Source: an uncultured Chloroflexia bacterium (GTDB lineage: Bacteria > Chloroflexota > Limnocylindria > Limnocylindrales > CSP1-4). Taken from it: 64,000 nt of DNA. The stretch covers positions 1,120,001 through 1,184,000 of the forward strand of contig CAVVCZ010000004.1 of the NCBI GenBank assembly GCA_963746845.1, written 5' to 3'. Made by a program: the position numbers and the translations under genes. The first letter of the stretch is position 1. Every line of letters begins with the position of its first letter. The notes under the pieces were generated by a model. That model did no database searches and was not told the DNA's origin. It saw nothing but the letters and a program-made list of their open reading frames with translations. Of this stretch, positions 1 through 64,000 are shown one piece after another.

Positions 1-2
1 TC

Positions 3-902
3 GGCGTCAAGGTCATCCCCGTCGACCGGATCGAATCCAACCCCCAGCAGCCGCGGATGGTCTTCGACGAGACGGCAATGCACGAGCTCGCCGGGTCGAT
101 CCGCGAACATGGCGTCCTCCAGCCGATCCTCGTCCGGCCACTCGGTGAGAACCGGTTCCAGCTCATCGCCGGGGAGCGTCGGTGGCGCGCGTCGAAGGAA
201 GCGGGGCTCGCGACGATCCCTGCCCTCGTCGAGGAGATCGACGACGACACGGCCCTGGAGATCTCGATCATCGAGAACCTCCAGCGGGAGGACCTGTCGC
301 CGCTCGAAGAAGCGACGATGTACGACCGGATGATCCACGAGCACGGCTACTCCATCCGGAAGCTCGCCGACAAGCTCGGCAAGGACAAGGGCTATCTCGA
401 GAACCGGCTGCGACTCGCCGACGCACCCGAGGAGATCCGCGAGCTGGTGTCCTTGCGCAAAGACACCCTGTCCCATGCCTACGAGCTGCTGAAGGTCCAG
501 GACCCGAAGAAGCGGCGGAAGCTCGCGAGTCAGGTCGCGGCCGGGGAGCTGTCGCTCGTCAAGCTCCGGGAGCGGATCGAGGGCCGGCGGCCTCGAGCGG
601 CGGTGGCCGCCGACGTCGAAACCGACGATCCGGCGCCGCGTTCGACGCCGGCGCCCGAGCCGGACGAGTCGGACGACTGGGTCTCCACGCGCCAGCGCGG
701 TCCCCTCTCCGACGACTCCCTCCAGCAGGCCCGGCACCAGTTGAACGACGCCGTCGAAGACCTCGTCTCGGTGCTTCGATCGCCGGACGTCGTCCGGTCG
801 ATCCCGGAGGTCGACCGGGCGAACCTCGCGAAGTACCTGACGATCGCCAAGCTCAAGCTCGAGAACGCGATCGCGGTCGTCCGATCCGGGACATCCGAGT
901 AG
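3..902 (+). CDS. parB: ParB/Spo0J family chromosome partitioning protein (5' truncated by window edge)
   Basis: Frame open from base 3 (GVKVIPVDRIESNPQQPR). ParB motifs: NPxQPR, GVLQPILVR, LIAGERRWRA, IIENLQREDL, followed by an HTH. Confidence 0.93.
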   Translation, partial: GVKVIPVDRIESNPQQPRMVFDETAMHELAGSIREHGVLQPILVRPLGENRFQLIAGERRWRASKEAGLATIPALVEEIDDDTALEISIIENLQREDLSPLEEATMYDRMIHEHGYSIRKLADKLGKDKGYLENRLRLADAPEEIRELVSLRKDTLSHAYELLKVQDPKKRRKLASQVAAGELSLVKLRERIEGRRPRAAVAADVETDDPAPRSTPAPEPDESDDWVSTRQRGPLSDDSLQQARHQLNDAVEDLVSVLRSPDVVRSIPEVDRANLAKYLTIAKLKLENAIAVVRSGTSE

Positions 903-970
903 CCGATCCCCCACCCGGGGTCCAGAAGCCGGCGCCACGGGCGCCGGCTTCGTCGTCGAGGGGCCGAGGA

Positions 971-1825
971 TCAGACGACGACGGCCACCCACAGGACGCC
1001 GAGCACCGCGAGCGCGACGGCCTCGACCTGCCACGCTCGCTCGCGGGCCGGGCTGGACCGGCGGCCTCCGGACCAGACGGCGGCGGCGACGGGGATGATC
1101 CCCGCGACGGCGATGGCCGCGAGCGCCGCCGACCCGGCACCGGCGATCGAGGCCGACACCCCCGCGATGACCGCGACCGCTCCGTAGAGGACGGCCATGA
1201 CCCGGGCCGCCCGCCCCGGCCCAAGCTCAGCAGCGACGGACGTACGGCCGGCTGCCCGATCGCGCTCGACGTCCACGAGGCTGTTGCCGATCGCGAGCGC
1301 CGCGCCCGCCGCGACGGCCGCCGGAACCAGGGCCGCGAAGGCCGCCGGGAGCCCGCCGGTCGCTCCCAGCCAGCCGTAGACCGGGAGGATCGGGATCCCC
1401 ACCGCGAACGGCAGCCACGACCAGGCCGTTCCCTTCAGCCACAGGTCATACGCCAGCCCGATCCCGATCACGACGATCGAGAGGGCGGCGATCGCCGGGC
1501 TGACGCTCGCCCCGAGCACGACGCCCGTGGCGAACAGGACGGTGGCGACGATCCGCGCCATGGTGGGATCGACGAGGCCGTCCGGGATCGGCTTGCCCCC
1601 CTTGCGACCGGCATCGGCCGGCGCGTCGACGATGTCGTTCACGACCCCGATCCCGAGCTGGAGCAGCGTCATCGCCAGACCCAGCCGGATCGCCAACCCC
1701 GGCCCTGCCCCGGCCACGAGCGCGACGGCGGCACACACGACGCCGTCGAGCACGGACGGGAAGGGGTGGCTGAGCCGGACCCAGCCCAGGAGACGCGTCC
1801 CGGCCGGCCGGCCGTCGGCCGGCAC
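971..1825 (-). CDS. UbiA family prenyltransferase
   Basis: Multiple TM segments; NDIVDAPAD...KPIPDG and NSLVDVERD Asp-rich motifs. GTG start at 1825 chosen just after the upstream gene's stop. Confidence 0.85.
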   Translation of the reverse strand: MPADGRPAGTRLLGWVRLSHPFPSVLDGVVCAAVALVAGAGPGLAIRLGLAMTLLQLGIGVVNDIVDAPADAGRKGGKPIPDGLVDPTMARIVATVLFATGVVLGASVSPAIAALSIVVIGIGLAYDLWLKGTAWSWLPFAVGIPILPVYGWLGATGGLPAAFAALVPAAVAAGAALAIGNSLVDVERDRAAGRTSVAAELGPGRAARVMAVLYGAVAVIAGVSASIAGAGSAALAAIAVAGIIPVAAAVWSGGRRSSPARERAWQVEAVALAVLGVLWVAVVV

Positions 1826-1829
1826 GGGG

Positions 1830-2195
1830 TCAGACGTAGACGAGCTCGTTGAAGTTCGCGACGAGGTACTCGATGAGCCGATCGCGGCCATCCTTGACCT
1901 GCGAGCGGATCCCCGGCACGAGCACGAACAAGGTGATCGCGGGGACCATCAGGCTGCCGTCCCGGTCCCGCCCGACCACGGCCGGAGCGCCACCACCAGA
2001 AGCGAACACCCGTTCGAAACCTGCCTCGTCCAACCGGGCGGCTCGGCGGAAGTCCCCGACCACCTGCCGGACGCCACGGCGGATCGCGACGTCGCGCATC
2101 AGCTCGGCGGCCCAGGCGTCGATCTGCTCGTCGCTCTGCTCAGCGAGACGGGCTCGATACTCCTTGGGATCGGCGGACAGGCCGGACGTCGCCAC
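1830..2195 (-). CDS. Hypothetical protein (121 aa)
   Basis: AGGAG SD before GTG at 2195; protein-like composition (MATSGLSADPKEYRARL...NFNELVYV); co-oriented with its neighbours. Confidence 0.7.
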   Translation of the reverse strand: MATSGLSADPKEYRARLAEQSDEQIDAWAAELMRDVAIRRGVRQVVGDFRRAARLDEAGFERVFASGGGAPAVVGRDRDGSLMVPAITLFVLVPGIRSQVKDGRDRLIEYLVANFNELVYV

Positions 2196-2245
2196 GGGCT
2201 CTCCTGGGGTTCGGATCGCCGGCAGTATGCCAGAGATCGAGGCCG

Positions 2246-3814
2246 TCAGGCCCCGTCGGAGGGGGTCGGGCCGGGTGCCGAGCGGGCCACCGGAAGCGCG
2301 GCCCAGCGCGCCAGCTCGGCGGTCTGGGCGGCTTCCCGGCTGCCCTCCGGCCACTCGTTGAACAGGTCCGTCAACCTCCGGCCCAACGGCCCCGGCCGAC
2401 CGATCTCGGGCTGCTCCGCGACCATCGCCCCGAGCGCGGCCTCGCAGGTCGCGGTCAGCGCCTGGATGCCGTCCCGGTTGGGCCGCCCGGTCGTGGGGAT
2501 CGGGTCGCCGACCCGGACCGTGATCCGCCGGCCGAACCCCAGCCACGACGTCCCCGCGATCGCGAGCGGGACGAGCGGCACGCCCTCACGAAGCGCGAAG
2601 TACGCCGGCCCATCCTCGAGCGGGCGCAGGTGCGACTCGAACGGCTGGATCCTGCCCTCCCCCGCGATCGCGATCACCCGCCCCGCAGCGATCGACCAGT
2701 GCACGCGCCGGGTGGCCTCGAGCAGGTCGCCCTTGCCCGGTCGATACGGGATCGTGGCGCCGGTCCAGTTCATCAGACGGTTCCGGCCACCCACCGTCAT
2801 GTCCTCCTCGCGCGGTCCGAAGAACATCAGGCGGGGGCGGATCGGGAGCGTCGCCATGAGGACGAACGGGTCGATCCAGCTCAGGTGGTTGAAGCAGTAG
2901 ATGGCCGGCGTGCCCGGCAGACGCTCACGTCCGACGAGCCGTGGCCGGAACAGCGCGCGACAGACCACCCAGGCGCCGGCCCGGCTGACCATCGTGCGGA
3001 TCCAGCGACGCCACGGGTGGATGGTGTCGGCCGGGGGAGCGGGGGCCGCGGCGGCACGGCCCGCGGACGAGGGTGGCGACGAGCGTGACGACGAGCGTGA
3101 CGGCTGGACACGGGGTCGTCCGGCGGCGGTGACCTGCGCCGGATCGAGGTCCGCCAGGCGATCGAGAACGAGGTCGGCATGCTCGGCCGCCCCGGGCGCC
3201 GGCGGCACGGAGTCGTTCGGCACGAGGACGGTCGTCATCCCGGCCGCCTGGCCGGCCCGAAGGCCGTTGAGCGAGTCCTCGACGACCAGGGTGCACTCCG
3301 GATCGGCCGACAGGCGACGGGCGGCCTCCAGGAACACGTCCGGCGCCGGCTTGCCGTGCTCGACCTCGTCGGACGAGACGATCACCCCGAACGTGTCGGT
3401 CAGCCCGGTCGCGGCGAGGGCTGCGTCGATCACGGCCCGATGCGACGACGACGCCAGCGCGACCGGGAGCGTCGCGGCGATGCGCCGGACCGCGGGCACA
3501 GCCCCGTCGATGACCGGTGGCCCCTCGTGCGCGTACCGCTCGATCATCCCGTCCACGATCGCCCGCTCGATCTCGCCCGCCGGCAGGTCGAGGCCGAGGC
3601 GGCGGCGCATGGTCTCGGACCACTGGCGAGAGTTGGCGCCCATGACGGCGTGCCGGTCGTCGACAGTCCACGTCCGTCCATGATCGGCGGCGAATGCCCG
3701 GCGGACCTCGTCCCACCAGATCTCCGAGTCGACGATCACGCCGTCGAGATCGAAGACCACCGCCTCGATCGAGTGCCGCTCCGGGGGGTCCGCGGCTGGC
3801 GCAGGCGCGCTCAG
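2246..3814 (-). CDS. Fusion of a HAD-superfamily phosphatase (N-terminal) and a PlsC-like lysophospholipid acyltransferase (C-terminal)
   Basis: HAD motifs FDLDGVIVDSE, LASSS, GKPAPD, VEDS..G; Ser/Pro/Ala linker; acyltransferase motifs NHLSWID and AGEG. Start uncertain (CTG 3814 or GTG about 3760). Confidence 0.85.
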   Translation of the reverse strand: MSAPAPAADPPERHSIEAVVFDLDGVIVDSEIWWDEVRRAFAADHGRTWTVDDRHAVMGANSRQWSETMRRRLGLDLPAGEIERAIVDGMIERYAHEGPPVIDGAVPAVRRIAATLPVALASSSHRAVIDAALAATGLTDTFGVIVSSDEVEHGKPAPDVFLEAARRLSADPECTLVVEDSLNGLRAGQAAGMTTVLVPNDSVPPAPGAAEHADLVLDRLADLDPAQVTAAGRPRVQPSRSSSRSSPPSSAGRAAAAPAPPADTIHPWRRWIRTMVSRAGAWVVCRALFRPRLVGRERLPGTPAIYCFNHLSWIDPFVLMATLPIRPRLMFFGPREEDMTVGGRNRLMNWTGATIPYRPGKGDLLEATRRVHWSIAAGRVIAIAGEGRIQPFESHLRPLEDGPAYFALREGVPLVPLAIAGTSWLGFGRRITVRVGDPIPTTGRPNRDGIQALTATCEAALGAMVAEQPEIGRPGPLGRRLTDLFNEWPEGSREAAQTAELARWAALPVARSAPGPTPSDGA

Positions 3815-4395
3815 CGTGACGCCTTGCGGGTGGACGCGGGCTTCACGGGAACGACGGCCGAGCTCGTGGAGCCCGGGGCCGCCCTGGTCGCCGTGGATCG
3901 CCCGGCCGCCGGCCGCTTCGTCGCGGTCCCGGTCTTCGATCCTGCCGCGCGCGAGCGGCGGCGGGCCGTCTCCTCGACCGGCGGCAGGGGCCGGCCGTCG
4001 ATCGCGGCGATCACCCGAAGGGCGAACGCCGCCACCCGGTCGGCCTCGTCGTCGATGCCGCGCAGGATCTGGCCCTCGATCTGGAAGCTCAGGAGCCGGC
4101 GGCCACCCTGCGTCTCGACCGCCAGCTCGCCGATCGCCACGCGCTGCCAGCGGACGAGCTTCGTCGTGGCCCGCGGTCCCTCGCCGGGGACGATCCGGAC
4201 GAAGCATGAGATCAACCCGGGGTCCGTGGGAGCGAGGATCGTGAAGCGGGCGGTCGGCTCGTCCCCCCAGGCAACCCAGCAGTGCGGATCCGGATCCGCC
4301 CCGAACGCCACCATCACCGGATCGACGACGGCCGCGATCCGCGACGACTCCGCGTTCTTGTGGGGGGCACGGGCGCGCCACTCGCTGAGTCGCAT
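3811..4395 (-). CDS. Hypothetical protein
   Basis: GAGGGA SD before ATG; globular N-terminal part, basic low-complexity tail; 4-bp overlap with the next gene. Confidence 0.7.
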   Translation of the reverse strand: MRLSEWRARAPHKNAESSRIAAVVDPVMVAFGADPDPHCWVAWGDEPTARFTILAPTDPGLISCFVRIVPGEGPRATTKLVRWQRVAIGELAVETQGGRRLLSFQIEGQILRGIDDEADRVAAFALRVIAAIDGRPLPPVEETARRRSRAAGSKTGTATKRPAAGRSTATRAAPGSTSSAVVPVKPASTRKASR

Positions 4396-4544
4396 CGTTC
4401 CCTCCGATCCCAGACCGCCGCGAGCCCGGTCGTGGACCGGTCAGCCCGAGGCTAGCACAGTCCTGTACCGTTCCCGTCGCCCCTCCGTCGAGGCGTCGAC
4501 GGAGGTGGACGCCGACCAGGGGGCACTGTGACGGGGACGATCTC

Positions 4545-5696
4545 GTGAGCACGATCGCCGGGATGATCGCGATGGCCGCGGGCCTGCCCGCGGTCGTCGT
4601 CGCGTCCGGCGCCGTTCTGCCTGACGTCCGGGTGCTGGTCGTCCTCGCGGGCGGGATCGGGGGCGGCCTCTTCCTGCTCGTCCGCGGCCTGGCCGATTAC
4701 CGCGCGAGCGGCCAGATCAGCGGCATCTCGACCTCCCGGATCGCGTCGATCGCGGTCGGCGAGGTCCTGGTGAGCGGGACCGCCGAGCCGATCGAGCTGA
4801 CGCTCGTCTCGCCGCTCCAGAGCGCCACCTGCCTGTACTACCGCTCCCGGGTCACCGACACCGGGGACGACGAGGGCGAGGTTTTCCGGGAGGAGCGTGC
4901 GGTCGGGTTCCGCGTCCGCGACGACAGTGGGGCGGTCCGCGTCTTTCCGCGTGGCGCACGGTTCGACGTTCCGGATCGGTTCGACGAGCAGAGCGGCCGC
5001 TGGGACGGCGACCCGCCCGGCCTCCTGCCCCGGACGGGCTCCGCGTTCGGCCCGGGTGTGGACCGCGACGCCCAGATCGCGGCGCTGCTGACCGTGCGCG
5101 ACCCGGGGCGGGACGCGTGGAACCGGCCGCTGCCGTCACCGACGATCCTCGGCGGCTCGTCGCGGCTCGTCGCCGGATCGAGCCATCGCCACTACACCGA
5201 GGCGCGGATCGAACCGGGCGACGTCGTCACGGTCGTCGGGCGCGTCCTGCCGTTCGGCGACCTCGCCGACCCGACCGCGGCGAACCTCCTCGAGGAGGGG
5301 ATGGTCCCCGCCGGCGATCCCGAGGTCGCAGCCGACGTCGCGGCCGCGCGGGCATCGGGACAGCTCGCGGCGACGCCTGAGGAGGCGTGGGGCAACGCCG
5401 CGATCGAGGGCTTCGGGATCGGGAAGCCCGTCCGGGCACCGGAGCTCGATCCGGATGCCACGCCGCCGCCCCCGCCGGACCCGGCGCTGGCGAAGCGCGC
5501 GAGCGACGCGTTCGACATCCCGCCGGAGGCCCTCGTCCTCGCGAGCTCGTCGGAGTCCTCGCTCCTCGTGTCCCTCGGTGCGCCGGTCGCGATCGCCGGG
5601 CGCCACCAGGGCCGGATCGTGCTCGGGTTGTTCGGCGGGGTCGTGGCGATCTTGTCGGCGATGACCCTGGCGATCCTGGTCACGGGCCCGTCCTGA
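4545..5696 (+). CDS. GIDE-domain-like membrane protein
   Basis: N- and C-terminal TM helices; GEVLVSGTA..LVSPL...CLYYR, F.VRDDSGAVRV.P.GA and E.RIEPGD.V.VVG patterns typical of the GIDE family; coupled to lemA. Confidence 0.7.
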   Translation: MSTIAGMIAMAAGLPAVVVASGAVLPDVRVLVVLAGGIGGGLFLLVRGLADYRASGQISGISTSRIASIAVGEVLVSGTAEPIELTLVSPLQSATCLYYRSRVTDTGDDEGEVFREERAVGFRVRDDSGAVRVFPRGARFDVPDRFDEQSGRWDGDPPGLLPRTGSAFGPGVDRDAQIAALLTVRDPGRDAWNRPLPSPTILGGSSRLVAGSSHRHYTEARIEPGDVVTVVGRVLPFGDLADPTAANLLEEGMVPAGDPEVAADVAAARASGQLAATPEEAWGNAAIEGFGIGKPVRAPELDPDATPPPPPDPALAKRASDAFDIPPEALVLASSSESSLLVSLGAPVAIAGRHQGRIVLGLFGGVVAILSAMTLAILVTGPS

Positions 5697-6286
5697 TGCC
5701 GATGGCCCTCGCCGCGGCGTTCGCGATCGGACTCCTCGTCGCGATCGTCTTCTTCTTCGTCGTCGTGACCTACAACGACGTAATCGCGATGGAGCGGCGG
5801 ATCGACAAGGCGTGGGCCAACATCGAGGTCGTCCTCCAGCAGCGGCACGACCAGCTGCCGGCGCTCATCGATGCCGTTCGAGGCCTGATGCAGTACGAGC
5901 GCGGCGTGCTGACCGCGGTGACGGCCGCCCGGGCCGCGTTCTCCCCCACCGCCCCGATCCCGCGCCAGGCGACGACCGCCGCCGAGACCACTCGCGCCAT
6001 CCGGACCCTGTTCGCGACCGTGGAGCAATACCCACAGATCCGCTCGGGGGAGAACGTCCTGTCGCTGCAGGGCGAGATCGAGCGGCTGGAGGGGATGCTC
6101 GCCGACCGGCGCGAGCTGTACAACGATCAGGTCTACCGGCTCAATGCCCGGATCGCGCAGGTGCCTGCGGTTATCCTCGCCGGCCTCTTCGGCTGGCGGG
6201 CGCGGCCGTTCTTCGACGCCGAGCCCGGTGCCGACGCACCCCCGCCGAGCCTCACCGACGCCATGGGCGGCCCACCGCCGTCGTGA
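5696..6286 (+). CDS. lemA: LemA family protein
   Basis: N-terminal TM; YN...AWANIEVVLQQRHDQLP.L, E.YPQI, RELYND.V..LN motifs; TGATG overlap with the upstream gene. Confidence 0.92.
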   Translation: MPMALAAAFAIGLLVAIVFFFVVVTYNDVIAMERRIDKAWANIEVVLQQRHDQLPALIDAVRGLMQYERGVLTAVTAARAAFSPTAPIPRQATTAAETTRAIRTLFATVEQYPQIRSGENVLSLQGEIERLEGMLADRRELYNDQVYRLNARIAQVPAVILAGLFGWRARPFFDAEPGADAPPPSLTDAMGGPPPS

Positions 6287-6882
6287 CCGCAGCCCCGCCC
6301 ACCCCGACCCGGCTCGTCCTCGTCCGCCACGGCGAGACCGACTGGTCGAAGGCCGGTCGCCACACCGGCCGGACGGACATCCCGCTGAACACACGCGGCC
6401 GTGCCGAGGCCCGCGGCCTCGGCCGGGTCCTCGCGGGCCGCGCCTTCACGCGCGTCCTCGCCAGCCCCCTCGCCCGAGCGGCCGAGACGGCCCGCCTCGC
6501 TGGATTCGGCGATCGCGTGGAGCTCGACGACGATCTGCGGGAGTGGGACTACGGCGTGTTCGAGGGCCGGACGCGAGCCGAGATCGCCCGGGAGATTCCT
6601 GGCTGGACCGTGTGGAGCGTGCCGATCGTCGGCGGCGAGACGCTTGACGAGCTCGGTGCCCGGGCGGACCGGGTGATCGGCTCGCTGCTGCCCACCGGGG
6701 GTGATGTCCTCGTCTTCTCCCACGGCCACATCCTTCGCGTCCTCGCCGCCCGCTGGATCGAGGCCGCGCCCGTGACGGCGAGCCGGCTGGAGCTGTGGAC
6801 CGCCACCGTGTCCGAGCTCGGCTGGGAGCAGGAGCGACGCGTGGTGGAGGTCTGGAACGCGGGGCCGGCCGGAAGCCGCTGA
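6283..6882 (+). CDS. Histidine phosphatase (phosphoglycerate mutase family)
   Basis: LVRHGET, LREWDYG, FSHG motifs; GTGA overlap with lemA. Confidence 0.9.
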   Translation: MTAAPPTPTRLVLVRHGETDWSKAGRHTGRTDIPLNTRGRAEARGLGRVLAGRAFTRVLASPLARAAETARLAGFGDRVELDDDLREWDYGVFEGRTRAEIAREIPGWTVWSVPIVGGETLDELGARADRVIGSLLPTGGDVLVFSHGHILRVLAARWIEAAPVTASRLELWTATVSELGWEQERRVVEVWNAGPAGSR

Positions 6883-6937
6883 GCGCGCCCTCGAGGCGCG
6901 CAACGGCCCGTTTCGGCGTGGGTGGGCTCGTTCGCGG

Positions 6938-6943
6938 TAGAAT
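6938..6943 (+). promoter_or_regulatory. Probable -10 element (TAGAAT) for the small ORF at 7042
   Basis: Near-consensus hexamer in an intergenic region about 100 nt upstream of an SD-bearing ATG. Confidence 0.45.
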
Positions 6944-7041
6944 GAGCGTACGCGCCCCCACGCGACCCGTCCCCGCTAGGTCGTCGGCCCTCCCGGACCG
7001 GCCTGCGTCGGCCGATCGATCTTCGAGGAGTACCACGCCCA

Positions 7042-7242
7042 ATGGCCAGCGGAACGATGCGCCCCTCCCGACCGTCGGCTCAGCCCACGACCGAGCCGCT
7101 GAAGCACGTGATCGCCGAGTACAAGCACCAGGCCCAGACGATCACCTGCGTCTGCGGCTGGCACGGCAAGAGCTCGTCGCCCGACGGCCGCACCTCGGAG
7201 TGGACTGCGCACCTCGCCGCGAACCGGACGAAGCCCCGCTGA
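7042..7242 (+). CDS. Small protein (66 aa), putative Zn-binding (H...CxCGW...H)
   Basis: GAGGAG SD; strong GC3 codon bias; CVCGWHG plus flanking His residues. Confidence 0.7.
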   Translation: MASGTMRPSRPSAQPTTEPLKHVIAEYKHQAQTITCVCGWHGKSSSPDGRTSEWTAHLAANRTKPR

Positions 7243-7256
7243 CCCCCCGCGGCCGC

Positions 7257-7664
7257 TCAGGCGGTCGCCGATGTCCGGATCCCGCGGGCGAACATCCAGG
7301 CCGACAGCGCGAAGATGACGATTGCGTTCGCCGGATGCAGCGCCGCCAGCATCGGTGACGAGCCGGCCAGGGTCGGCAGCAGCGTCTGGACGATGTACAG
7401 CACGAACAGGGCGAGCGAGCCCCAGATCTGCGAGCGGTCCCTCCGTCCGAGACCTGCGGCGATGAGCACCGCCAGCGCGATCAGCCCGAGCCCCGTATAG
7501 CCAAGGTCGCGGTGCGCCCCGAAGTCACCGGAGCCGCCGAGCTGCGGCAGGGCGGCACCGGCGAGGAACGCCTGGACGAGCACCCCGAGCGCGAACAGCC
7601 CGCTGAGCCATGGATGAAGACGTTGCGCGGTCGTCCGAACCATCTGGACCTCCGTTCCCACCAC
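7257..7664 (-). CDS. DUF6220-like membrane protein
   Basis: Four TM segments; QAFLAG, H...G, Q..L, ALHPANA motifs. Start may be the ATG at 7643. Confidence 0.75.
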   Translation of the reverse strand: MVGTEVQMVRTTAQRLHPWLSGLFALGVLVQAFLAGAALPQLGGSGDFGAHRDLGYTGLGLIALAVLIAAGLGRRDRSQIWGSLALFVLYIVQTLLPTLAGSSPMLAALHPANAIVIFALSAWMFARGIRTSATA

Positions 7665-8573
7665 TCAGCTGAAGGCTGCGACCGCCAACCGCGCGGCGAC
7701 GTCGAGGGTCCGCTCCGCGTCGCCGCCCGTTGCGAAGTTCATCGCCGTCGCGCCATAGCCGACGACCGGCATCGCCGCCGCGAGGATCCCGACGGCGTCG
7801 ATCGCGACCGCGGCGGGCACACCGGCCGCCTCGGGCATGGTGACAGACCAGCGCGCCTCGTCCGCGTCGAGGACGTCGTGGTCGACCGCGATGTACAGCC
7901 CGTCGACCTCGCCGGCGACCCGATCGACCCACGCCCCGAGTGCGGCCATCCCCGCAGGCCTTCGGAGCATCCCCGCACCGAAGTGCGCCAGGGGTGATGC
8001 CGACACCCAGCGTGACTCCGGCTCGTCGAGGACCTGGCCGCCGATCAGGGCGGCGTGCGCGAGCTCGACCGTGGGTCCATCGACGGCCCGGACGAGGTCG
8101 TCCGCGCCGCGGCCCAGGAGCATGGCGAACGGCATCCCCCAGACGTGGCCGGACGGCGTGGTGTCCGGCGTGTTGGAGTCGCCGTGGGCATCGAACCAGG
8201 CGATCGCGAGCCGTCGGTCCGGACGCGCCCGGCGGAGACCGGCCATCGCGCCCGCGTGCGCGCAACAGTCGCCGCCGAGGACGAGCAGCCGCTCTCCGCG
8301 GGCGACGGCGCCCGCGACCATCGCGGCCTCGCGTGGCAGGAAGGCCGCGATCTCGGCTCGGTTTTTCGCACGCGGGTCCGGATCGTCCCGGACCTCCGGG
8401 TCGATCACCAGGTCGCCGTCGTCGCGGAGCTCGAGCCCCGACGCCATCAGCCGGTCCAGGAGACCGAGCCGTCGCAGGTCCCGTGGCGCCTCCGCCATGC
8501 CGACGTGGCGGCCACCGGGCAGCTGGCCGCCGAGGGCGGTGGGGACGCCGACGACGGCGATGGATCCGGGCAC
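7665..8573 (-). CDS. Arginase family protein
   Basis: GGDC, WFDAHGDSNTPDTTPSG..GMP and DHDVLD metal-binding motifs. Confidence 0.9.
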   Translation of the reverse strand: MPGSIAVVGVPTALGGQLPGGRHVGMAEAPRDLRRLGLLDRLMASGLELRDDGDLVIDPEVRDDPDPRAKNRAEIAAFLPREAAMVAGAVARGERLLVLGGDCCAHAGAMAGLRRARPDRRLAIAWFDAHGDSNTPDTTPSGHVWGMPFAMLLGRGADDLVRAVDGPTVELAHAALIGGQVLDEPESRWVSASPLAHFGAGMLRRPAGMAALGAWVDRVAGEVDGLYIAVDHDVLDADEARWSVTMPEAAGVPAAVAIDAVGILAAAMPVVGYGATAMNFATGGDAERTLDVAARLAVAAFS

Positions 8574-8690
8574 CCGCCGAGCATAGGTCGCGATCGGGGC
8601 CGGTGCGTGCCGCTCCGGCGGGCGTCGACGCCGTGGCCTGACCGCCCGTTCTCATGGGTTGCGAAGGATCGCCCGGCCATCCTTCGTCGC

Positions 8691-9137
8691 ATGACCAGCC
8701 TCGACCGGCCCGCCGCCGGCCTCTTCGCGGGCCGCACGCTGGGGACCCAGCTCCGATCGTTCGTCGCGATCGGCATCGCGAGCACCCTGGTCTGGGCCGG
8801 GCTGTACACGCTGCTGCGGACCTGGCTGAGCCCCGTGAGCGCCAACGCGGTCGCCCTGATCGTATCGGCGGTCGGCAACACGGCCGCCAACCGGCGGCTG
8901 ACCTTCGGCGTTCGGGGTCGGGCCGGGCTGATCCGCGATCACGGCGCCGGGCTCCTCGCCTTCGCCCTCGCGCTTGCGCTCACGACCATCGCCTCGGCCG
9001 GACTCGCGGCGTTCGCACCCCATGCCGGCCGGCTCGTCGAGCTGGCGATCCTCGTCGGCGCCAGCGCGGTGGCGACGGCCGGTCGGTTCGCCCTCCTCCG
9101 CGCGTGGCTCGGCCGCCGGGGATCCGAGCCCGCCTGA
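8691..9137 (+). CDS. GtrA family protein
   Basis: F..IG..ST, AN..AL.....NTAANRRLTF; four TM segments. Confidence 0.88.
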   Translation: MTSLDRPAAGLFAGRTLGTQLRSFVAIGIASTLVWAGLYTLLRTWLSPVSANAVALIVSAVGNTAANRRLTFGVRGRAGLIRDHGAGLLAFALALALTTIASAGLAAFAPHAGRLVELAILVGASAVATAGRFALLRAWLGRRGSEPA

Positions 9138-9171
9138 CCGCACTGTCCCGGCCCCCACCGAACGGCCTGTG

Positions 9172-11127
9172 ATGACGACCCTGCTCGAGACACCTGCCGT
9201 CCCCGCCGCCCACGCGGTCGAGCGCAGTCGCGCCTTCGCCGCGTCGTGGACCGGTGTCGCGCAGGCCGGCGTCGCGGGGCTCGCCGTCATCCTGTACGTC
9301 GTCAACCTGACGGTCAGCGGCTTCGCCAACACCTACTACTCCGCGGCCGCGCTCGCCGCGTCCCGGAGCTGGTCGGCGTGGTTCTTCGGCTCGATCGACG
9401 CGAGCAACTTCATCACGGTCGACAAGCCACCGCTTTCGACGATGGTGATGGGCCTGTCGGTCCGGCTGTTCGGGCTCAACTCCTGGAGCGTGCTCCTTCC
9501 CGAGGCCCTGATGGGTGTTGCGACCGTCGTCCTCGTGATGGCGATCGTGCGCCGGACGATGGGCTCGCCGGCCGCCGTGGTCGCCGGTCTCGTGACCGCG
9601 CTGACACCCGCGGCGGTCCTGATCTTCCGCTTCAACAACCCCGATGCCCTGCTGACCCTGTTGCTGACCGGCGCCGCGTACGCATTCATCCGATCGCTCG
9701 AGCACGGCCGGCTCCGCTGGGTCACCCTGGCGGCCGTCCTCGTCGGGCTGGCGTTCAACACGAAGTACCTCCAGGGCTGGCTCGTCCTGCCCGCGTTCGC
9801 GGTGGTCTGGACGATCGCCGCGCCGGGCTCGTGGGCCCATCGGGTCCGCGGCCTCCTCGTGGCGTTCGCGACGGTCGTGCTGGCAAGCGGCTGGTGGATC
9901 CTCGTGATGGAGCTCCTGCCGGCGTCGGCCCGGCCGTTCGTCGGCGGATCCACGAACGGCACCGCCCTCGACCTCGTGCTCGGCTATGACGGACTCGGCC
10001 GGATCTTCGGCGGGGGCGGCGGCCCGGGCGGCGGCGGACCGGGCGGCGGCGGGTTCTCCGGCACGCCCGGCTTGTTCCGACTGTTCAATTCGCTGCTGGG
10101 GGGCCAGGTGGCCTGGCTGCTCCCCCTCGCGTTCCTCGGCCTGGCCGTCGGCCTGTGGGCGCGCCGATCCGCGCCGCGGACCGACCTGCGCCGCGCTGCC
10201 TACCTGATGTGGGGCCTGTGGCTCGTCGTCCATGCCGTGGTCTTCAGCTTCATGTCCGGGATCATCCACTCCTACTACGTCGTCGCGATGGCGCCGGCCA
10301 TCGGCGCCCTCGTCGGCGGCGGCCTGGCCGAGCTGTGGCGGATGCGGCTTGCGGCCCCACGCCGGCCGTTCGCCGGGATCGTCCTCGCGGGCGGCCTGAC
10401 CGCGTCGGCGGCCATGGCCTGGGTCCTGCTCGACCGGACACCCGACTTTGCGCCGGGACTCGCGATCGGCCTGGCCGCGCTGACGGCGGCCGTCGCACTG
10501 CTCCTCGCCCTGCCGACGGTCGTCGTCGACCGGCGGATCCAGCTGGCGGCGATCGGGCTGGCCGTGGCGACCCTGCTGGCCGGACCGACCGCCTACGCCA
10601 TCCGGACGATGCAGACCTCGTACGGCGGCGGCGACCCCTCGGCCGGGCCGCAGGTCGCCAACGCGGGCGGACCCGGTGGCGGCTTCGCCGGCGGTCCGGG
10701 GCGGTTCGGCACCCAGGGCGCTGGCGGCACGGGCGGGGACGGGCCGACGTCGGCCGCCGGTGGGCCGGGCGGCGTGGGCGGCGACGCGGTCAGCTCGTCG
10801 CTGGCCGACTACCTCGTCGCGAACCGCGGCGACGCCCGCTGGATCGTGGCCGTGTCCTCGGCCAACCAGGCCGGCTCGATCGAGCTCGCGACGGGCCAGC
10901 CGGTCATGGCGATGGGCGGCTTCACGGGCAGCGACCCGACGCCGACCCTCCAGGAGCTCCAGGCGTACCTCGCGTCCGGGCAGCTCCGGTTCGTGATCGT
11001 CGGCGGAGGCGGGGGACCGGACGGCGGCTCGAGCGAGGTGACGTCGTGGGTGACGTCGACCTGCACCGTCGTCAGCGACGTCAGCTCGACGCTGTACGAC
11101 TGCTCCGCGGCGGCCGCCGGCAGCTGA
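9172..11127 (+). CDS. ArnT/PMT-family (GT-C) membrane glycosyltransferase
   Basis: N.YYSAA, FITVDKPP, RFNNPD, GY.GLGR, HSYY, PVMAMGGF.G.DP motifs; Gly-rich loops. Confidence 0.9.
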   Translation: MTTLLETPAVPAAHAVERSRAFAASWTGVAQAGVAGLAVILYVVNLTVSGFANTYYSAAALAASRSWSAWFFGSIDASNFITVDKPPLSTMVMGLSVRLFGLNSWSVLLPEALMGVATVVLVMAIVRRTMGSPAAVVAGLVTALTPAAVLIFRFNNPDALLTLLLTGAAYAFIRSLEHGRLRWVTLAAVLVGLAFNTKYLQGWLVLPAFAVVWTIAAPGSWAHRVRGLLVAFATVVLASGWWILVMELLPASARPFVGGSTNGTALDLVLGYDGLGRIFGGGGGPGGGGPGGGGFSGTPGLFRLFNSLLGGQVAWLLPLAFLGLAVGLWARRSAPRTDLRRAAYLMWGLWLVVHAVVFSFMSGIIHSYYVVAMAPAIGALVGGGLAELWRMRLAAPRRPFAGIVLAGGLTASAAMAWVLLDRTPDFAPGLAIGLAALTAAVALLLALPTVVVDRRIQLAAIGLAVATLLAGPTAYAIRTMQTSYGGGDPSAGPQVANAGGPGGGFAGGPGRFGTQGAGGTGGDGPTSAAGGPGGVGGDAVSSSLADYLVANRGDARWIVAVSSANQAGSIELATGQPVMAMGGFTGSDPTPTLQELQAYLASGQLRFVIVGGGGGPDGGSSEVTSWVTSTCTVVSDVSSTLYDCSAAAAGS

Positions 11128-11141
11128 TCTCCGGACATGCG

Positions 11142-11170
11142 TCGTGCCAGCCGCGTTGCAGCTGGCACGA
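11142..11170. terminator. Hairpin between convergent genes
   Basis: tcgtgccagc-N9-gctggcacga, a perfect 10-bp stem; no U tail. Confidence 0.45.
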
Positions 11171-11215
11171 GTGCGGATCTGGGTGCGGTGGCGCGGTTCG
11201 CGCCGCCGCGTCGGG

Positions 11216-12580
11216 TCAGGGCAGCTGGATCAGCTTCGTCCCCGCGGCGAGCTGGTTCGCGGCCTGCTTGAAGAGCGCGGCCAGGTTGGTGCTCGCGCCG
11301 GCCGACTTCGGGACGCAGAAGAAGTGATCGCCGTCGTCGTTCGAGGTGCCGGGGCATCCGCCGTCGACGGAGTTGGTGGCCATCGAGGCGAGCAGCGTCC
11401 GCGCCGTCTTGCCCTTCCATGCGCCCGACGTGTCGGGGCAGGCGATGTCGTTGGTCCCGTCGAGACCGAAACCGATCGTGAAGAGCTCGATCCCGCTGTT
11501 CTTGACCGCGGTGGCGGCCGTGCTCGACAGGGCACAGTAGTTGGGCCCGGCCTTCGTCGACGCGTTCGGCTGACCGTCGGTCATCAGGATGATGCCCTTG
11601 ATCACGCCGGACCGGCCGTTGTTGAGCAGGTCGTATGCCGCGGCGGTGATCGGGTCGTTCAGGTCGGTCCCCGTGCTCGAGTTGACGTAGCAGGCGACGG
11701 CCTTGGCGAACGAGCTGCTGGATTGCGTGTAGTCCTCGTTGACCGGTGCGCCGAGCCCGCTCAGGCCGACCGGCACCCAGCGTCGGAGATCGGTGGGCAT
11801 GTTCGCCGACCCGATCGAGCCGGCCGGTGTCACGACGCACCCGCCGCCGTTCGTGCTCGGACCGAGCATCCCGAACGCCATCCACTGCCGGACCGGGTCG
11901 TACGCCTTGCGGACGGCGTCCGCCGCGTTGCGGGCGTTCGTGGTGTCAACGCCGCTCATGCTCGACGTCCGGTCGACGACGACCTCGAGATCGACCGGGG
12001 TGATCGGCTCCTGGCCGCACGGGCCCCTGCACGCGGCGGAGGTCACGGCCCCGGTCGTGCCGCTGTCGACTCCGACCGCGACGCCGAAGTTGTACTTGAC
12101 CGTGGCGGCGGCCTGAAGAACGATCGTGTTGCAGGTGTCGCCATTGGCGGGCTCGCACACGGCGACGCAGATCGCCGTGTTGCAGGTCCACGTCACGCCA
12201 CCGCCCGGATCGCAGACGGCCGGGACGTCGGACAGACGAGGGGTGCTGCCGAGGCTTCCGACGACGCACCGGAAGGTGACGGTCGTTCCGGCGGGCAGGC
12301 CGCCCGGATAGTTCGTGGCGGCGTACTGCCGCGCGATGGCGTCGGCGTTCGTGCCGTCGGCGGGAAGCTGCGAGGCTCCCGCGAGGGCGCCGGCGTCGAG
12401 CGCGTTCCAGAGATTCTGGTTGGCGTTGCGGAGGACGCCGATGTCGATGGCCAGCGACGCGAAGCCCATGATCACGACGAGCGCAAGGACGAACAGGATG
12501 ATGATCTGTCCTCGCTCGTCCTCTCGCCGGCGACGCGACTTCGACATGCTGGTGCTCCTGGAGGCGGGCAGTGGCTTCAT
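11216..12580 (-). CDS. TadG-like pilus-associated protein with vWA domain
   Basis: Prepilin-like DERGQ+TM, D.GALAGA, MIDAS-like DRTSS...MTDG; Cys-rich. Alternative start ATG 12547 with AGGAG SD. Confidence 0.85.
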   Translation of the reverse strand: MKPLPASRSTSMSKSRRRREDERGQIIILFVLALVVIMGFASLAIDIGVLRNANQNLWNALDAGALAGASQLPADGTNADAIARQYAATNYPGGLPAGTTVTFRCVVGSLGSTPRLSDVPAVCDPGGGVTWTCNTAICVAVCEPANGDTCNTIVLQAAATVKYNFGVAVGVDSGTTGAVTSAACRGPCGQEPITPVDLEVVVDRTSSMSGVDTTNARNAADAVRKAYDPVRQWMAFGMLGPSTNGGGCVVTPAGSIGSANMPTDLRRWVPVGLSGLGAPVNEDYTQSSSSFAKAVACYVNSSTGTDLNDPITAAAYDLLNNGRSGVIKGIILMTDGQPNASTKAGPNYCALSSTAATAVKNSGIELFTIGFGLDGTNDIACPDTSGAWKGKTARTLLASMATNSVDGGCPGTSNDDGDHFFCVPKSAGASTNLAALFKQAANQLAAGTKLIQLP

Positions 12581-12590
12581 CTCCGCGTCC

Positions 12591-13082
12591 CTACTCGATC
12601 CGCATCTGGACGGTGGACGTGAGATTCAGGATGTTTCCCATGGCGAGCGGCCAGATCATCGAGTAGGCGTAGTCGACCTTGACCACGACCGCATCGCCGG
12701 CCTGCCATGAGGGGCTGGAGCAGGCGACGAAGGACGTTCCCGACGGCCGCTCGCAGCTGATCGCGACGTTCAGCTTCGAGAGGTCGAGGCTGGTGGACAT
12801 CGCCTTGACCCGGGCATCGATGCCGGCCACGTTGCCGGGCTCGACGACGCCGAGACGCGCCCCCTCGCGGGAGGCGTTGATGATCGTCATCTGGGAGTAC
12901 AGACCCAGGCCGAAGTCGAGGATCCCGGCCAGGATCAGCAGGAAGACCGGGAGGACCACGGCGAACTCGACGAGGGACTGACCACGAGCCTTGCGGTTCG
13001 TGAGGCGTCGAGTCCCCGTGCGTCGTTCATCGACACGGGCCGAACGGTTCGTCAAGCGCTCCGGATGCATTCCGAGAAGCAC
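12591..13082 (-). CDS. TadE/TadG-like minor pilin
   Basis: RGQSLVEFA.VLP, G..DFG, NASREGAR, C-terminal MRIE. True start probably downstream of 13082. Confidence 0.88.
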   Translation of the reverse strand: MLLGMHPERLTNRSARVDERRTGTRRLTNRKARGQSLVEFAVVLPVFLLILAGILDFGLGLYSQMTIINASREGARLGVVEPGNVAGIDARVKAMSTSLDLSKLNVAISCERPSGTSFVACSSPSWQAGDAVVVKVDYAYSMIWPLAMGNILNLTSTVQMRIE

Positions 13083-13506
13083 CCCCGGTTACCCGCTGGG
13101 GCCTGCGCCAAGGTCGACGTCACGCACCAGCTGACCCGGACTTTCGGATCGGGACTTTGCCGTGTTCCTTGCGTTGGTGCGTGGGCGCATAGCCCAATAG
13201 TCCCGATCGGAGTGCGGAGAAGCCCGGCGCGGGACGGCGGGGTGCGGTCCGGGCATGTGACCTCGACGGCGGCGATCGCCGGCGACCCGGTCGGTTCGAC
13301 GGACTTCGCCGCCGAACGCCTTCATGATTTCGCGGCTGCGCGTGAATCACTTGACCCATGCCCGAGCATCCGTGGGGCATGACGTCGACCGCCGGCGGTC
13401 CGCGTGATGGGGGCGACATGGACCGGCCGGAACGGTAGGTCCGGCACTGGTGCCCGACCCGAGGCATGGGACAACCTCCAATGGAAGGAGGGCCGACGTC
13501 CTGGGT

Positions 13507-13881
13507 ATGTCTCGCCGGATGATCCGATACGGTGCGGCTGCCGTGGCAGCCATCATGGCCGTCATCTACTTCCTGATCGGCCTCGGCGTGTTGAACGTGG
13601 GCGGATCGGACAGCGACAGGGCTTTCCTGTGGGTCTTCGGGGCGCTGGCGGGTGGGGCGTTCTTGCTCGGCGCGCTGCTGCTCGTGACCGTCGACCGGCG
13701 CTGGGTATGGGTCGCGGGCCTGATCTTCCAGGTGTTCGTCTACTGGGCGTATGTGGACGTCTCGAAAACCCGAACGCCACCGTTCGAGACGTGGGGCATC
13801 ACCCTGCGCGTCATCCAGCTCCCACTTCTCCTCGCCCTCGGGTACCTGGCCGTTCGCGGCTCCAGACTCGTCCCACGTTGA
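13507..13881 (+). CDS. Hypothetical membrane protein
   Basis: Four hydrophobic segments; GGAAGGAGG upstream. Confidence 0.7.
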   Translation: MSRRMIRYGAAAVAAIMAVIYFLIGLGVLNVGGSDSDRAFLWVFGALAGGAFLLGALLLVTVDRRWVWVAGLIFQVFVYWAYVDVSKTRTPPFETWGITLRVIQLPLLLALGYLAVRGSRLVPR

Positions 13882-14040
13882 CGACGATCAGATCGAGAGC
13901 ACGGTCGGGGCGAGGATGCCCGCGTCTCGGGAGTCACAGAGCCATCGCGACGGCCGCGAGGGGTCCGGTCTCGTGACTTCCGGCTCTGGCCCCAAGGCCT
14001 GCCGGTGGGCACGCTGACTCCACGCAGAGGAGCCCCCCAG

Positions 14041-14574
14041 ATGCACGTCCTGATCGTCTACGAATCGATGTACGGCAACACCCACGCGATCGCCGAGTCG
14101 ATCGCCGAGGGCCTCCGACCGGCCGGCGAGGTCCGAGTCGTCCCGGTCGGCGATGCGCTGCCCGACCTCGTCGAGTGGGCAGACCTCCTCGTCGTCGGTG
14201 GCCCGACCCACATCCACGGGATGACCCGCGCGTCGTCGCGGGAGAACGCCCGCAAGCGGATCGCGGCGACCGAGACCGACCTCGCCCTCGACCCGGCGGC
14301 GACAGGACCTGGCGTCCGAGAGTGGCTCGGGACCCTGCCGCACGTAGAAGACGTGCCAGCTGCGGCATTCGACACACGGGTGCAGGCCCGGCCGCTGCTG
14401 ACCGGCCGAGCCTCCGGCGGGATTGCCAAGAGCCTCCGCAATCGCGGCTACCGGCTCGTCGCCGAGCCGGCGAGCTTCCTCGTCGACATGGAAACCCATC
14501 TCGTCACCGGCGAGCTCGCCCGGGCCAGGGTGTGGGCCACGGGCCTTGTGGCAGAGCTCGTGCCGGCGGGCTAG
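14041..14574 (+). CDS. Flavodoxin domain protein
   Basis: YESMYGNT FMN loop, GGPTH, AAFDTR; GAGGAG SD. Confidence 0.9.
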   Translation: MHVLIVYESMYGNTHAIAESIAEGLRPAGEVRVVPVGDALPDLVEWADLLVVGGPTHIHGMTRASSRENARKRIAATETDLALDPAATGPGVREWLGTLPHVEDVPAAAFDTRVQARPLLTGRASGGIAKSLRNRGYRLVAEPASFLVDMETHLVTGELARARVWATGLVAELVPAG

Positions 14575-14647
14575 CCGGACGGGTCGCCCGTCGCGCGAAG
14601 CCGCTTCGTCCGTCGGGTGTCGCATCGCGGCAACCAGGAGGTCGATC

Positions 14648-15305
14648 ATGACGATCGCCACGCCTTCGCGAGTCGAGTTCGAACGCCCGACCGACTACCG
14701 CCACGAGATCACGGCACGCGATGCCCGGGTGCGGATGCTCGTCATCCCGGACCGGCGCTACCTCATGATCGATGGGAAGGCGCTTCCCGGCAGCCCGGAC
14801 TTCGCCGCGGCGATCGGCACGCTGTTCCCCGTCGCGTACACCCTCCACTTCGCACTCAAGCGACGCGGCCGTCGAGGGGCCGGTCGGGGTGCTCGAGGGG
14901 CTGTACTGGACCGATGACGAGCGCCCGATCGCCCCGGAGCAGTTCCGGGCGCAGCCCGGCGCTGGGGTCCTATGGAGCTGGCGGTTGCTCATGCCAGTGC
15001 CTGACGCCGCCACAGGCGAGGACCTCACCAGCGCGATCGAAGACGTGCGGGCGAAGCGCGAGCCAGCCCTGCTCCGCCAGCTGCATGTCGAGCGGTGGGA
15101 GGAGGGCCAGGTCGCGCAGGTCATGCATGTCGGTCCGTACGCGACCGAGCCGGCCACGCTCGATCGACTCCACGCGGCGATCGTCGCGGCGGGCCTGCGG
15201 CCGCGCGGCTGCCACCACGAGATCTACATCAGCGATCCGAACCGGGCGAAGCCGGAACGGCTCAAGACTCTGCTCCGCCAACCGGTCGAGCCCGCCGGCG
15301 ACTGA
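14648..15305 (+). pseudogene. GyrI-like small-molecule-binding protein, frameshifted near 14870
   Basis: N-terminal half (YLMIDG...AIGTLFPVAYTL.F) and C-terminal half (LEGLYW...QVMHVGPY..E...HHEIYISDP...LKTLLRQPV) lie in different frames; deleting one C at 14869-14870 restores a single ORF. Confidence 0.8.
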
Positions 15306-15567
15306 GGTCATGCGGGCTCGACGTTCCGGGTGCCGAACATCGCGAACGCCCCGATCGCGACCGCCATGTCCATCCGACCCACCCTCCGAACCGATCTCAG
15401 CGGTCGGACAAGACCGGCGCGGAACGGCACGCCTAGTGGATGGTGCAGCCGAGCGGATTCGGTCGTCACTGCCACTCGTCACCATCATTCGGGCCGTTGC
15501 ACACGACCGACGAGCCCCGTACGGGCGTCGGCAGCCGACGACCGACCTCGTTGTTAGTCTTTGGGCC

Positions 15568-15957
15568 ATGGCGGAACCCAAGAGGCATACGAGCGCGGCT
15601 GACCTGCTCGCCGACTGGCGGTCTGCTGGGCGGGACACCGCTGCCGCTCATGCCGCAGATAGGGTTGCCGAGATGGCGCTCGTTGCGGCCGCCCACGCGG
15701 AGGAAGCGGCCGACGAGGTCGCGATTGCCGCGGCCGCTGCGTTGGAAGCGGTCGATCGAGCACAGATCGCCGCGAATCGGGCTCGATCTGCCGCTCTCCA
15801 GGCAGGTGAGGCAGCCCACCTCGCGCTCACCATTGCCGAGGGCGACCGGGTTCGCGCCAGCGAAGATGTGCAAGACGCGGAAGCGGCAGAGGCAGAAGCG
15901 GAGGAGCGATACCGCGGCGCGTCCGAGAAGGGATTCCCACGCGGCCGCTCAGGCTAG
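15568..15957 (+). CDS. Hypothetical Ala/Glu-rich helical protein
   Basis: 129-aa ORF preceded by extended -10 TGtTAGTCT 7 nt before the ATG; codon usage less GC3-biased than core genes. Confidence 0.65.
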   Translation: MAEPKRHTSAADLLADWRSAGRDTAAAHAADRVAEMALVAAAHAEEAADEVAIAAAAALEAVDRAQIAANRARSAALQAGEAAHLALTIAEGDRVRASEDVQDAEAAEAEAEERYRGASEKGFPRGRSG

Positions 15958-16143
15958 GTCAACGGTCGCTCGACCTCGTCGAGGGCAGCCATCGCCTGGT
16001 TCATGCCACCCGACATCCTCGGGGCGAGCTGGACCGCCGAGCCGACGCGGCGACAGGCGCATGCGTCGTTCGTGCTTGGCGACATTGGGCTCGGGATCGG
16101 CGTCGGGGCGCTCGTCGTGACAGCGTTGAATTCGTAGGGAAAC

Positions 16144-16218
16144 TGGCTCCGGCGGTAGGATTCGAACCTACGACCAAGCGGTTAACAGCCGCCCGCTCTA
16201 CCACTGAGCTACGCCGGA
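16144..16218 (-). tRNA. tRNA-Asn (GTT)
   Basis: Reverse complement TCCGGCGTAGCTCAGTGGTAGAGC GGGCGG CTGTTAA CCGCTT GGTC GTAGGTTCGAATCCTAC CGCCGGAG CCA; full cloverleaf with encoded CCA. Confidence 0.97.
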
Positions 16219-16362
16219 GCGAGGGCCGACCGATCTCGGCGGTTGGTCGGCGCGCGGCCGCACCGGGGCGCGGACCGGGCGACAGGATACCAGACGTCCT
16301 TCGCCCGGCTCGACGGGCAGTTCCGGCGGGGATTCGACCTCCGGATCGGCGACGATGGTCCG

Positions 16363-17166
16363 GTGATCCAGTTGACCCAGATCGCGCGCCGAGGGCGCAG
16401 CCCCGACTCGGCCGCCTTCCCGTTCGGTGTCCCGGCGATCGCGACCCTGCCGACCGTCGTCCTCGATCGGCCGGTCACGATCCTCGTCGGGGAGAACGGG
16501 TCCGGGAAGTCGACGCTCCTCGAGGCGCTGGCCATCGCGGCCCGCGCGACGACGGCCGGGACGACCGACGCCGCCGACGACACGACCCTGGCCGGCGTCC
16601 GGGCGCTCGCGGACGACCTCCGCCTGTCGTGGTCGACGCGCCGCCATCGCGGCTTCTTCCTCCGCGCCGAGGATTTCTTCGGGTTCGCCCGTCGGATCGC
16701 GGCCATGCGCGCGGATCTCGAGGCCGGGGTGGCGACGGTCGAGGCCGAGTTCGCCGACCGCGACGCCTACGCGCGCGGGCTCGCGCTGTCGCCGTACCTC
16801 AAGGAGCTCGGCGAGCTTCGGCGTCGATACGGTGACGGGATCGACACGCAGTCCCACGGCGAGGCGTTCCTCGCCTTCTTCCGCGACCGGTTCGTCCCCG
16901 GCGGGATCTACTTCCTCGACGAGCCGGAGGCGCCCCTGTCGCCGTTCCGCCAGCTGGCGTTCCTGGCCCTGGTCCGTGAGGCGGTCGCCGCCGACTGCCA
17001 GATCGTCATGGCGACCCACTCGCCGATCCTGCTGGCCTGTCCCGATGCGGCGATCTGGTCGTTCGACACCGCCCCGATCGGGCGTGTCGCGTACGAGGAC
17101 CTCGAGCACGTGACGCTGACCCGGGACTTCCTGAACGACCCGGACGCGTTCGTGCGGCATCTCTGA
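16363..17166 (+). CDS. Predicted ABC/AAA-type ATPase (COG3910-like)
   Basis: FPFGVPAI, GENGSGKST, GFFLRAE, SHGE, LDEPEAPLSP, ATHSPILL motifs. Confidence 0.88.
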   Translation: MIQLTQIARRGRSPDSAAFPFGVPAIATLPTVVLDRPVTILVGENGSGKSTLLEALAIAARATTAGTTDAADDTTLAGVRALADDLRLSWSTRRHRGFFLRAEDFFGFARRIAAMRADLEAGVATVEAEFADRDAYARGLALSPYLKELGELRRRYGDGIDTQSHGEAFLAFFRDRFVPGGIYFLDEPEAPLSPFRQLAFLALVREAVAADCQIVMATHSPILLACPDAAIWSFDTAPIGRVAYEDLEHVTLTRDFLNDPDAFVRHL

Positions 17167-17183
17167 CCGGTATCCTCCGGGTC

Positions 17184-18092
17184 GTGCCTGCCGCTGGTTC
17201 CGCCGCCCGTCCATCTGCGCGCCCGAGCCCGTTGATCTCCGCCGACGAGCTGCTCGGGCTGCTGTCCGGGGACCCCGATCACGTCCGGATCGTCGACTGC
17301 CGCTGGTATCTCGGTCGGCCGGGCGACGGGCGGGCGGCCTGGGCGGCTGGACATCTGCCCGGGTCGATCCATCTCGACCTCGACGACGACCTCGCGGACC
17401 TCGCGGGGTTCGGGGCTCCGGGCCGGCATCCCCTCCCCTCGCCCTCGGCATTCGCGACCCGGCTGGGTCGGGCGGGCATCGGCGACGAGCACCTGGTCGT
17501 CGCGTATGACGACGTCGGCGGCTGGGTCGCGGCGCGGCTCTGGTGGATGCTCGACACCATGGGGCACCGGGAGGTCGCGGTCCTCGACGGCGGCATCGAG
17601 GCGTGGACGGCGGCGGGCGGTGCGCTCACGACGCGCGATCCGGTCCTGCCGGCGGCGTCGCTCCACCTCGCCGACGCGTGGTCCGGCGTGATCTCGCGCG
17701 AGGAGCTGAAGGCGCGGCTGGGCTCGGTCGTGCTGCTCGACGCCCGCGCCGCCCCGCGGTATCGCGGCGAGACCGAGCCGATCGACCCCGTCGCGGGCCA
17801 CATCCCGACCGCCCGGAACGCCCCGGTCGACGGGAACCTGGTGGACGGCCACTTCCGTCCGGCCGCGGAGCTCGCGGAGCGGTTCCGCGCTCTCCGGGCC
17901 GACGGGTCGGAGGGCGAGGTCGTGACCTCGTGCGGAAGCGGGACATCCGCGCTCCACCACGCGATCGCGATGCGGCTCGCGGGCCTGCCGGACCCGATCC
18001 TGTATGTGGGCTCCTACAGCGACTGGTCCCGCTCGGGCGAACCGGTCGCCACGGGCCCGGAGCCCGGTGAGCCCCCGCGAACCGCCGGATAA
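17184..18092 (+). CDS. Sulfurtransferase (two-domain rhodanese, SseA-like)
   Basis: GHLPG, GRHPLP, AARLWW, LDGG, GHIP, active-site SCGSG, YVGSYSDW. Confidence 0.92.
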   Translation: MPAAGSAARPSARPSPLISADELLGLLSGDPDHVRIVDCRWYLGRPGDGRAAWAAGHLPGSIHLDLDDDLADLAGFGAPGRHPLPSPSAFATRLGRAGIGDEHLVVAYDDVGGWVAARLWWMLDTMGHREVAVLDGGIEAWTAAGGALTTRDPVLPAASLHLADAWSGVISREELKARLGSVVLLDARAAPRYRGETEPIDPVAGHIPTARNAPVDGNLVDGHFRPAAELAERFRALRADGSEGEVVTSCGSGTSALHHAIAMRLAGLPDPILYVGSYSDWSRSGEPVATGPEPGEPPRTAG

Positions 18093-18115
18093 GTCGGCCC
18101 GCCGATCATGCACCG

Positions 18116-18769
18116 ATGGCGACCAGACGGAGACCCGCGGACATCGGGATCGAACGTGGCAGATTCCTCCTCGGCGGTCTGACCCGCGAGGAGACCCTCG
18201 CCCGGCGCGACCGCGGACTCACGATCGCCGACGTAACTCGGGCGATTGGCCTGTCTCCGTCCATGGGCAGCCGGATCGAGCGCGGTCGTGTTCCCGATGT
18301 CGGGATCGTCCGGTTGTCGGCCATGCTTGCCGTCGTCGGCCTGGAGCTCTCTGCACGGGCGTTTCCGGGCGGCTCACCGATGCGTGACGCAGCCCACGCG
18401 TCGTTGTTGACTCGATTCCGGGCGTCCCTTCATCCGGGCATCCGATGGAGCCTGGAGGTTCCGCTGCCGGGACGCGGCGACCAGCGGGCCTGGGACGGGC
18501 TGATCCGCGGCGATGGTTGGATGTACGGCATCGAGGCCGAGACGCACCCCACCGACGCGCAGGCCCTCCTGAGGAGGGTCGAGCTCAAGGTCCGCGACAG
18601 CGGGATCGACGGCGCCTTCCTCGTGGTCCCGCCGACCCGCCACGTCCGCGCTTTCCTCGCGGCCGCCGGCGACGTCCTCGAGCCAGCCTTCCCGGTGCCC
18701 GGACGGCGTGCTGTCGAGCTGCTCCGGGCGGGGGTGAACCCTGCTGGCGGGGCGGTCGTCGTGATCTGA
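18116..18769 (+). CDS. XRE-type HTH protein with C-terminal PD-(D/E)XK-like (restriction endonuclease-fold) domain
   Basis: RRDRGLTIADVTRAIGLSPSMGSRIERG HTH; C-terminal EVPL...RAWDGLI......GIEAET...RR..LK pattern. The nuclease-fold assignment is inference. Confidence 0.7.
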   Translation: MATRRRPADIGIERGRFLLGGLTREETLARRDRGLTIADVTRAIGLSPSMGSRIERGRVPDVGIVRLSAMLAVVGLELSARAFPGGSPMRDAAHASLLTRFRASLHPGIRWSLEVPLPGRGDQRAWDGLIRGDGWMYGIEAETHPTDAQALLRRVELKVRDSGIDGAFLVVPPTRHVRAFLAAAGDVLEPAFPVPGRRAVELLRAGVNPAGGAVVVI

Positions 18770-18781
18770 GGACGGTCGCGG

Positions 18782-18976
18782 CGTTTGCATCCCATGCACA
18801 CGTCGGTGGCCGGACTCCCCGGCGCCCTCATCGCCCGGCCCGATCGTTGCGTGGGGCGAACGAACCCGACCGAATTCGCGGCGAACCCACGGCACGCGTC
18901 GGCATCGTGCATCGGTAGCACGTCCAGTTGCGGGCTAGCGGCTCCGGCCCCCGACGTTTGCACCTGGTGCATGCGT
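18782..18976. repeat. Series of 3-4 short palindromes (CGT..TGCA-N5-TGCA..CG) downstream of the HTH gene
   Basis: cgtttgcatcccatgcacacg (18782-18802), degenerate cgttgcgtggggcgaacg (18845-18862), cgtgcatcggtagcacg (18906-18922), acgtttgcacctggtgcatgcgt (18954-18976). Confidence 0.6.
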
Positions 18977-19043
18977 AACCGGCGGCGCGCCGCGGGGCGA
19001 CGCCCGGCACCGGCGCCGCACTACCGCGGCTGCGGCGGGGACC

Positions 19044-20780
<1,737 letters not shown>

Positions 20781-20856
20781 CAGTGCCCTCCAGGTTCGAG
20801 GTTGAGAAGGAACGTCGTGGAGAAGAGACGATCACTGCGTTCGTCGCGCATGGATG

Positions 20857-22764
20857 TCATGCACGCACGAGGACGGTTGCCTGTTCGATCTGGCGATCGA
20901 CGGCCCGTCGTGATTCGTTGGTCTGACGCTGGAGATCGAGCAGACGGGTCACGTTCTCGCGATCGCCACGGCCCTCGGCCGAGAGGATCTCGGCGGCGAC
21001 CCAGTCGGCCCGCTCGTCGAGCCGGAGACGCTCGAGGCGCATCAGGCAGCGGTCGACCGCATAGGTGATCCGGTCCGCCCCGATGACGCCGAGGTCCGGC
21101 GACGGGCGGGCGAGGATCGCCTGGGCGAGGGCGCGGATCTCGTCGTCCAGGCCGGCCATCAATGCCGACATCGAGAACGGCGGATGGATGCCCTGGTCGT
21201 TCGAATCGCGCTGGAGGACGATCGCCCGGTACAGCTCCCGGGCCGGGGTCGACGGCAGCTGGTCGGGACCGAGCTCGTCGGCGACGCGGAGCTGCTGGTC
21301 CGGGACGAGCAGGATCAGGCGGAGCAGCTCCTCCTCGACGGGCGTGATCGCCGCGAGGATCCGGTCGACCGGGAGCGCGTCCGCAGCGCCGATGACCGCG
21401 TCGGCGGTGATCCGGCCCTGGACGGCGGCGGCCTGCGGGCTCCGGTGCAGAACCTCGAGCACCGACCGCTCCTCCACCCCGGACACGCGGTGGATCGTCT
21501 GGAGGTACGCGTCGCGCATCACCGGGTTCGGGATGGCCCGGAGCGTCGGCACGATCGCGTCGACGAAGCGGGCCTTGCCGCCGGGCGTCTTCAGGTCGAC
21601 GGCGCGGGCGTGCTGGTCGATCAGGTAGTCGACGATCGGCTGGGCCGTCCGGACCTCCTCGCGCCACCGGTCGGGTGTCTCGCGCAGGACCTCGTCGGGG
21701 TCCTTGCCGTCCGGCAGCCGGACCACCCGGACCTCGTCGAGCTCGACCCCCGTGTCGGCGGCGGCCAGTTGCGGAATGATCGACTCCAGGGCGTTGACCC
21801 CGAAGGTGCCCGCCTTCTCGCCGGCGGCATCGACGTCGTACGCCAGCGCGATCTTCTTCGCGTACCGCGTGATCACGGCGACCTGGCCGGGCGTCAGCGC
21901 CGTGCCGAGCGACGCGACGACGTTGTCGAAGCCGACCTGGTGGGCCATCAGCGCGTCCGTGTAGCCCTCGACGATCACCGCCTGGTTGGTCTTCCGCATC
22001 GGTCCCTTCGCGCGGTCGATCAGGTATAGCGTCCGGCTCTTGTCGAAGAGCGGCGTCGCGGGCGAGTTCAGGTACTTCGGGCCATGATCGCGGCCGTCGT
22101 CGGCCGACGCGAGGATCCGGCCACCGAGCCCGACGGCGGAGCCGTTCATGTCCCGGATCGGGAAGATCACCCGCTCGCGGAAGCGGTCGTAGACACCGCC
22201 GCGCGCCGACTGGCGCGGCTGGGCGAGACCCGCCTCGACCAGGTCATCCGCGCCGATCTGTCGCTTCGTCGCGAGCGTCCGCGCGAGAGTGTCCCAGCCG
22301 CCGGGCGCGTAGCCGAGCTGATGGGTCGTGATCGTGTCGTCCGTGAACCCGCGGCCACGGAGATAGTCGAGCGCCTCCTGACCCGCCTTCGAGCCGGTCA
22401 GGACCGCGTGATAGAAGGCGATCGCCGACTCCATGACCGTGCGGAGCCGCGCCCGCCGGGCGTCCTCGCGCGTCGTCCGCTCGTCGAGCTCGACGCCGGC
22501 CTTGGCGGCGAGGACCTTGAGCGCCTCCGGGAAGGTCAGCGAGTCGCGCTTCATGACGAAGTTGAAGACGTCGCCGCCCTCGCCGCAGCCGAAGCACTTC
22601 CACGACTCCCGGGCCGGGGTCACCGTGAACGACGGGGTCTTCTCGCCGTGGAACGGGCAGAGGCCCTTGTAGGTCGAGCCCGCCTTCTTCAGCTGGACCG
22701 TCTCGCCGACAACGTCGACGACGCTCAGCTTGCTCTTGATCTCGGCGGTGACCCCGACCGACAA
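20857..22764 (-). CDS. dnaG: DNA primase
   Basis: CPFHGEKTPSF..CFGC zinc finger, DRFRER..FPI, PKYLNSP, EGY.D, TOPRIM YDVDAAG, KDPDE; TTG start after AGGAGG. Confidence 0.98.
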   Translation of the reverse strand: MSVGVTAEIKSKLSVVDVVGETVQLKKAGSTYKGLCPFHGEKTPSFTVTPARESWKCFGCGEGGDVFNFVMKRDSLTFPEALKVLAAKAGVELDERTTREDARRARLRTVMESAIAFYHAVLTGSKAGQEALDYLRGRGFTDDTITTHQLGYAPGGWDTLARTLATKRQIGADDLVEAGLAQPRQSARGGVYDRFRERVIFPIRDMNGSAVGLGGRILASADDGRDHGPKYLNSPATPLFDKSRTLYLIDRAKGPMRKTNQAVIVEGYTDALMAHQVGFDNVVASLGTALTPGQVAVITRYAKKIALAYDVDAAGEKAGTFGVNALESIIPQLAAADTGVELDEVRVVRLPDGKDPDEVLRETPDRWREEVRTAQPIVDYLIDQHARAVDLKTPGGKARFVDAIVPTLRAIPNPVMRDAYLQTIHRVSGVEERSVLEVLHRSPQAAAVQGRITADAVIGAADALPVDRILAAITPVEEELLRLILLVPDQQLRVADELGPDQLPSTPARELYRAIVLQRDSNDQGIHPPFSMSALMAGLDDEIRALAQAILARPSPDLGVIGADRITYAVDRCLMRLERLRLDERADWVAAEILSAEGRGDRENVTRLLDLQRQTNESRRAVDRQIEQATVLVRA

Positions 22765-22842
22765 GCCGTCCTCCTGCCCTCGCGGGCTCGCCCCGGACCT
22801 CGTCGCGTCATGCAGCGCGGCCCGGCGCCGGACATGACTGTG

Positions 22843-22917
22843 GGCTTGTCAAGACTTGACAAGCCACTCGAGCGGATCATACCACCCGGTTGTCAATACT
22901 GGTGGAGGGTATTGACA
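22843..22917. promoter_or_regulatory. Two TGTCAA/TTGACA inverted repeats flanking an extended -10 (TGgTATGAT, minus strand) of dnaG-rpoD
   Basis: ggcttgtcaag-a-cttgacaagcc (22843-22865); tgtcaatac-N9-gtattgaca (22891-22917); atcatacca at 22876-22884. Confidence 0.6.
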
Positions 22918-23068
22918 GGTTCAGTCCGAGTGCCGAGGCCGTCGTGGGGCGGAAGACACACCACTGCCGTGTCTCGAGGTCCGTGGCGGACGTATCGTTG
23001 ACGCCCAGCTCGGCGCACCACGGACTTCACCGGGCAGGTTCATCGCGGCGCGGGCAACTGAGGCGACG

Positions 23069-24361
23069 ATGGAGACGGAACTGGCGCTCCTCGCGTTGCT
23101 GGTCGCCGGCTATGCGCTCATCGCGGCCCGCCTCGACCGACTGTCGGTTGGGCCGGCGCTCGCCTTCATGGCCATCGGCATCCTTCTGGCCGATGACGTT
23201 CTTGGGCCGATCTCGTTCGAGCCCCAGGCCGAACCGCTCAGGGTCCTCGCCGAGGCGACACTGACGCTGATCTTGTTCGCCGACGCCTCCACGATCCGGG
23301 CACGGGCCTTGCGTCATGATGCTGCCCCCGTCGCGCGACTGCTGATCATCGGGTTGTTGCTCACGATCACGCTCGGGACCGTTGCCGCGCTCCTGTTGTT
23401 TCCCGGCACTCCATTGGGCATCGCCATGCTCATCGGCGCCGCCCTGGCGCCGACCGACGCGGCCCTCGGCCAACCGGTCGTCACGAACCCGGTCGTGCCC
23501 GCGCGGATCCGACGCCTGTTGAACGTCGAGAGTGGCCTCAACGACGGGATCGCGACTCCGTTCGTGTTCCTGGCGCTTGCCCTGTCGACCACGGAAGGGA
23601 CAGGTGGCTCTGGCTGGCTGGTCGAGGCGCTGACCGAGACGACGGTCGGCATCGTCATCGGCGTCGCCGCCGGTTTCGCCGGTGGGTCCCTGCTGCGCAT
23701 CGCCGATCGGCTGCGATGGACATCCGGTGTCTCGCGTCAACTCTTCGTGCTTGCCTTGGCGGTTGCGTGTTACCTGGTGGCCGTCAGCGTCGGCGGGAAC
23801 GGGTTCATCGCCGCGTTCGTCGGCGGCCTGGCCTTCGCTGGAGGCAGCCTATGGCGCGAGGAGAGCGCTGTGGAGTTCACCGAGACGCAGGGATCGCTGC
23901 TCGCGATCGGCGTGTGGATCGCGTTCGGCCTCACCCTCGCCGGCAGGCTCCTGACCGATCTGTGGGACCCGGCCGCGATCGCATATGCGGTCCTCAGCCT
24001 CACCGTCATCCGCCTGCTGCCGGTCGGGATCGCCCTCGTGGGCACGCGCTTCAGGCCATCGACCGTCCTGTTCATCGGTTGGTTCGGCCCGCGCGGCCTG
24101 GCCTCGATCGTGTTCCTCATCGTCGGCCTCGAAGGCCTGCAGGAGGCCGGCGTCGAGCCCGGCCCATTCGGTGCCGCGGTGGCGTGGACCGTGCTTCTGT
24201 CGGTCATCGCGCACGGGCTCAGCGCGGGGCCGCTCGCCGAGCGGTACGGCCGGCGCGCGACGGAGCTGCCGCCGGACGCGCCCGAGCGCGAAGACGCGAT
24301 CGAACCGAAACCGGCGCGCGTCCCGTGGGCCGGCGAGCGGCCGATGGGACCGCTGGCGTAA
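23069..24361 (+). CDS. Cation:proton antiporter (CPA1/NhaP-like)
   Basis: LFADA, LAPTDAALG, NVESGLNDG, GWFGPRGLASIVF; about 12 TM segments. Confidence 0.92.
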   Translation: METELALLALLVAGYALIAARLDRLSVGPALAFMAIGILLADDVLGPISFEPQAEPLRVLAEATLTLILFADASTIRARALRHDAAPVARLLIIGLLLTITLGTVAALLLFPGTPLGIAMLIGAALAPTDAALGQPVVTNPVVPARIRRLLNVESGLNDGIATPFVFLALALSTTEGTGGSGWLVEALTETTVGIVIGVAAGFAGGSLLRIADRLRWTSGVSRQLFVLALAVACYLVAVSVGGNGFIAAFVGGLAFAGGSLWREESAVEFTETQGSLLAIGVWIAFGLTLAGRLLTDLWDPAAIAYAVLSLTVIRLLPVGIALVGTRFRPSTVLFIGWFGPRGLASIVFLIVGLEGLQEAGVEPGPFGAAVAWTVLLSVIAHGLSAGPLAERYGRRATELPPDAPEREDAIEPKPARVPWAGERPMGPLA

Positions 24362-24492
24362 CGGCCCGCGCACTCCCTCGAGAGCATCGCTGCCGCTTCA
24401 CGCTCGAGATCAACGTACGGCTCGCCGCTGACATCCAGCGCGCACCCGACCACGACGCGCCCCGGCCCCCCGCGGGGCGGCACAATGCCGCG

Positions 24493-26130
24493 ATGGGAGG
24501 AACGCGCACCCAGACAGTCGCCCGGCGGATGCCCGCGTTCCTGAGCGACCTGTGGGCCGAGCCGGAAGCCTTCCGGACCCTGCTCGTCGCCGCCGCATCA
24601 CTCGGCGCCGTCGGCCTGAATCCTCCGGTCACGTCGCCCGCGCTGCCGAACATCCAGGCGACGATCCGCGCCCAACCCGAGGTCAACACCCTCGTCCTGC
24701 TGATGACGCTCGTCGCCGCGGGCCTGCTCTTCGTCGGAGGCATCCTGGGCGACACCGACGGGCGGCGCAGGATCCTGCTCGGCGCCCTCGGTGTACTCGC
24801 GATCGCGAACGCCGTCGGCCCGATCGTCCCGGACGGCGTGCCGTTCATGCTCGACCGCCTGGCGAGCGCCGCGGCGGCGTACACCGCGCTGCCGTTCGCG
24901 CTGGCCCTCGTTGCGACGACCTATCAGGGTCTGCTCCGGGCGACGGCGATCGGGGTGGCCTACGCCGCCTACGCCGGCGGGACCGCCATTGCCCCGGTCC
25001 TCGTGACGATCCTCGGACCGGGTGGCCCGATGTGGCCCGCGTTCCTCATCGGCGCAGCGGCGGCCGCCCTCGCGTTCTGGTTCGCGCGGCCGCGGGCCCG
25101 GAACCTGGCCGCGATCGCCCACGACGATCGACGGTACGTGGTCACGACGGCGATCTGGGCCTTCGCGATCGTCATGGTCACCGCGGGCCTCGTGGATCTC
25201 GGGAACCGAGCCGGCGCCGCTGTCCGGATCGGGCTCGTCGCGATGGGTCTGGCGTTGGCCGTTGCCGTCATCCTCTGGGAGCGCCGGCACCATGTCGGAC
25301 CGTCCGGCAATCGCGTGCTCCGCCGCCCGGTGGCCGTCGCGATCGCGGTCGGCGTCGTCGTCAGCTTCGCCCAGGCGGCCCCGCTCTTCCAGCTGCCGAT
25401 CTTCTTCTATCTCGTGCTCCGCTACGGGTCCGTCCTCGCCGCGCTCGCCACGGCGCCATTCATCATCGCGCTCGTGATCGCAGGCCCCGTGGCGGGCGTG
25501 CTGCTGACGAGGTTCGGGCCGCGCACGCTTGTCGCCGGCGGCGCCGCGGCGGTCGGGCTCGGCAATGTCTTCGCGGCAACCGTCCTTGGACGGGACGTCG
25601 CCTACGCGGCGATGATCGTGCCGCTGGTCCTGATCGGGGCGGGGTTCGTGATCGCGACGACGGTCCGAACGGCGATCATCTTCGCGAGCGTGTCACGCGG
25701 CCTCCCGGCGACCGCGGCGGCCCTGAATGAGGCATCCGTGCTGGTCGGCAGCCGGATCGGGCTCGCCGCGCTGACCGCCCTGATCACCCAGCGGGCCCTC
25801 GACGTCTACGCGAGCACCCTGACAGGCCTCGATCCTGCCCAGCAGCAGAGCGCGATCGGAGCCTTCCGGGACGTCCTCGTCGCGATCGGGATGCCGGGCT
25901 TCTACCAGATCGCGAGCTCGCTGAGCCCGGTGGACGTGGCGTCCTACATCGCCGCCATCGTGGAGGCGTACCGGGAGAGCCTGTTCGGCACCGGCCTGTT
26001 GGCGCTGGCCGCCGCCCCGATCGCGTGGATCGCCCTCGGCCGGCGCGACCCGCTGACGACCGTCTGGGACCACCTCGACGAGCGGCCGGAGGGCGCGCCG
26101 GCGGCCCCGGCCGCCGCCGCCTCCGACTGA
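24493..26130 (+). CDS. MFS transporter (DHA2/EmrB-like)
   Basis: GILGDTDGRRR motif A, second G.L..RFGPR motif, about 14 TM segments. Confidence 0.85.
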   Translation: MGGTRTQTVARRMPAFLSDLWAEPEAFRTLLVAAASLGAVGLNPPVTSPALPNIQATIRAQPEVNTLVLLMTLVAAGLLFVGGILGDTDGRRRILLGALGVLAIANAVGPIVPDGVPFMLDRLASAAAAYTALPFALALVATTYQGLLRATAIGVAYAAYAGGTAIAPVLVTILGPGGPMWPAFLIGAAAAALAFWFARPRARNLAAIAHDDRRYVVTTAIWAFAIVMVTAGLVDLGNRAGAAVRIGLVAMGLALAVAVILWERRHHVGPSGNRVLRRPVAVAIAVGVVVSFAQAAPLFQLPIFFYLVLRYGSVLAALATAPFIIALVIAGPVAGVLLTRFGPRTLVAGGAAAVGLGNVFAATVLGRDVAYAAMIVPLVLIGAGFVIATTVRTAIIFASVSRGLPATAAALNEASVLVGSRIGLAALTALITQRALDVYASTLTGLDPAQQQSAIGAFRDVLVAIGMPGFYQIASSLSPVDVASYIAAIVEAYRESLFGTGLLALAAAPIAWIALGRRDPLTTVWDHLDERPEGAPAAPAAAASD

Positions 26131-26155
26131 CCTTGCGCGGTCGGGGACGGCCGCG

Positions 26156-26638
26156 CTACGACGTTGCGCGGACGAACGTCAGCGACGTTGGCTGAGTCCC
26201 GGGCGCATTCATGACCAGGGTGTCGCCGGTGACGGTGTACTGGCTCGCCAGGGCGAGCGCCTGGAGGTATGCGGCCTCGATCGTGGAGCCGGGCTCGGGG
26301 CACTGGACCTTCGTCGACTGGACCTGGTCGAAGTGGATCGTCTTGTCGGTGATGACGGCGATGGCGGTGAACGTGTTGCAGCCGGCATTCCCGCGTGCGG
26401 CGTTCCCATCGAACGTGATGTCCGGAAGGATGGCCGCCGGGACGTTCTGCTGCACGCCACCGGGCCCCGTATAGCTCGTGAGGATCCACCGGCCGTCGAG
26501 GGCGGACCCGCCGCTCGCCCCGGCTGACGGCGAGGGCGTGGCCGAGCTGCCGCACGCCATCACGAGCATGGCGACGATCAGGCCGAGGGCCACGATCATC
26601 GCTGCGCCCGGCCGGCGCTTCGGCATCTGAGCCATCAC
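26156..26638 (-). CDS. META-domain (HslJ-like) lipoprotein
   Basis: Lipobox VMAC; W.L, GNAGCNTF, STKVQC, E.AYL.AL; AAAGGAGG SD. Confidence 0.88.
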   Translation of the reverse strand: MMAQMPKRRPGAAMIVALGLIVAMLVMACGSSATPSPSAGASGGSALDGRWILTSYTGPGGVQQNVPAAILPDITFDGNAARGNAGCNTFTAIAVITDKTIHFDQVQSTKVQCPEPGSTIEAAYLQALALASQYTVTGDTLVMNAPGTQPTSLTFVRATS

Positions 26639-26779
26639 TCACGTCCCTCCTTTGCGAGCGCGCCGCGCGGGCGCCGAGCGGATCGTACCGCGCCGCGCCA
26701 GTCGCGCGTCCCCGTGCCGGCCAACGGCCTGCCCAAATCGGGCCATTCGGCAGGTGGCGCAACGAGCCGTCCGACCGGA

Positions 26780-26804
26780 AACTCGTATCAACTTGATATG
26801 AGTT
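26780..26804. promoter_or_regulatory. 12-1-12 palindromic operator upstream of nirK (candidate Rrf2/NsrR-type box)
   Basis: AACTCGTATCAA-C-TTGATATGAGTT, 11/12 symmetric, AT-rich in a very GC-rich background, 41 nt before the nirK ATG. Confidence 0.75.
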
Positions 26805-26845
26805 CCTGCAGTGGCTCCGGCCCGACCGGAGCAAGGAGCGCTCCG

Positions 26846-28297
26846 ATGAGTCGCCAACGAATCCTTTCCGTCGTCCTCGGCCTCGGTCTGCTCGCCGGCT
26901 GTGCCGCCCCGGCCCGTCAGGCGCCGAACGGGATCCCGAACGCTACACCCTTGCCGCAGGGCGCAGCCGTCGACGCCGCAGCCCCGACCGGCAGCGACAT
27001 GGCCGGCATGGCCGGCATGGGCGGGGGAACCGGCACGACGGGGTCGTCCGGAGCGGGGGCTGTTGCCGCGGTGGCCGAAGGCGGGACAATCGCGGTCGAG
27101 GCCTTCGATCTCGGGTTCACGCCCGCGAAGCTCGACGTCGCGAAGCCCGGGACCTATCCGGTGACGTTCAAGAACACCGGATCGACGACCCACGACATGA
27201 CGTTCGCCGACGGGACGAAGCTGACGGCGGAGGCCGGCGCGACCGTCACGGGAACGGTCGCGGTGCCCGCCCAGGGGATCACGTTCCTGTGCTCGATCCC
27301 CGGTCACGCGGCTGCCGGCATGACCGGGTCGGTCCTCGTGTCGGGGTCGGCCCCGGCAACCGCGACCGCCTCGGGCGCCCCATCGACCGCGACGTCAGGC
27401 GCGGCGCCCGTCGAGGACCCGAGTGCTCCGCCATCCATCCTCCGAGACCCTGCCGCACCGCCCGTCCTGTCGGGCACCACCCATGACGTCACGCTGCCGA
27501 TCGTCGAGCGCGACGTGACGGTCGCGAAGGGCTTCGTCGTCCACGCCTGGACGTTCGGCGGCACCGTCCCCGGACCCACCATCCGGGTCCACCTCGGGGA
27601 CACCGTGCGGGTCCACCTCACGAACGAGGGGACCATGAGCCACTCGATCGACTTCCATGCGAGCCAGACGGCGATGAACGATCAGATGGTCGAGATCAAG
27701 CCCGGCGACAGCTTCACCTACACGTTCAAGGCGGACTACGCCGGCGTCTGGATGTATCACTGCGGCACGGCGCCCGCCCTGCATCACATCGCGAACGGGA
27801 TGTTCGGCATGGTGATCGTCGAGCCGAAGGGCGGGTTCACACCGGTGGACCAGGAGGTCGCGCTCGTCCAGAGCGAGTGGTACCTCGGCGCGCAGGGGCA
27901 GCCCGTCGACTACGCCAAGGCCAGCGTTGGCGCGCCGGCACCCGACTTCGTGGTGTTCAACGGCATCGCCAACCAGTACAAGGACCACCCGGTCCAGGTC
28001 ACCACGAAGGGACGCGTGCGGGTCTTCGTCCTCGACGCCGGGCCGAACATCGACAGCTCGTTCCACGTGGTCGGCACGATCTTCGACACGGTCGTCAAGG
28101 AGGGGATCGTCCTCGCGAAGGGGAACCCCGAAGGCTGGGGCAGCCAGGCGGTCGACCTGGCGCCGGCCCAGGGTGCGATCATCGAGTTCAGCCCACGCGA
28201 GGACGGGATGTACCCCTTCGTCACCCACGCGTTCAACTTCGTCGGGCGCGGCGCCGTCGGCCTGTTCATGGCCGGCGACGGCGACCCGAAGAACTGA
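26846..28297 (+). CDS. nirK: Copper-containing nitrite reductase with lipoprotein signal and extra N-terminal cupredoxin domain
   Basis: AAGGAG SD; lipobox LLAGC; cupredoxin HDM...CSIPGHAAAGM; NirK motifs HSIDFH (catalytic Asp), YHC.....HHIANGM, SSFHVVG (catalytic His), YPFVTH. Confidence 0.88.
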   Translation: MSRQRILSVVLGLGLLAGCAAPARQAPNGIPNATPLPQGAAVDAAAPTGSDMAGMAGMGGGTGTTGSSGAGAVAAVAEGGTIAVEAFDLGFTPAKLDVAKPGTYPVTFKNTGSTTHDMTFADGTKLTAEAGATVTGTVAVPAQGITFLCSIPGHAAAGMTGSVLVSGSAPATATASGAPSTATSGAAPVEDPSAPPSILRDPAAPPVLSGTTHDVTLPIVERDVTVAKGFVVHAWTFGGTVPGPTIRVHLGDTVRVHLTNEGTMSHSIDFHASQTAMNDQMVEIKPGDSFTYTFKADYAGVWMYHCGTAPALHHIANGMFGMVIVEPKGGFTPVDQEVALVQSEWYLGAQGQPVDYAKASVGAPAPDFVVFNGIANQYKDHPVQVTTKGRVRVFVLDAGPNIDSSFHVVGTIFDTVVKEGIVLAKGNPEGWGSQAVDLAPAQGAIIEFSPREDGMYPFVTHAFNFVGRGAVGLFMAGDGDPKN

Positions 28298-28300
28298 GCG

Positions 28301-28735
28301 ATGCGGCTCGAGCTCACCAAGCGGGCGGATTACGCGATCCGGGCCGTCGTCGCCCTCGGCGGGGCCGGCCCGGACGAACGCCTGAGCGTCCGCCGGATCG
28401 CGACCGACCGGGCGATCCCGGTCCGGTTTCTGTCCCGGGTGATGGCCGACCTCGTCGGTGCCGGGCTCGTCGAGGGGACCGAGGGCCGAGGCGGCGGCTA
28501 TCGACTCGCTCGCCCGGCGTCGTCGATCTCGCTCCTCGAGGTGATCGAGGCGGTCGAGGGCGACAGCCGTCGCCGGGTGTGCATCCTGCGGGGTGGCCCG
28601 TGCCAGCTGGCCGGCGTGTGCGACGTGCACGCAGTGTTCGCCGCCGCCGAGGAGGACACCCTGCGGGAGCTCTCGGCGGCGACGATCGGTGGGATCGTGG
28701 CCCGGCGGTCCGACGGTCGGGCGCGGGCCGGCTAG
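28301..28735 (+). CDS. Rrf2 family transcriptional regulator (Fe-S binding)
   Basis: DYAIRA, G..GGYRLAR, ISLLEVIEAVEG, C-x6-C-x5-C-x2-H. Confidence 0.92.
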   Translation: MRLELTKRADYAIRAVVALGGAGPDERLSVRRIATDRAIPVRFLSRVMADLVGAGLVEGTEGRGGGYRLARPASSISLLEVIEAVEGDSRRRVCILRGGPCQLAGVCDVHAVFAAAEEDTLRELSAATIGGIVARRSDGRARAG

Positions 28736-29130
28736 ATCGTCGCGTCCGTGAGGGCGAAGCGAAGGCCGGCCACGAGCACGACGACATCCACGATCGCAGC
28801 CGCGATCGTGCTGGTCGTCGGGAACGCCATCGGGAAGAGCAGCAGCCCGGCCAGCGACGCGAGGCTCGCCCCGATCGCCAGCGGCGGCCACCACTCCGCC
28901 GGCAGCCAACCGACGGTGACCGCGGCGAGGGCCGCGAAGCCGACGATCGAGGCCGACCAGAGGGCGATGCCGACGGCCTGGCTGGGACCGATCCCCATGA
29001 GGCCGGAGAGCAGCCACGACTCGCCGCCCCACTCCGGGTTTACCGTCGCGACCTTGAAGACCTGGAGCATGCCGAGAATGTGACCAATTCCGTGGGCCAG
29101 CAGGACCACGGCGATCACGACCTTGATCAT
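28732..29130 (-). CDS. Hypothetical membrane protein (HGxGH motif)
   Basis: GGAGG SD; four TM segments; AHGIGH, SWLL and WW motifs. Confidence 0.75.
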   Translation of the reverse strand: MIKVVIAVVLLAHGIGHILGMLQVFKVATVNPEWGGESWLLSGLMGIGPSQAVGIALWSASIVGFAALAAVTVGWLPAEWWPPLAIGASLASLAGLLLFPMAFPTTSTIAAAIVDVVVLVAGLRFALTDATI

Positions 29131-29365
29131 CGCGTGACCTCCATGCATCGGGTGTCTTGCGGGCTCCACGGTCGGGCCGGGGGGTCCGGCGACGCGAGAG
29201 CCGTTGGACCCGTTCGCCCGGACCACTCGGACCATGCCGGGCAGAACCGGCCGGTGCGCCCGTCCGATCCGGGCCGATCGGCCCTGCCGCCCTGCGGCGC
29301 ACACCGGTACGGTCGATGCGGCACCGACGAGGACCTGCGAGGTGCCGATGCGAAGGGATGCCACG

Positions 29366-30202
29366 ATGGAACTCGTCCGCTCGACCACGATCTCCCAGCG
29401 CCTCGCGGCGCTTGCCGGGCTCGTGGCCGGCATCACCGCGCTCGCGGGCTTCCTCCCGGGCGCCTACCGCGACTCCCACCCGCTCGTCGTCCAGTCGCAC
29501 GGCCAGGACCTGGCGACGCTCGTGATCGCGCTGCCCGTCCTCGCGCTCGCGCTGCGGGGCGCCGTGCGTGGCTCCGTGCGGAGCCGGCTGGTCATGATCG
29601 GCGCGCTCGGGTATCTCCTGTACACGTACGCGGTCTACGCGTTCGTGTCGATCCTCGGGCCACTCACCGCGCTCGACATCGCCGTCGTCGGGCTCGCCGC
29701 GTGGGCGATCGTGTTCTCGGGTCCGGACGTGCCCGACGATCGAGTCGAGGCCGCCGTCGGGTCCCACCTCCGGGCCCGCGCCACCGGCGTGTTCCTCCTC
29801 GTCGTCGCCGCGCTGTTCGCGCTGCTCTGGACGAGCCAGATCGCGTCCGCCTCGATGAGCGGCCACTCGCCCCAGGCCCTCGTGGACGCCGGCTGGCCGA
29901 CGAGCCCGATCTACGTCCTCGACCTCGCCTTCGCGCTGCCGCTCGCGGTCATCACCGCCCGCCGGCTGCTCACCGGACGGCCCGGCGGCGTCCGGCTCGC
30001 GGTGCCGTATCTCGTGTTCGTCCCGCTCCTCGCCTCGGGCATCCTCGTGATGAGCCTCGTCGCGGGCGGCGACGGCCAGGCGCTCGACGCGGTCCAGATC
30101 GTCCTGTTCGGCCTGATGACCCTCGTCGGGGCAACGCTCGCCGCGATGGCCCTCGATCCGCGGTCGGCATCCGTCCGGACGACGCACTCGTTCGCCGGCT
30201 GA
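29366..30202 (+). CDS. Hypothetical multi-pass membrane protein
   Basis: About eight TM segments; GQDL.TL, G.L.YL.Y.Y, P.YVLDL patterns. Confidence 0.75.
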   Translation: MELVRSTTISQRLAALAGLVAGITALAGFLPGAYRDSHPLVVQSHGQDLATLVIALPVLALALRGAVRGSVRSRLVMIGALGYLLYTYAVYAFVSILGPLTALDIAVVGLAAWAIVFSGPDVPDDRVEAAVGSHLRARATGVFLLVVAALFALLWTSQIASASMSGHSPQALVDAGWPTSPIYVLDLAFALPLAVITARRLLTGRPGGVRLAVPYLVFVPLLASGILVMSLVAGGDGQALDAVQIVLFGLMTLVGATLAAMALDPRSASVRTTHSFAG

Positions 30203-30272
30203 GGGAGCGCTCGCGGAGCCCCGGCGCCCCGGAACCCGGGCGCCCCGGCGACGCCTGGACTACCCTCCGCTC

Positions 30273-30695
30273 ATGGCCGTCGAGCGCTTCCCGATCCGGG
30301 TCGGACGACGATCCCGCGGGTTGCTCCGGGTCCTGTTCGGGGTCCGTCCCGAGAACGCCTGGGTCGAGGTCGGCGACGCGCCGGACGGAGCGGTCACGGT
30401 CGCGTTCGGCCGGTCGACGTTCCGAACGCCCCTCGCGAACATCGTCCACTGGCAGATCGAGGGGCCGTGGTCGTGGATCACCGCGATCGGCATTCGCATG
30501 AGCATCCGCCATCGCGACGTGAGCTTCGACGGCAGCCCGCACGGCGGGGTCCGGATGGACTTCCGGACCCGTGTTCCGTGGTTGCTGTTCAAGGTGCCGG
30601 CGATCTACGTCTCGGCGGACGACCTCGAAGCGCTCGCGAGGGCACTCGCGGCGCGCGGGATCCCGGGCGCCGACGCGCGCTCGGTCAGGGGGTGA
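30273..30695 (+). CDS. Hypothetical protein
   Basis: GC3-biased ORF with TACCCT 6 nt before the ATG. Confidence 0.7.
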   Translation: MAVERFPIRVGRRSRGLLRVLFGVRPENAWVEVGDAPDGAVTVAFGRSTFRTPLANIVHWQIEGPWSWITAIGIRMSIRHRDVSFDGSPHGGVRMDFRTRVPWLLFKVPAIYVSADDLEALARALAARGIPGADARSVRG

Positions 30696-30698
30696 CGG

Positions 30699-31151
30699 TC
30701 ACGGGCTGACGGTCAGGAACCCCGACGCGATCGGCCGGCCGCTCGCCCCCTTGAACTCGATCACCCACGTGCCCGGAGACAGCTTCAAGGGCGTCAGGTC
30801 CAGGGCGAACAGGTCGGCGTTGTCTGGTGGCGTGGACGCGGTCACCGGGCTCGGGCCGAAGGTCGTCGCACCGGAACTCACCGACACCGTCACCTCGGCC
30901 GGGGGACGCGGCGTGAATGCCCGGCCCACCGCGACCATCGGCGTCCCGGTCTTCAGGGTCTTCGACGTGCCGGTCACTCCCAGGGAGGCCGGGTCGTAGG
31001 CAGTCCCGAAGATCACGGTGCTGCCGGCCGGCAGGTCGCCGCCGCCACCGCCGCCGCCCCCGCCTCCCCCGCCGCCGCCGGCGTCGGCGCCGCCGCCACA
31101 CCCGGCGACCATCGCCGTCACCACCAGGAGCGCGCTCAGAAGACGCCGCAT
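30699..31151 (-). CDS. Hypothetical lipoprotein with poly-Gly linker
   Basis: GGGAG SD; MRRLL..VAGC lipobox; run of 14 Gly followed by a beta-rich domain. Confidence 0.75.
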   Translation of the reverse strand: MRRLLSALLVVTAMVAGCGGGADAGGGGGGGGGGGGGGDLPAGSTVIFGTAYDPASLGVTGTSKTLKTGTPMVAVGRAFTPRPPAEVTVSVSSGATTFGPSPVTASTPPDNADLFALDLTPLKLSPGTWVIEFKGASGRPIASGFLTVSP

Positions 31152-31272
31152 CTCAGTCTCCCTGCAAAGGCTGACACGCGCAGTATCCACGGCGGAACAG
31201 GTTGATGGGTCGACATCGCGCACCGCACTCGGACCGTGCCCCGGCCCGCGCGCGGCGACGGGCGCCCCACGC

Positions 31273-32511
31273 TCAAGGCTGGGCGGTCGACGCACCGACG
31301 GCGGGCAGCCGCCCCGCCCGGAAGGCCCCGAACAGCTCGTCGTAGCCCGTGAGGCCGCGCTCGTAGCCGACGGCCCACAGACCGGCGCCCGCAAGACCGC
31401 GCTGGTCGGCGAGGGCCAGCTTCGGCGTCAGGCTCTGGGGCGTGTCGAAGTAGATTGCCGTCCAGGCATCGCCGACGGGCACCGACAGGAACGCGACCGA
31501 CTCGAGCTGGTCATACACCGGCACCAGCGCCTTGTTCCGGAGCGTGTCGAGATGCTGGCGCGGGACCCAGACCACGCCCTTGCCGGTCGACGGCGCCCCG
31601 AGGTCGCCCGAGGCCGCGGGCCATGCGACGCCGTACAGCGGAAGGCCGAGCAGGGTCTTCTCGGGGGGGACGCCGGCCCCGAGGTACAGGTCCAGCGACC
31701 ACGACAGGGTCCGCTCGTCGCCGTCGCGGCGCCCCATCGGGGCCGTCGCTCCCGGCTGGCTGGCACCGATCCGGTAGTCGTAGCCCATCAGGAACACCCG
31801 GTCCGCGCCGTTGTCGCTGGCCGCCTTCGCGAGCGTCGACCCCTGCCGGCCGGCCCCGGTCGCGACCGTCACCGTCGCGTCCGGGTGATCCGCGCGGAGC
31901 GCCGTCCGGAGCCGCCCGATGAACGCGCCGTACGCCGGAATGTCCTCGTCGTCGATCTGTTCGACGTCGACGGCGATGCCGTCGACCTTCAGGTCCGCGG
32001 CGAGCGTCACGAGACCGGCGATGACCCGGTCCTGGATGTCGGTCGAGCCGAAGAGCTTGGCGTTCTTGGTCGTCCCGAAGCTGGTGTAGACGAGATCCAC
32101 CCGGCGGTGTCGCTCGTGGGCGTCCGCGATGATCGCCTTCCCGATCGGACCCGTGATCTTCTTCGCGCCGTTCTGGGTCATGACGATCGTGCCCTTCCCG
32201 GAGTGCGTCACCGAGAACAGCGCGACGGTGCTGACGTCGATGGTCGCGAGGTGGGCGACGATGGTCCCGTCCATCTCCCAGTACGGGATGAAGCCGTACA
32301 CCTCGTGGCCCGGAACGGGAACGGCCGACGGGTTCGCCGACTCCGCCGCGGTCGTCGAGCCGTCCGGGTTCGCCGACGGCCCCGGGCCCGTCCCGAGGAG
32401 CATCGACGACCCGGCGAGGGCGAGGATCCCGGCCCCGGCGATCGCCACCGCGATCCCGGCCAGCCGGACGGTCGGGCCGCCGATCGAACGGGGTGGGGTC
32501 GGGCCGGCCAT
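31273..32511 (-). CDS. Glycoside hydrolase family 18 protein, secreted or membrane-anchored
   Basis: N-terminal TM; GF.PYW, DGIAVDVE, LMGYDY, LLGLPLYG, GLAGAGLWAVG. Start 32511 or 32532. Confidence 0.85.
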   Translation of the reverse strand: MAGPTPPRSIGGPTVRLAGIAVAIAGAGILALAGSSMLLGTGPGPSANPDGSTTAAESANPSAVPVPGHEVYGFIPYWEMDGTIVAHLATIDVSTVALFSVTHSGKGTIVMTQNGAKKITGPIGKAIIADAHERHRRVDLVYTSFGTTKNAKLFGSTDIQDRVIAGLVTLAADLKVDGIAVDVEQIDDEDIPAYGAFIGRLRTALRADHPDATVTVATGAGRQGSTLAKAASDNGADRVFLMGYDYRIGASQPGATAPMGRRDGDERTLSWSLDLYLGAGVPPEKTLLGLPLYGVAWPAASGDLGAPSTGKGVVWVPRQHLDTLRNKALVPVYDQLESVAFLSVPVGDAWTAIYFDTPQSLTPKLALADQRGLAGAGLWAVGYERGLTGYDELFGAFRAGRLPAVGASTAQP

Positions 32512-32704
32512 CGCGCGTCGGCTCCGTCTCATCCGGTCCAGTCTGCCCTGCCGGCGCAAATCGGGCCGCCGGCGTCGGTCTCGCCTTCCCCAGGTCTCCG
32601 CCCCGCGCTCACACCCGCTCCACACTCGCCGACGAGGATCCGGTCATCGAAACGCGCCCGGCCGAGCGGTCGGGAGGCACCACGCACACGGAGCTCGCCC
32701 GCCC

Positions 32705-33160
32705 ATGAACGGTCGCACCATCGCCCAGTTCCTCCTCGTCGTCTTCCTCGTCTTCGGGGCGATCGGACTCGGCGTCACCGCCTACAACGCCGGCGTCACC
32801 CAGGGTCTCGCCCAGACCGGGACGGTGGCCGTCGCGCCGATCGGACCCGTCGCCGTCGCGCCGTACGCCGGCTGGGGCTGGGGGTTCGGCCCCGGCTTCG
32901 GCTTCTTCGGTTTCCTCGGCGGTCTGCTGTTCCTGTTCCTGCTGTTCGGACTGATCCGGGCGGCGTTCGGCCCGCGCAGGGGCTGGGGCGGCCATCGCCA
33001 CGGCTGGGGACCCGGCGGCTACTCCGGCGGCTGGACCGATGAGACGGGCCGGACGTGGGAGGACCGCGCTCGCGAGGTCCACGACGGCTGGCACCGGGCC
33101 CATCCCGACGCACCCACCGGCACCGGACCGTCCGGACCGGACCGCCCGACGGCCGGCTGA
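32705..33160 (+). CDS. Gly/Trp-rich membrane protein associated with the two-component system
   Basis: AYNAG..QG, GFGFFG, WHRAH; two TM segments. Confidence 0.75.
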   Translation: MNGRTIAQFLLVVFLVFGAIGLGVTAYNAGVTQGLAQTGTVAVAPIGPVAVAPYAGWGWGFGPGFGFFGFLGGLLFLFLLFGLIRAAFGPRRGWGGHRHGWGPGGYSGGWTDETGRTWEDRAREVHDGWHRAHPDAPTGTGPSGPDRPTAG

Positions 33161-33191
33161 CCCCGGCAGATCGGCTCCTCCCCTCTCCCAC

Positions 33192-33221
33192 GGCGCCGGG
33201 TCCCGGCCGGGACCCGGCGCC
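33192..33221. terminator. Perfect 30-bp palindrome between the membrane protein and the response regulator
   Basis: ggcgccgggtcccgg/ccgggacccggcgcc; lies 10 nt upstream of a TAGGAT -10 (33232-33237). Confidence 0.45.
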
Positions 33222-33243
33222 TCCGCGTCCCTAGGATGGCGTC

Positions 33244-33936
33244 ATGAAAACGATCCTCGTCGTCGACGACGAGCCACGGATCGCGGAGCTCGCCCGCGAC
33301 TACCTCGAGCACGCCGGCTTCGGCGTCCGGATCGCGGCCACCGGCGAGGCCGCGCTGCAGGCGGTCCGTCGCGACCGGCCGGACCTCGTCGTCCTCGATC
33401 TGGGCCTGCCCGGGATCGACGGGCTGGACGTGACCCGCTCGATCCGGCGGGACTCGAGCCTGCCGGTGATCATGCTGACCGCTCGCGACGACGAGCTGGA
33501 CAAGCTGCTCGGCCTCGAGCTCGGCGCAGACGACTACCTGACGAAGCCGTTCAGCCCGCGTGAGCTGGTGGCCCGGGTCCGAGCCGTCCTGCGCCGCACC
33601 GACGCCTCGGCCGAGCGGTCGGCCGACGAGGTGATCCGCGCCGGCGACGTCACCCTGGACGTCGCGCGAATGCGGACCGAGGTGGACGGGCGGGCGGTGG
33701 ACTTGACGCCAACCGAGTTCACGCTGCTCGCGGCACTGGCCCGTCAGCCGGGCCGGATCTTCACCCGCTCGCAGCTCCTCGACGCGGTCCACGGCGTGGC
33801 CTTCGAATCGTACGAGCGGGCGATCGACACTCACATCAAGAACATCCGCCGGAAGCTCGAGCCGGATCCGCGCCGGCCGGTCCACATCCTGACTGTCTAT
33901 GGCGTCGGTTACCGGCTCGCGGACGAGCGGACGTGA
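33244..33936 (+). CDS. OmpR-family response regulator
   Basis: ILVVDDE, LDLGLP, MLTA, GADDYLTKPF, winged helix ...TVYGVGY. Confidence 0.96.
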   Translation: MKTILVVDDEPRIAELARDYLEHAGFGVRIAATGEAALQAVRRDRPDLVVLDLGLPGIDGLDVTRSIRRDSSLPVIMLTARDDELDKLLGLELGADDYLTKPFSPRELVARVRAVLRRTDASAERSADEVIRAGDVTLDVARMRTEVDGRAVDLTPTEFTLLAALARQPGRIFTRSQLLDAVHGVAFESYERAIDTHIKNIRRKLEPDPRRPVHILTVYGVGYRLADERT

Positions 33937-35183
33937 CCGCACCGCCGCCAGAGCCCGCCCACCCGCCGGACCCCCACGATCGCGCGGCACGCCAGCGCCA
34001 GATGTGGGAGGCCCGCGAGGTCCAGCGCTATCGACGCCAGATGCGCCGCCGTGGGCCATGGGGTCCCGGCTGGCACGAGCCACGGCCCGGGTGGTGGCCC
34101 GCCGAGGAGCCGTGGCCGCCGGTCTCGCAAGGCCGCCCGTGGCGGGGGTTCGGCTGCCTCTTCGGGCTCCTGTTCGTCGTCGGCATCCTCGGCATCCTGG
34201 CGCTCGCGACACGGTTCGTCGGCGACATCCTCGACGCTCCCGGCGTCCCGGGGACCGTCATCCGTCTCGCGGCCCTCCTCATGCTCGTCGCGATCGTCGC
34301 CGGCCTCATCCGCGGCGGCCGGGCGATCCGGGGCACCGGCTCCGTCTTGGACGAGCTCGTCGCCCAGGTCGCCCGGGTCGAGGCCGGTGACTACACGGCC
34401 CGGGTCGAGCCGGCCGGCCCGGTGCCGGACCCGGTCCGGAACCTGACCCGCGGCTTCAACACGATGGCTGCGCGGCTCGAGGCGGACGAGGCCCAGCGGC
34501 GAAGCCTGCTCGCCGACGTCACCCACGAGCTCCGGACCCCGCTGGCGGTCGTCCAGGGCAACGTCGAGGCGATCCTCGACGGGGTCCACCCCGCCGACGA
34601 GGCCCATCTCGGGGCGATCCTCGAGGAGACGCGCGTCCTCGGGCGGCTCGTCGACGACCTCCGGACCCTCGCCCTGAGCGAGGCCGGCTCGCTGTCGCTC
34701 CACCGGGAGCCGACGGATCTCGACGTCCTGTGCGCCGACGTCGCGACCTCGTTCGCCGCCGCCGCCGAGACCGCGGGGGTCGCGATCGAGACCTCGGTCG
34801 GGGACGACGTTCCGCTCGTCGACGTGGATCCGGTGCGGATCCGCGAGGTCATCGCCAATCTCGTCGGAAATGCGCTCCGACATACCCCGGTCGGCGGACG
34901 GATCACGATCGCCGCGCGCCGCACGAACGGGGAACCGGCGGCCGCGCCGGGCCTGCCGCCCGGCGTCGAGATCGTCGTCCGCGACACCGGACCCGGCATC
35001 GACCCCGGGCTGCTGCCGCACGTCTTCGAGCGCTTCGCGCGCGGTGCGGACTCGACGGGCACCGGTCTCGGGCTCTCGATCGCGCGCGGGCTCGTGGAGC
35101 TGCACGGGGGGACGATCGCGGCCGCCTCACCGCCCGGCGGGGGGACCGAGATCCGGATCACGCTCCCCCTCGACCGTCCCTGA
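33933..35183 (+). CDS. HAMP-domain sensor histidine kinase (BaeS-like)
   Basis: Two TM segments, HAMP, H-box THELRTPL, N-box NALRH, D.GPGI, GLGL. Confidence 0.95.
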   Translation: MTAPPPEPAHPPDPHDRAARQRQMWEAREVQRYRRQMRRRGPWGPGWHEPRPGWWPAEEPWPPVSQGRPWRGFGCLFGLLFVVGILGILALATRFVGDILDAPGVPGTVIRLAALLMLVAIVAGLIRGGRAIRGTGSVLDELVAQVARVEAGDYTARVEPAGPVPDPVRNLTRGFNTMAARLEADEAQRRSLLADVTHELRTPLAVVQGNVEAILDGVHPADEAHLGAILEETRVLGRLVDDLRTLALSEAGSLSLHREPTDLDVLCADVATSFAAAAETAGVAIETSVGDDVPLVDVDPVRIREVIANLVGNALRHTPVGGRITIAARRTNGEPAAAPGLPPGVEIVVRDTGPGIDPGLLPHVFERFARGADSTGTGLGLSIARGLVELHGGTIAAASPPGGGTEIRITLPLDRP

Positions 35184-35276
35184 GGCCGCCCGCGGCGGCT
35201 GGCCCGTTCGTACTGGACCCGATCGCACCCGACGGCAGGGTTGCGCGATCGCACCACCCCCGGTCACCCTTGACCG

Positions 35277-36917
35277 ATGTTCCGACGACTGCGCGCCCCC
35301 AGTCGATCGATGCCGCTCGCCGTGCTCGCCGCGGCCGCGTTCATCGCCATCTCCGCGCTCCCGGCCGCGGCGGCCAACTTCCCGGCCAAGGACTCGCTCT
35401 ACCACTCCTACACGGAGATGGTGGCCGACATCCAGGCCGTGGAGACGGCCCATCCCGACATCGTCCACGTCTTCAGCATCGGGAAGAGCTACCAGGGCCG
35501 CGACATCTGGGCGGCCAAGATCAGCGACAACGTCGCCGACGACGAGGCGGAGCCGGAGGTCCTGTTCGACGCCCTCCACCATGCCCGCGAGCACCTCACC
35601 GTCGAGCAGGCGCTCTACCTGTTCCACCTCCTGGCCGACAACTACGGCACGGACACCCAGATCACCAACCTGGTCAACAGCCGGGAGATCTGGATCATCT
35701 TCGCCGTCAACCCGGACGGGTTCGAGTACGACCTGACCTGCACCGGCAGCAGCCACCCGCCGTACTGCGCCTGGCGCAAGAACCGCCAGCCGAACGCCGG
35801 CTCCAGCGCGATCGGGACGGACCTGAACCGGAACTACGACTACCTCTGGGCCTGCTGCGGAGGCTCTTCCGGGACGAAGTCGTCGATCACCTACCGTGGC
35901 CCGAAGGCGTTCTCCGCGCCGGAGACGCGCGCCCTCAGCACCTTCGTCCGGAGCCGGGTCATCGGCGGGATCCAGCAGATCAAGGCCCACATCACGTTCC
36001 ACACCAACGGCCAGCTGATCCTGTGGCCGTACGGCCACACGAAGACCGACGTCCCGTCCGACATGACCCTGTTCGACCACCAGGTGTTCGTGGCGATCGG
36101 CAAGGCGATGGCGGCCCGGAACGGCTACAAGGCCGAGCAGTCGAGCGACTTGTACATCACCGATGGCGACCAGATCGACTGGATGTACGGCCGCCAGCGG
36201 ATCTTCTCGTACACGATCGAGCTCTATCCGCCCGAGACCCCGACGGTGTGGGGCGATCACTACCCGCCGGACGAGCGGATCGCGACCGCCACCGCCCACA
36301 ACAAGACCGCGCTCCTCTACTTCCTGACCGTGGCCGGCTGCCCGTACTCGGCCATCGGCCGGACACGGCCCGACTGCGGGTCCTTCTTCGACGACTTCGA
36401 GATCGGCCGGGGCTGGGTCGTCAACCCGGACGGCACGGACACTGCCCGGAGCACGTCGCGCTTCGCCCGCGGCAACCCCGCCCCGACGGCCGCGGGCTCG
36501 CGGAAGATCCAGCTTGACGGGACCGCGTCCGGCCGCTACGCGATGATCACCGGCACGACAGCCGGGTCGTCGGCGAACACCAACGATCTGGACGGCACCT
36601 CGACGATCCGCGGCCCCCAGATCCAGCTGCCGGCCACCGTCGGGCCCGCCTCGTTCCGCTATGTCTTCGCCCACGGTCCGAGCAGCTCGGCCGACTCCCT
36701 GAAGGCGTACATCGAGGACGAGAGCGGGGCCCGGACGCTCGTGTGGTCGAAGCTCGGGACCTCGAGCACGGTGGGCGGGGCCTGGACCCGCGCATCGTTC
36801 TCGCTGTCGCCGTGGGCGGACCAGAAGGTCCGGCTCGTCTTCCGGGCGACGGACGGCGGTCACGACAGCCTCGTCGAGGTCGGCATCGACGACGTGAGGT
36901 TCGAGCGGCCGTACTGA
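35277..36917 (+). CDS. Secreted M14 zinc carboxypeptidase (carboxypeptidase T-like) with C-terminal beta domain
   Basis: Signal peptide; HHARE, NPDG, WRKNR, DLNRN, TFH, IEL. Start may be 35310. Confidence 0.92.
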
Positions 36918-37001
36918 CCGGGGAACCGCATCGCATGACCCGACGTCAAGGGCCGCAACCACGCCGGCCCGGATGGGCGGGCAGCCCCGGAGGGCGATGC
37001 G

Positions 37002-38090
37002 ATGCGGAACCTTCGAATTGGTCATGGCCGGCCCGGACGCGGTGGACGCGTCGCCGTCGGCGTGTCGACCGCCGCGCTGGCGGTCTTCCTGGCGGCGACG
37101 CCGGCTCTCGCCTGCGGCGGGCTGATCGGGCCGAACGGCGCGGTCAACCTGCTCCGGACGACGACCTTCGCCGGCTACCACGACGGCGTCGAGCACTACG
37201 TCACCGCGTTCCAGTTCGCGGGCGGCGGCGGCGCCTTCGGCTCGATCACGCCGCTCCCCGGGGTCCCGACGAGCGTTGAGAAGGGCGGCGACTGGACCCT
37301 CCAGCGACTCATCCGCGAGACCAACCCGATCCTCGCCGAGGATGCGCTCCGCCTCGCGGCTCCGGCGGCCAGCGGCGGCGCCGTCGAGCTGATGACGGTG
37401 AAGATCGACGCGCTCGACATCACCGTCCTCAAGGGCGGCGCGGCGGACATCGGCCAATGGGCGACGGCCCACGGCTTCCGGCTCCCGCCGGACGCCCCCG
37501 AGGTGCTCGACTTCTACGCCCAGCGCAGCCCGATCTTCCTCGCGGCGGCGTTCGATGCGGACGCGGCGCAGGCGCGCGGCCAGCAGGTCGGCGACGGGAC
37601 GCCCGTCCACATCACGATCCCGACGAAGAACCCCTGGGTCCCGCTCCGGATCCTCGCCCTCGGCAAGACCGGCCAGGAGGCCGTCCAGGCGGACGTCTAC
37701 CTCCTGACCGACCACGCCCCGGCGCTCCTGCCCGTGCCGAACGGCTCGAACGGCATCCGGCTGGATGCGAGCGAGACGGCGTCGGACAGCCTCCTGTCCG
37801 ACCTCCGGTCCGACCGCGGGATGGACTGGGTCCCGGCCTCGGGCTGGCTGACGAAGGTCGCGGTCGACGGGACCGCCGGGCAGATCGGCTATGACCTGGC
37901 CGTCGACGCCTCCGGGCGGAACCGGCCGTCGGCGGTCGACGCCGGGCTCGCGATGCCGTCGTCGGCGCCGCTGGCCCAGGCGACCGACCTGAGCCGGCTG
38001 CTCCTCGCCCTCGCCTTCGTCGCGATGGGCCTGGTCGGCGTCGCGTTTATCGGATCGTCGCGGGTCGGGCAGCGTCCTGCCGGCTCGTGA
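37002..38090 (+). CDS. DUF2330-like exported protein
   Basis: Signal peptide ending ALA-CGG; FG.I.PLP..P, W...HGF, PLRILALG; C-terminal TM. Confidence 0.7.
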   Translation: MRNLRIGHGRPGRGGRVAVGVSTAALAVFLAATPALACGGLIGPNGAVNLLRTTTFAGYHDGVEHYVTAFQFAGGGGAFGSITPLPGVPTSVEKGGDWTLQRLIRETNPILAEDALRLAAPAASGGAVELMTVKIDALDITVLKGGAADIGQWATAHGFRLPPDAPEVLDFYAQRSPIFLAAAFDADAAQARGQQVGDGTPVHITIPTKNPWVPLRILALGKTGQEAVQADVYLLTDHAPALLPVPNGSNGIRLDASETASDSLLSDLRSDRGMDWVPASGWLTKVAVDGTAGQIGYDLAVDASGRNRPSAVDAGLAMPSSAPLAQATDLSRLLLALAFVAMGLVGVAFIGSSRVGQRPAGS

Positions 38091-38575
38091 AGCGGCGGCG
38101 GCAGGTGGCGCATCGGCCCACCCGCCGCCCCAACGGGAGACGGATGATGGGCTCACGACGCGCGATCCTCGGGCTCGGGTTCGGGCTTCTGCTCGCCGGT
38201 GCGACCGCGATCGGGGCGAACGCGGTGGCACACGCCGATGATCCCCTCGTGATCCCGATCACGATCCACTTCTCGCACTACGACCCCGCCGCGGTGACCG
38301 TCCCGGTCGGGCGCGCCGTCACCTTCGTCATCACCAACACCGACCCGATCGACCATGAGTGGATCGTCGGCGACACCGCCCTGCACGAGCGGCATCGGAC
38401 GGGCACGGAGCCCGTCCACAACGCCCGTCCGACCGAGATCACGATCCCGGCCCGGTCGGAGCGCCGGACGACCGTGACCTTCGCGAGCCCGGGCGCGCTC
38501 CAGTACATCTGCCACCTCCCGGGCCACGAGGCGTACGGGATGGTCGGGACGGTCACGATCACGCCCGGCGGCTGA
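38087..38575 (+). CDS. Cupredoxin (plastocyanin/azurin family) protein
   Basis: Signal peptide; N.D.I.HEW, CHLPGHEAYGM type-1 Cu ligands. Start may be about 38144. Confidence 0.88.
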   Translation: MKRRRQVAHRPTRRPNGRRMMGSRRAILGLGFGLLLAGATAIGANAVAHADDPLVIPITIHFSHYDPAAVTVPVGRAVTFVITNTDPIDHEWIVGDTALHERHRTGTEPVHNARPTEITIPARSERRTTVTFASPGALQYICHLPGHEAYGMVGTVTITPGG

Positions 38576-38614
38576 GGGGACACCCGGCCCCTCGGGGCGT
38601 GCGATCCTGCGCCG

Positions 38615-39745
38615 GTGACTGCCGAGACCACGATCCGCGCCGCCGTCCTCGACGGGCCGGGCGTCCCCACCCGGATCGAGACGCTGACCCTCGCTCCGCC
38701 CGGGCCCCGCGAGGTCCGCGTGCGGATGGCCGCGGCGGGCGTCTGCCACTCCGACCTCCACGTCCGCGACGGCGAGTGGCAGCGCGAGGGCCCGATCGTC
38801 ATCGGCCACGAGGGCGCGGCGATCGTCGAGGCGCTCGGCGACGGCGTCGCGGACGCCTTCCCCGGGCTCCGTCCGGGCGTCCTCGTCGCGCTGTCGTGGC
38901 TGATCCCGTGCGGCCGCTGCCGCTCGTGCCGGGCCGGGCGGGTCTGGTCGTGCTCGGAGAGCCCGTCGTACACCCACCGGATGCCGAGCGGCAGACCGGC
39001 CCTTCGCGACGGTGCCGGACACGACGTGCTCACGTACTGCGCCATCGGCACGTTCGCCGAGCGCCAGAACGTGCCCGCGGCGGCCGCGATCCCGATGCCG
39101 GACGGCGTGCCGCCCGACGTGGCCGCGCTGATCGGGTGCTGCGTGACGACCGGTGTCGGTGCGGCCGTGAAGACCGCCGAGGTCCAGCCCGGCTCGAGCG
39201 TCGGGGTGATCGGGCTCGGCGGGGTCGGGCTGTCGTGCGTGATGGGCGCAGCGCTCGCCGGAGCGAGCCGGATCGTCGCGGTCGACCGCGTGGCGGCGAA
39301 GCTCGACCTGGCCCGCACCGTGGGGGCGACGGACGTCGTCCTGGCCGGCACCGATGGGGCGGGCACGATCGAGGCCATCCGGGAGCTGACCGACGGCGGT
39401 CCGGACACGTGCTTCGAGGCGATCGGGCTGCCCACGACGATCGAGATCGCGATCGCCTGCCTGCCGACGGGCGGGACCGCCTGTCTCGTCGGGATGACCC
39501 CGTTCGGCGTCCGGGCGTCGTTCGAGCCGTTCCCGTTCGTCGACGGCGGACGCCGGATCCTCGGCTCGAACTACGGCTCCGCGGACCCGGCCGCGGACTT
39601 CCCCCGCTACGCCGCGTGGCACCTGGCCGGACGACTGCCCGCCGACCGGCTCGTGACCGCCCGGATCGGACTTGATGACGTGGAGGTCGCGTTCGCGGCG
39701 ATGCGCCGCGGTGAGGGCGTTCGGTCCATCATCGGGTTCGACTGA
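38615..39745 (+). CDS. Zinc-binding alcohol dehydrogenase
   Basis: GVCHSD, GHEG, CGRCRSC..C, GCCVTTG, GLGGVG. Confidence 0.93.
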   Translation: MTAETTIRAAVLDGPGVPTRIETLTLAPPGPREVRVRMAAAGVCHSDLHVRDGEWQREGPIVIGHEGAAIVEALGDGVADAFPGLRPGVLVALSWLIPCGRCRSCRAGRVWSCSESPSYTHRMPSGRPALRDGAGHDVLTYCAIGTFAERQNVPAAAAIPMPDGVPPDVAALIGCCVTTGVGAAVKTAEVQPGSSVGVIGLGGVGLSCVMGAALAGASRIVAVDRVAAKLDLARTVGATDVVLAGTDGAGTIEAIRELTDGGPDTCFEAIGLPTTIEIAIACLPTGGTACLVGMTPFGVRASFEPFPFVDGGRRILGSNYGSADPAADFPRYAAWHLAGRLPADRLVTARIGLDDVEVAFAAMRRGEGVRSIIGFD

Positions 39746-41147
39746 CCCCCGTCCGCCCGGTCTCCGGGGGGTCGTCGGGCGGGGCCGTGACGAGCGGGAT
39801 CGCCGACGGGAGAGCGGCCGCGACTCCCGGGTCCTCGATCTCCGGGACCAGGGGCTGACCGGTGATCAGCCGCGATCCGCGACCGTGGGTCAGGAAGCTC
39901 CACGCCCAGCGGACGACCACGATGATCCGGTTCGCGAAGCCGATCAGGTAGACGATGTGGATCCCGAGCCACAGGAACCAGGCCGCGAAGCCGGACTGCC
40001 GCCCGAACGGCCCGAGCCACGGGATGTCGGTCACGCCGGCGAGGCGACCGATCACCGCGACATCACCGCGGTTGAAGTACCGGAACGGCTTCATGGCGCG
40101 GCCGTCGAGACGGGCGCGGATCGTGCGCGCCGCGTAGGCGCCGCCCTGGATCGCGCCCTGGGCGACGCCGGGGACGGGCCGGTCCTTCTTCCACGGCTGG
40201 TGCGCCGCATCGCCGACGACGAAGATCTCCGGGTGGCCGGGCACGGTCAGGTCGCGCGCGACCTCGATCCGGCCGGACCGGTCGCGCGGGGCGCCGGTCG
40301 AATCGGCGACGACGCGCGAGAACGAGGAGGCCAGCACGCCGGCCGCCCACAGGATCGTCCCTGCCGCGACCCGTGTCCGTTCGCCGGCGGCGGTCTCGGT
40401 CACGACGAAGCGATCGCCGATCTCGACCACCCTCGTCCCCGTGTGGATCGTCACGCCGAGCCGCTCGAGCTGGCGGCACGCCGCTGTCGAGCGGTCCGGC
40501 GGGTACGTGCCGAGGACGCGAGGCTCGCCCTCCATCAGCAGGATTCGGGCCTGCCGCGTGTCGATCGAGCGGAAGTCGCGGTGGAGCGTGTCGTAGGCGA
40601 TCTCGCCGAGCGCCCCGGCCAGCTCGACCCCGGTCGGTCCGCCGCCGACGATGACGAACGTCAGCCACTCCGCGCGGCGATCCGGATCGTGCTCGCGCTC
40701 GGCCGCCTCGAAGGCGATGAGGATCCGTCGGCGCATCTCGAGCGCATCGTCGAGCGACTTCAAGCCGGGCGCGACTCGCGCCCAGTCGTCGTGGCCGAAC
40801 CAGGTGTGATGGGCACCCGTCGCCACGATGAGGCTGTCGTAGCCGAGGGTCCCACCGTCGTCGAGCCGGACCTCGCGCCGAATAGGATCCAGGCCCTTCG
40901 CTTCGCCGAGCAGGACCGTCGTGTTCGCGTGCTTCCGGAGGATGGATCGGAGCGGCTGGGCGATCTCCCCGGGCCCGAGGGCCCCGGTCGCGACCTGGTA
41001 GAGGAGCGGCGCGAACAGGTGATGGTTCCGGCGGTCGACGAGCGTCACGGCGACACGATCGTCCCTGCCGAGCTCGCGTGCCGCATAGAGGCCGCCGAAC
41101 CCGCCGCCGACGATCAGGACGCGATGCCGCGTGCTGCTCGACGGCAT
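39729..41147 (-). CDS. ndh: Type II NADH dehydrogenase (NDH-2 family)
   Basis: GGGFGG, PLLYQVATG, GGGPTGVELAG, WAAG, GD, PGVAQGAIQ.G, WL..HI..L.GF.NR. Confidence 0.9.
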   Translation of the reverse strand: MPSSSTRHRVLIVGGGFGGLYAARELGRDDRVAVTLVDRRNHHLFAPLLYQVATGALGPGEIAQPLRSILRKHANTTVLLGEAKGLDPIRREVRLDDGGTLGYDSLIVATGAHHTWFGHDDWARVAPGLKSLDDALEMRRRILIAFEAAEREHDPDRRAEWLTFVIVGGGPTGVELAGALGEIAYDTLHRDFRSIDTRQARILLMEGEPRVLGTYPPDRSTAACRQLERLGVTIHTGTRVVEIGDRFVVTETAAGERTRVAAGTILWAAGVLASSFSRVVADSTGAPRDRSGRIEVARDLTVPGHPEIFVVGDAAHQPWKKDRPVPGVAQGAIQGGAYAARTIRARLDGRAMKPFRYFNRGDVAVIGRLAGVTDIPWLGPFGRQSGFAAWFLWLGIHIVYLIGFANRIIVVVRWAWSFLTHGRGSRLITGQPLVPEIEDPGVAAALPSAIPLVTAPPDDPPETGRTGVSRTR

Positions 41148-41205
41148 CGCGCCCGACGCCGGAGGGACGGCACGCACGTGCGCGGGCACGACTTTCGCCC
41201 TCCGA

Positions 41206-43995
41206 CTACTTGTCCCGAGCCTCCGCACCGGCGAGGACCGCCTGGGCGGCGGCGAGGCGCGCGACCGGGACGCGGAACGGGGAGCACGACACGTAGTCGA
41301 GGCCGATCCGCTCGCACTTGAAGATCGAATCCGGGTCGCCGCCATGCTCGCCGCAGATCCCGAGCTCGAGATCCGGCTTCGTCGAGCGGCCCTTGTCGAC
41401 GGCGATCTTCATCAGCCCCGCGACCGCGTCGTCGAGCGTCTGGAACGGGTTGACCGGAAGGATCTTGTCCTCGACGTACTTCAGGAGGAAGCCGCCCTCG
41501 GCGTCGTCCCGGCTGTAGCCGAACGTCATCTGCGTGAGGTCATTCGTGCCGAAGCTGAAGAAATCGGCCTCGCGGGCGATCTCGTCGGCGGTCAGGGCGC
41601 CGCGCGGCACCTCGATCATCGTCCCGAACTTGTAGTCGACCTCGACGCCACCGGCGGCCTCGCGGACCGCGGTCGCCTCCTTCTCGAGGAGCGCGCGGGT
41701 CGCCGCCAGCTCGTTCACGTGCCCGACAAGCGGAATCATGATCTTCGCGATCGGGTTGACCCCGGCCGCCTTCACCGCGATCTCGGCGTTGAGGATCGCC
41801 CGGGTCTGGATCTTCACGAAGTCCGGGATCATCAGCCCGAGCCGGCAGCCGCGCAGGCCGAGCATCGGGTTCTGCTCGTGGAGGCTCCGGATCGTTGCGA
41901 GGAGCTCCTTGTCCTCCTCCGAGGCGCCCCCGTGCTCCTCGGCCCGGGTGACCTTGACGAGCTGCTCCTCGAGGTTCGGGAGGAACTCGTGGAGCGGCGG
42001 ATCGATCAGGCGGATGACGACCGGCAGGCCGTCCATCGCGCGGAAGATCCCCTCGAAGTCGCCCTGCTGGAGCACCTCGAGCTTCGCCATCGCGGCGTCG
42101 AACGTCGCGATGTCCTCCGACTCGTCCGGCGTCACCAGGCCGCCGGACGCGGCCTTCGCCTTCGCCCGCGTCGCGCGGTTCGCGACGAGGATCGCGCCGC
42201 GGACGATCTCGAGGCGATCGCCCTCGCGGAACATGTGCTCCGTCCGGCACAGGCCGATCCCCTGGGCGCCGTACGACCGGGCCTGGGCCGCCTCCTCGGG
42301 CTTGTCGGCGTTCGTCCAGACGCCCATCCGGCGGATCCCGTCCGCCCAGCCGAGGATCGTCTGGAGCTCGGGCTGGTCCTCGAACCGCGCCTCGACCGTC
42401 GGCAGCGCACCGACATACAGGGCGCCGGTCGTCCCGTCGAGGCTGACCCAGTCGCCCTCCCGGAACGAGGTCCCCGTGACCGCGCAGGTCGCGCCCTTCG
42501 CGGCATAGTCGATCATCAGGTCGGCGGAACCGGCGACGCACGGCTTGCCGATCTGGCGCGCGACGACCGCGGCATGCGACGTCGCGCCGCCGCGGGCCGT
42601 GATGATCCCCTGGCTCACCGCCATGCCGTGGAAGTCGTCCGGCGAGGTCTCGATCCGGACGAGGATCACCTTCTCGCCACGCTCCACCCACTCAACGGCC
42701 TCGTCGGCGCTGAAGACGGCCCGGCCGACGGCCGCGCCCGGCGACGCATTCAGCCCGTTGACGATCTTCTCCGCGTTCTTGAGCGCTTCCGGGTCGAAGG
42801 TCGCGCGTAGCAGCTGCTCGACGTGCGCCGGCTCGATCCGGGCGACGGCCTCGGCCTTCGTGATCGTTCCGTCCGCGACCATGTCGACTGCGATCCTCAC
42901 GGCAGCCGCGGCGGTCCGCTTGGCCGACCGCGTCTGGAGCATGTACAGGCGGCCCTTCTCGATCGTGAACTCGAGGTCCTGGACGTCGCGGTAGTGGGAC
43001 TCGAGCTGCTTGCCGATCCGGCGGAACTCGTCGTAGACGGCCGGCATGTCCTGGGCCATCTGGGCGATCTTCGGGGCGGTCCGGATCCCCGCGACGACGT
43101 CCTCGCCCTGGGCGTTCGTCAGGTACTCGCCGTAGAGGACGTTCTCGCCGGTGTTCGGGTCACGCGTGAACGCGACGCCGGTCCCGGAGTCGTCGCCCAT
43201 GTTGCCGAAGACCATCGTCACGACGTTCACCGCCGTCCCGAGGTCGTCGGCGATCTTGTTGAACTTCCGGTAGTCCCGCGCGCGCTGGCCGAACCAGCTC
43301 GCGAAGACCGCCTTGATCGCGAGGTCGAGCTGGTCGTTGGGGTCCGTCGGGAAGTCGCGCCCGGTGTCCTGCTTGACGACGGCCTTGAACGCGTCGACGA
43401 GGGCCCGGAGGTCGGCGACGTCGAGATCGGTGTCCTGGGCGGCGACGCCGTGGGCGGCCTTGCGCTCCTCGAGGAGCGCGTCGAACCGCTCGGCCTTCAC
43501 GTCCATGACGATCCGGCCGAACATCTGGATGAACCGCCGGTACGCGTCCCAGCCGAACCGCTCGTTGCCGGTCAGCGCGATCAGGCCGTGGAGTGTCTCG
43601 TCGTTGAGGCCCAGGTTGAGGACCGTGTCCATCATCCCCGGCATCGAGAACTTCGCGCCGGAACGGACGCTGACGAGCAACGGATTGGCAACGTCGCCGA
43701 ACCCCTTGCCGGACCGGCGCTCGACCTCGCGCATCGCGTCCTGGACGTCGTCCCAGAGCCCGTCCGGCAGGCGCTCGCCCGCGTCGAAGTAGTCGTTGCA
43801 GGCCTCCGTCGTGATCGTGAAGCCCGGGGGCGTCGGGAGGCCCGCGATCGTCATCTCGGCAAGCCCGGCGCCCTTGCCGCCGAGCAGGTCCTTCATCCCG
43901 CCGTTGCCTTCGGCGGCCCCTTCGCCCCAGGCGTAGATGTAGCGCTTCCGGGCGCGATGCGGACGGTCGGTCGAAGGCGCGGCGGTCGTGGCCAT
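41206..43995 (-). CDS. ppdK: Pyruvate, phosphate dikinase
   Basis: LLGGKGAGL.EM, PLLVSVRSGA, GGATSHAAVVAR (phospho-His), GIGLCRTEHM, NPMLGLRGCR, GICGEHGG; GAGGAG SD. Confidence 0.98.
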   Translation of the reverse strand: MATTAAPSTDRPHRARKRYIYAWGEGAAEGNGGMKDLLGGKGAGLAEMTIAGLPTPPGFTITTEACNDYFDAGERLPDGLWDDVQDAMREVERRSGKGFGDVANPLLVSVRSGAKFSMPGMMDTVLNLGLNDETLHGLIALTGNERFGWDAYRRFIQMFGRIVMDVKAERFDALLEERKAAHGVAAQDTDLDVADLRALVDAFKAVVKQDTGRDFPTDPNDQLDLAIKAVFASWFGQRARDYRKFNKIADDLGTAVNVVTMVFGNMGDDSGTGVAFTRDPNTGENVLYGEYLTNAQGEDVVAGIRTAPKIAQMAQDMPAVYDEFRRIGKQLESHYRDVQDLEFTIEKGRLYMLQTRSAKRTAAAAVRIAVDMVADGTITKAEAVARIEPAHVEQLLRATFDPEALKNAEKIVNGLNASPGAAVGRAVFSADEAVEWVERGEKVILVRIETSPDDFHGMAVSQGIITARGGATSHAAVVARQIGKPCVAGSADLMIDYAAKGATCAVTGTSFREGDWVSLDGTTGALYVGALPTVEARFEDQPELQTILGWADGIRRMGVWTNADKPEEAAQARSYGAQGIGLCRTEHMFREGDRLEIVRGAILVANRATRAKAKAASGGLVTPDESEDIATFDAAMAKLEVLQQGDFEGIFRAMDGLPVVIRLIDPPLHEFLPNLEEQLVKVTRAEEHGGASEEDKELLATIRSLHEQNPMLGLRGCRLGLMIPDFVKIQTRAILNAEIAVKAAGVNPIAKIMIPLVGHVNELAATRALLEKEATAVREAAGGVEVDYKFGTMIEVPRGALTADEIAREADFFSFGTNDLTQMTFGYSRDDAEGGFLLKYVEDKILPVNPFQTLDDAVAGLMKIAVDKGRSTKPDLELGICGEHGGDPDSIFKCERIGLDYVSCSPFRVPVARLAAAQAVLAGAEARDK

Positions 43996-44209
43996 CAGGA
44001 CAGGCTCCTCGGGGTCGGGGCGCCGCGCGTGAGCGGCGCGGGAACGCTCTTCAGTGCAGGGGCCGATTGTACGCGTGACCCCCGCGGATCTCGGGTTGCG
44101 GAACGGTTTCGGGTGGCGAAGGCGGACGCTCACGCGCGACGCGTCGCGAGCCACCGGCTGCGGGCGCGGGCCGTGCGGGCCCTCGGGCGCGGGGTACCAT
44201 CGCCCCGCG

Positions 44210-45022
44210 ATGACCAAACCGACGACCGCGCCCGCACCGATCCTCGCGGAGGCGCCGGTCTACAACGCGAGCCTCATCCGGCGCGTCGACGAGACGGAGT
44301 CCCTGGCCTACTTCTGGGTCCGCTTCGACGGTGACCCGACGCCGTTCGAGCCCGGCCAGTACATGACGATCGGGGTCATGGCCGGCGAGCGGATGATCCA
44401 GCGGCCCTATTCCGTCGCCTCCCCGCCCGCCGTCGCCGGGACCGAGGGCTACGAGTTCTACGTGCGATGCGTCCAGGGCGGCCTGTTCACCCCGATCCTG
44501 TTCGACCTGCCGGTCGGCCACCGGATGCGGATGATCGGCCCGAAGGGCAAGTTCATGCTCCTCCCGAATGACGAGCGGACGCACATCTTCATCTCGTCCG
44601 GGACCGGCAACGCGCCGTTCGTCTCGATGATGCGGCAGCTCATGCTCGACGGGCGGCCGCGGCCCGCGGTGTTCCTCAACGGCGTCTCGTACGCCTCCGA
44701 GCTGGGCTATCGCGAGCGGGTCGAGGGCTGGGAGCGGAGCGGCGAGTACCCGGTCCGGTTCATCCCGACCGTCTCCCGGCCGAGCGATCCGTCGAATGCG
44801 GGCTGGACCGGACGGACCGGCCGCGTGGAGTCGATCCTTGCGCCGGTCCTCGAGGAGCTCGGCCTGTCGCCGGCGAACTCGATCGCCTACATCTGCGGCA
44901 ACCCGGACATGATCGTGTCGGCCGAGGAGACCCTGCTCGCCCGCGGCTACCCCGAGGACCAGGTCCACAAGGAGCTCTACTGGCCGAAGGGCAAGACCGC
45001 GACGCTGCCGGCCGCGGACTGA
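44210..45022 (+). CDS. Ferredoxin--NADP+ reductase (bacterial Fpr type)
   Basis: F.PGQY, RPYSVAS, GG.F.P, SGTG.APF.SM, YICGNPDM, ELYW. Confidence 0.88.
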   Translation: MTKPTTAPAPILAEAPVYNASLIRRVDETESLAYFWVRFDGDPTPFEPGQYMTIGVMAGERMIQRPYSVASPPAVAGTEGYEFYVRCVQGGLFTPILFDLPVGHRMRMIGPKGKFMLLPNDERTHIFISSGTGNAPFVSMMRQLMLDGRPRPAVFLNGVSYASELGYRERVEGWERSGEYPVRFIPTVSRPSDPSNAGWTGRTGRVESILAPVLEELGLSPANSIAYICGNPDMIVSAEETLLARGYPEDQVHKELYWPKGKTATLPAAD

Positions 45023-45193
45023 CCGGCGCCGTGCTCCGGCGCCGCCGACACCCAGGCCCCGCGCTCCGTCAGGCACCGTGGCGACCGGGGACCGGCCCCC
45101 GGGGATGGTGACCTTCGGCCCCCCAATTCCGTGCGGGACGGGCCATGAGGCAGGAGCCCCGATGCGCGAGCATCGGACTCGGAAGGTCGTGCC

Positions 45194-46072
45194 GTGCACC
45201 GGATCGTCTCGAAGGACCAGCTCTCGCCGAACGTGACCCGGCTCGTGATCGATGCGCCGCGGATTGCCGCGATCCGCCGGCCGGGGCAATTCGTCATCGT
45301 CCACCACGGTCCGGGAGCCGAACGGATCCCGCTGACGATCGCCGATTCGGATCCCGAAGCCGGCACGATCAGCCTGGTGATCCAGTCGGTCGGGAAGAGC
45401 ACCGCAGACCTCGTCGAGCTGGAGCCGGACGAGGCCGTCGCCGACGTGGCCGGCCCGCTCGGTCGCCCCACGGATCTGATCGACACCGGACGCGCGGTCT
45501 GCGTGGGCGGCGGCGTCGGCACCGCGGTGATCCTGCCGATCGCCCGGGAGCTGCATCGCCGGGGCGTGTCGGTCACGAGCATCGTCGGCGGCCGATCGCG
45601 TGAGTGGGTCATCCTCGAATCCGAGCTCGCGGCGGCCGGAGCTGTCGTCCCCTGCACAGACGACGGCAGCTACGGCCGGCCGGGATTCGTCACGGAGGCG
45701 CTCGCGGACGTGCTCGCCGGCGGCGGCGTCACGGCGGTCTACGCGGTCGGACCAGTGCCGATGATGCGGGCCGTCGCCGCCGTCACCGGGCCGCTGGGCG
45801 TTCCCACGGTCGTCTCGCTCAATCCGGTCATGGTCGATGGGACCGGCATGTGCGGCGGCTGTCGGGTCACGGTCGACGGGCAGACACGCTACGCGTGCGT
45901 CGACGGGCCTGAGTTCGACGCCGCCCTCGTCGACTTCGCGGAGCTCGCCGACCGGCTGACAACCTACCGCGACTTCGAGCGAGATGCACTGGCCCGTCGC
46001 GAGCCATGCCACGTCGGGCTCCGGCAGCCCTCCGCGACGATCGCACCGGCCGCTTCGGGAGCCGGCCGATGA
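45194..46072 (+). CDS. nfnA: NfnA/SudB-like FAD/[2Fe-2S] subunit
   Basis: PGQFVI, ERIPLTIAD, GPLG.P, GGGVG, GP..MM, MVDGTGMCGGCRV, CVDGPEFD. Confidence 0.88.
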   Translation: MHRIVSKDQLSPNVTRLVIDAPRIAAIRRPGQFVIVHHGPGAERIPLTIADSDPEAGTISLVIQSVGKSTADLVELEPDEAVADVAGPLGRPTDLIDTGRAVCVGGGVGTAVILPIARELHRRGVSVTSIVGGRSREWVILESELAAAGAVVPCTDDGSYGRPGFVTEALADVLAGGGVTAVYAVGPVPMMRAVAAVTGPLGVPTVVSLNPVMVDGTGMCGGCRVTVDGQTRYACVDGPEFDAALVDFAELADRLTTYRDFERDALARREPCHVGLRQPSATIAPAASGAGR

Positions 46073-47604
46073 CCGAGCCGCGCGAGCCAATGACCACGCC
46101 GGCCGGGCAGGAGGCCGCGCCGGAGCGGCCGCCGCTCACCCAGAAGGAGCGGATGGCGATCGACCGGGTGGCGATGCCCGAGCAGAACGCCGGCCTCCGC
46201 GCGACGAACTTCCGCGAGGTCAACCTCGGGCTGACCTATCAGCTCGCGATGCTCGAGGCGGAGCGCTGCCTTCAGTGCCCGAAGCCCTACTGCATCGACG
46301 GCTGCCCGGTCCGGGTGAACATCCCCCGCTTCATCAAGCTTCTTCGCGAGGGTGACCTCCCGGCCGCCGCCGAGTCGCTTCTGGACGACAACGCCCTCCC
46401 GTGCGTCACCGGGCGGGTCTGCCCGCAGGAGAGCCAGTGCGAGGGCGTCTGCCTCCGCGGGAAGAAGGGCAAGTCGGTCGCGATCGGCAGCCTCGAGCGA
46501 TTCGTCGCGGACTGGGCCCAGGCCCATCCGGGAGACCTGCCCGCCCACCAGGTGGCGACGAACGGGCGGAGCGTCGGGATCGTGGGCTCCGGTCCGGCTG
46601 GCCTGACGGCGGCCGGCGAGCTCGCCAAGGCCGGCTACGAGGTGACGATCTTCGAGGCATTCCATGCCCCGGGCGGGGTGCTGATCTACGGGATCCCGGA
46701 GTTCCGCCTGCCGAAGGACATCGTCCAGGCCGAGGTCGACCGGCTCGTCGCCGAGGGAGTCACGATCGAGGCGAACGCGATCATCGGCCGGACGTTCACG
46801 ATGGCCGAGCTGCGGGAACGGTTCGACGCCCTGTTCATCGCCGTCGGGGCAGGCCTGCCGGTCTTCATGGACATCCCGGGCGAGAACTTCAAGGGCGTCT
46901 ACTCGGCGAACGAGTACCTGACCCGGGTCAACCTGATGGGCGCGTGGCACGAGTCCGACACGCCGGTCCTTCATGGGCAGCGCGTCGTGGTCGTGGGCGG
47001 CGGCAACGTCGCGATGGACAGTGTCCGAACGGCGCGACGGCTGGGCGCCGCGGAGGCCACGATCGTCTACCGGCGGGGCGCCGAGGAGCTGCCCGCCCGG
47101 GCCGAGGAGGTCCACCACGCCCATGACGAGGGTGTGGCGTTCGAGTTCCTGGCGGCGCCCGTCGAAGTCCTCGGGTCGGAGGACCGTTGGGTTCGTGCCG
47201 TCCGCTGCGTGCGGATGGAGCTCGGTGAGCCCGATGCCTCGGGCCGCCGCCGGCCGGTGCCCGTCCCCGGCTCGGAGTTCGAGATCCCGTGCGATGTGCT
47301 CGTGGTCGCGATCGGCACACGATCGAACCCGCTGCTGACCGCCTCGACGCCGGAGCTGTCGATCAACGAATGGGGCTACATCACCACCGATGAGCACGGG
47401 ATGACGAGCATGCCGGGCGTCTTCGCCGGCGGCGACATCGTCCGAGGGGCCGCGACCGTCATCCTGGCGATGGGCGACGGCAAGCGGGCGGCTGCGTCAA
47501 TCGATTCGTGGCTGCGCGGCGTCTGGCCGCCGGTCGTCGAGGAGCCGCCGCCGACCGGACACACGGCCAATGCCGCACCGAAGGTCTCTGCGGCCACCGG
47601 CTGA
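46069..47604 (+). CDS. nfnB: NfnB/SudA-like (GltD-family) FAD/[4Fe-4S] subunit
   Basis: EAERCLQC..PYCIDGCPV, GRVCPQE.QCE..C, GSGPAG, YGIPEFRLPK, SANEYLTRVNLM, GGGNVAMD; ATGA overlap with nfnA. Confidence 0.88.
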   Translation: MTEPREPMTTPAGQEAAPERPPLTQKERMAIDRVAMPEQNAGLRATNFREVNLGLTYQLAMLEAERCLQCPKPYCIDGCPVRVNIPRFIKLLREGDLPAAAESLLDDNALPCVTGRVCPQESQCEGVCLRGKKGKSVAIGSLERFVADWAQAHPGDLPAHQVATNGRSVGIVGSGPAGLTAAGELAKAGYEVTIFEAFHAPGGVLIYGIPEFRLPKDIVQAEVDRLVAEGVTIEANAIIGRTFTMAELRERFDALFIAVGAGLPVFMDIPGENFKGVYSANEYLTRVNLMGAWHESDTPVLHGQRVVVVGGGNVAMDSVRTARRLGAAEATIVYRRGAEELPARAEEVHHAHDEGVAFEFLAAPVEVLGSEDRWVRAVRCVRMELGEPDASGRRRPVPVPGSEFEIPCDVLVVAIGTRSNPLLTASTPELSINEWGYITTDEHGMTSMPGVFAGGDIVRGAATVILAMGDGKRAAASIDSWLRGVWPPVVEEPPPTGHTANAAPKVSAATG

Positions 47605-47645
47605 ACGGCGGCGCTTCAGCCGAACAGGTCGAGCTGGCCGAACCC

Positions 47646-47711
47646 GGGCGCTCTCTCGACGAGGTCTCCACCTGCAACGTCCTGTGCTCGTGCTGGGTCG
47701 GCGAAGACCGG
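47646..47711 (+). pseudogene. Remnant of a DUF1326-family N-terminus
   Basis: Translates GRSLDEVSTCNVLCSCWVGEDR, resembling the DUF1326 start (G..LE.C.C...CPCW.GEDP); no continuation. Confidence 0.55.
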
Positions 47712-48018
47712 TCGGTGACGTCGCTCGCGGTCGAGTCCCGGAGCCACCTTGGTGGCGGCGATGATCGCGGAGCTCGTAAAGCCTAGGGGCGTGGCGACGG
47801 ACCCGGAGGCGGCTCGGATGCGGCCGGCGAGCTCGAGAAGCTGTAATTCCGGAAGGTGTCGTTGCCCGTGACCTCCGCCCAACCGGCGACGACCACGCGA
47901 TCAGCGCTTGCCGCGACATCGACTCTGCAGGTTCGTCACGTCGATGGAACGCAGAGGGACGCGTCCTTGTTACAGAGCCCATTTGGTTGATCGGATGACC
48001 GGAGGTCCGGGCGGGGGC

Positions 48019-48561
48019 TTAGCCGAAGAGGGCGAGCTGCGTGAATCGCGGCGCTCCCTCGAGCTCCAGCATCCGCCGCTTGGTCGCGATGCCACCCGGG
48101 GCGGAGAAGCCGGTCAACGCACCGTTGGCGGCAACGACGCGATGGCACGGCACGAGGATCGGAAACGGGTTCCGCGCGAGCGCGGCCCCGACGGCCCTGG
48201 CCCCGTCCGGAGCGGGGGCGCCGATCGCGCGGGCGATCTCCCCGTACGTGGCCGTGGTGCCGGGCCGAATCGTCTGCGTAGCTGCGTAGACCTGGCGTCG
48301 AAAGGAGTCGATCCCTGACTCGTCGAGCGCGATCGATCGGACATCGGGTGCACGGCCTTCCAACACGCCGACGATCCCGTCGATCGCCATCCGGATGGCG
48401 GCCGGGACCGAACCGCGTCGATCGCAGACGTGGGGCAGCTCCGACACCCGAGGGCCGGGCAGCCGGACACTCGCGATCCCCTGGCCCGTCCAGCGCACGG
48501 CGCACGTCCCGAGCGGCGTGTCGAAGGCAATGATCCCCGGTTCCATCGCGTCCATCGTCAT
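48019..48561 (-). CDS. ogt: Methylated-DNA--protein-cysteine methyltransferase
   Basis: TPLG, F...VY, G...TYGEIA, RAVG.A..RNP.PILVPCHRV, L.GF. Confidence 0.92.
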   Translation of the reverse strand: MTMDAMEPGIIAFDTPLGTCAVRWTGQGIASVRLPGPRVSELPHVCDRRGSVPAAIRMAIDGIVGVLEGRAPDVRSIALDESGIDSFRRQVYAATQTIRPGTTATYGEIARAIGAPAPDGARAVGAALARNPFPILVPCHRVVAANGALTGFSAPGGIATKRRMLELEGAPRFTQLALFG

Positions 48562-48877
48562 CCGGAACCCTGTCAGGGAGTGACAGGTTGCATCCGAACG
48601 GGCTGAGTCGCGACGCGACTCGAACGGGCAGTCGGCACGGGCTTGACAGGCGTCGTGACGTTTCGGTCATCCGACCGAGATCGGTCGATCGACCGACCGA
48701 CAGCGGCGGACGGGAACGGAGACGGGAGAGACCGCCATGGCCTACGACGGCACGCCACTACGGCTCCAGGCGCTGAAGCGCGACGTCGAGGAGCTCTCGA
48801 TCGGCGACGAGCGAGGCGGCGAGTGTCGCGCTCGGAGTGTATGTCGCGTCCAGACCGGAAAGGGTTCCCGCGATGCC

Positions 48878-50017
48878 TCAGGCGGCGCCGAATCGGTCGG
48901 CGCGGAACGCGTCGATCGGCCAGGTCGTGGCGCGATCCAGGACGAGGTCGGCGAGGATCTCGCCCACGACCGGCGCGAACTTGAAGCCGTGGCCGGAGCA
49001 GGCGGACGCGAAGGCGACGCCCGGCGCCGCGGGATGGCGGTCGATGACGAACTGCTCGTCGGGGGTGTTCGTGTACAGGCAGACGCGGGCGTTCGCGAGC
49101 GGGCCGTTCGCCTCGGGCATCCGGACGTGCGTCCACGCCCGGATCCGCTCGATCTCGGCCTCGCCGACCGTCCGGTCGATCTCGTCCGGGTCGCCGAACG
49201 TCCCCCAGTGGTGGATCGACACCTTGAGCCCGACCTCCGGGTCGTGCCGGATGCCGTAGTACGCGGTGCCGTCCTCGACCAGCACCCAGATCGGCAGCCG
49301 GTCCGCCGCGACGCTCGGGGGGTCGACCGTCGGCGTGAACCAGCACGGGCATTCGCGCTCCACCCGGAGCGGCAGCCGGAGATCGGGCACGAGATCGCCG
49401 ATCCAGGGACCCGCCGTGAGGACCAGGTGCTCCCCGCCGACCACCGAGCCGCCGGCGTCCTCGACCTCGAACCCGCCACCCGCCGCCCGTCGCCAGTCGA
49501 CGACCCGGCGACCGAACCGCAGGTCCGCGCCAACCCGTTCCGCCACCTCCAGATGGGCGGCGTTCGCGCGGTCCGCATGGAGCATCCCCGCCTTCGCCTC
49601 GAGGATCGCGAGCGTGTCATCGGCGGGCCGGAAGATCGGCCATCGGCGGTGGATCTCGGCCGCGTCCAGCACCTCGTGCGCCAGCCCGTGGCGGATCGCG
49701 CCCTCGCGCGACCCTTCCACGACCGGGTCGCCCGGTGGGCCGCCGTACAGGCCGCCCGTCTCCTGGAGCAGCGTCGTCCCGACCTCGTCCCCGAGGGCGA
49801 GCCAGCGATCCCACGATGCCTCGGCGAGCGGGACGAGCCCGGGATCCTCGTAGTGGCTGATCCGGATCATCCGGGACCAGCCGCCGGACGACCCGTACGC
49901 CTCGCCGCGCCCGAACCGCTCCAGCCCGACGACCCGCAACCCCCGACGCCCGAGCGCGGCCGCAGCCGCCGATCCGTGAGCGCCCAGCCCGACGACGATG
50001 GCATCGAACGTGTCCAT
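48878..50017 (-). CDS. solA: Monomeric sarcosine oxidase / N-methyl-L-tryptophan oxidase family
   Basis: GLGAHG, GSSGG.SR..R, CLYTNTPD (covalent-FAD Cys), SGHGFKF. Confidence 0.88.
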   Translation of the reverse strand: MDTFDAIVVGLGAHGSAAAAALGRRGLRVVGLERFGRGEAYGSSGGWSRMIRISHYEDPGLVPLAEASWDRWLALGDEVGTTLLQETGGLYGGPPGDPVVEGSREGAIRHGLAHEVLDAAEIHRRWPIFRPADDTLAILEAKAGMLHADRANAAHLEVAERVGADLRFGRRVVDWRRAAGGGFEVEDAGGSVVGGEHLVLTAGPWIGDLVPDLRLPLRVERECPCWFTPTVDPPSVAADRLPIWVLVEDGTAYYGIRHDPEVGLKVSIHHWGTFGDPDEIDRTVGEAEIERIRAWTHVRMPEANGPLANARVCLYTNTPDEQFVIDRHPAAPGVAFASACSGHGFKFAPVVGEILADLVLDRATTWPIDAFRADRFGAA

Positions 50018-50025
50018 GGCGCGAG

Positions 50026-51456
50026 CTACCCGGCCTGGCCTGCCCCGCCTGCCCGGGCCGCGGAGAGCCGATCCAGGATCAACCGCTTCACGCCCTCGAT
50101 CGGGACGCGATCCTGGACCATCGTGTCGCGGTCGCGGATCGTGACCGCGCCGTCCTCGAGCGTGTCGACGTCGACGGTCACGCACCACGGCGTGCCGATC
50201 TCGTCCTGGCGCCGGTACAGCTTGCCGATGGCCGCCGTGTCGTCGTAGACGGCGAGCACGTCCGTCGCGAGGTCCGCGCGCAGCTTGTGGCACAGCTCCA
50301 CGATCTCGGGCCGCTTCTTGAGGAGCGGCAGGACGGCGACCTTGTAGGGTGCCAGCTCCGGATGCAGCCCGAGGACGACCCGCTTCTCGCCCCGGACCTC
50401 CTCCTCGCGGTAGCTGTCGATCAGGAAGGTGAACGCGGCGCGATCCGGCCCGCCGGCCGTCTCGACGATGAACGGGATGAAGTGCTCCTCGGTCGCCGGA
50501 TCGAAGTACTCGAGGCTCTCGCCCGACGCCTCCTGGTGGCGCGACAGGTCGAAGTCACCGCGGTTGTGGATCCCCTCGAGCTCCTTCCAGCCGAACGGGA
50601 AGCGGTACTCGACGTCGACGGCCTTCTTCGCGTAGTGGGCCAGCTCGTCGGGCGCGTGCTCGCGGAAGCGCAGCCGCGCTTCCGTCACGCCGTAGCGGGT
50701 GTACCAGCTCCAGCGGCGCGGCAGCCACTCCTCGAAGATCCGGGCCGCCTCGTCCGGCCGGACGAAGTACTGCATCTCCATCTGCTCGAACTCTCGCATC
50801 CGGAACACGAAGTTGCCGGGGCTGATCTCGTTCCGGAACGACTTCCCGACCTGGGCGATCCCGAACGGCAGCTTCTTGCGCGAGCTCCCCTGGACGTTCT
50901 TGAAGTTCACGTACGAGCCCTGGGCCGTCTCGGGTCGGAGGTAGATGACGGACGACTCGTCCTGGACCGGGCCCATGTACGTCTGGAACATCAGATTGAA
51001 GCGGCGGGGCGGCGAGAGCGGGCCGCCGTCGTTCGGGCAGACGAGCCCGAACCGCTCGATCACGGTCGGGTCGGTCAGGTCGGTCGCGGTCAGGCTCTCG
51101 GCACCGGGCAGCTCGTCGAGACGGTACCGGCGGCGGCATGTCCCGCACTCGACGAGGGGGTCGCTGAAGCTGCCGACGTGGCCGGACGTGACCCAGACCT
51201 GCGGGTGCATGAGGATCCCGGCGTCCAGGCCGACGATGTCCTCGCGCTCCTGGACCATCGCCCGCCACCAGGCGCGCTTGACATTGTTCTTGAGCTCCAC
51301 GCCGAGCGGCCCGTAATCCCAGACGGCGTTGATCCCGCCGTAGATCTCGCTCGATGGGAAGACGAAGCCGCGGCGCTTCGAGAGGGACACGATGGTCTCG
51401 AGGTGGGCGACGGCAGGCGCGACGTCGTCGTTCGATTCGGGGGATGGCGTCGTCAC
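50026..51456 (-). CDS. glyQS: Glycine--tRNA ligase (alpha2 homodimeric type)
   Basis: [56 protein letters not shown]. Confidence 0.97.
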
Positions 51457-51530
51457 GGGGACTCCGGTGGGCGGCCGGCCTGGAACGGACGGCCGCGGGA
51501 GGAGATCGAAGGGCCGATCGGAGGGCGATC

Positions 51531-52805
51531 CTAGCAGAGCCCCGCATCGCGGCCGCGCAGAGGGCTGACCCTCGCCCCATCCGTGCCGGCGTGGGTCAAG
51601 CTCGTCCAGGGGCCCGGCGGCAGGGCGTCGCGCAGCAGTCGGATGGCCGACCCGCCCATCACCGCCGCGATCTGCGTCTCGTCCAGCCCCTGTCCGATGA
51701 GCGCCGAGGTCAGCAGTCCCATCCCGGAGGCGTCGAACGGGACCGGGACCGCCCCGTCGAAGTCCGATCCGAGCCCGACATGGTCCGCGCCGATCACCGC
51801 GACCGCGTGGGCGATCGACCGGGCGATCGACTCGACGTCCGTGCCGCCACAGGCGGTCGGCCAGAACCCGATCCCGACCATGCCGCCGGTCGCCGCGATC
51901 CGCCGGAGCTGGTCGTCGGACAGGTTGCGGGCGTTGTCGCAGATCGCGCGGACCCCCGTGTGCGAGGCGACGACCGGACGGGTCGCCAGGGCCAGGACCT
52001 CGTCGATCGTCGCCGCGGAGGCATGCGCGAGGTCGACGATCATCCGGCGGCGCTCCAGCTCGCCGATGAGCTCCCGGCCGGCCGGCGTCAGGCCGCCCTT
52101 GGCGACCCCGTGCGCCGAGCCGGCGAAGCCGTTGTCGAAGAAGTGGGCCAGGCCGACCATCCGGTACCCGGCAGCCTCGAGCCGGTCGAGGTTCTCGACG
52201 TTGCGATCGAGCGCATGGGCGCCCTCGATCGCGAGCAGCCCGCCGACGAGCGTCGGGTCGCCGGCGCGGCGGAGGAGGAACCGGTCGAGGTCGGCCACGG
52301 TCCGGATGAGGGTCAGCTGACCGCCGGAGCCGGCCGCCATCGCCCGGAGCCGCGCCGCGTGGAACTCCGCCCGGGCGAGCAGGCTCCGCCAGCTGGCGAC
52401 GGGCCAGCCCTGGACGAGCGCGACGAGCGTCACATCGTCCGACGCGTCGTCGTTCTCCTCGATGTTCAGGTGGCGCGGGACCTTCGTGGCCATCGCGAAC
52501 ACCTGAAGGGCGACGTTGCCCTCGACCAGGCGGGGAACGTCGACATGACCGCGATCCGCGCGCCGGAGCAGGTCACGGCCCCACAGCAGCGAATCTGCGT
52601 GCAGGTCGACGATCGTCAGCCGCTCGTGGAGATCGGCGACCGCAGGCGTGAGCACGTACGGACCCGGGTCGCCGACCGCGCACAGCCGGCGCTCGGTCCG
52701 CGCGGACAGGCGCTCGCCCACGGATTGCCGGACGATCGCCCCGCCGACCGCAAGCGACGCTCCCGCGACCGTCGCGACGGCAAGGGATCGACGCCGCGGC
52801 CTCAT
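51531..52805 (-). CDS. Membrane dipeptidase (M19 family)
   Basis: DLHAD, IEGAH, HFFDN, DLAH, SH, RN..D, GSDFDG. Confidence 0.9.
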
Positions 52806-55000
52806 TCCGTCGGGGCGTGGGTGCTGAAGACCTGGTCCTGGAACTCCCGGCGCGCCGAACGCGGCGCCCGCGGCGACGCGTCGCCGTCAGACCCGTCGTC
52901 CTCGCCCTCGTCGACGTCGTCGAGCCCGCCGACCCCGCCCAGGTCCGTCAGACCGTCGACCGATGCGCCGGTGTAGGCCGCCGCCTGGAGGGTGAACAAC
53001 CGGGCATACCGCCCGCCGAGCGCCATCAGCTCGTCGTGGGTGCCCTCCTCGACGAGCGCACCGTGCTCGAGGAACAGGATCCGGTCCGCCTGGCGGACGG
53101 TCGAGAAGCGATGGGAGATGTAGATCGCCGTCCGGCCTGCGGCGAGGCGCCGCAGCCGGGCGAACAGCTCGAACTCGGCCTGGGCGTCGAGCGCGGACGT
53201 CGGCTCGTCGAGGACGAGGATCCGGGCGTCGCGCATGAACGCGCGACCCAGGGCGATCTTCTGCCATTCCCCGCCGGACAGCTCCACGCCGCCGTCGAAC
53301 CACTTCCCGAGCGGGGTGTCCCAGCCATCGGGCAGCCGTCCGAGCAGGCTGTCCGCGCCGCCCTTCCGGGCGGCCTCCTCGACCGCCTCGCGATCCTCGA
53401 TCCGGCCGAGCTCGCCGAGCCCGATGTTCTCGGCCGCCGTCGCCTGGTACGTCACGTAGTCCTGGAATATGCCGCCGATCAGCCGCCGGACCGCGGCCGG
53501 GTCCAGGTCGCGCAGGTTCGTGCCGTCGAGGAGGATCCGGCCCTCCGTCGGGTCGTACAGACGGCACAGGAGCTTGATCAGGGTCGACTTCCCGGCGCCG
53601 TTCCGGCCGACGACCGCGACCGTCTCGCCCGGGGCGATCCGGAGGCTCACGTCGTGGAGGGCCTCCCGCCCGGAGCCCGGGTAGGCGAACGAGACGCCCT
53701 CGAAGACGACCTCGCCGGCACCCTCGAGGTCGGCCGCGCGCTCGGTCGCGGCGGCCGATGCCGGCGCCGCCGCCGCGCCCGCCACGCCGCTCCGCTCGAT
53801 CCCGTACGGCGTCGCCAGGAGGTCGAACAGGTCGTTCATGTAGAGCTGGTTCTCGTACATCGAGCCGAACCCGGACAGGATCCCCTGGACGGACGACTGG
53901 ACAGACGACGCGGCCTGCGTGTAGAGCGTCAGGTCGCCCAGCGTCAGCTTGCCGGCGATCGCCTGGAGGGCGACATAGAGATACGTCAGCGAGCCGGCGA
54001 GGGTCGTGATCGTGCTCCAGATGAAGCCGACGAAGTAGCGGCTGACGACGATCCGCCGCTGGCGATCCTGGTAGATCGTCGCGAGCTGGCGGAAGCGGTC
54101 GATGAAGTACGGCCCGAGCCCGAAGAGCTTGACCTCCTTCGCGTAGGAGTCCGTCGTGACCAGCGTCGTCAGGTAGTCCATCCGGCGCCGGATCGGCGAC
54201 GCCCAGCGGGCGAAGCTGTAGCCGCGCCACCCGTAGCGCGTGTCCGCGATGAACGCGGGGACCGGCGCGAGGAGGGCGACGAGGGCGAGGATCGGGCTGA
54301 GCCGGACCAGCAGGAAGATCATCGACCCGAACACGATGATCGTCTGGATCAGCCCGAACACGCCGCTGACCATGAACAGCGGCCGGGACGAGGCGCCCTG
54401 CTGGGCGCGACGGAGGAGGTCGTAGGAGGTCGAGTCCTCGAAGAACGCGAGGTCCAGACGGGCGGCGTGATCCATGATCTGGAGCTGGATCGTGTTCGTC
54501 ACCCGCTCCTGGAGGAGCTGCTGGCAGACGTTCCGGAGCGTGCTCAGGAACGACGAGGCCGCGTAGACGAGGAACTGGACGATCGCGAGCAGGACGACCG
54601 CCCCGACGGCATCGACCGTCCACGGCCCGATCTGGACGGTGCCCGGCAGCGACGGGTTCGCCTGGGCCTGGATCGCCCCGACGACGGCATCGATCAGGAG
54701 CTTGGACACGACCGCGGTGACCGCGGGGATCAGGCCGGCGAGGATCGTCGCCGTGGCCAGTCCGATCGTCAGGATCCGGCTCGCCGCCCAGACGAGCCCG
54801 AGGACGCGAGGCACGGCGCCCGCGGTCGCCCGGATCGCCTTCCGGGCGGACGCGAGCCGGCCTCGCAGGTCGGTCGGGCCCTCGTTCGGCGGATCGGGGA
54901 TGTCCGGCGACCCGCTCAGTCCGCTCTCGCGGCCCTGGGAGCCCTGCCACGTGCTGCGGCGGATGGCGCCGCCGCGCGGGATGACCGGCGGGCCGCTCAG
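52802..55000 (-). CDS. ABC transporter, fused permease/ATP-binding subunit
   Basis: TM domain; GRNGAGKST, LSGGEWQK, LDEPT, SHR. Start uncertain (GTG 54814 or in-frame CTG at 55000). Confidence 0.92.
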   Translation of the reverse strand: MSGPPVIPRGGAIRRSTWQGSQGRESGLSGSPDIPDPPNEGPTDLRGRLASARKAIRATAGAVPRVLGLVWAASRILTIGLATATILAGLIPAVTAVVSKLLIDAVVGAIQAQANPSLPGTVQIGPWTVDAVGAVVLLAIVQFLVYAASSFLSTLRNVCQQLLQERVTNTIQLQIMDHAARLDLAFFEDSTSYDLLRRAQQGASSRPLFMVSGVFGLIQTIIVFGSMIFLLVRLSPILALVALLAPVPAFIADTRYGWRGYSFARWASPIRRRMDYLTTLVTTDSYAKEVKLFGLGPYFIDRFRQLATIYQDRQRRIVVSRYFVGFIWSTITTLAGSLTYLYVALQAIAGKLTLGDLTLYTQAASSVQSSVQGILSGFGSMYENQLYMNDLFDLLATPYGIERSGVAGAAAAPASAAATERAADLEGAGEVVFEGVSFAYPGSGREALHDVSLRIAPGETVAVVGRNGAGKSTLIKLLCRLYDPTEGRILLDGTNLRDLDPAAVRRLIGGIFQDYVTYQATAAENIGLGELGRIEDREAVEEAARKGGADSLLGRLPDGWDTPLGKWFDGGVELSGGEWQKIALGRAFMRDARILVLDEPTSALDAQAEFELFARLRRLAAGRTAIYISHRFSTVRQADRILFLEHGALVEEGTHDELMALGGRYARLFTLQAAAYTGASVDGLTDLGGVGGLDDVDEGEDDGSDGDASPRAPRSARREFQDQVFSTHAPTE

Positions 55001-55524
55001 CCGTGGCCCCCGATCGGAACGGCCCGGGCGGGGTCGGTCGCACGCCGAAGGTCGAGGGCGAGGAGGTCCTCACCCCACATGACCCTGCCGGTGTGCTCGA
55101 AGCCGTAGCGAAGGTAGAACGGCTGCGGCGAGCCATCGCCCGCCTTGCAGCTCGTGAGGAGGGCGTCGGCGTTCGGCCGCGTCCGGAGGTAGTCCACGAC
55201 CGCATCGATCGTTGCGGCGCCGTAGCCGCGACCCTGGAACCGGTGGTCGACCAGCAGGCGCCACAGGAAGTACGGCCCGACGATCGTGTCGTCCGCGTCG
55301 AGAGACTCCTGTGGGATGTTGTCGCTGATCATCACGAACCCGACGAGCCCGTCGCCGTCGTGGACGGACCACATCCGGGGGCAGGCGATCGCGTCGGCGA
55401 TCGCGTCCTCGAAATGGCTGATCATCGAGCCGAGGTAGCGCTCCTGGCCGGGTCCGCGGCGGAGACCCATGACGGCCTCGACGTCGTCCTCGGTGACGAT
55501 GTCGCGGAGCTGGACGGCCGGCAT
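54997..55524 (-). CDS. GNAT family N-acetyltransferase
   Basis: VGFVM, LWRLLVD.RFQGRGYG, FY..YGF; TGATG overlap with recO. Confidence 0.9.
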   Translation of the reverse strand: MPAVQLRDIVTEDDVEAVMGLRRGPGQERYLGSMISHFEDAIADAIACPRMWSVHDGDGLVGFVMISDNIPQESLDADDTIVGPYFLWRLLVDHRFQGRGYGAATIDAVVDYLRTRPNADALLTSCKAGDGSPQPFYLRYGFEHTGRVMWGEDLLALDLRRATDPARAVPIGGHG

Positions 55525-56318
55525 CAGCGAAGCGGCGCCGTGGCCAGCCGCTCGACGGGCGCGTGGCGGACCTCGTCGAGGAAGGCGAGGGATCGCGCGT
55601 CCCGCTCCAGCACGTGGCGGAGGAACTCGCGCATCGCGGACTCGACCTCGCGCTCCGTGGCGATGCCGAGCCGGAGCCCGGCGAGGGCCTCCACATCCTG
55701 GCGCTGGTACGCCTTCAGCAGCTTCAGCGCGTCGAGGCTGAGCGCCGTCCGATCGTGCGGCGGGCCCGGGCACCGGTCGCACAGGACGCCGCCGAGCGGC
55801 GGGACCCAGCGGTAGCGGGCGTCGACCTCGAGGACGCGGTCGCACTCGACGCAGCGGTCCACCTCGGGGCGGACGCCGAGCTCGTCGGCGAGGTGCATCT
55901 CGTACCACCGGGCGACGCGGTTCGGGGCCATCCCCGCGTCGAGCAGCTCGTAGCCGCGCTTCAGGAGCGAGTAGACCGGCTCTGCCGCGTGACGCTCCTC
56001 GAGCGAGCGGTCCGCGAGCTCCGCCAGATACCAGGCCGTGGCCGCGCTCTCCAGCGAGTCGCGGAGGTTCAGCCAGGCGTGGCTGACGCTGACCTGGGTC
56101 ACGACATCGAAGGTCCGGCCGCGGGCGAGGAGGACGATCAGCTCGGCGAACGGCTCGAGACTGCCCCCGATCCGGGAGGTCGGCCGGCGGATCCCCTTCG
56201 CGATCGCCTTCAGCTTGCCGCCGGTGGGCGTGATCAGCGTCAGGATCCGGTCCGCCTCGCCGTAGTCGAACCGCGAGAGGACGATCGCATCGGTCGAATA
56301 TCGGCGCGGGATCGGCAC
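55524..56318 (-). CDS. recO: DNA repair protein RecO
   Basis: AIVL...YGEADRI.TL.T...GK..AIAKG.RRP.SR, C..C...C..C zinc site. Confidence 0.95.
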   Translation of the reverse strand: MPIPRRYSTDAIVLSRFDYGEADRILTLITPTGGKLKAIAKGIRRPTSRIGGSLEPFAELIVLLARGRTFDVVTQVSVSHAWLNLRDSLESAATAWYLAELADRSLEERHAAEPVYSLLKRGYELLDAGMAPNRVARWYEMHLADELGVRPEVDRCVECDRVLEVDARYRWVPPLGGVLCDRCPGPPHDRTALSLDALKLLKAYQRQDVEALAGLRLGIATEREVESAMREFLRHVLERDARSLAFLDEVRHAPVERLATAPLR

Positions 56319-56342
56319 GAATCGAACCGTAGCACCTCCGCC

Positions 56343-56666
56343 CGGGGCGGTCGTGCGGCGGTCCGCGCCGTCCCCACCACTTCCCCGTTTCAGGTTCTGC
56401 ACGCTGCGTCGCCGGGGAAAGCCCGCGACGGCGCCGGCCACCCCGGCTGACGACGTTCGTTGCGCCTCACGCGATGCTCGGCGGCCTGGCCGACGCTCCG
56501 GACCCTTCCCCCGCCGCCAGCCGACACAGCGTGCAGGTCCTGCAATGGCCGCCGTTCGGCGTCGCCTGCCCCGCACCTCGATCCCCACCTGATCCGTTCG
56601 CCGAGCAGCGACGTACCAGCGGTCAGACGCCGGTGCGGTCGCGTCCCCCGAACCGGCGTCTTTTCG
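56343..56666 (+). ncRNA. Candidate structured non-coding RNA (rod-like; family unassigned)
   Basis: Nested stems: cggggcggtcg/cgcctgccccg, cggcggtc/ggccgccg, the 21-nt caggttctgcacgctgcgtcg/cgacacagcgtgcaggtcctg, ggggaa/ttcccc, cggcca/tggccg, cgttgcg/cgcgatg; downstream terminator. Strand inferred mainly from the terminator. Confidence 0.5.
56625..56666 (+). terminator. Intrinsic terminator
   Basis: agacgccggt...accggcgtct stem followed by TTT; no + strand protein gene immediately upstream. Confidence 0.65.
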
Positions 56667-56732
56667 TGCCCGGTCGCAACCCGCTACCTCTGGCTCGCAC
56701 GTTTGTCGGAATCCCGCTACCATGGCCGCGCG

Positions 56733-57758
56733 ATGACCACCGCCCAGCCGGTCCTCGAGGCCGCCGCCCTGATCGCCGACACCGAGGAGGAGATCCTCCG
56801 GCTGGTCGGCGATCACGACACGTCGACGGCCGGCGTGTACGAGATGATCCGCTACCACCTTGGGCTGGACGGCTCCGGCGCCGCGACCGGGAAGCGGATG
56901 CGGCCCCTGCTCGGCCTCCTCGCCTACGCCTCGATCGCGGGCGACTACCGGCCGGCCCTGCCCGGCGCGGCCGCGGTCGAGCTCGGCCACAACTTCAGCC
57001 TCGTCCACGACGACATCGAGGACGGCGACCGGGAGCGTCGCCACCGGCCGACCGTCTGGGCGCTCCACGGCGTGGCCCAGGCGATCAACACCGGCGACAT
57101 GCTGTTCAGCCTCAGCCGGATGGCCCTCCATCGCCTGACCGACCTCGGCTTCAGCGACGCGAAGGTCCTCCGCCTGATGCGCCTGTACGACCAGACCTGC
57201 GTCGCGCTGTGCGAGGGCCAGTACATCGACATCGCGACGAGCGAGGCCGACGACGTGATGTCGGTCGACCTGTACTTCGACATGATCGGCCGGAAGACGG
57301 CGGCCCTGATCGCGGCGTCGATCGAGGCGGGTGCTCTGCTCGCGACCGACGACGACGAGGTGATCGCGCGCTACCGGGCGTTCGGGTGGGCGCTCGGGCT
57401 GGCGTTCCAGCTGAACGACGACCTGCTCGGGATCTGGGGCGCCGAGCACGCGACCGGCAAGAAGGCGTCCGACATCGCCCGGCGCAAGAAGACCCTGCCG
57501 GTCATCTACGCCTTCGAGCACGCGGGTCCCGAGGACCGGGAGAGGCTCGCGCGGCTGTACGGGAACGGCGGACCGACGGCCGACAACGTCGACGAGATCG
57601 TGGGCATCCTCGAGCGCAGCGGGGCCCGGACGTACACGCGGGATCAGGCCCGGCGCCACCGGGACGAGGCGCTCGCGGAGCTCGATGCCGCCGGCGTCGT
57701 GGACGCGGAGGCACGGGCCCGCCTCGAGGAGATCATCGTGTCGGTGATCGCCGCCTGA
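56733..57758 (+). CDS. Polyprenyl diphosphate synthase (GGPP synthase, IdsA-like)
   Basis: GKRMRP, FARM HNFSLVHDDIED...RR.R, GQ.ID, KT, SARM FQLNDDLLG, D....KKT. Confidence 0.93.
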   Translation: MTTAQPVLEAAALIADTEEEILRLVGDHDTSTAGVYEMIRYHLGLDGSGAATGKRMRPLLGLLAYASIAGDYRPALPGAAAVELGHNFSLVHDDIEDGDRERRHRPTVWALHGVAQAINTGDMLFSLSRMALHRLTDLGFSDAKVLRLMRLYDQTCVALCEGQYIDIATSEADDVMSVDLYFDMIGRKTAALIAASIEAGALLATDDDEVIARYRAFGWALGLAFQLNDDLLGIWGAEHATGKKASDIARRKKTLPVIYAFEHAGPEDRERLARLYGNGGPTADNVDEIVGILERSGARTYTRDQARRHRDEALAELDAAGVVDAEARARLEEIIVSVIAA

Positions 57759-57789
57759 CGTCTCCCGCGCGCGGCCGCGGCCCTCGAAC

Positions 57790-59121
57790 CTAGCGGTCGC
57801 CGTCCTCGTCGGGGCGCAGCTCGTCGTCGTCCTCGGACGGGCGGCGCACGACGAGCACCTTCGACACGCGCCGGCCGTCCGTCGACTCGACCGTCAGGTG
57901 GAGCCCGTCCACGTCGACCTCGTCGCCCGGTGACGGAATCCCGCCGATCCGGTGGTAGATCAGGCCGCCGACCGTGTCGTACTCGTCCTCGTCCTCGAGG
58001 CCGAGGTCGATGTCGAACAGCTCCGCGAGGTCGTCGATGTCGGCCCGGCCGTCGATCCGTGCCTCGTCGTCGGAGAGGCGGACGACCATGGGCTCCTCGG
58101 TGTCGTACTCGTCCTGGATCTCGCCGACGATCTCCTCGAGCAGGTCCTCGATCGTGACCAGGCCCGCGGTCCCGCCGTACTCGTCGAGCACGATCGCGAT
58201 GTGGACCTTGCGCCGCTGGAACTCATGGAGCAGGTCGTCGATCGTCATCGACTCCGGCACGAAGACCGGCGTCCGGAGCAGCGAGCGAATCGTCGGGCGC
58301 GGCCCGGAGCCCGCCTTGAGGAACGGCAGCAGGTCCTTGGCGTAGAGGATCCCGACGACCTCGTCGATCGACTCCTCGTACACCGGCACGCGGCTGTGGC
58401 CCTCGTCGACGACCTTGTCGATCGCGTCCTCGAGGGTCGCCGAGGCCGGCAGCCCGACGATCGCGATCCGCGGGATCATCACCTCATGCAGGCGGCGCTC
58501 GCCGAGCTCGATGACCGCGTTGATCATCTGCTCCTCCTCCGCCTCGAGAATCCCCTGCTCGCCACCCCGCTCGACGATCAGCCGGAGCTCCTCCGCGCTG
58601 ATCTGGGCCTCGTTCGTCACGTTTGCCCCGAACAGCCCGGCGATCGCTCGCGTGGCGCCCGTCAGGAGCGCGATCAGCGGCCCGAGCGCCCGCGCGAGGA
58701 AGTCGATCGGGAGCGACAGGGTCAGCGCGAACCGCTCCGGGTTCGACAGGGCGAGCGTCTTCGGCACGAGCTCCGCGAAGATGATCGTGAAGAGCGCCAG
58801 GGTCACCGTCACGATGATCAGGGCCACCCCATCGGCGGCGCCGCCCAAGCCGAGCTCCCGCAGGAACTCGGCGAGGTGGGTCGAGAGGTTGACGGCCGCG
58901 AAGGCCGACGCGAAGAAGCCGATGACCGTGAGCCCGAGCTGGGACACCGCCAGGAACCGGCCCGGGTCCGCCTGGAGCCGCCGGACGCGGCGGGCTCCGG
59001 CCCGACCCTCCTCGGCCAGCTGGTCGACCCGGCTCCGCCGGAGCGACACGAGCGCGATCTCGGCGGCGACGAAGAACCCCTCGAGCAGCGTCAGCAGGAC
59101 GATGACCAGGAGATCGAGCAC
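57790..59121 (-). CDS. Hemolysin family / CNNM-CBS-CorC domain protein
   Basis: FFVAAE.AL, ELVPK, GHSRVPVY, DEYGGTAGLVTIEDLLEEIVGEI.DE.D. Confidence 0.93.
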   Translation of the reverse strand: MLDLLVIVLLTLLEGFFVAAEIALVSLRRSRVDQLAEEGRAGARRVRRLQADPGRFLAVSQLGLTVIGFFASAFAAVNLSTHLAEFLRELGLGGAADGVALIIVTVTLALFTIIFAELVPKTLALSNPERFALTLSLPIDFLARALGPLIALLTGATRAIAGLFGANVTNEAQISAEELRLIVERGGEQGILEAEEEQMINAVIELGERRLHEVMIPRIAIVGLPASATLEDAIDKVVDEGHSRVPVYEESIDEVVGILYAKDLLPFLKAGSGPRPTIRSLLRTPVFVPESMTIDDLLHEFQRRKVHIAIVLDEYGGTAGLVTIEDLLEEIVGEIQDEYDTEEPMVVRLSDDEARIDGRADIDDLAELFDIDLGLEDEDEYDTVGGLIYHRIGGIPSPGDEVDVDGLHLTVESTDGRRVSKVLVVRRPSEDDDELRPDEDGDR

Positions 59122-60545
59122 TAGCCGTCCTCGTCCGGGGGTTGGTTGGGCGGCGCGTCCGGCGCCGGTTCCTCCGGCTTCGGGTCCCGCATCCGCGCCG
59201 GCATCCCGACCGCCAGCTTGCCCGGCGGCACGTCACGGGTGACGACGGCGCCGGCGCCGGTCTTCGCGTCGTCGCCGACCGTGATCGGGGCGCGCAGCAT
59301 CGTGTCGACGCCGAGGAAGACGCGCTCGCCGATCGTCGTCCGGTGCTTCCTCCGGCCGTCGTAGTTCGCCGTGATGGTGCCGGCGCCGACATTCGTGCCC
59401 GCTCCGAGCTCCGCGTCGCCGAGGTAGCTCATGTGGTGCTGCTTCACGCCGCGCCCGAGCCGGGTGTTCTTCAGCTCGGCGAAGTTGCCAACCTCGGCGT
59501 CCGGCCCGACATGTGAGCCCGGCCGGAGGTGGCTGAACGGGCCGACCTTCGCGCCGTCCTCGATGACGGACGACTCGACGACGGACGCCCATACGAGACA
59601 CCCGGCGCCGATCGTGCTGTCGACGACCTGCGAGCCGGCCCCGATCGTCGTGCCCTCCCCGATCGTCGTCGTCCCGCGCAGGATGACGTTCGGCTCGAGG
59701 GTCACGTCCTCGGCGATCATCACCGTGGCGTCGATGTAGGCGGTCGACGGGTCGCGCATCGTCACGCCGGCTCGCATGTGCTCGCCGTTGATCCGCGTCC
59801 GAAGGTCCCATTCGGCCTGGGCGAGCTCGGCCCGGTCGTTGATCCCGAGCAGCCGGCCGTCGTCCTCGACGGTGAGCGCGACGACGAGGCGGCCGTCCGC
59901 CCGGGCCAGCTCCACGAGCTCGGTCAGGTACAGCTCGCCGGTCTTCGGGGACGGGCTGAGGGAGCCGATCCGGGATCGAAGCCAGCCGGCATCGAACGCG
60001 TACAGCCCGGAGTTGACCTCGTTGACCGCGATCTCCTCGTCGGTCGCGTCCTTGCGCTCGACGATCCGCTCCACGGTCCCGGCCTCGTCGCGGACCACCC
60101 GGCCGAGGTTGCCCGGCTCGATCGCATCGACCGCGACGAGCGCGATCGCGGCCTGGTCGAGGCGTCGCTCCTCGAGCAGCTCGGCGAGCAGCGATGCCTC
60201 GAGCAACGGGGCGTCGCCGGTCAGGACGAGGATCTCGTCCGCGTCGTCCGGCAGCGCGGCCACGGCGGCGGCGACGGCATCGCCCGTGCCACGCGGCTCG
60301 GCCTGGAGGGCGTAGTCGACGTCGTCGCCCAGGGCGTCGTGGACGGCGGCGGTCGCGGGGCTCGTGACGACGAGCGGGCGCCGACCGGTCGCCTCGCGGC
60401 TCGCATCGACGACGTAAGCGACCATCGGCCGGCCGGCGAGCCGGTGGAGGAGCTTCGGCGTGCGCGACTTCATCCGCGTGCCGAGGCCGGCGGCCATGAC
60501 GACCGCGACGACCCGCGGAGCGGTGCCGGGACTTGGGGGGTTCAC
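59121..60545 (-). CDS. glmU: Bifunctional UDP-GlcNAc pyrophosphorylase / GlcN-1-P acetyltransferase
   Basis: AAG.GTRMKS..PK, Q..RGTG.A, GE.YLT, hexapeptide repeats, GNFAE.K, H.SYLGD, NYDG..K. Confidence 0.97.
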   Translation of the reverse strand: MNPPSPGTAPRVVAVVMAAGLGTRMKSRTPKLLHRLAGRPMVAYVVDASREATGRRPLVVTSPATAAVHDALGDDVDYALQAEPRGTGDAVAAAVAALPDDADEILVLTGDAPLLEASLLAELLEERRLDQAAIALVAVDAIEPGNLGRVVRDEAGTVERIVERKDATDEEIAVNEVNSGLYAFDAGWLRSRIGSLSPSPKTGELYLTELVELARADGRLVVALTVEDDGRLLGINDRAELAQAEWDLRTRINGEHMRAGVTMRDPSTAYIDATVMIAEDVTLEPNVILRGTTTIGEGTTIGAGSQVVDSTIGAGCLVWASVVESSVIEDGAKVGPFSHLRPGSHVGPDAEVGNFAELKNTRLGRGVKQHHMSYLGDAELGAGTNVGAGTITANYDGRRKHRTTIGERVFLGVDTMLRAPITVGDDAKTGAGAVVTRDVPPGKLAVGMPARMRDPKPEEPAPDAPPNQPPDEDG

Positions 60546-60644
60546 GCGGGGCGACGCGTTCGGGCAGCAGTCGGGGAAAGCGGCGCGATCCCGACGCGGT
60601 CAGGGCCCGGCGCGTGTCGGTGGGTTGTCATCAGCGGTGCGCGG

Positions 60645-60674
60645 ATCGTAGGTTGGCGTTTCACAGAGTGTCAA
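60645..60674 (-). promoter_or_regulatory. Sigma70-type promoter upstream of glmU
   Basis: Minus strand TTGACA-N18-TACGAT. Confidence 0.65.
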
Positions 60675-60730
60675 ACTCGTTGGCTGTCGCGCCTGGACGC
60701 CGCGACGAACGCAGTAGGCTCGATTTCGAG

Positions 60731-61141
60731 TCAGGCGTGGTGGCCGGAGACCGCGTCGGCGATCGGGCGGTGGGCGGTCATCTCGATCTCGACGAGCGCG
60801 CCCTTGGGCAGGCCCCCGACCCCGACCGTCGAGCGGGCGGGAGGCGGATCCGGCATGAACCGGGCATAGATCGCGTTGACCGCCGCGAAGTCGCCGACGT
60901 CCGCGAGGAAGATCGTCGTCTTCACGACGTCCGCGAACCCGACACCGGCGGCGTCGAGCACCGCCGCAAGGTTGCGCAGCGCCCGCTCGGCCTGCGCCTC
61001 GAGCCCATCGACGAGCTCGCCCGTGGCCGGCTCGAGCCCGACCTGACCCGAGCAGAAGACCCAGCCGTCCGTCACGATCGCCTGGCTGTACGGCCCGACC
61101 GGCGCCGGCGCGCTGCTCGTCTGGATCGGCTGGCGGGTCAT
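60731..61141 (-). CDS. RidA/YjgF family protein
   Basis: AP.PVGPYSQA, SGQ, N..YA.F...PPARS, LPKGALVEIE. Confidence 0.93.
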   Translation of the reverse strand: MTRQPIQTSSAPAPVGPYSQAIVTDGWVFCSGQVGLEPATGELVDGLEAQAERALRNLAAVLDAAGVGFADVVKTTIFLADVGDFAAVNAIYARFMPDPPPARSTVGVGGLPKGALVEIEMTAHRPIADAVSGHHA

Positions 61142-62181
61142 GGATCGCTCCTCTCGTGATCGTCGGGGCCGTCGGGCGACGGGTTCGCCAGGATGGTCGT
61201 CGCGGCGACGAACGGTGGTCCATCGCCCGGCGCCGCCACGAACCCCGTGCCGACGGCCGCCCGGACCGAGGCCGCCGCGAGCTCCGCGTCGTCGAGGGAA
61301 GGATAGAGGGCCCAGAGGGTCGGACCGGAGCCGGACAGCCCGATCGGGCGGTTGAGCAGGCGCATCAGCGCCCGCCGGAACGGCACGAGCCCTTCGACGA
61401 CCGACGCCGCGGCCGGCAGGAGGTCATTGGCCGCCGCCAGGACGCCGGCCCGCTCGAGGAGCTGGGCCGCCGTGAGGCCGGACCCGAACTCGCTCGCGAA
61501 GTGCTCCGAGCTGCGGAGGGCGACGCCCGGCTGGCCCATCGCGCCGCCCGCCCACGCGGCGAAGACAGCGGCCGTGGGCGCCGCGATCGCCGGGGTCACC
61601 ACGACGACGCCCGGGCCCCGCTCGCCGGCGCCGATCCGGAGCCCGTGGAGCGGCGTCACCCGCTCGCCGCGCCCCTCGACGAGCGCCGTCCCGCCGGCAA
61701 GGAAGAACGGGACGTCGCTGCCGATCGAGGCCGCCAGGTCGGTCAGGTCCGGGCCAGTCACCGCGTCCGCGAGGCCCCAGGCCTCGAGGGCGCCGTCGAT
61801 CGCCGCGGCCGCGTCGCTGCTGCCGCCGGCGAGGCCGGCTGCGACCGGGATCCGCTTGTCGAGCCGGACCGCCAGGGCGGGCGGCGGGGCGGGCCGGTGG
61901 CCGCGGACGGCTCGCCGGGTGGCCTCGACCGCCCGGAGGACGAGGTTGTCCGCGATCGGACCGGCGTCGAACCCGTCGACGTGGAGCCGGTCGGTCGCGC
62001 CGGGCGACGGATCCGGGGCCAGCGTGACGCGATCGGCCAGGTCGAGCGGCACCATCACCGAGTGGAGGGCGTGGTAGCCGTCCGGCCGGCGCCCGACGAT
62101 CGCCAGGGTCAGGTTCAGCTTGGCGGGCGCGAGCCGGACGACGGGCGTCACGAGCCGGGCCGGATCGACGGGGACCGTCAC
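61138..62181 (-). CDS. ispE: 4-diphosphocytidyl-2-C-methyl-D-erythritol kinase
   Basis: APAKLNL.L, GYH.L, K.IPVAAGLAGGSSDAAA, GSDVPFF, LSGSGPT. Confidence 0.95.
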   Translation of the reverse strand: MTVPVDPARLVTPVVRLAPAKLNLTLAIVGRRPDGYHALHSVMVPLDLADRVTLAPDPSPGATDRLHVDGFDAGPIADNLVLRAVEATRRAVRGHRPAPPPALAVRLDKRIPVAAGLAGGSSDAAAAIDGALEAWGLADAVTGPDLTDLAASIGSDVPFFLAGGTALVEGRGERVTPLHGLRIGAGERGPGVVVVTPAIAAPTAAVFAAWAGGAMGQPGVALRSSEHFASEFGSGLTAAQLLERAGVLAAANDLLPAAASVVEGLVPFRRALMRLLNRPIGLSGSGPTLWALYPSLDDAELAAASVRAAVGTGFVAAPGDGPPFVAATTILANPSPDGPDDHERSDP

Positions 62182-63065
62182 GCCCCCTGCCCGCGCAGGT
62201 CATGCCCGATCTCGCCGAAGGCCTCCAGCAGCGCGAGCCACTCGCCCACCGCCAGTGTCTGCGGACGCCGGGCCGGGTCGATCCCGGCCGTCTCGAGCGC
62301 GGCCGTGACCCGTGCCGGCTCGACGGGGAGCTGCCGCGACAGCACGTTGTGGAGCATCTTGCGGCGCTCCCGGAACCCCGCCTGAACGAGCCGCCACAGC
62401 GCGTCCTCGTCCTCGGCCGTGGCGAGCCGGTCGTCGCCCGGAAAGGGCTCGACCACGATCACCGCGGACCGGACGGCCGGCTCCGGCTCGAACGCCTCCG
62501 GCGGGACATCGACGGCGATCCGGACGCGGGCGTGGTACTGGACGAACACGCTCAGGTAGCTCATCTGCCCGGGCGGCGCGGCGATCCGCTCGGCGACCTC
62601 GCGCTGGACCATCAGGACGAGCCGGTCGGGTCGCGGTGTCTCGCCGAGGAGCCGGTGGAGGATCGGGCTCGTGATGTGGTACGGCAGGTTGGCGACGACG
62701 TCGTATGGGGCCGCCACCAGCCCGACGAGGTGCTGGTCGAGCGCGTCTCCCTCGACGAGACGCAGCCGCTCCGCCTCGATCTCCGGCGAGAACCGCTCGC
62801 GGAGGAAGGACGCCAGGCCACGATCCAGCTCCACCGCCGTGACGATCGCGCCGCCGTCGAGCAGCCCGCTCGTCAGCAGGCCGAGCCCGGGGCCGATCTC
62901 GAGCACCCGTCGCCCGGGAACCGCCGACGCCTCGGCGAGGATCGCGTCGAGCACGTCCGGATCAGCGAGGAAGTTCTGGCTCAGGCTGTGGCGAGCCCGG
63001 AGCCCGGCCGCCTTCAGGGTCCGGCGGACCGCCGCGGGGTCGACGTGGGCGGGGACGGCGGCCAC
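62178..63065 (-). CDS. rsmA: 16S rRNA adenine dimethyltransferase
   Basis: SQNFL, EIGPG.G, VELD, ANLPY.ITSP, MVQREVAER, F..RRKML.N. Confidence 0.95.
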   Translation of the reverse strand: MAAVPAHVDPAAVRRTLKAAGLRARHSLSQNFLADPDVLDAILAEASAVPGRRVLEIGPGLGLLTSGLLDGGAIVTAVELDRGLASFLRERFSPEIEAERLRLVEGDALDQHLVGLVAAPYDVVANLPYHITSPILHRLLGETPRPDRLVLMVQREVAERIAAPPGQMSYLSVFVQYHARVRIAVDVPPEAFEPEPAVRSAVIVVEPFPGDDRLATAEDEDALWRLVQAGFRERRKMLHNVLSRQLPVEPARVTAALETAGIDPARRPQTLAVGEWLALLEAFGEIGHDLRGQGA

Positions 63066-63072
63066 GATCGGC

Positions 63073-63999
63073 TCAGCGACGCGCGAGCGGCAGCGAGGGC
63101 CGCGCGTCCAGGGAGAGGTCGGCGCGCTCCCCCGCGGCATGGCGCCGGGCGCCGGCGGCGCCGATCATCGCCCCGTTGTCCGTACACAGGGCCGGACGCG
63201 GGACGATCAACGGCAGGCCGAGCGCTTCCGCCTCGCCCAGTAGACGCGACCGCAGCGCGCTGTTGGCCGCCACGCCGCCGCCGAGCACGATCGAGCGCGC
63301 GCCGGTCCGTTCGGCCGCCCGGATCGTCTTCGTGACGAGGACGTCGACGACCGCGTCCTGGAACCCCCACGCGAGCTCCGCGGTGGAGGCGTCCGAGAGC
63401 CGGGCGGCGGGCAGCAGGCCGGCGTCCCGGCCGGTCGGCAGGCCCTCGTCCGCCCGCGCCTCGTCGATCGTCCGGCGGGCGGCGGTCTTGAGCCCACTGA
63501 AGCTGAAGTCGAACGTGTTGCCGAGCCAGGCACGCGGGAAGGCCGCGTCGTGGCGCGTCGCCGCCTCGGCCGCGCGCGAGACGGCCGGGCCGCCCGGGTA
63601 CGGCAGCCCGAGCAGCCGCCCCACCTTGTCGAACGCCTCGCCGGCCGCGTCGTCGACCGTCTGGCCGAGCAGCCGGTACGTCAGGTGGTCGCGCATCTCG
63701 ACGAGGAACGTGTGGCCGCCCGACACGATCAGGGCGACGAGCGGGAAGACCGGCTCCGCCCCGGCCGTGGCATCACCGCCGGCGTCCCGCAGCCACGCCG
63801 CGTACAGGTGGCCCTCGAGATGGTTGACCCCGACGAGCGGCTTGTCGTGGACCCAGGCGAGGGTCTTCGCGAAGTTCAGCCCGACGAGCAACGAGCCCGC
63901 CAGACCCGGGCCGTACGTGACCGCGACCGCATCGACATCCTCGACGCGGACCGACGCGTCCTCGAGCGCCTGGTCCAGCACCGGCACGATCCAGCGGAG
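63073..63999 (-). CDS. tsaD: tRNA threonylcarbamoyltransferase TsaD (5' truncated by window edge)
   Basis: GPGL.GSL.VG, NHLEGH, VSGGHT, DDAAGEAFDK, FSFSGLKT, GGVAAN, TDNGAMI. Confidence 0.96.
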   Translation of the reverse strand, partial: LRWIVPVLDQALEDASVRVEDVDAVAVTYGPGLAGSLLVGLNFAKTLAWVHDKPLVGVNHLEGHLYAAWLRDAGGDATAGAEPVFPLVALIVSGGHTFLVEMRDHLTYRLLGQTVDDAAGEAFDKVGRLLGLPYPGGPAVSRAAEAATRHDAAFPRAWLGNTFDFSFSGLKTAARRTIDEARADEGLPTGRDAGLLPAARLSDASTAELAWGFQDAVVDVLVTKTIRAAERTGARSIVLGGGVAANSALRSRLLGEAEALGLPLIVPRPALCTDNGAMIGAAGARRHAAGERADLSLDARPSLPLARR

Positions 64000-64000
64000 G

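Follow-up and report, generated by a model that had tools for sequence, protein, structure and literature searches.

A 64-kb stretch of DNA, referred to here as the window, contains a gene whose product joins an XRE-type helix-turn-helix (HTH) to a PD-(D/E)XK-like domain, together with a set of short palindromes beside it; both are present in the sequence as described in a first-pass annotation of this DNA. The same unit of gene and sites is found again in related bacteria of soil and freshwater. The sequences show that sites and gene go together, that the sites keep to a spacing plan and that certain residues are conserved. From these findings, together with the predicted nuclease fold and the predicted dimer, we propose that the protein and the palindromes may form a cognate pair, in which dimers would be phased on the array in a complex for locus-specific DNA processing or blocking. 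We regard this proposal as evenly poised between right and wrong. The palindromes are most likely bound by the protein of the adjacent gene. None of the papers listed in literature searches describes the protein family or the palindrome array, and the unit appears undescribed.

The gene lies between a rhodanese gene and the 3' end of rpoD, in line with the earlier description of a 217-aa ORF with an N-terminal XRE HTH between a sulfurtransferase and rpoD, and is present as a single copy within the 64-kb window (Table 1). Its GC3 is 0.82, versus 0.90-0.95 in four neighbouring real genes, which agrees with the remark that it uses more A/T-ending codons than its neighbours. Homology searches retrieved 251 homologues at E ≤ 1e-3, with identities of 52-78% among the matches listed, and a search of cluster representatives returned the same architecture throughout the best 150 of 1150. 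Longer forms of the protein carry no additional domain, one probable chimera excepted. The clusters retrieved from a protein atlas were all unnamed ones of Chloroflexota, probably of the same family, and PADLOC gave nothing meaningful for the locus. GC skew, in which a replication origin or terminus was sought, displays no switch here, and such a reading of the locus was rejected.

Table 1. The HTH-nuclease locus: positions in the window of the genes, protein domains and palindromic sites.
Feature	Position	Strand	Basis or description
Rhodanese gene, on one side of the HTH-nuclease gene	17184..18092	+	
Gene for XRE-HTH / PD-(D/E)XK-like protein	18116..18769 (stop codon included)	+	ORF, 217 aa
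XRE-type helix-turn-helix domain, residues 29-78	18200..18349	+	Pfam HTH_31 (E 6.8e-6), Foldseek
PD-(D/E)XK-like domain (predicted), residues 85-217	18368..18766	+	Domain model, fold matches, invariant columns
S1, 15-bp palindrome TTGCAT-CCC-ATGCAC	18785..18799	.	Exact core, 0 mismatches
S2 position, degenerate	18847..18861	.	Left half-site TTGCGT kept, right half lost
S3, weak, GTGCAT-CGG-TAGCAC	18907..18921	.	2 mismatches
S4, 15-bp palindrome TTGCAC-CTG-GTGCAT	18958..18972	.	Exact core, called with 1 mismatch
S5 position, GC-only palindrome CGCCGC-GGG-GCGACG	18988..19002	.	30 nt from S4
rpoD, 3' end facing the HTH-nuclease gene	19044..20780	-	

The N-terminal domain has the Cro/C1-type helix-turn-helix that defines the XRE family. 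The HTH_31 score of the window protein, at 26.7 bits, is slightly below the 27-bit cut-off of Pfam, which is exceeded by family members (e.g., 47.5 bits), and Foldseek matched the domain to the solved XRE proteins ClgR, HipB, DdrO and C.Esp1396I. NCBIfam yielded only a weak HipB-type HTH match for the 217-aa protein. Many XRE-HTH proteins have been solved as dimers, and a homodimer is predicted for the window protein with a score of 0.83, the best of three controls scoring 0.00; of 30 solved one-chain pairs, 20 attain the mark applied to this score, as does one of 23 proteins solved as single chains. Contact agreement between runs was at least 80% and partner pLDDT at least 82, with the predicted interface formed by residues 6-29 and 60-86 (helix 7-32 plus the segment 60-86 with the HTH). 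The solved fold matches of the window protein include XRE-HTH proteins, some from multi-chain entries, so its pass in this prediction may reflect likeness to them.

The C-terminal domain is predicted, with high confidence, to adopt a PD-(D/E)XK nuclease fold. Its model (pLDDT 91.0, pTM 0.85) displays the alpha-beta-beta-beta-alpha-beta core of that superfamily, in the order H8-19, E26-32, E41-47, E52-57, H64-78 and E82-87 of the domain model. The PDB fold matches comprise AF1548, NucS, OkrAI, BamHI, Hjc, McrC, Bax1, Can2 and XisH; the classifiable ones are PD-(D/E)XK proteins, at weak E-values (best 1.2e-3, none at or below 1e-3) and TM values of 0.40-0.55. The residues E-V-P, W-D-G-L-I and I-E-A-E, from which an E-V-P...W-D-x-L-I...I-E-A-E motif had been proposed, are indeed found in the translation. 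E114, D127, E140 and E142 are invariant in sets of both 38 and 46 sequences; strand 2 of the model bears D127, and strand 3 bears E140-x-E142. Glu occupies the position of the classical Lys, which is absent, and K158, of the following helix, is invariant in the 38-sequence set and nearly invariant in the 46-sequence set. Nearly all invariant columns of this domain are charged or polar, and among them is what would be a complete set of acidic residues for a nuclease active site. Hence, the model, the fold matches and the invariant columns support the earlier suggestion of a restriction-endonuclease-like fold in which Glu has replaced the Lys. Pfam has no family for this domain, nothing recurring across 46 domain sequences, and a PDB sequence-profile search produced chance matches only (E 0.2). 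With 1150 cluster representatives matching its profile at E ≤ 1e-3 and no Pfam entry, the domain could be defined as a family.

The window palindromes fit kTGCAY-N3-RTGCAm, and the first of them starts at 18782, at the distance of 13 nt past the stop codon reported previously. The core TGCAYNNNRTGCA has two occurrences in the 64-kb window, at 18786 and 18959, both at the HTH-nuclease locus, against a mean of 0.09 over 100 dinucleotide shuffles, none of which contained two or more; the motif is therefore commoner than in shuffled DNA, a check that had been set in advance. A third copy of the core, with two mismatches, is located at 18908. The four palindrome centres given in the first-pass annotation (18792, 18853, 18914 and 18965) coincide with S1-S4 of a site plan that emerged independently from homologous loci. 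The best architecture score of the flank begins at S1. The S2 position lies 62 nt from S1, as in homologous arrays, and is not called at up to two mismatches, and S3 is at 122 nt from S1, with S4 following 51 nt later. Together with its left flank, S4 is a 29-nt, 79% inverted copy of S1 and the right flank of S1. The 30-nt offset from S4 to the S5 position equals the S4-S5 spacing of homologous arrays; the GC-only palindrome at this position mismatches the half-site of the window, and its membership of the array is uncertain. The window array is a partly decayed copy, in which S1 and S4 are good, S3 is weak and S2 is degenerate, and the presence of good sites at only two of its four to five positions counts against our main reading. 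Its palindromicity, at 22 of 30, is borderline versus background, and the case for its reality is made by the motif count and the match to the architecture of the homologues, not by palindromicity alone.

The association of gene and sites was followed across 79 homologous loci, mostly from Chloroflexota MAGs labelled Limnocylindria/Limnocylindrales. In the 700 nt downstream of the gene, 35 core matches were found (0.664 per kb), with seven in the 450 nt upstream (0.203 per kb), none inside the gene and one in 441 kb of far flanks (0.002 per kb), a density in the gene flanks more than 300-fold above that of more distant DNA. The downstream enrichment in homologues, for which a check had likewise been preset, was thereby observed. 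At least one exact core is present in a flank of 20 of the 79 loci, and 29 of them possess at least two sites at no more than one mismatch, where the chance of two or more sites per locus is approximately 0.003. Among the 22 loci that lack rpoD and rhodanese within ~4 kb, 11 still have two or more sites, and such recurrence with homologues upholds the earlier view of a gene-plus-array unit. The full array is nevertheless dispensable for retention of the gene, since fewer than two TGCA-type sites occur in 50 of the 79 loci and a clade with rpoD upstream of the gene has kept only 0-2 palindromes.

The sites follow a recurrent plan, S1-62-S2-61-S3-51-S4-30-S5, which is found as 61/62-61-51/52-29/30 in eight loci and as close variants in about 11 further loci, the half-sites having been picked per locus after inspection of the data. 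For a 10.2-bp period, the resultant length calculated over 72 spacings between adjacent sites is 0.79, a statistic that overstates significance because related loci are not independent. As all spacings are near multiples of ~10.2 bp, dimers would be located on the same helix face. A motif-free score of palindromicity over the five offsets reaches at least 24 of 30 in eight of 80 loci and at least 23 in 12 of 80, compared to a far-flank maximum of 23 in 646,200 positions. The DNA between sites exhibits no conservation, and the sequence of the palindromes varies by lineage under the same spacing plan, other lineages having, for example, GCGCAT-N3-ATGCGC, TTCCGY-N3-RCGGAA, TTTCAC-N3-GTGAAA or GCCCGC-N3-GCGGGC. 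Even inside single arrays, the fifth position of the half-site may be A or G, and TGCAC and TGCGY sites are for this reason considered one class rather than two. A simple recognition-helix code for the differing palindromes was also sought by tabulation, which gave no clean rule, and we make no claim that protein and palindrome co-vary. In a few loci (L060, L061 and L079), palindromes flank the gene on both sides.

How might such a unit operate? Two XRE domains would dimerise via the N-terminal helix and the post-HTH segment, and each dimer would read one 15-bp palindrome, kTGCRY-N3-RYGCAm in the lineage of the window. The four to five sites beside the gene, at spacings of ~62, 61, 51 and 30 bp, would place the dimers on one helix face, where they may jointly form a single higher-order nucleoprotein complex of ~220 bp. 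This complex would hold the PD-(D/E)XK domains over the array DNA, as these domains take no part in the predicted dimer interface and have an invariant acidic cluster; such tethering may be likened to that by which an HTH holds the nuclease domain in a MOBC relaxase at oriT or in a type IIS enzyme. We infer, in short, that the protein binds the sites, that the sites cooperate and that catalysis takes place on the array DNA. The complex would then be a locus-specific DNA-processing or DNA-blocking device, whose most likely action would be regulated nicking or cleavage within or beside the array. Of the three roles that had been offered for the palindromes, namely HTH binding sites, processing or insertion sites, and repeats of a structured RNA, the first is the best supported. 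It counts against our main reading that a nuclease cutting its own chromosome would need a control, and we can point to none. The missing classical Lys, the weak E-values of the fold matches, the dispensability of the full array and the autoregulation-like layout of loci with one or two upstream sites likewise tell against it.

We also considered, as an unlikely reading, a vertically inherited chromosomal DNA-processing system of an as yet undescribed kind, in which an XRE-tethered nuclease on a five-site phased pad next to its own gene would make a programmed nick or break and thereby start a DNA transaction. The transaction, always at one fixed point of the chromosome, would be transfer, local replication, or recombination/allele exchange of the cassette, and the specificity of the protein would change along with the sequence of its sites from lineage to lineage. 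Its logic would resemble that of a homing enzyme or of a relaxase acting at oriT, without sequence relation to either.

The cognate pair has to be weighed against readings in which the palindromes serve another purpose. The protein could be an ordinary XRE transcription factor, with the palindromes acting as operators in autoregulation or as a roadblock between convergent genes, and with the C-terminal domain performing non-cutting oligomerisation or ligand sensing; we consider this a serious possibility, if one that falls short of being probable. XRE proteins are mostly repressors, the Lys of the classical motif is absent, and several paralogous or inverted loci have one or two sites 60-160 nt upstream of the start (L001, L051, L062, L069, L072, L017 and L019), an arrangement that looks like plain autoregulation. 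Furthermore, a scan of the window found no intrinsic terminator-like site between the gene and rpoD, so that a roadblock could serve a purpose there. However, the commonest position of the array is downstream of the gene, between convergent 3' ends, which is unsuited to controlling initiation, and no conserved promoter-like sequence was found between the sites, while the invariant charged or polar columns and putative full acidic set of the C-terminal domain would be unexpected in a mere scaffold. The convergent intergenic position, where hairpins are common, and the short hairpin that can form at each site also raise the question of whether the palindromes function in RNA, either by forming hairpins that terminate or stabilise a transcript or by forming a structured non-coding RNA, in the 3' region of rpoD or of the gene, their link to the protein being a coincidence of position. 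This we deem very improbable: folding of 18770-19043 was no better than that of shuffles (z 0.24 on the plus and 0.85 on the minus strand), Rfam had no match in the window region (and only a syntenic tRNA across 18 loci), and promoter and terminator scans found none. These z-scores, the lack of an Rfam match and the unconserved inter-site sequence leave little of the structured RNA that had been suggested earlier. Moreover, specific bases, not pairing alone, are common to all sites of an array, the ~10.2 bp quantisation of the spacings is a property of double-stranded DNA, and the sites stay with the gene where rpoD is absent.

The remaining alternative, which seems quite improbable to us, is that gene and array constitute a cassette able to move or be exchanged, be it relaxase/oriT-like, homing-like or an integration site, in which transfer or gene conversion would be initiated at the array by the nuclease. 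Identities of the protein and of DnaG are poorly correlated (Spearman 0.19, 378 pairs); between the window and L053, for example, DnaG is 85% and the HTH-nuclease protein 47% identical, and between L046 and L022 the values are 86% and 46%. GC3 of the gene is below that of its neighbours in all 76 of 76 loci, a comparison for which neighbours of high GC3 had been selected beforehand. Paralogous copies that have sites of their own are found in unrelated contexts, array stretches of 82-182 nt are directly repeated on either side of the gene in L060 and L061, and the copies L016 and L006, 24 kb apart on one contig, bracket an island. A precedent is offered by MOBC relaxases, which, according to PMC12857230, combine a winged HTH with a PD-(D/E)XK domain, TraX binding five repeats 70-120 bp from nic. 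Nevertheless, when the sulfurtransferase-rpoD junction was inspected in relatives, the gene proved mostly syntenic there (rhodanese-gene-rpoD), with no obvious mobile element, and rpoD-linked copies are scattered across the whole tree. The neighbouring ORFs of homologous loci are metabolic genes, and the 50 that were scanned include no integrase, transposase, coupling protein or secretion gene, so that the label "selfish" applied by the first-pass annotation appears weak. None of 83 plasmid matches covers 80% of the query, the 20 listed being confined to the HTH or slightly past it (query residues 12-126); no phage match to the C-terminal domain was found, and profile-profile comparison with a TraX-like alignment gave a probability of 2.6%. 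The incongruent tree may be explained by ancient duplication and differential loss, and the poor tracking of DnaG together with the low GC3 leaves some room for cassette exchange.

Being small and self-contained, with one 217-aa protein and ~220 bp of DNA, the unit is readily tested in vitro, and it could reveal how an HTH dimer and a nuclease fold assemble a phased higher-order complex. The shift of site sequence under a constant geometry provides natural cases in which the joint evolution of protein and DNA specificity could be studied. If the nuclease is active, the unit would represent a conserved programmed DNA lesion beside the main sigma-factor operon of a widespread uncultured bacterial class; if the protein is only a repressor, it would be a modest curiosity, an operator array downstream of its own gene.

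Several known systems share parts of this organisation. MOBC relaxases (TraX of pAD1, MobC of CloDF13; Pfam Replic_Relax) are described in PMC12857230 as having an N-terminal HTH-type domain followed by a PD-(D/E)XK catalytic domain, and as binding five repeats close to their own gene while acting at a distance from them. The window protein similarly has an HTH followed by a PD-(D/E)XK-like domain, with a site set near its own gene, and has in common with the pTEF1 TraX-like family an E-x-E motif in the conserved core. It differs from MOBC relaxases in that its HTH is of the XRE type and not winged, its sites are palindromes and not direct repeats, and its locus is chromosomal and syntenic, with no coupling protein or secretion genes seen among 50 ORFs (~4 kb on each side). 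Membership of this family was rejected: no relaxase match to the 217-aa protein was found in Pfam or NCBIfam at E ≤ 1, hhalign probabilities were 2.6% and 1.1% in comparisons with an alignment of 24 sequences that had been assembled around the pTEF1 replication-relaxation protein (Pfam Replic_Relax, E 2e-6), and the plasmid records are without the C-terminal domain. The ORFs of CloDF13 gave no Pfam match.

A likeness to type II enzymes is apparent in the C-terminal fold matches to OkrAI (3odh) and BamHI (3bam/2bam). BamHI has an acidic D...E-x-E motif with Glu replacing Lys, a pattern that the window protein resembles, and in FokI a separate recognition domain tethers the cleavage domain. As in type II/IIS enzymes, palindromic targets are proposed here, and the recognition domain is separate from the nuclease-like domain. 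Neither the neighbours of the gene in the window nor the 50 ORFs scanned in relatives include a methyltransferase, and a type II restriction-modification system was rejected for want of an adjacent one. Unlike those of restriction enzymes, the sites are concentrated beside the gene and not spread over foreign DNA, and, unlike in BamHI/OkrAI/FokI-type enzymes, recognition is attributed to the XRE HTH.

REP/RAYT systems, an analogy drawn earlier, also feature a nuclease-type gene flanked by short palindromes; here, however, the spacing is fixed and the palindromes are not dispersed. This analogy did not hold, as no HUH (Y1) transposase domain was found in the 217-aa protein, whose Pfam matches are to HTH families only, and as both exact cores of the 64 kb are at this locus, with a single one in 441 kb of far flanks of homologous loci. 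The view that this is not a CRISPR array was borne out by the palindromic nature of the 15-bp repeats, the 62-61-51-30 spacing fixed across lineages and the non-cas neighbours (rhodanese, rpoD, dnaG and metabolic genes). Finally, XRE repressors (phage CI/Cro-type, C-proteins and HipB) share with the window protein the XRE fold, a dimer (here predicted) and 15-bp palindromes by their own gene. In contrast to XRE repressors with multiple operators, the array is usually downstream of the gene, its four to seven sites extend over more than 200 bp at a fixed, helically phased spacing, and the effector domain is a predicted nuclease fold with an apparently intact acidic site.

The 217-aa protein and the palindromes beside its gene most likely constitute a cognate protein-site unit. 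In the window, the palindromes sit inside the 274-nt spacer between this gene and rpoD, where the first-pass annotation had noticed them. The core TGCAYNNNRTGCA was found at 18786 and 18959 only in the whole 64-kb window, more often than expected by chance: shuffled sequence gave a mean of 0.09 copies, and none of 100 shuffles reached the two observed. A third copy, at 18908, carries two mismatches, and the one centred near 18854 has a single half-site left. S1 and its right flank pair with S4 and its left flank (S1-S5 being the palindrome positions of the array) as a 29-nt inverted repeat with 79% complementarity. A one-mismatch core copy, TGGATGTCATGCA, lies at 20851-20863, over the dnaG stop and upstream of rpoD; it is probably a chance match, since a background of 0.048 per kb predicts about three in 64 kb.

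Features of the window around the gene of the 217-aa protein
Feature	Position	Strand	Remark
tRNA-Asn gene	16144-16218	-	adjoins the 307-aa ATPase gene
AAA_21/AbiEii-like ATPase gene, 307 aa	16243-17166	+	just 5' of the rhodanese gene
Rhodanese gene	17184-18092	+	ends 23 nt before the 217-aa gene
217-aa gene	18116-18769	+	ORF
XRE-type HTH	residues 29-78		Pfam HTH_31, E 6.8e-6
rpoD	19044-20780	-	convergent with the 217-aa gene
dnaG	20857-22764	-	followed by rpoD

The association was then followed at the best 79 of 336 confirmed relatives' loci in species-representative genomes. The exact core occurs 35 times within 700 nt on the downstream side (0.664 per kb), seven times within 450 nt upstream (0.203 per kb), never inside the gene, and once in 441 kb further away (0.002 per kb). 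Palindromes thus recur beside homologues of the gene. At least one exact flank match is present in 20 of the 79 loci and, with one mismatch permitted, at least two sites in 29, the probability of two sites per locus at background density being about 0.003. By context, and again with one mismatch permitted, at least two sites occur in 16/41 loci convergent with rpoD, 1/9 with rpoD upstream, 1/7 where only rhodanese was seen, and 11/22 with neither within about 4 kb. Since half of the last group keep their sites, the palindromes track the 217-aa gene and not rpoD. Where genes are inserted between array and rpoD, the array remains beside the 217-aa gene (e.g., loci L005, L006, L008 and L043).

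Most loci share the window's arrangement, with rhodanese on one side of the gene and the 3' end of rpoD on the other; rpoD turned up at 50 of 79, usually convergent. A same-strand rpoD precedes the gene at nine loci, most of them from one clade, with just 0-2 palindromes between rpoD and the gene start. In an Rfam scan of 18 relatives, 11 likewise have a syntenic tRNA 5' of rhodanese. Among 50 neighbouring ORFs, Pfam revealed no integrase, transposase, partition ATPase, methyltransferase or transfer gene; these ORFs are metabolic, housekeeping or family-less.

Several loci are rearranged. Array stretches of 82-182 nt flank the gene on both sides as direct repeats at L060 (35-1214) and L061 (3660-4856), 93% and 82% identical and 1029-1030 and 968 bp apart, respectively; at L061 the gene has the reverse orientation with respect to rpoD and rhodanese, and at L079 related site triplets flank it on both sides. 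L016 and L006 are two gene copies on one contig, 24 kb apart around a roughly 23-kb interval, one adjoining rhodanese and the other towards rpoD. The visible ends of this interval contain genes for a dihydroxyacetone kinase, a short-chain dehydrogenase, a hydrolase and a GH9 fragment; mobility genes did not show up there. Identity in the 217-aa protein correlates poorly with identity in DnaG (Spearman 0.19 over 378 pairs). Between the window and L053, for instance, it is 85% for DnaG and 47% for the 217-aa protein, and the palindromes of the two differ. The GC3 of the gene is 0.82 in the window against 0.90-0.95 for its neighbours, and it is below that of the neighbours, pre-filtered for high GC3, in 76/76 loci (mean gap 0.083). 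The duplicates, the DnaG mismatch and the low GC3 are compatible with fast divergence, with old paralogy followed by differential loss, or with exchange of the cassette.

The arrays share a geometry. With half-sites picked post hoc for each locus (up to two mismatches in 12 positions), the plan 61/62-61-51/52-29/30 is found in eight loci (L006, L007, L008, L026, L031, L045, L046 and L047), and near variants such as 62-51-51-30, 62-71-51-30 and 61-71-50 in about 11 more. The window array matches this plan, with S1 at 18785, S3 at 18907 and S4 at 18958 (steps of 122 and 51) and a degenerate S2 at 18847. Adjacent spacings cluster at 30, 51, 61-62, 71-73, 92-94 and about 112, and 72 spacings give a resultant length of 0.79 at a period of 10.2 bp, the nominal p-value being too strong because related loci are not independent. 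In a motif-free test, palindromicity summed over five offsets (maximum 30) peaked at 23 in 646,200 far-flank positions; the best flank score was at least 24 in 8/80 loci and at least 23 in 12/80, while the window scored 22, borderline taken alone, placed exactly at S1. Stacked arrays revealed no sequence conservation between sites, and weak position-specific flanks ('...cGACG' after S1, 'GGAA.CGAC' after S5). Some arrays continue past S5 (L026 4988-5075, L031 5199-5358, L047 5043-5118) as tandem copies of a 61- or 72-73-nt unit with near-identical flanks, an extension that suggests local duplication of sites.

Under this constant plan the half-sites vary by lineage: TTGCRY, GTGCRY, GCGCAT, TTCCGY, TTTCAC, GCCCGC and CTGCAT. 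Bases shared within each array, lineage-specific sequence, fixed-length unconserved spacers and helical phasing argue for recognition by a protein on one face of double-stranded DNA, and the same features disfavour RNA hairpins. No recognition-helix code for the differing palindromes was derivable. Other repeats were seen at a few loci. Downstream of the gene, L010, L012 and L015 share a conserved block '..tccgacggtcggatcgtgcat..' (e.g., L015 2463-2560) without an Rfam family, in which asymmetric GTGCATYTGRCG units stand where clean palindromes are otherwise found. L012 also carries about five 16-nt tandem units 'gccttgcggccgcggt' downstream (4700-4830), and L065 four GC palindromes spaced by 19 nt upstream (3558-3630).

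A search of a large protein collection with the 217-aa protein retrieved 251 relatives (E<=1e-3). Of the 120 listed, almost every one is close to 217 aa in length, and the few named ones among them come from Chloroflexota or Gaiellaceae MAGs. The HTH_31 match scores 26.7 bits against a Pfam cut-off of 27, and Pfam found nothing outside residues 29-78. A profile of the C-terminal domain retrieved 1150 cluster representatives at E<=1e-3, the domain position being identical in the best 150, and the longer forms examined carry no added domain. This domain matched nothing in Pfam, NCBIfam, PADLOC or PDB sequences. The structure model (pLDDT 86.9 at full length; 91.0 and pTM 0.85 for the domain alone) predicts the alpha-beta-beta-beta-alpha-beta order of PD-(D/E)XK nucleases. 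The classifiable PDB fold matches are all of this class (AF1548, NucS/EndoMS, OkrAI, BamHI, Hjc and McrC, and further Bax1, Can2, the R2 endonuclease domain, XisH, YaeQ and SfsA), with E-values that are all weak (best 1.2e-3, none <=1e-3) and TM of 0.40-0.55. In 38 full-length and 46 domain sequences E114, D127, E140 and E142 are invariant, and the same holds for further polar positions, D122, R124, D147, Q149 and D161 among them. The resulting motif, D...E-x-E, has Glu at the classical Lys position, a pattern that BamHI shares; the model and motif thus point to the nuclease-like domain with Glu for Lys suspected earlier.

The homodimer prediction scored 0.83 (best of three controls 0.00), a pass that may reflect likeness, since the solved fold matches include XRE-HTH proteins, some of them in multi-chain entries, and many such proteins are solved as dimers. 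Of 30 proteins whose solved structure is a pair of one chain, 20 attain the mark, against 1 of 23 solved as single chains. Contacts agree between runs to at least 80%, with a partner pLDDT of at least 82. The predicted interface comprises residues 6-29 and 60-86, i.e., the HTH domain and the segment following it, and leaves the nuclease domain outside.

We propose that HTH dimers would occupy the phased palindromes and jointly build a complex of about 220 bp, which would keep nuclease-fold domains with an intact, putatively catalytic acidic site over the array DNA. A DNA-processing role, by regulated nicking or cutting, is the reading we prefer, at roughly even chances, because residues of catalytic type do not vary across the family and the array is usually found downstream, where two genes converge. 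Both observations count against pure repression by the 217-aa protein, a reading that is less probable by a small margin.

Among known systems, a REP/RAYT likeness raised in the first-pass annotation does not hold, as an HUH domain is absent and the palindromes are not dispersed in the 64-kb window or 441 kb of flanks. Its view that this is no CRISPR array stands, given the fixed geometry and absence of cas genes. A restriction-modification system is rejected for want of a methyltransferase among the gene's neighbours in the window and the 50 ORFs from relatives, and a known RNA because the array matches no Rfam family. Among the papers listed in literature searches, none describes the family or array. 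The closest parallel in logic appears to be the MOBC relaxases. In the passages of PMC12857230 that concern them, their catalytic domain is PD-(D/E)XK, and TraX of pAD1 has an N-terminal winged HTH, binds five direct repeats 70-120 bp from nic, and is described as lacking a covalent intermediate. Against an alignment of the pTEF1 replication-relaxation protein (Pfam Replic_Relax, E 2e-6) with 23 relatives, profile comparison gave a probability of 2.6% for the C-terminal domain and 1.1% at full length, so the family is not a detectable member; unlike these relaxases, the 217-aa gene has no plasmid or transfer context (50 neighbouring ORFs, plasmid search).
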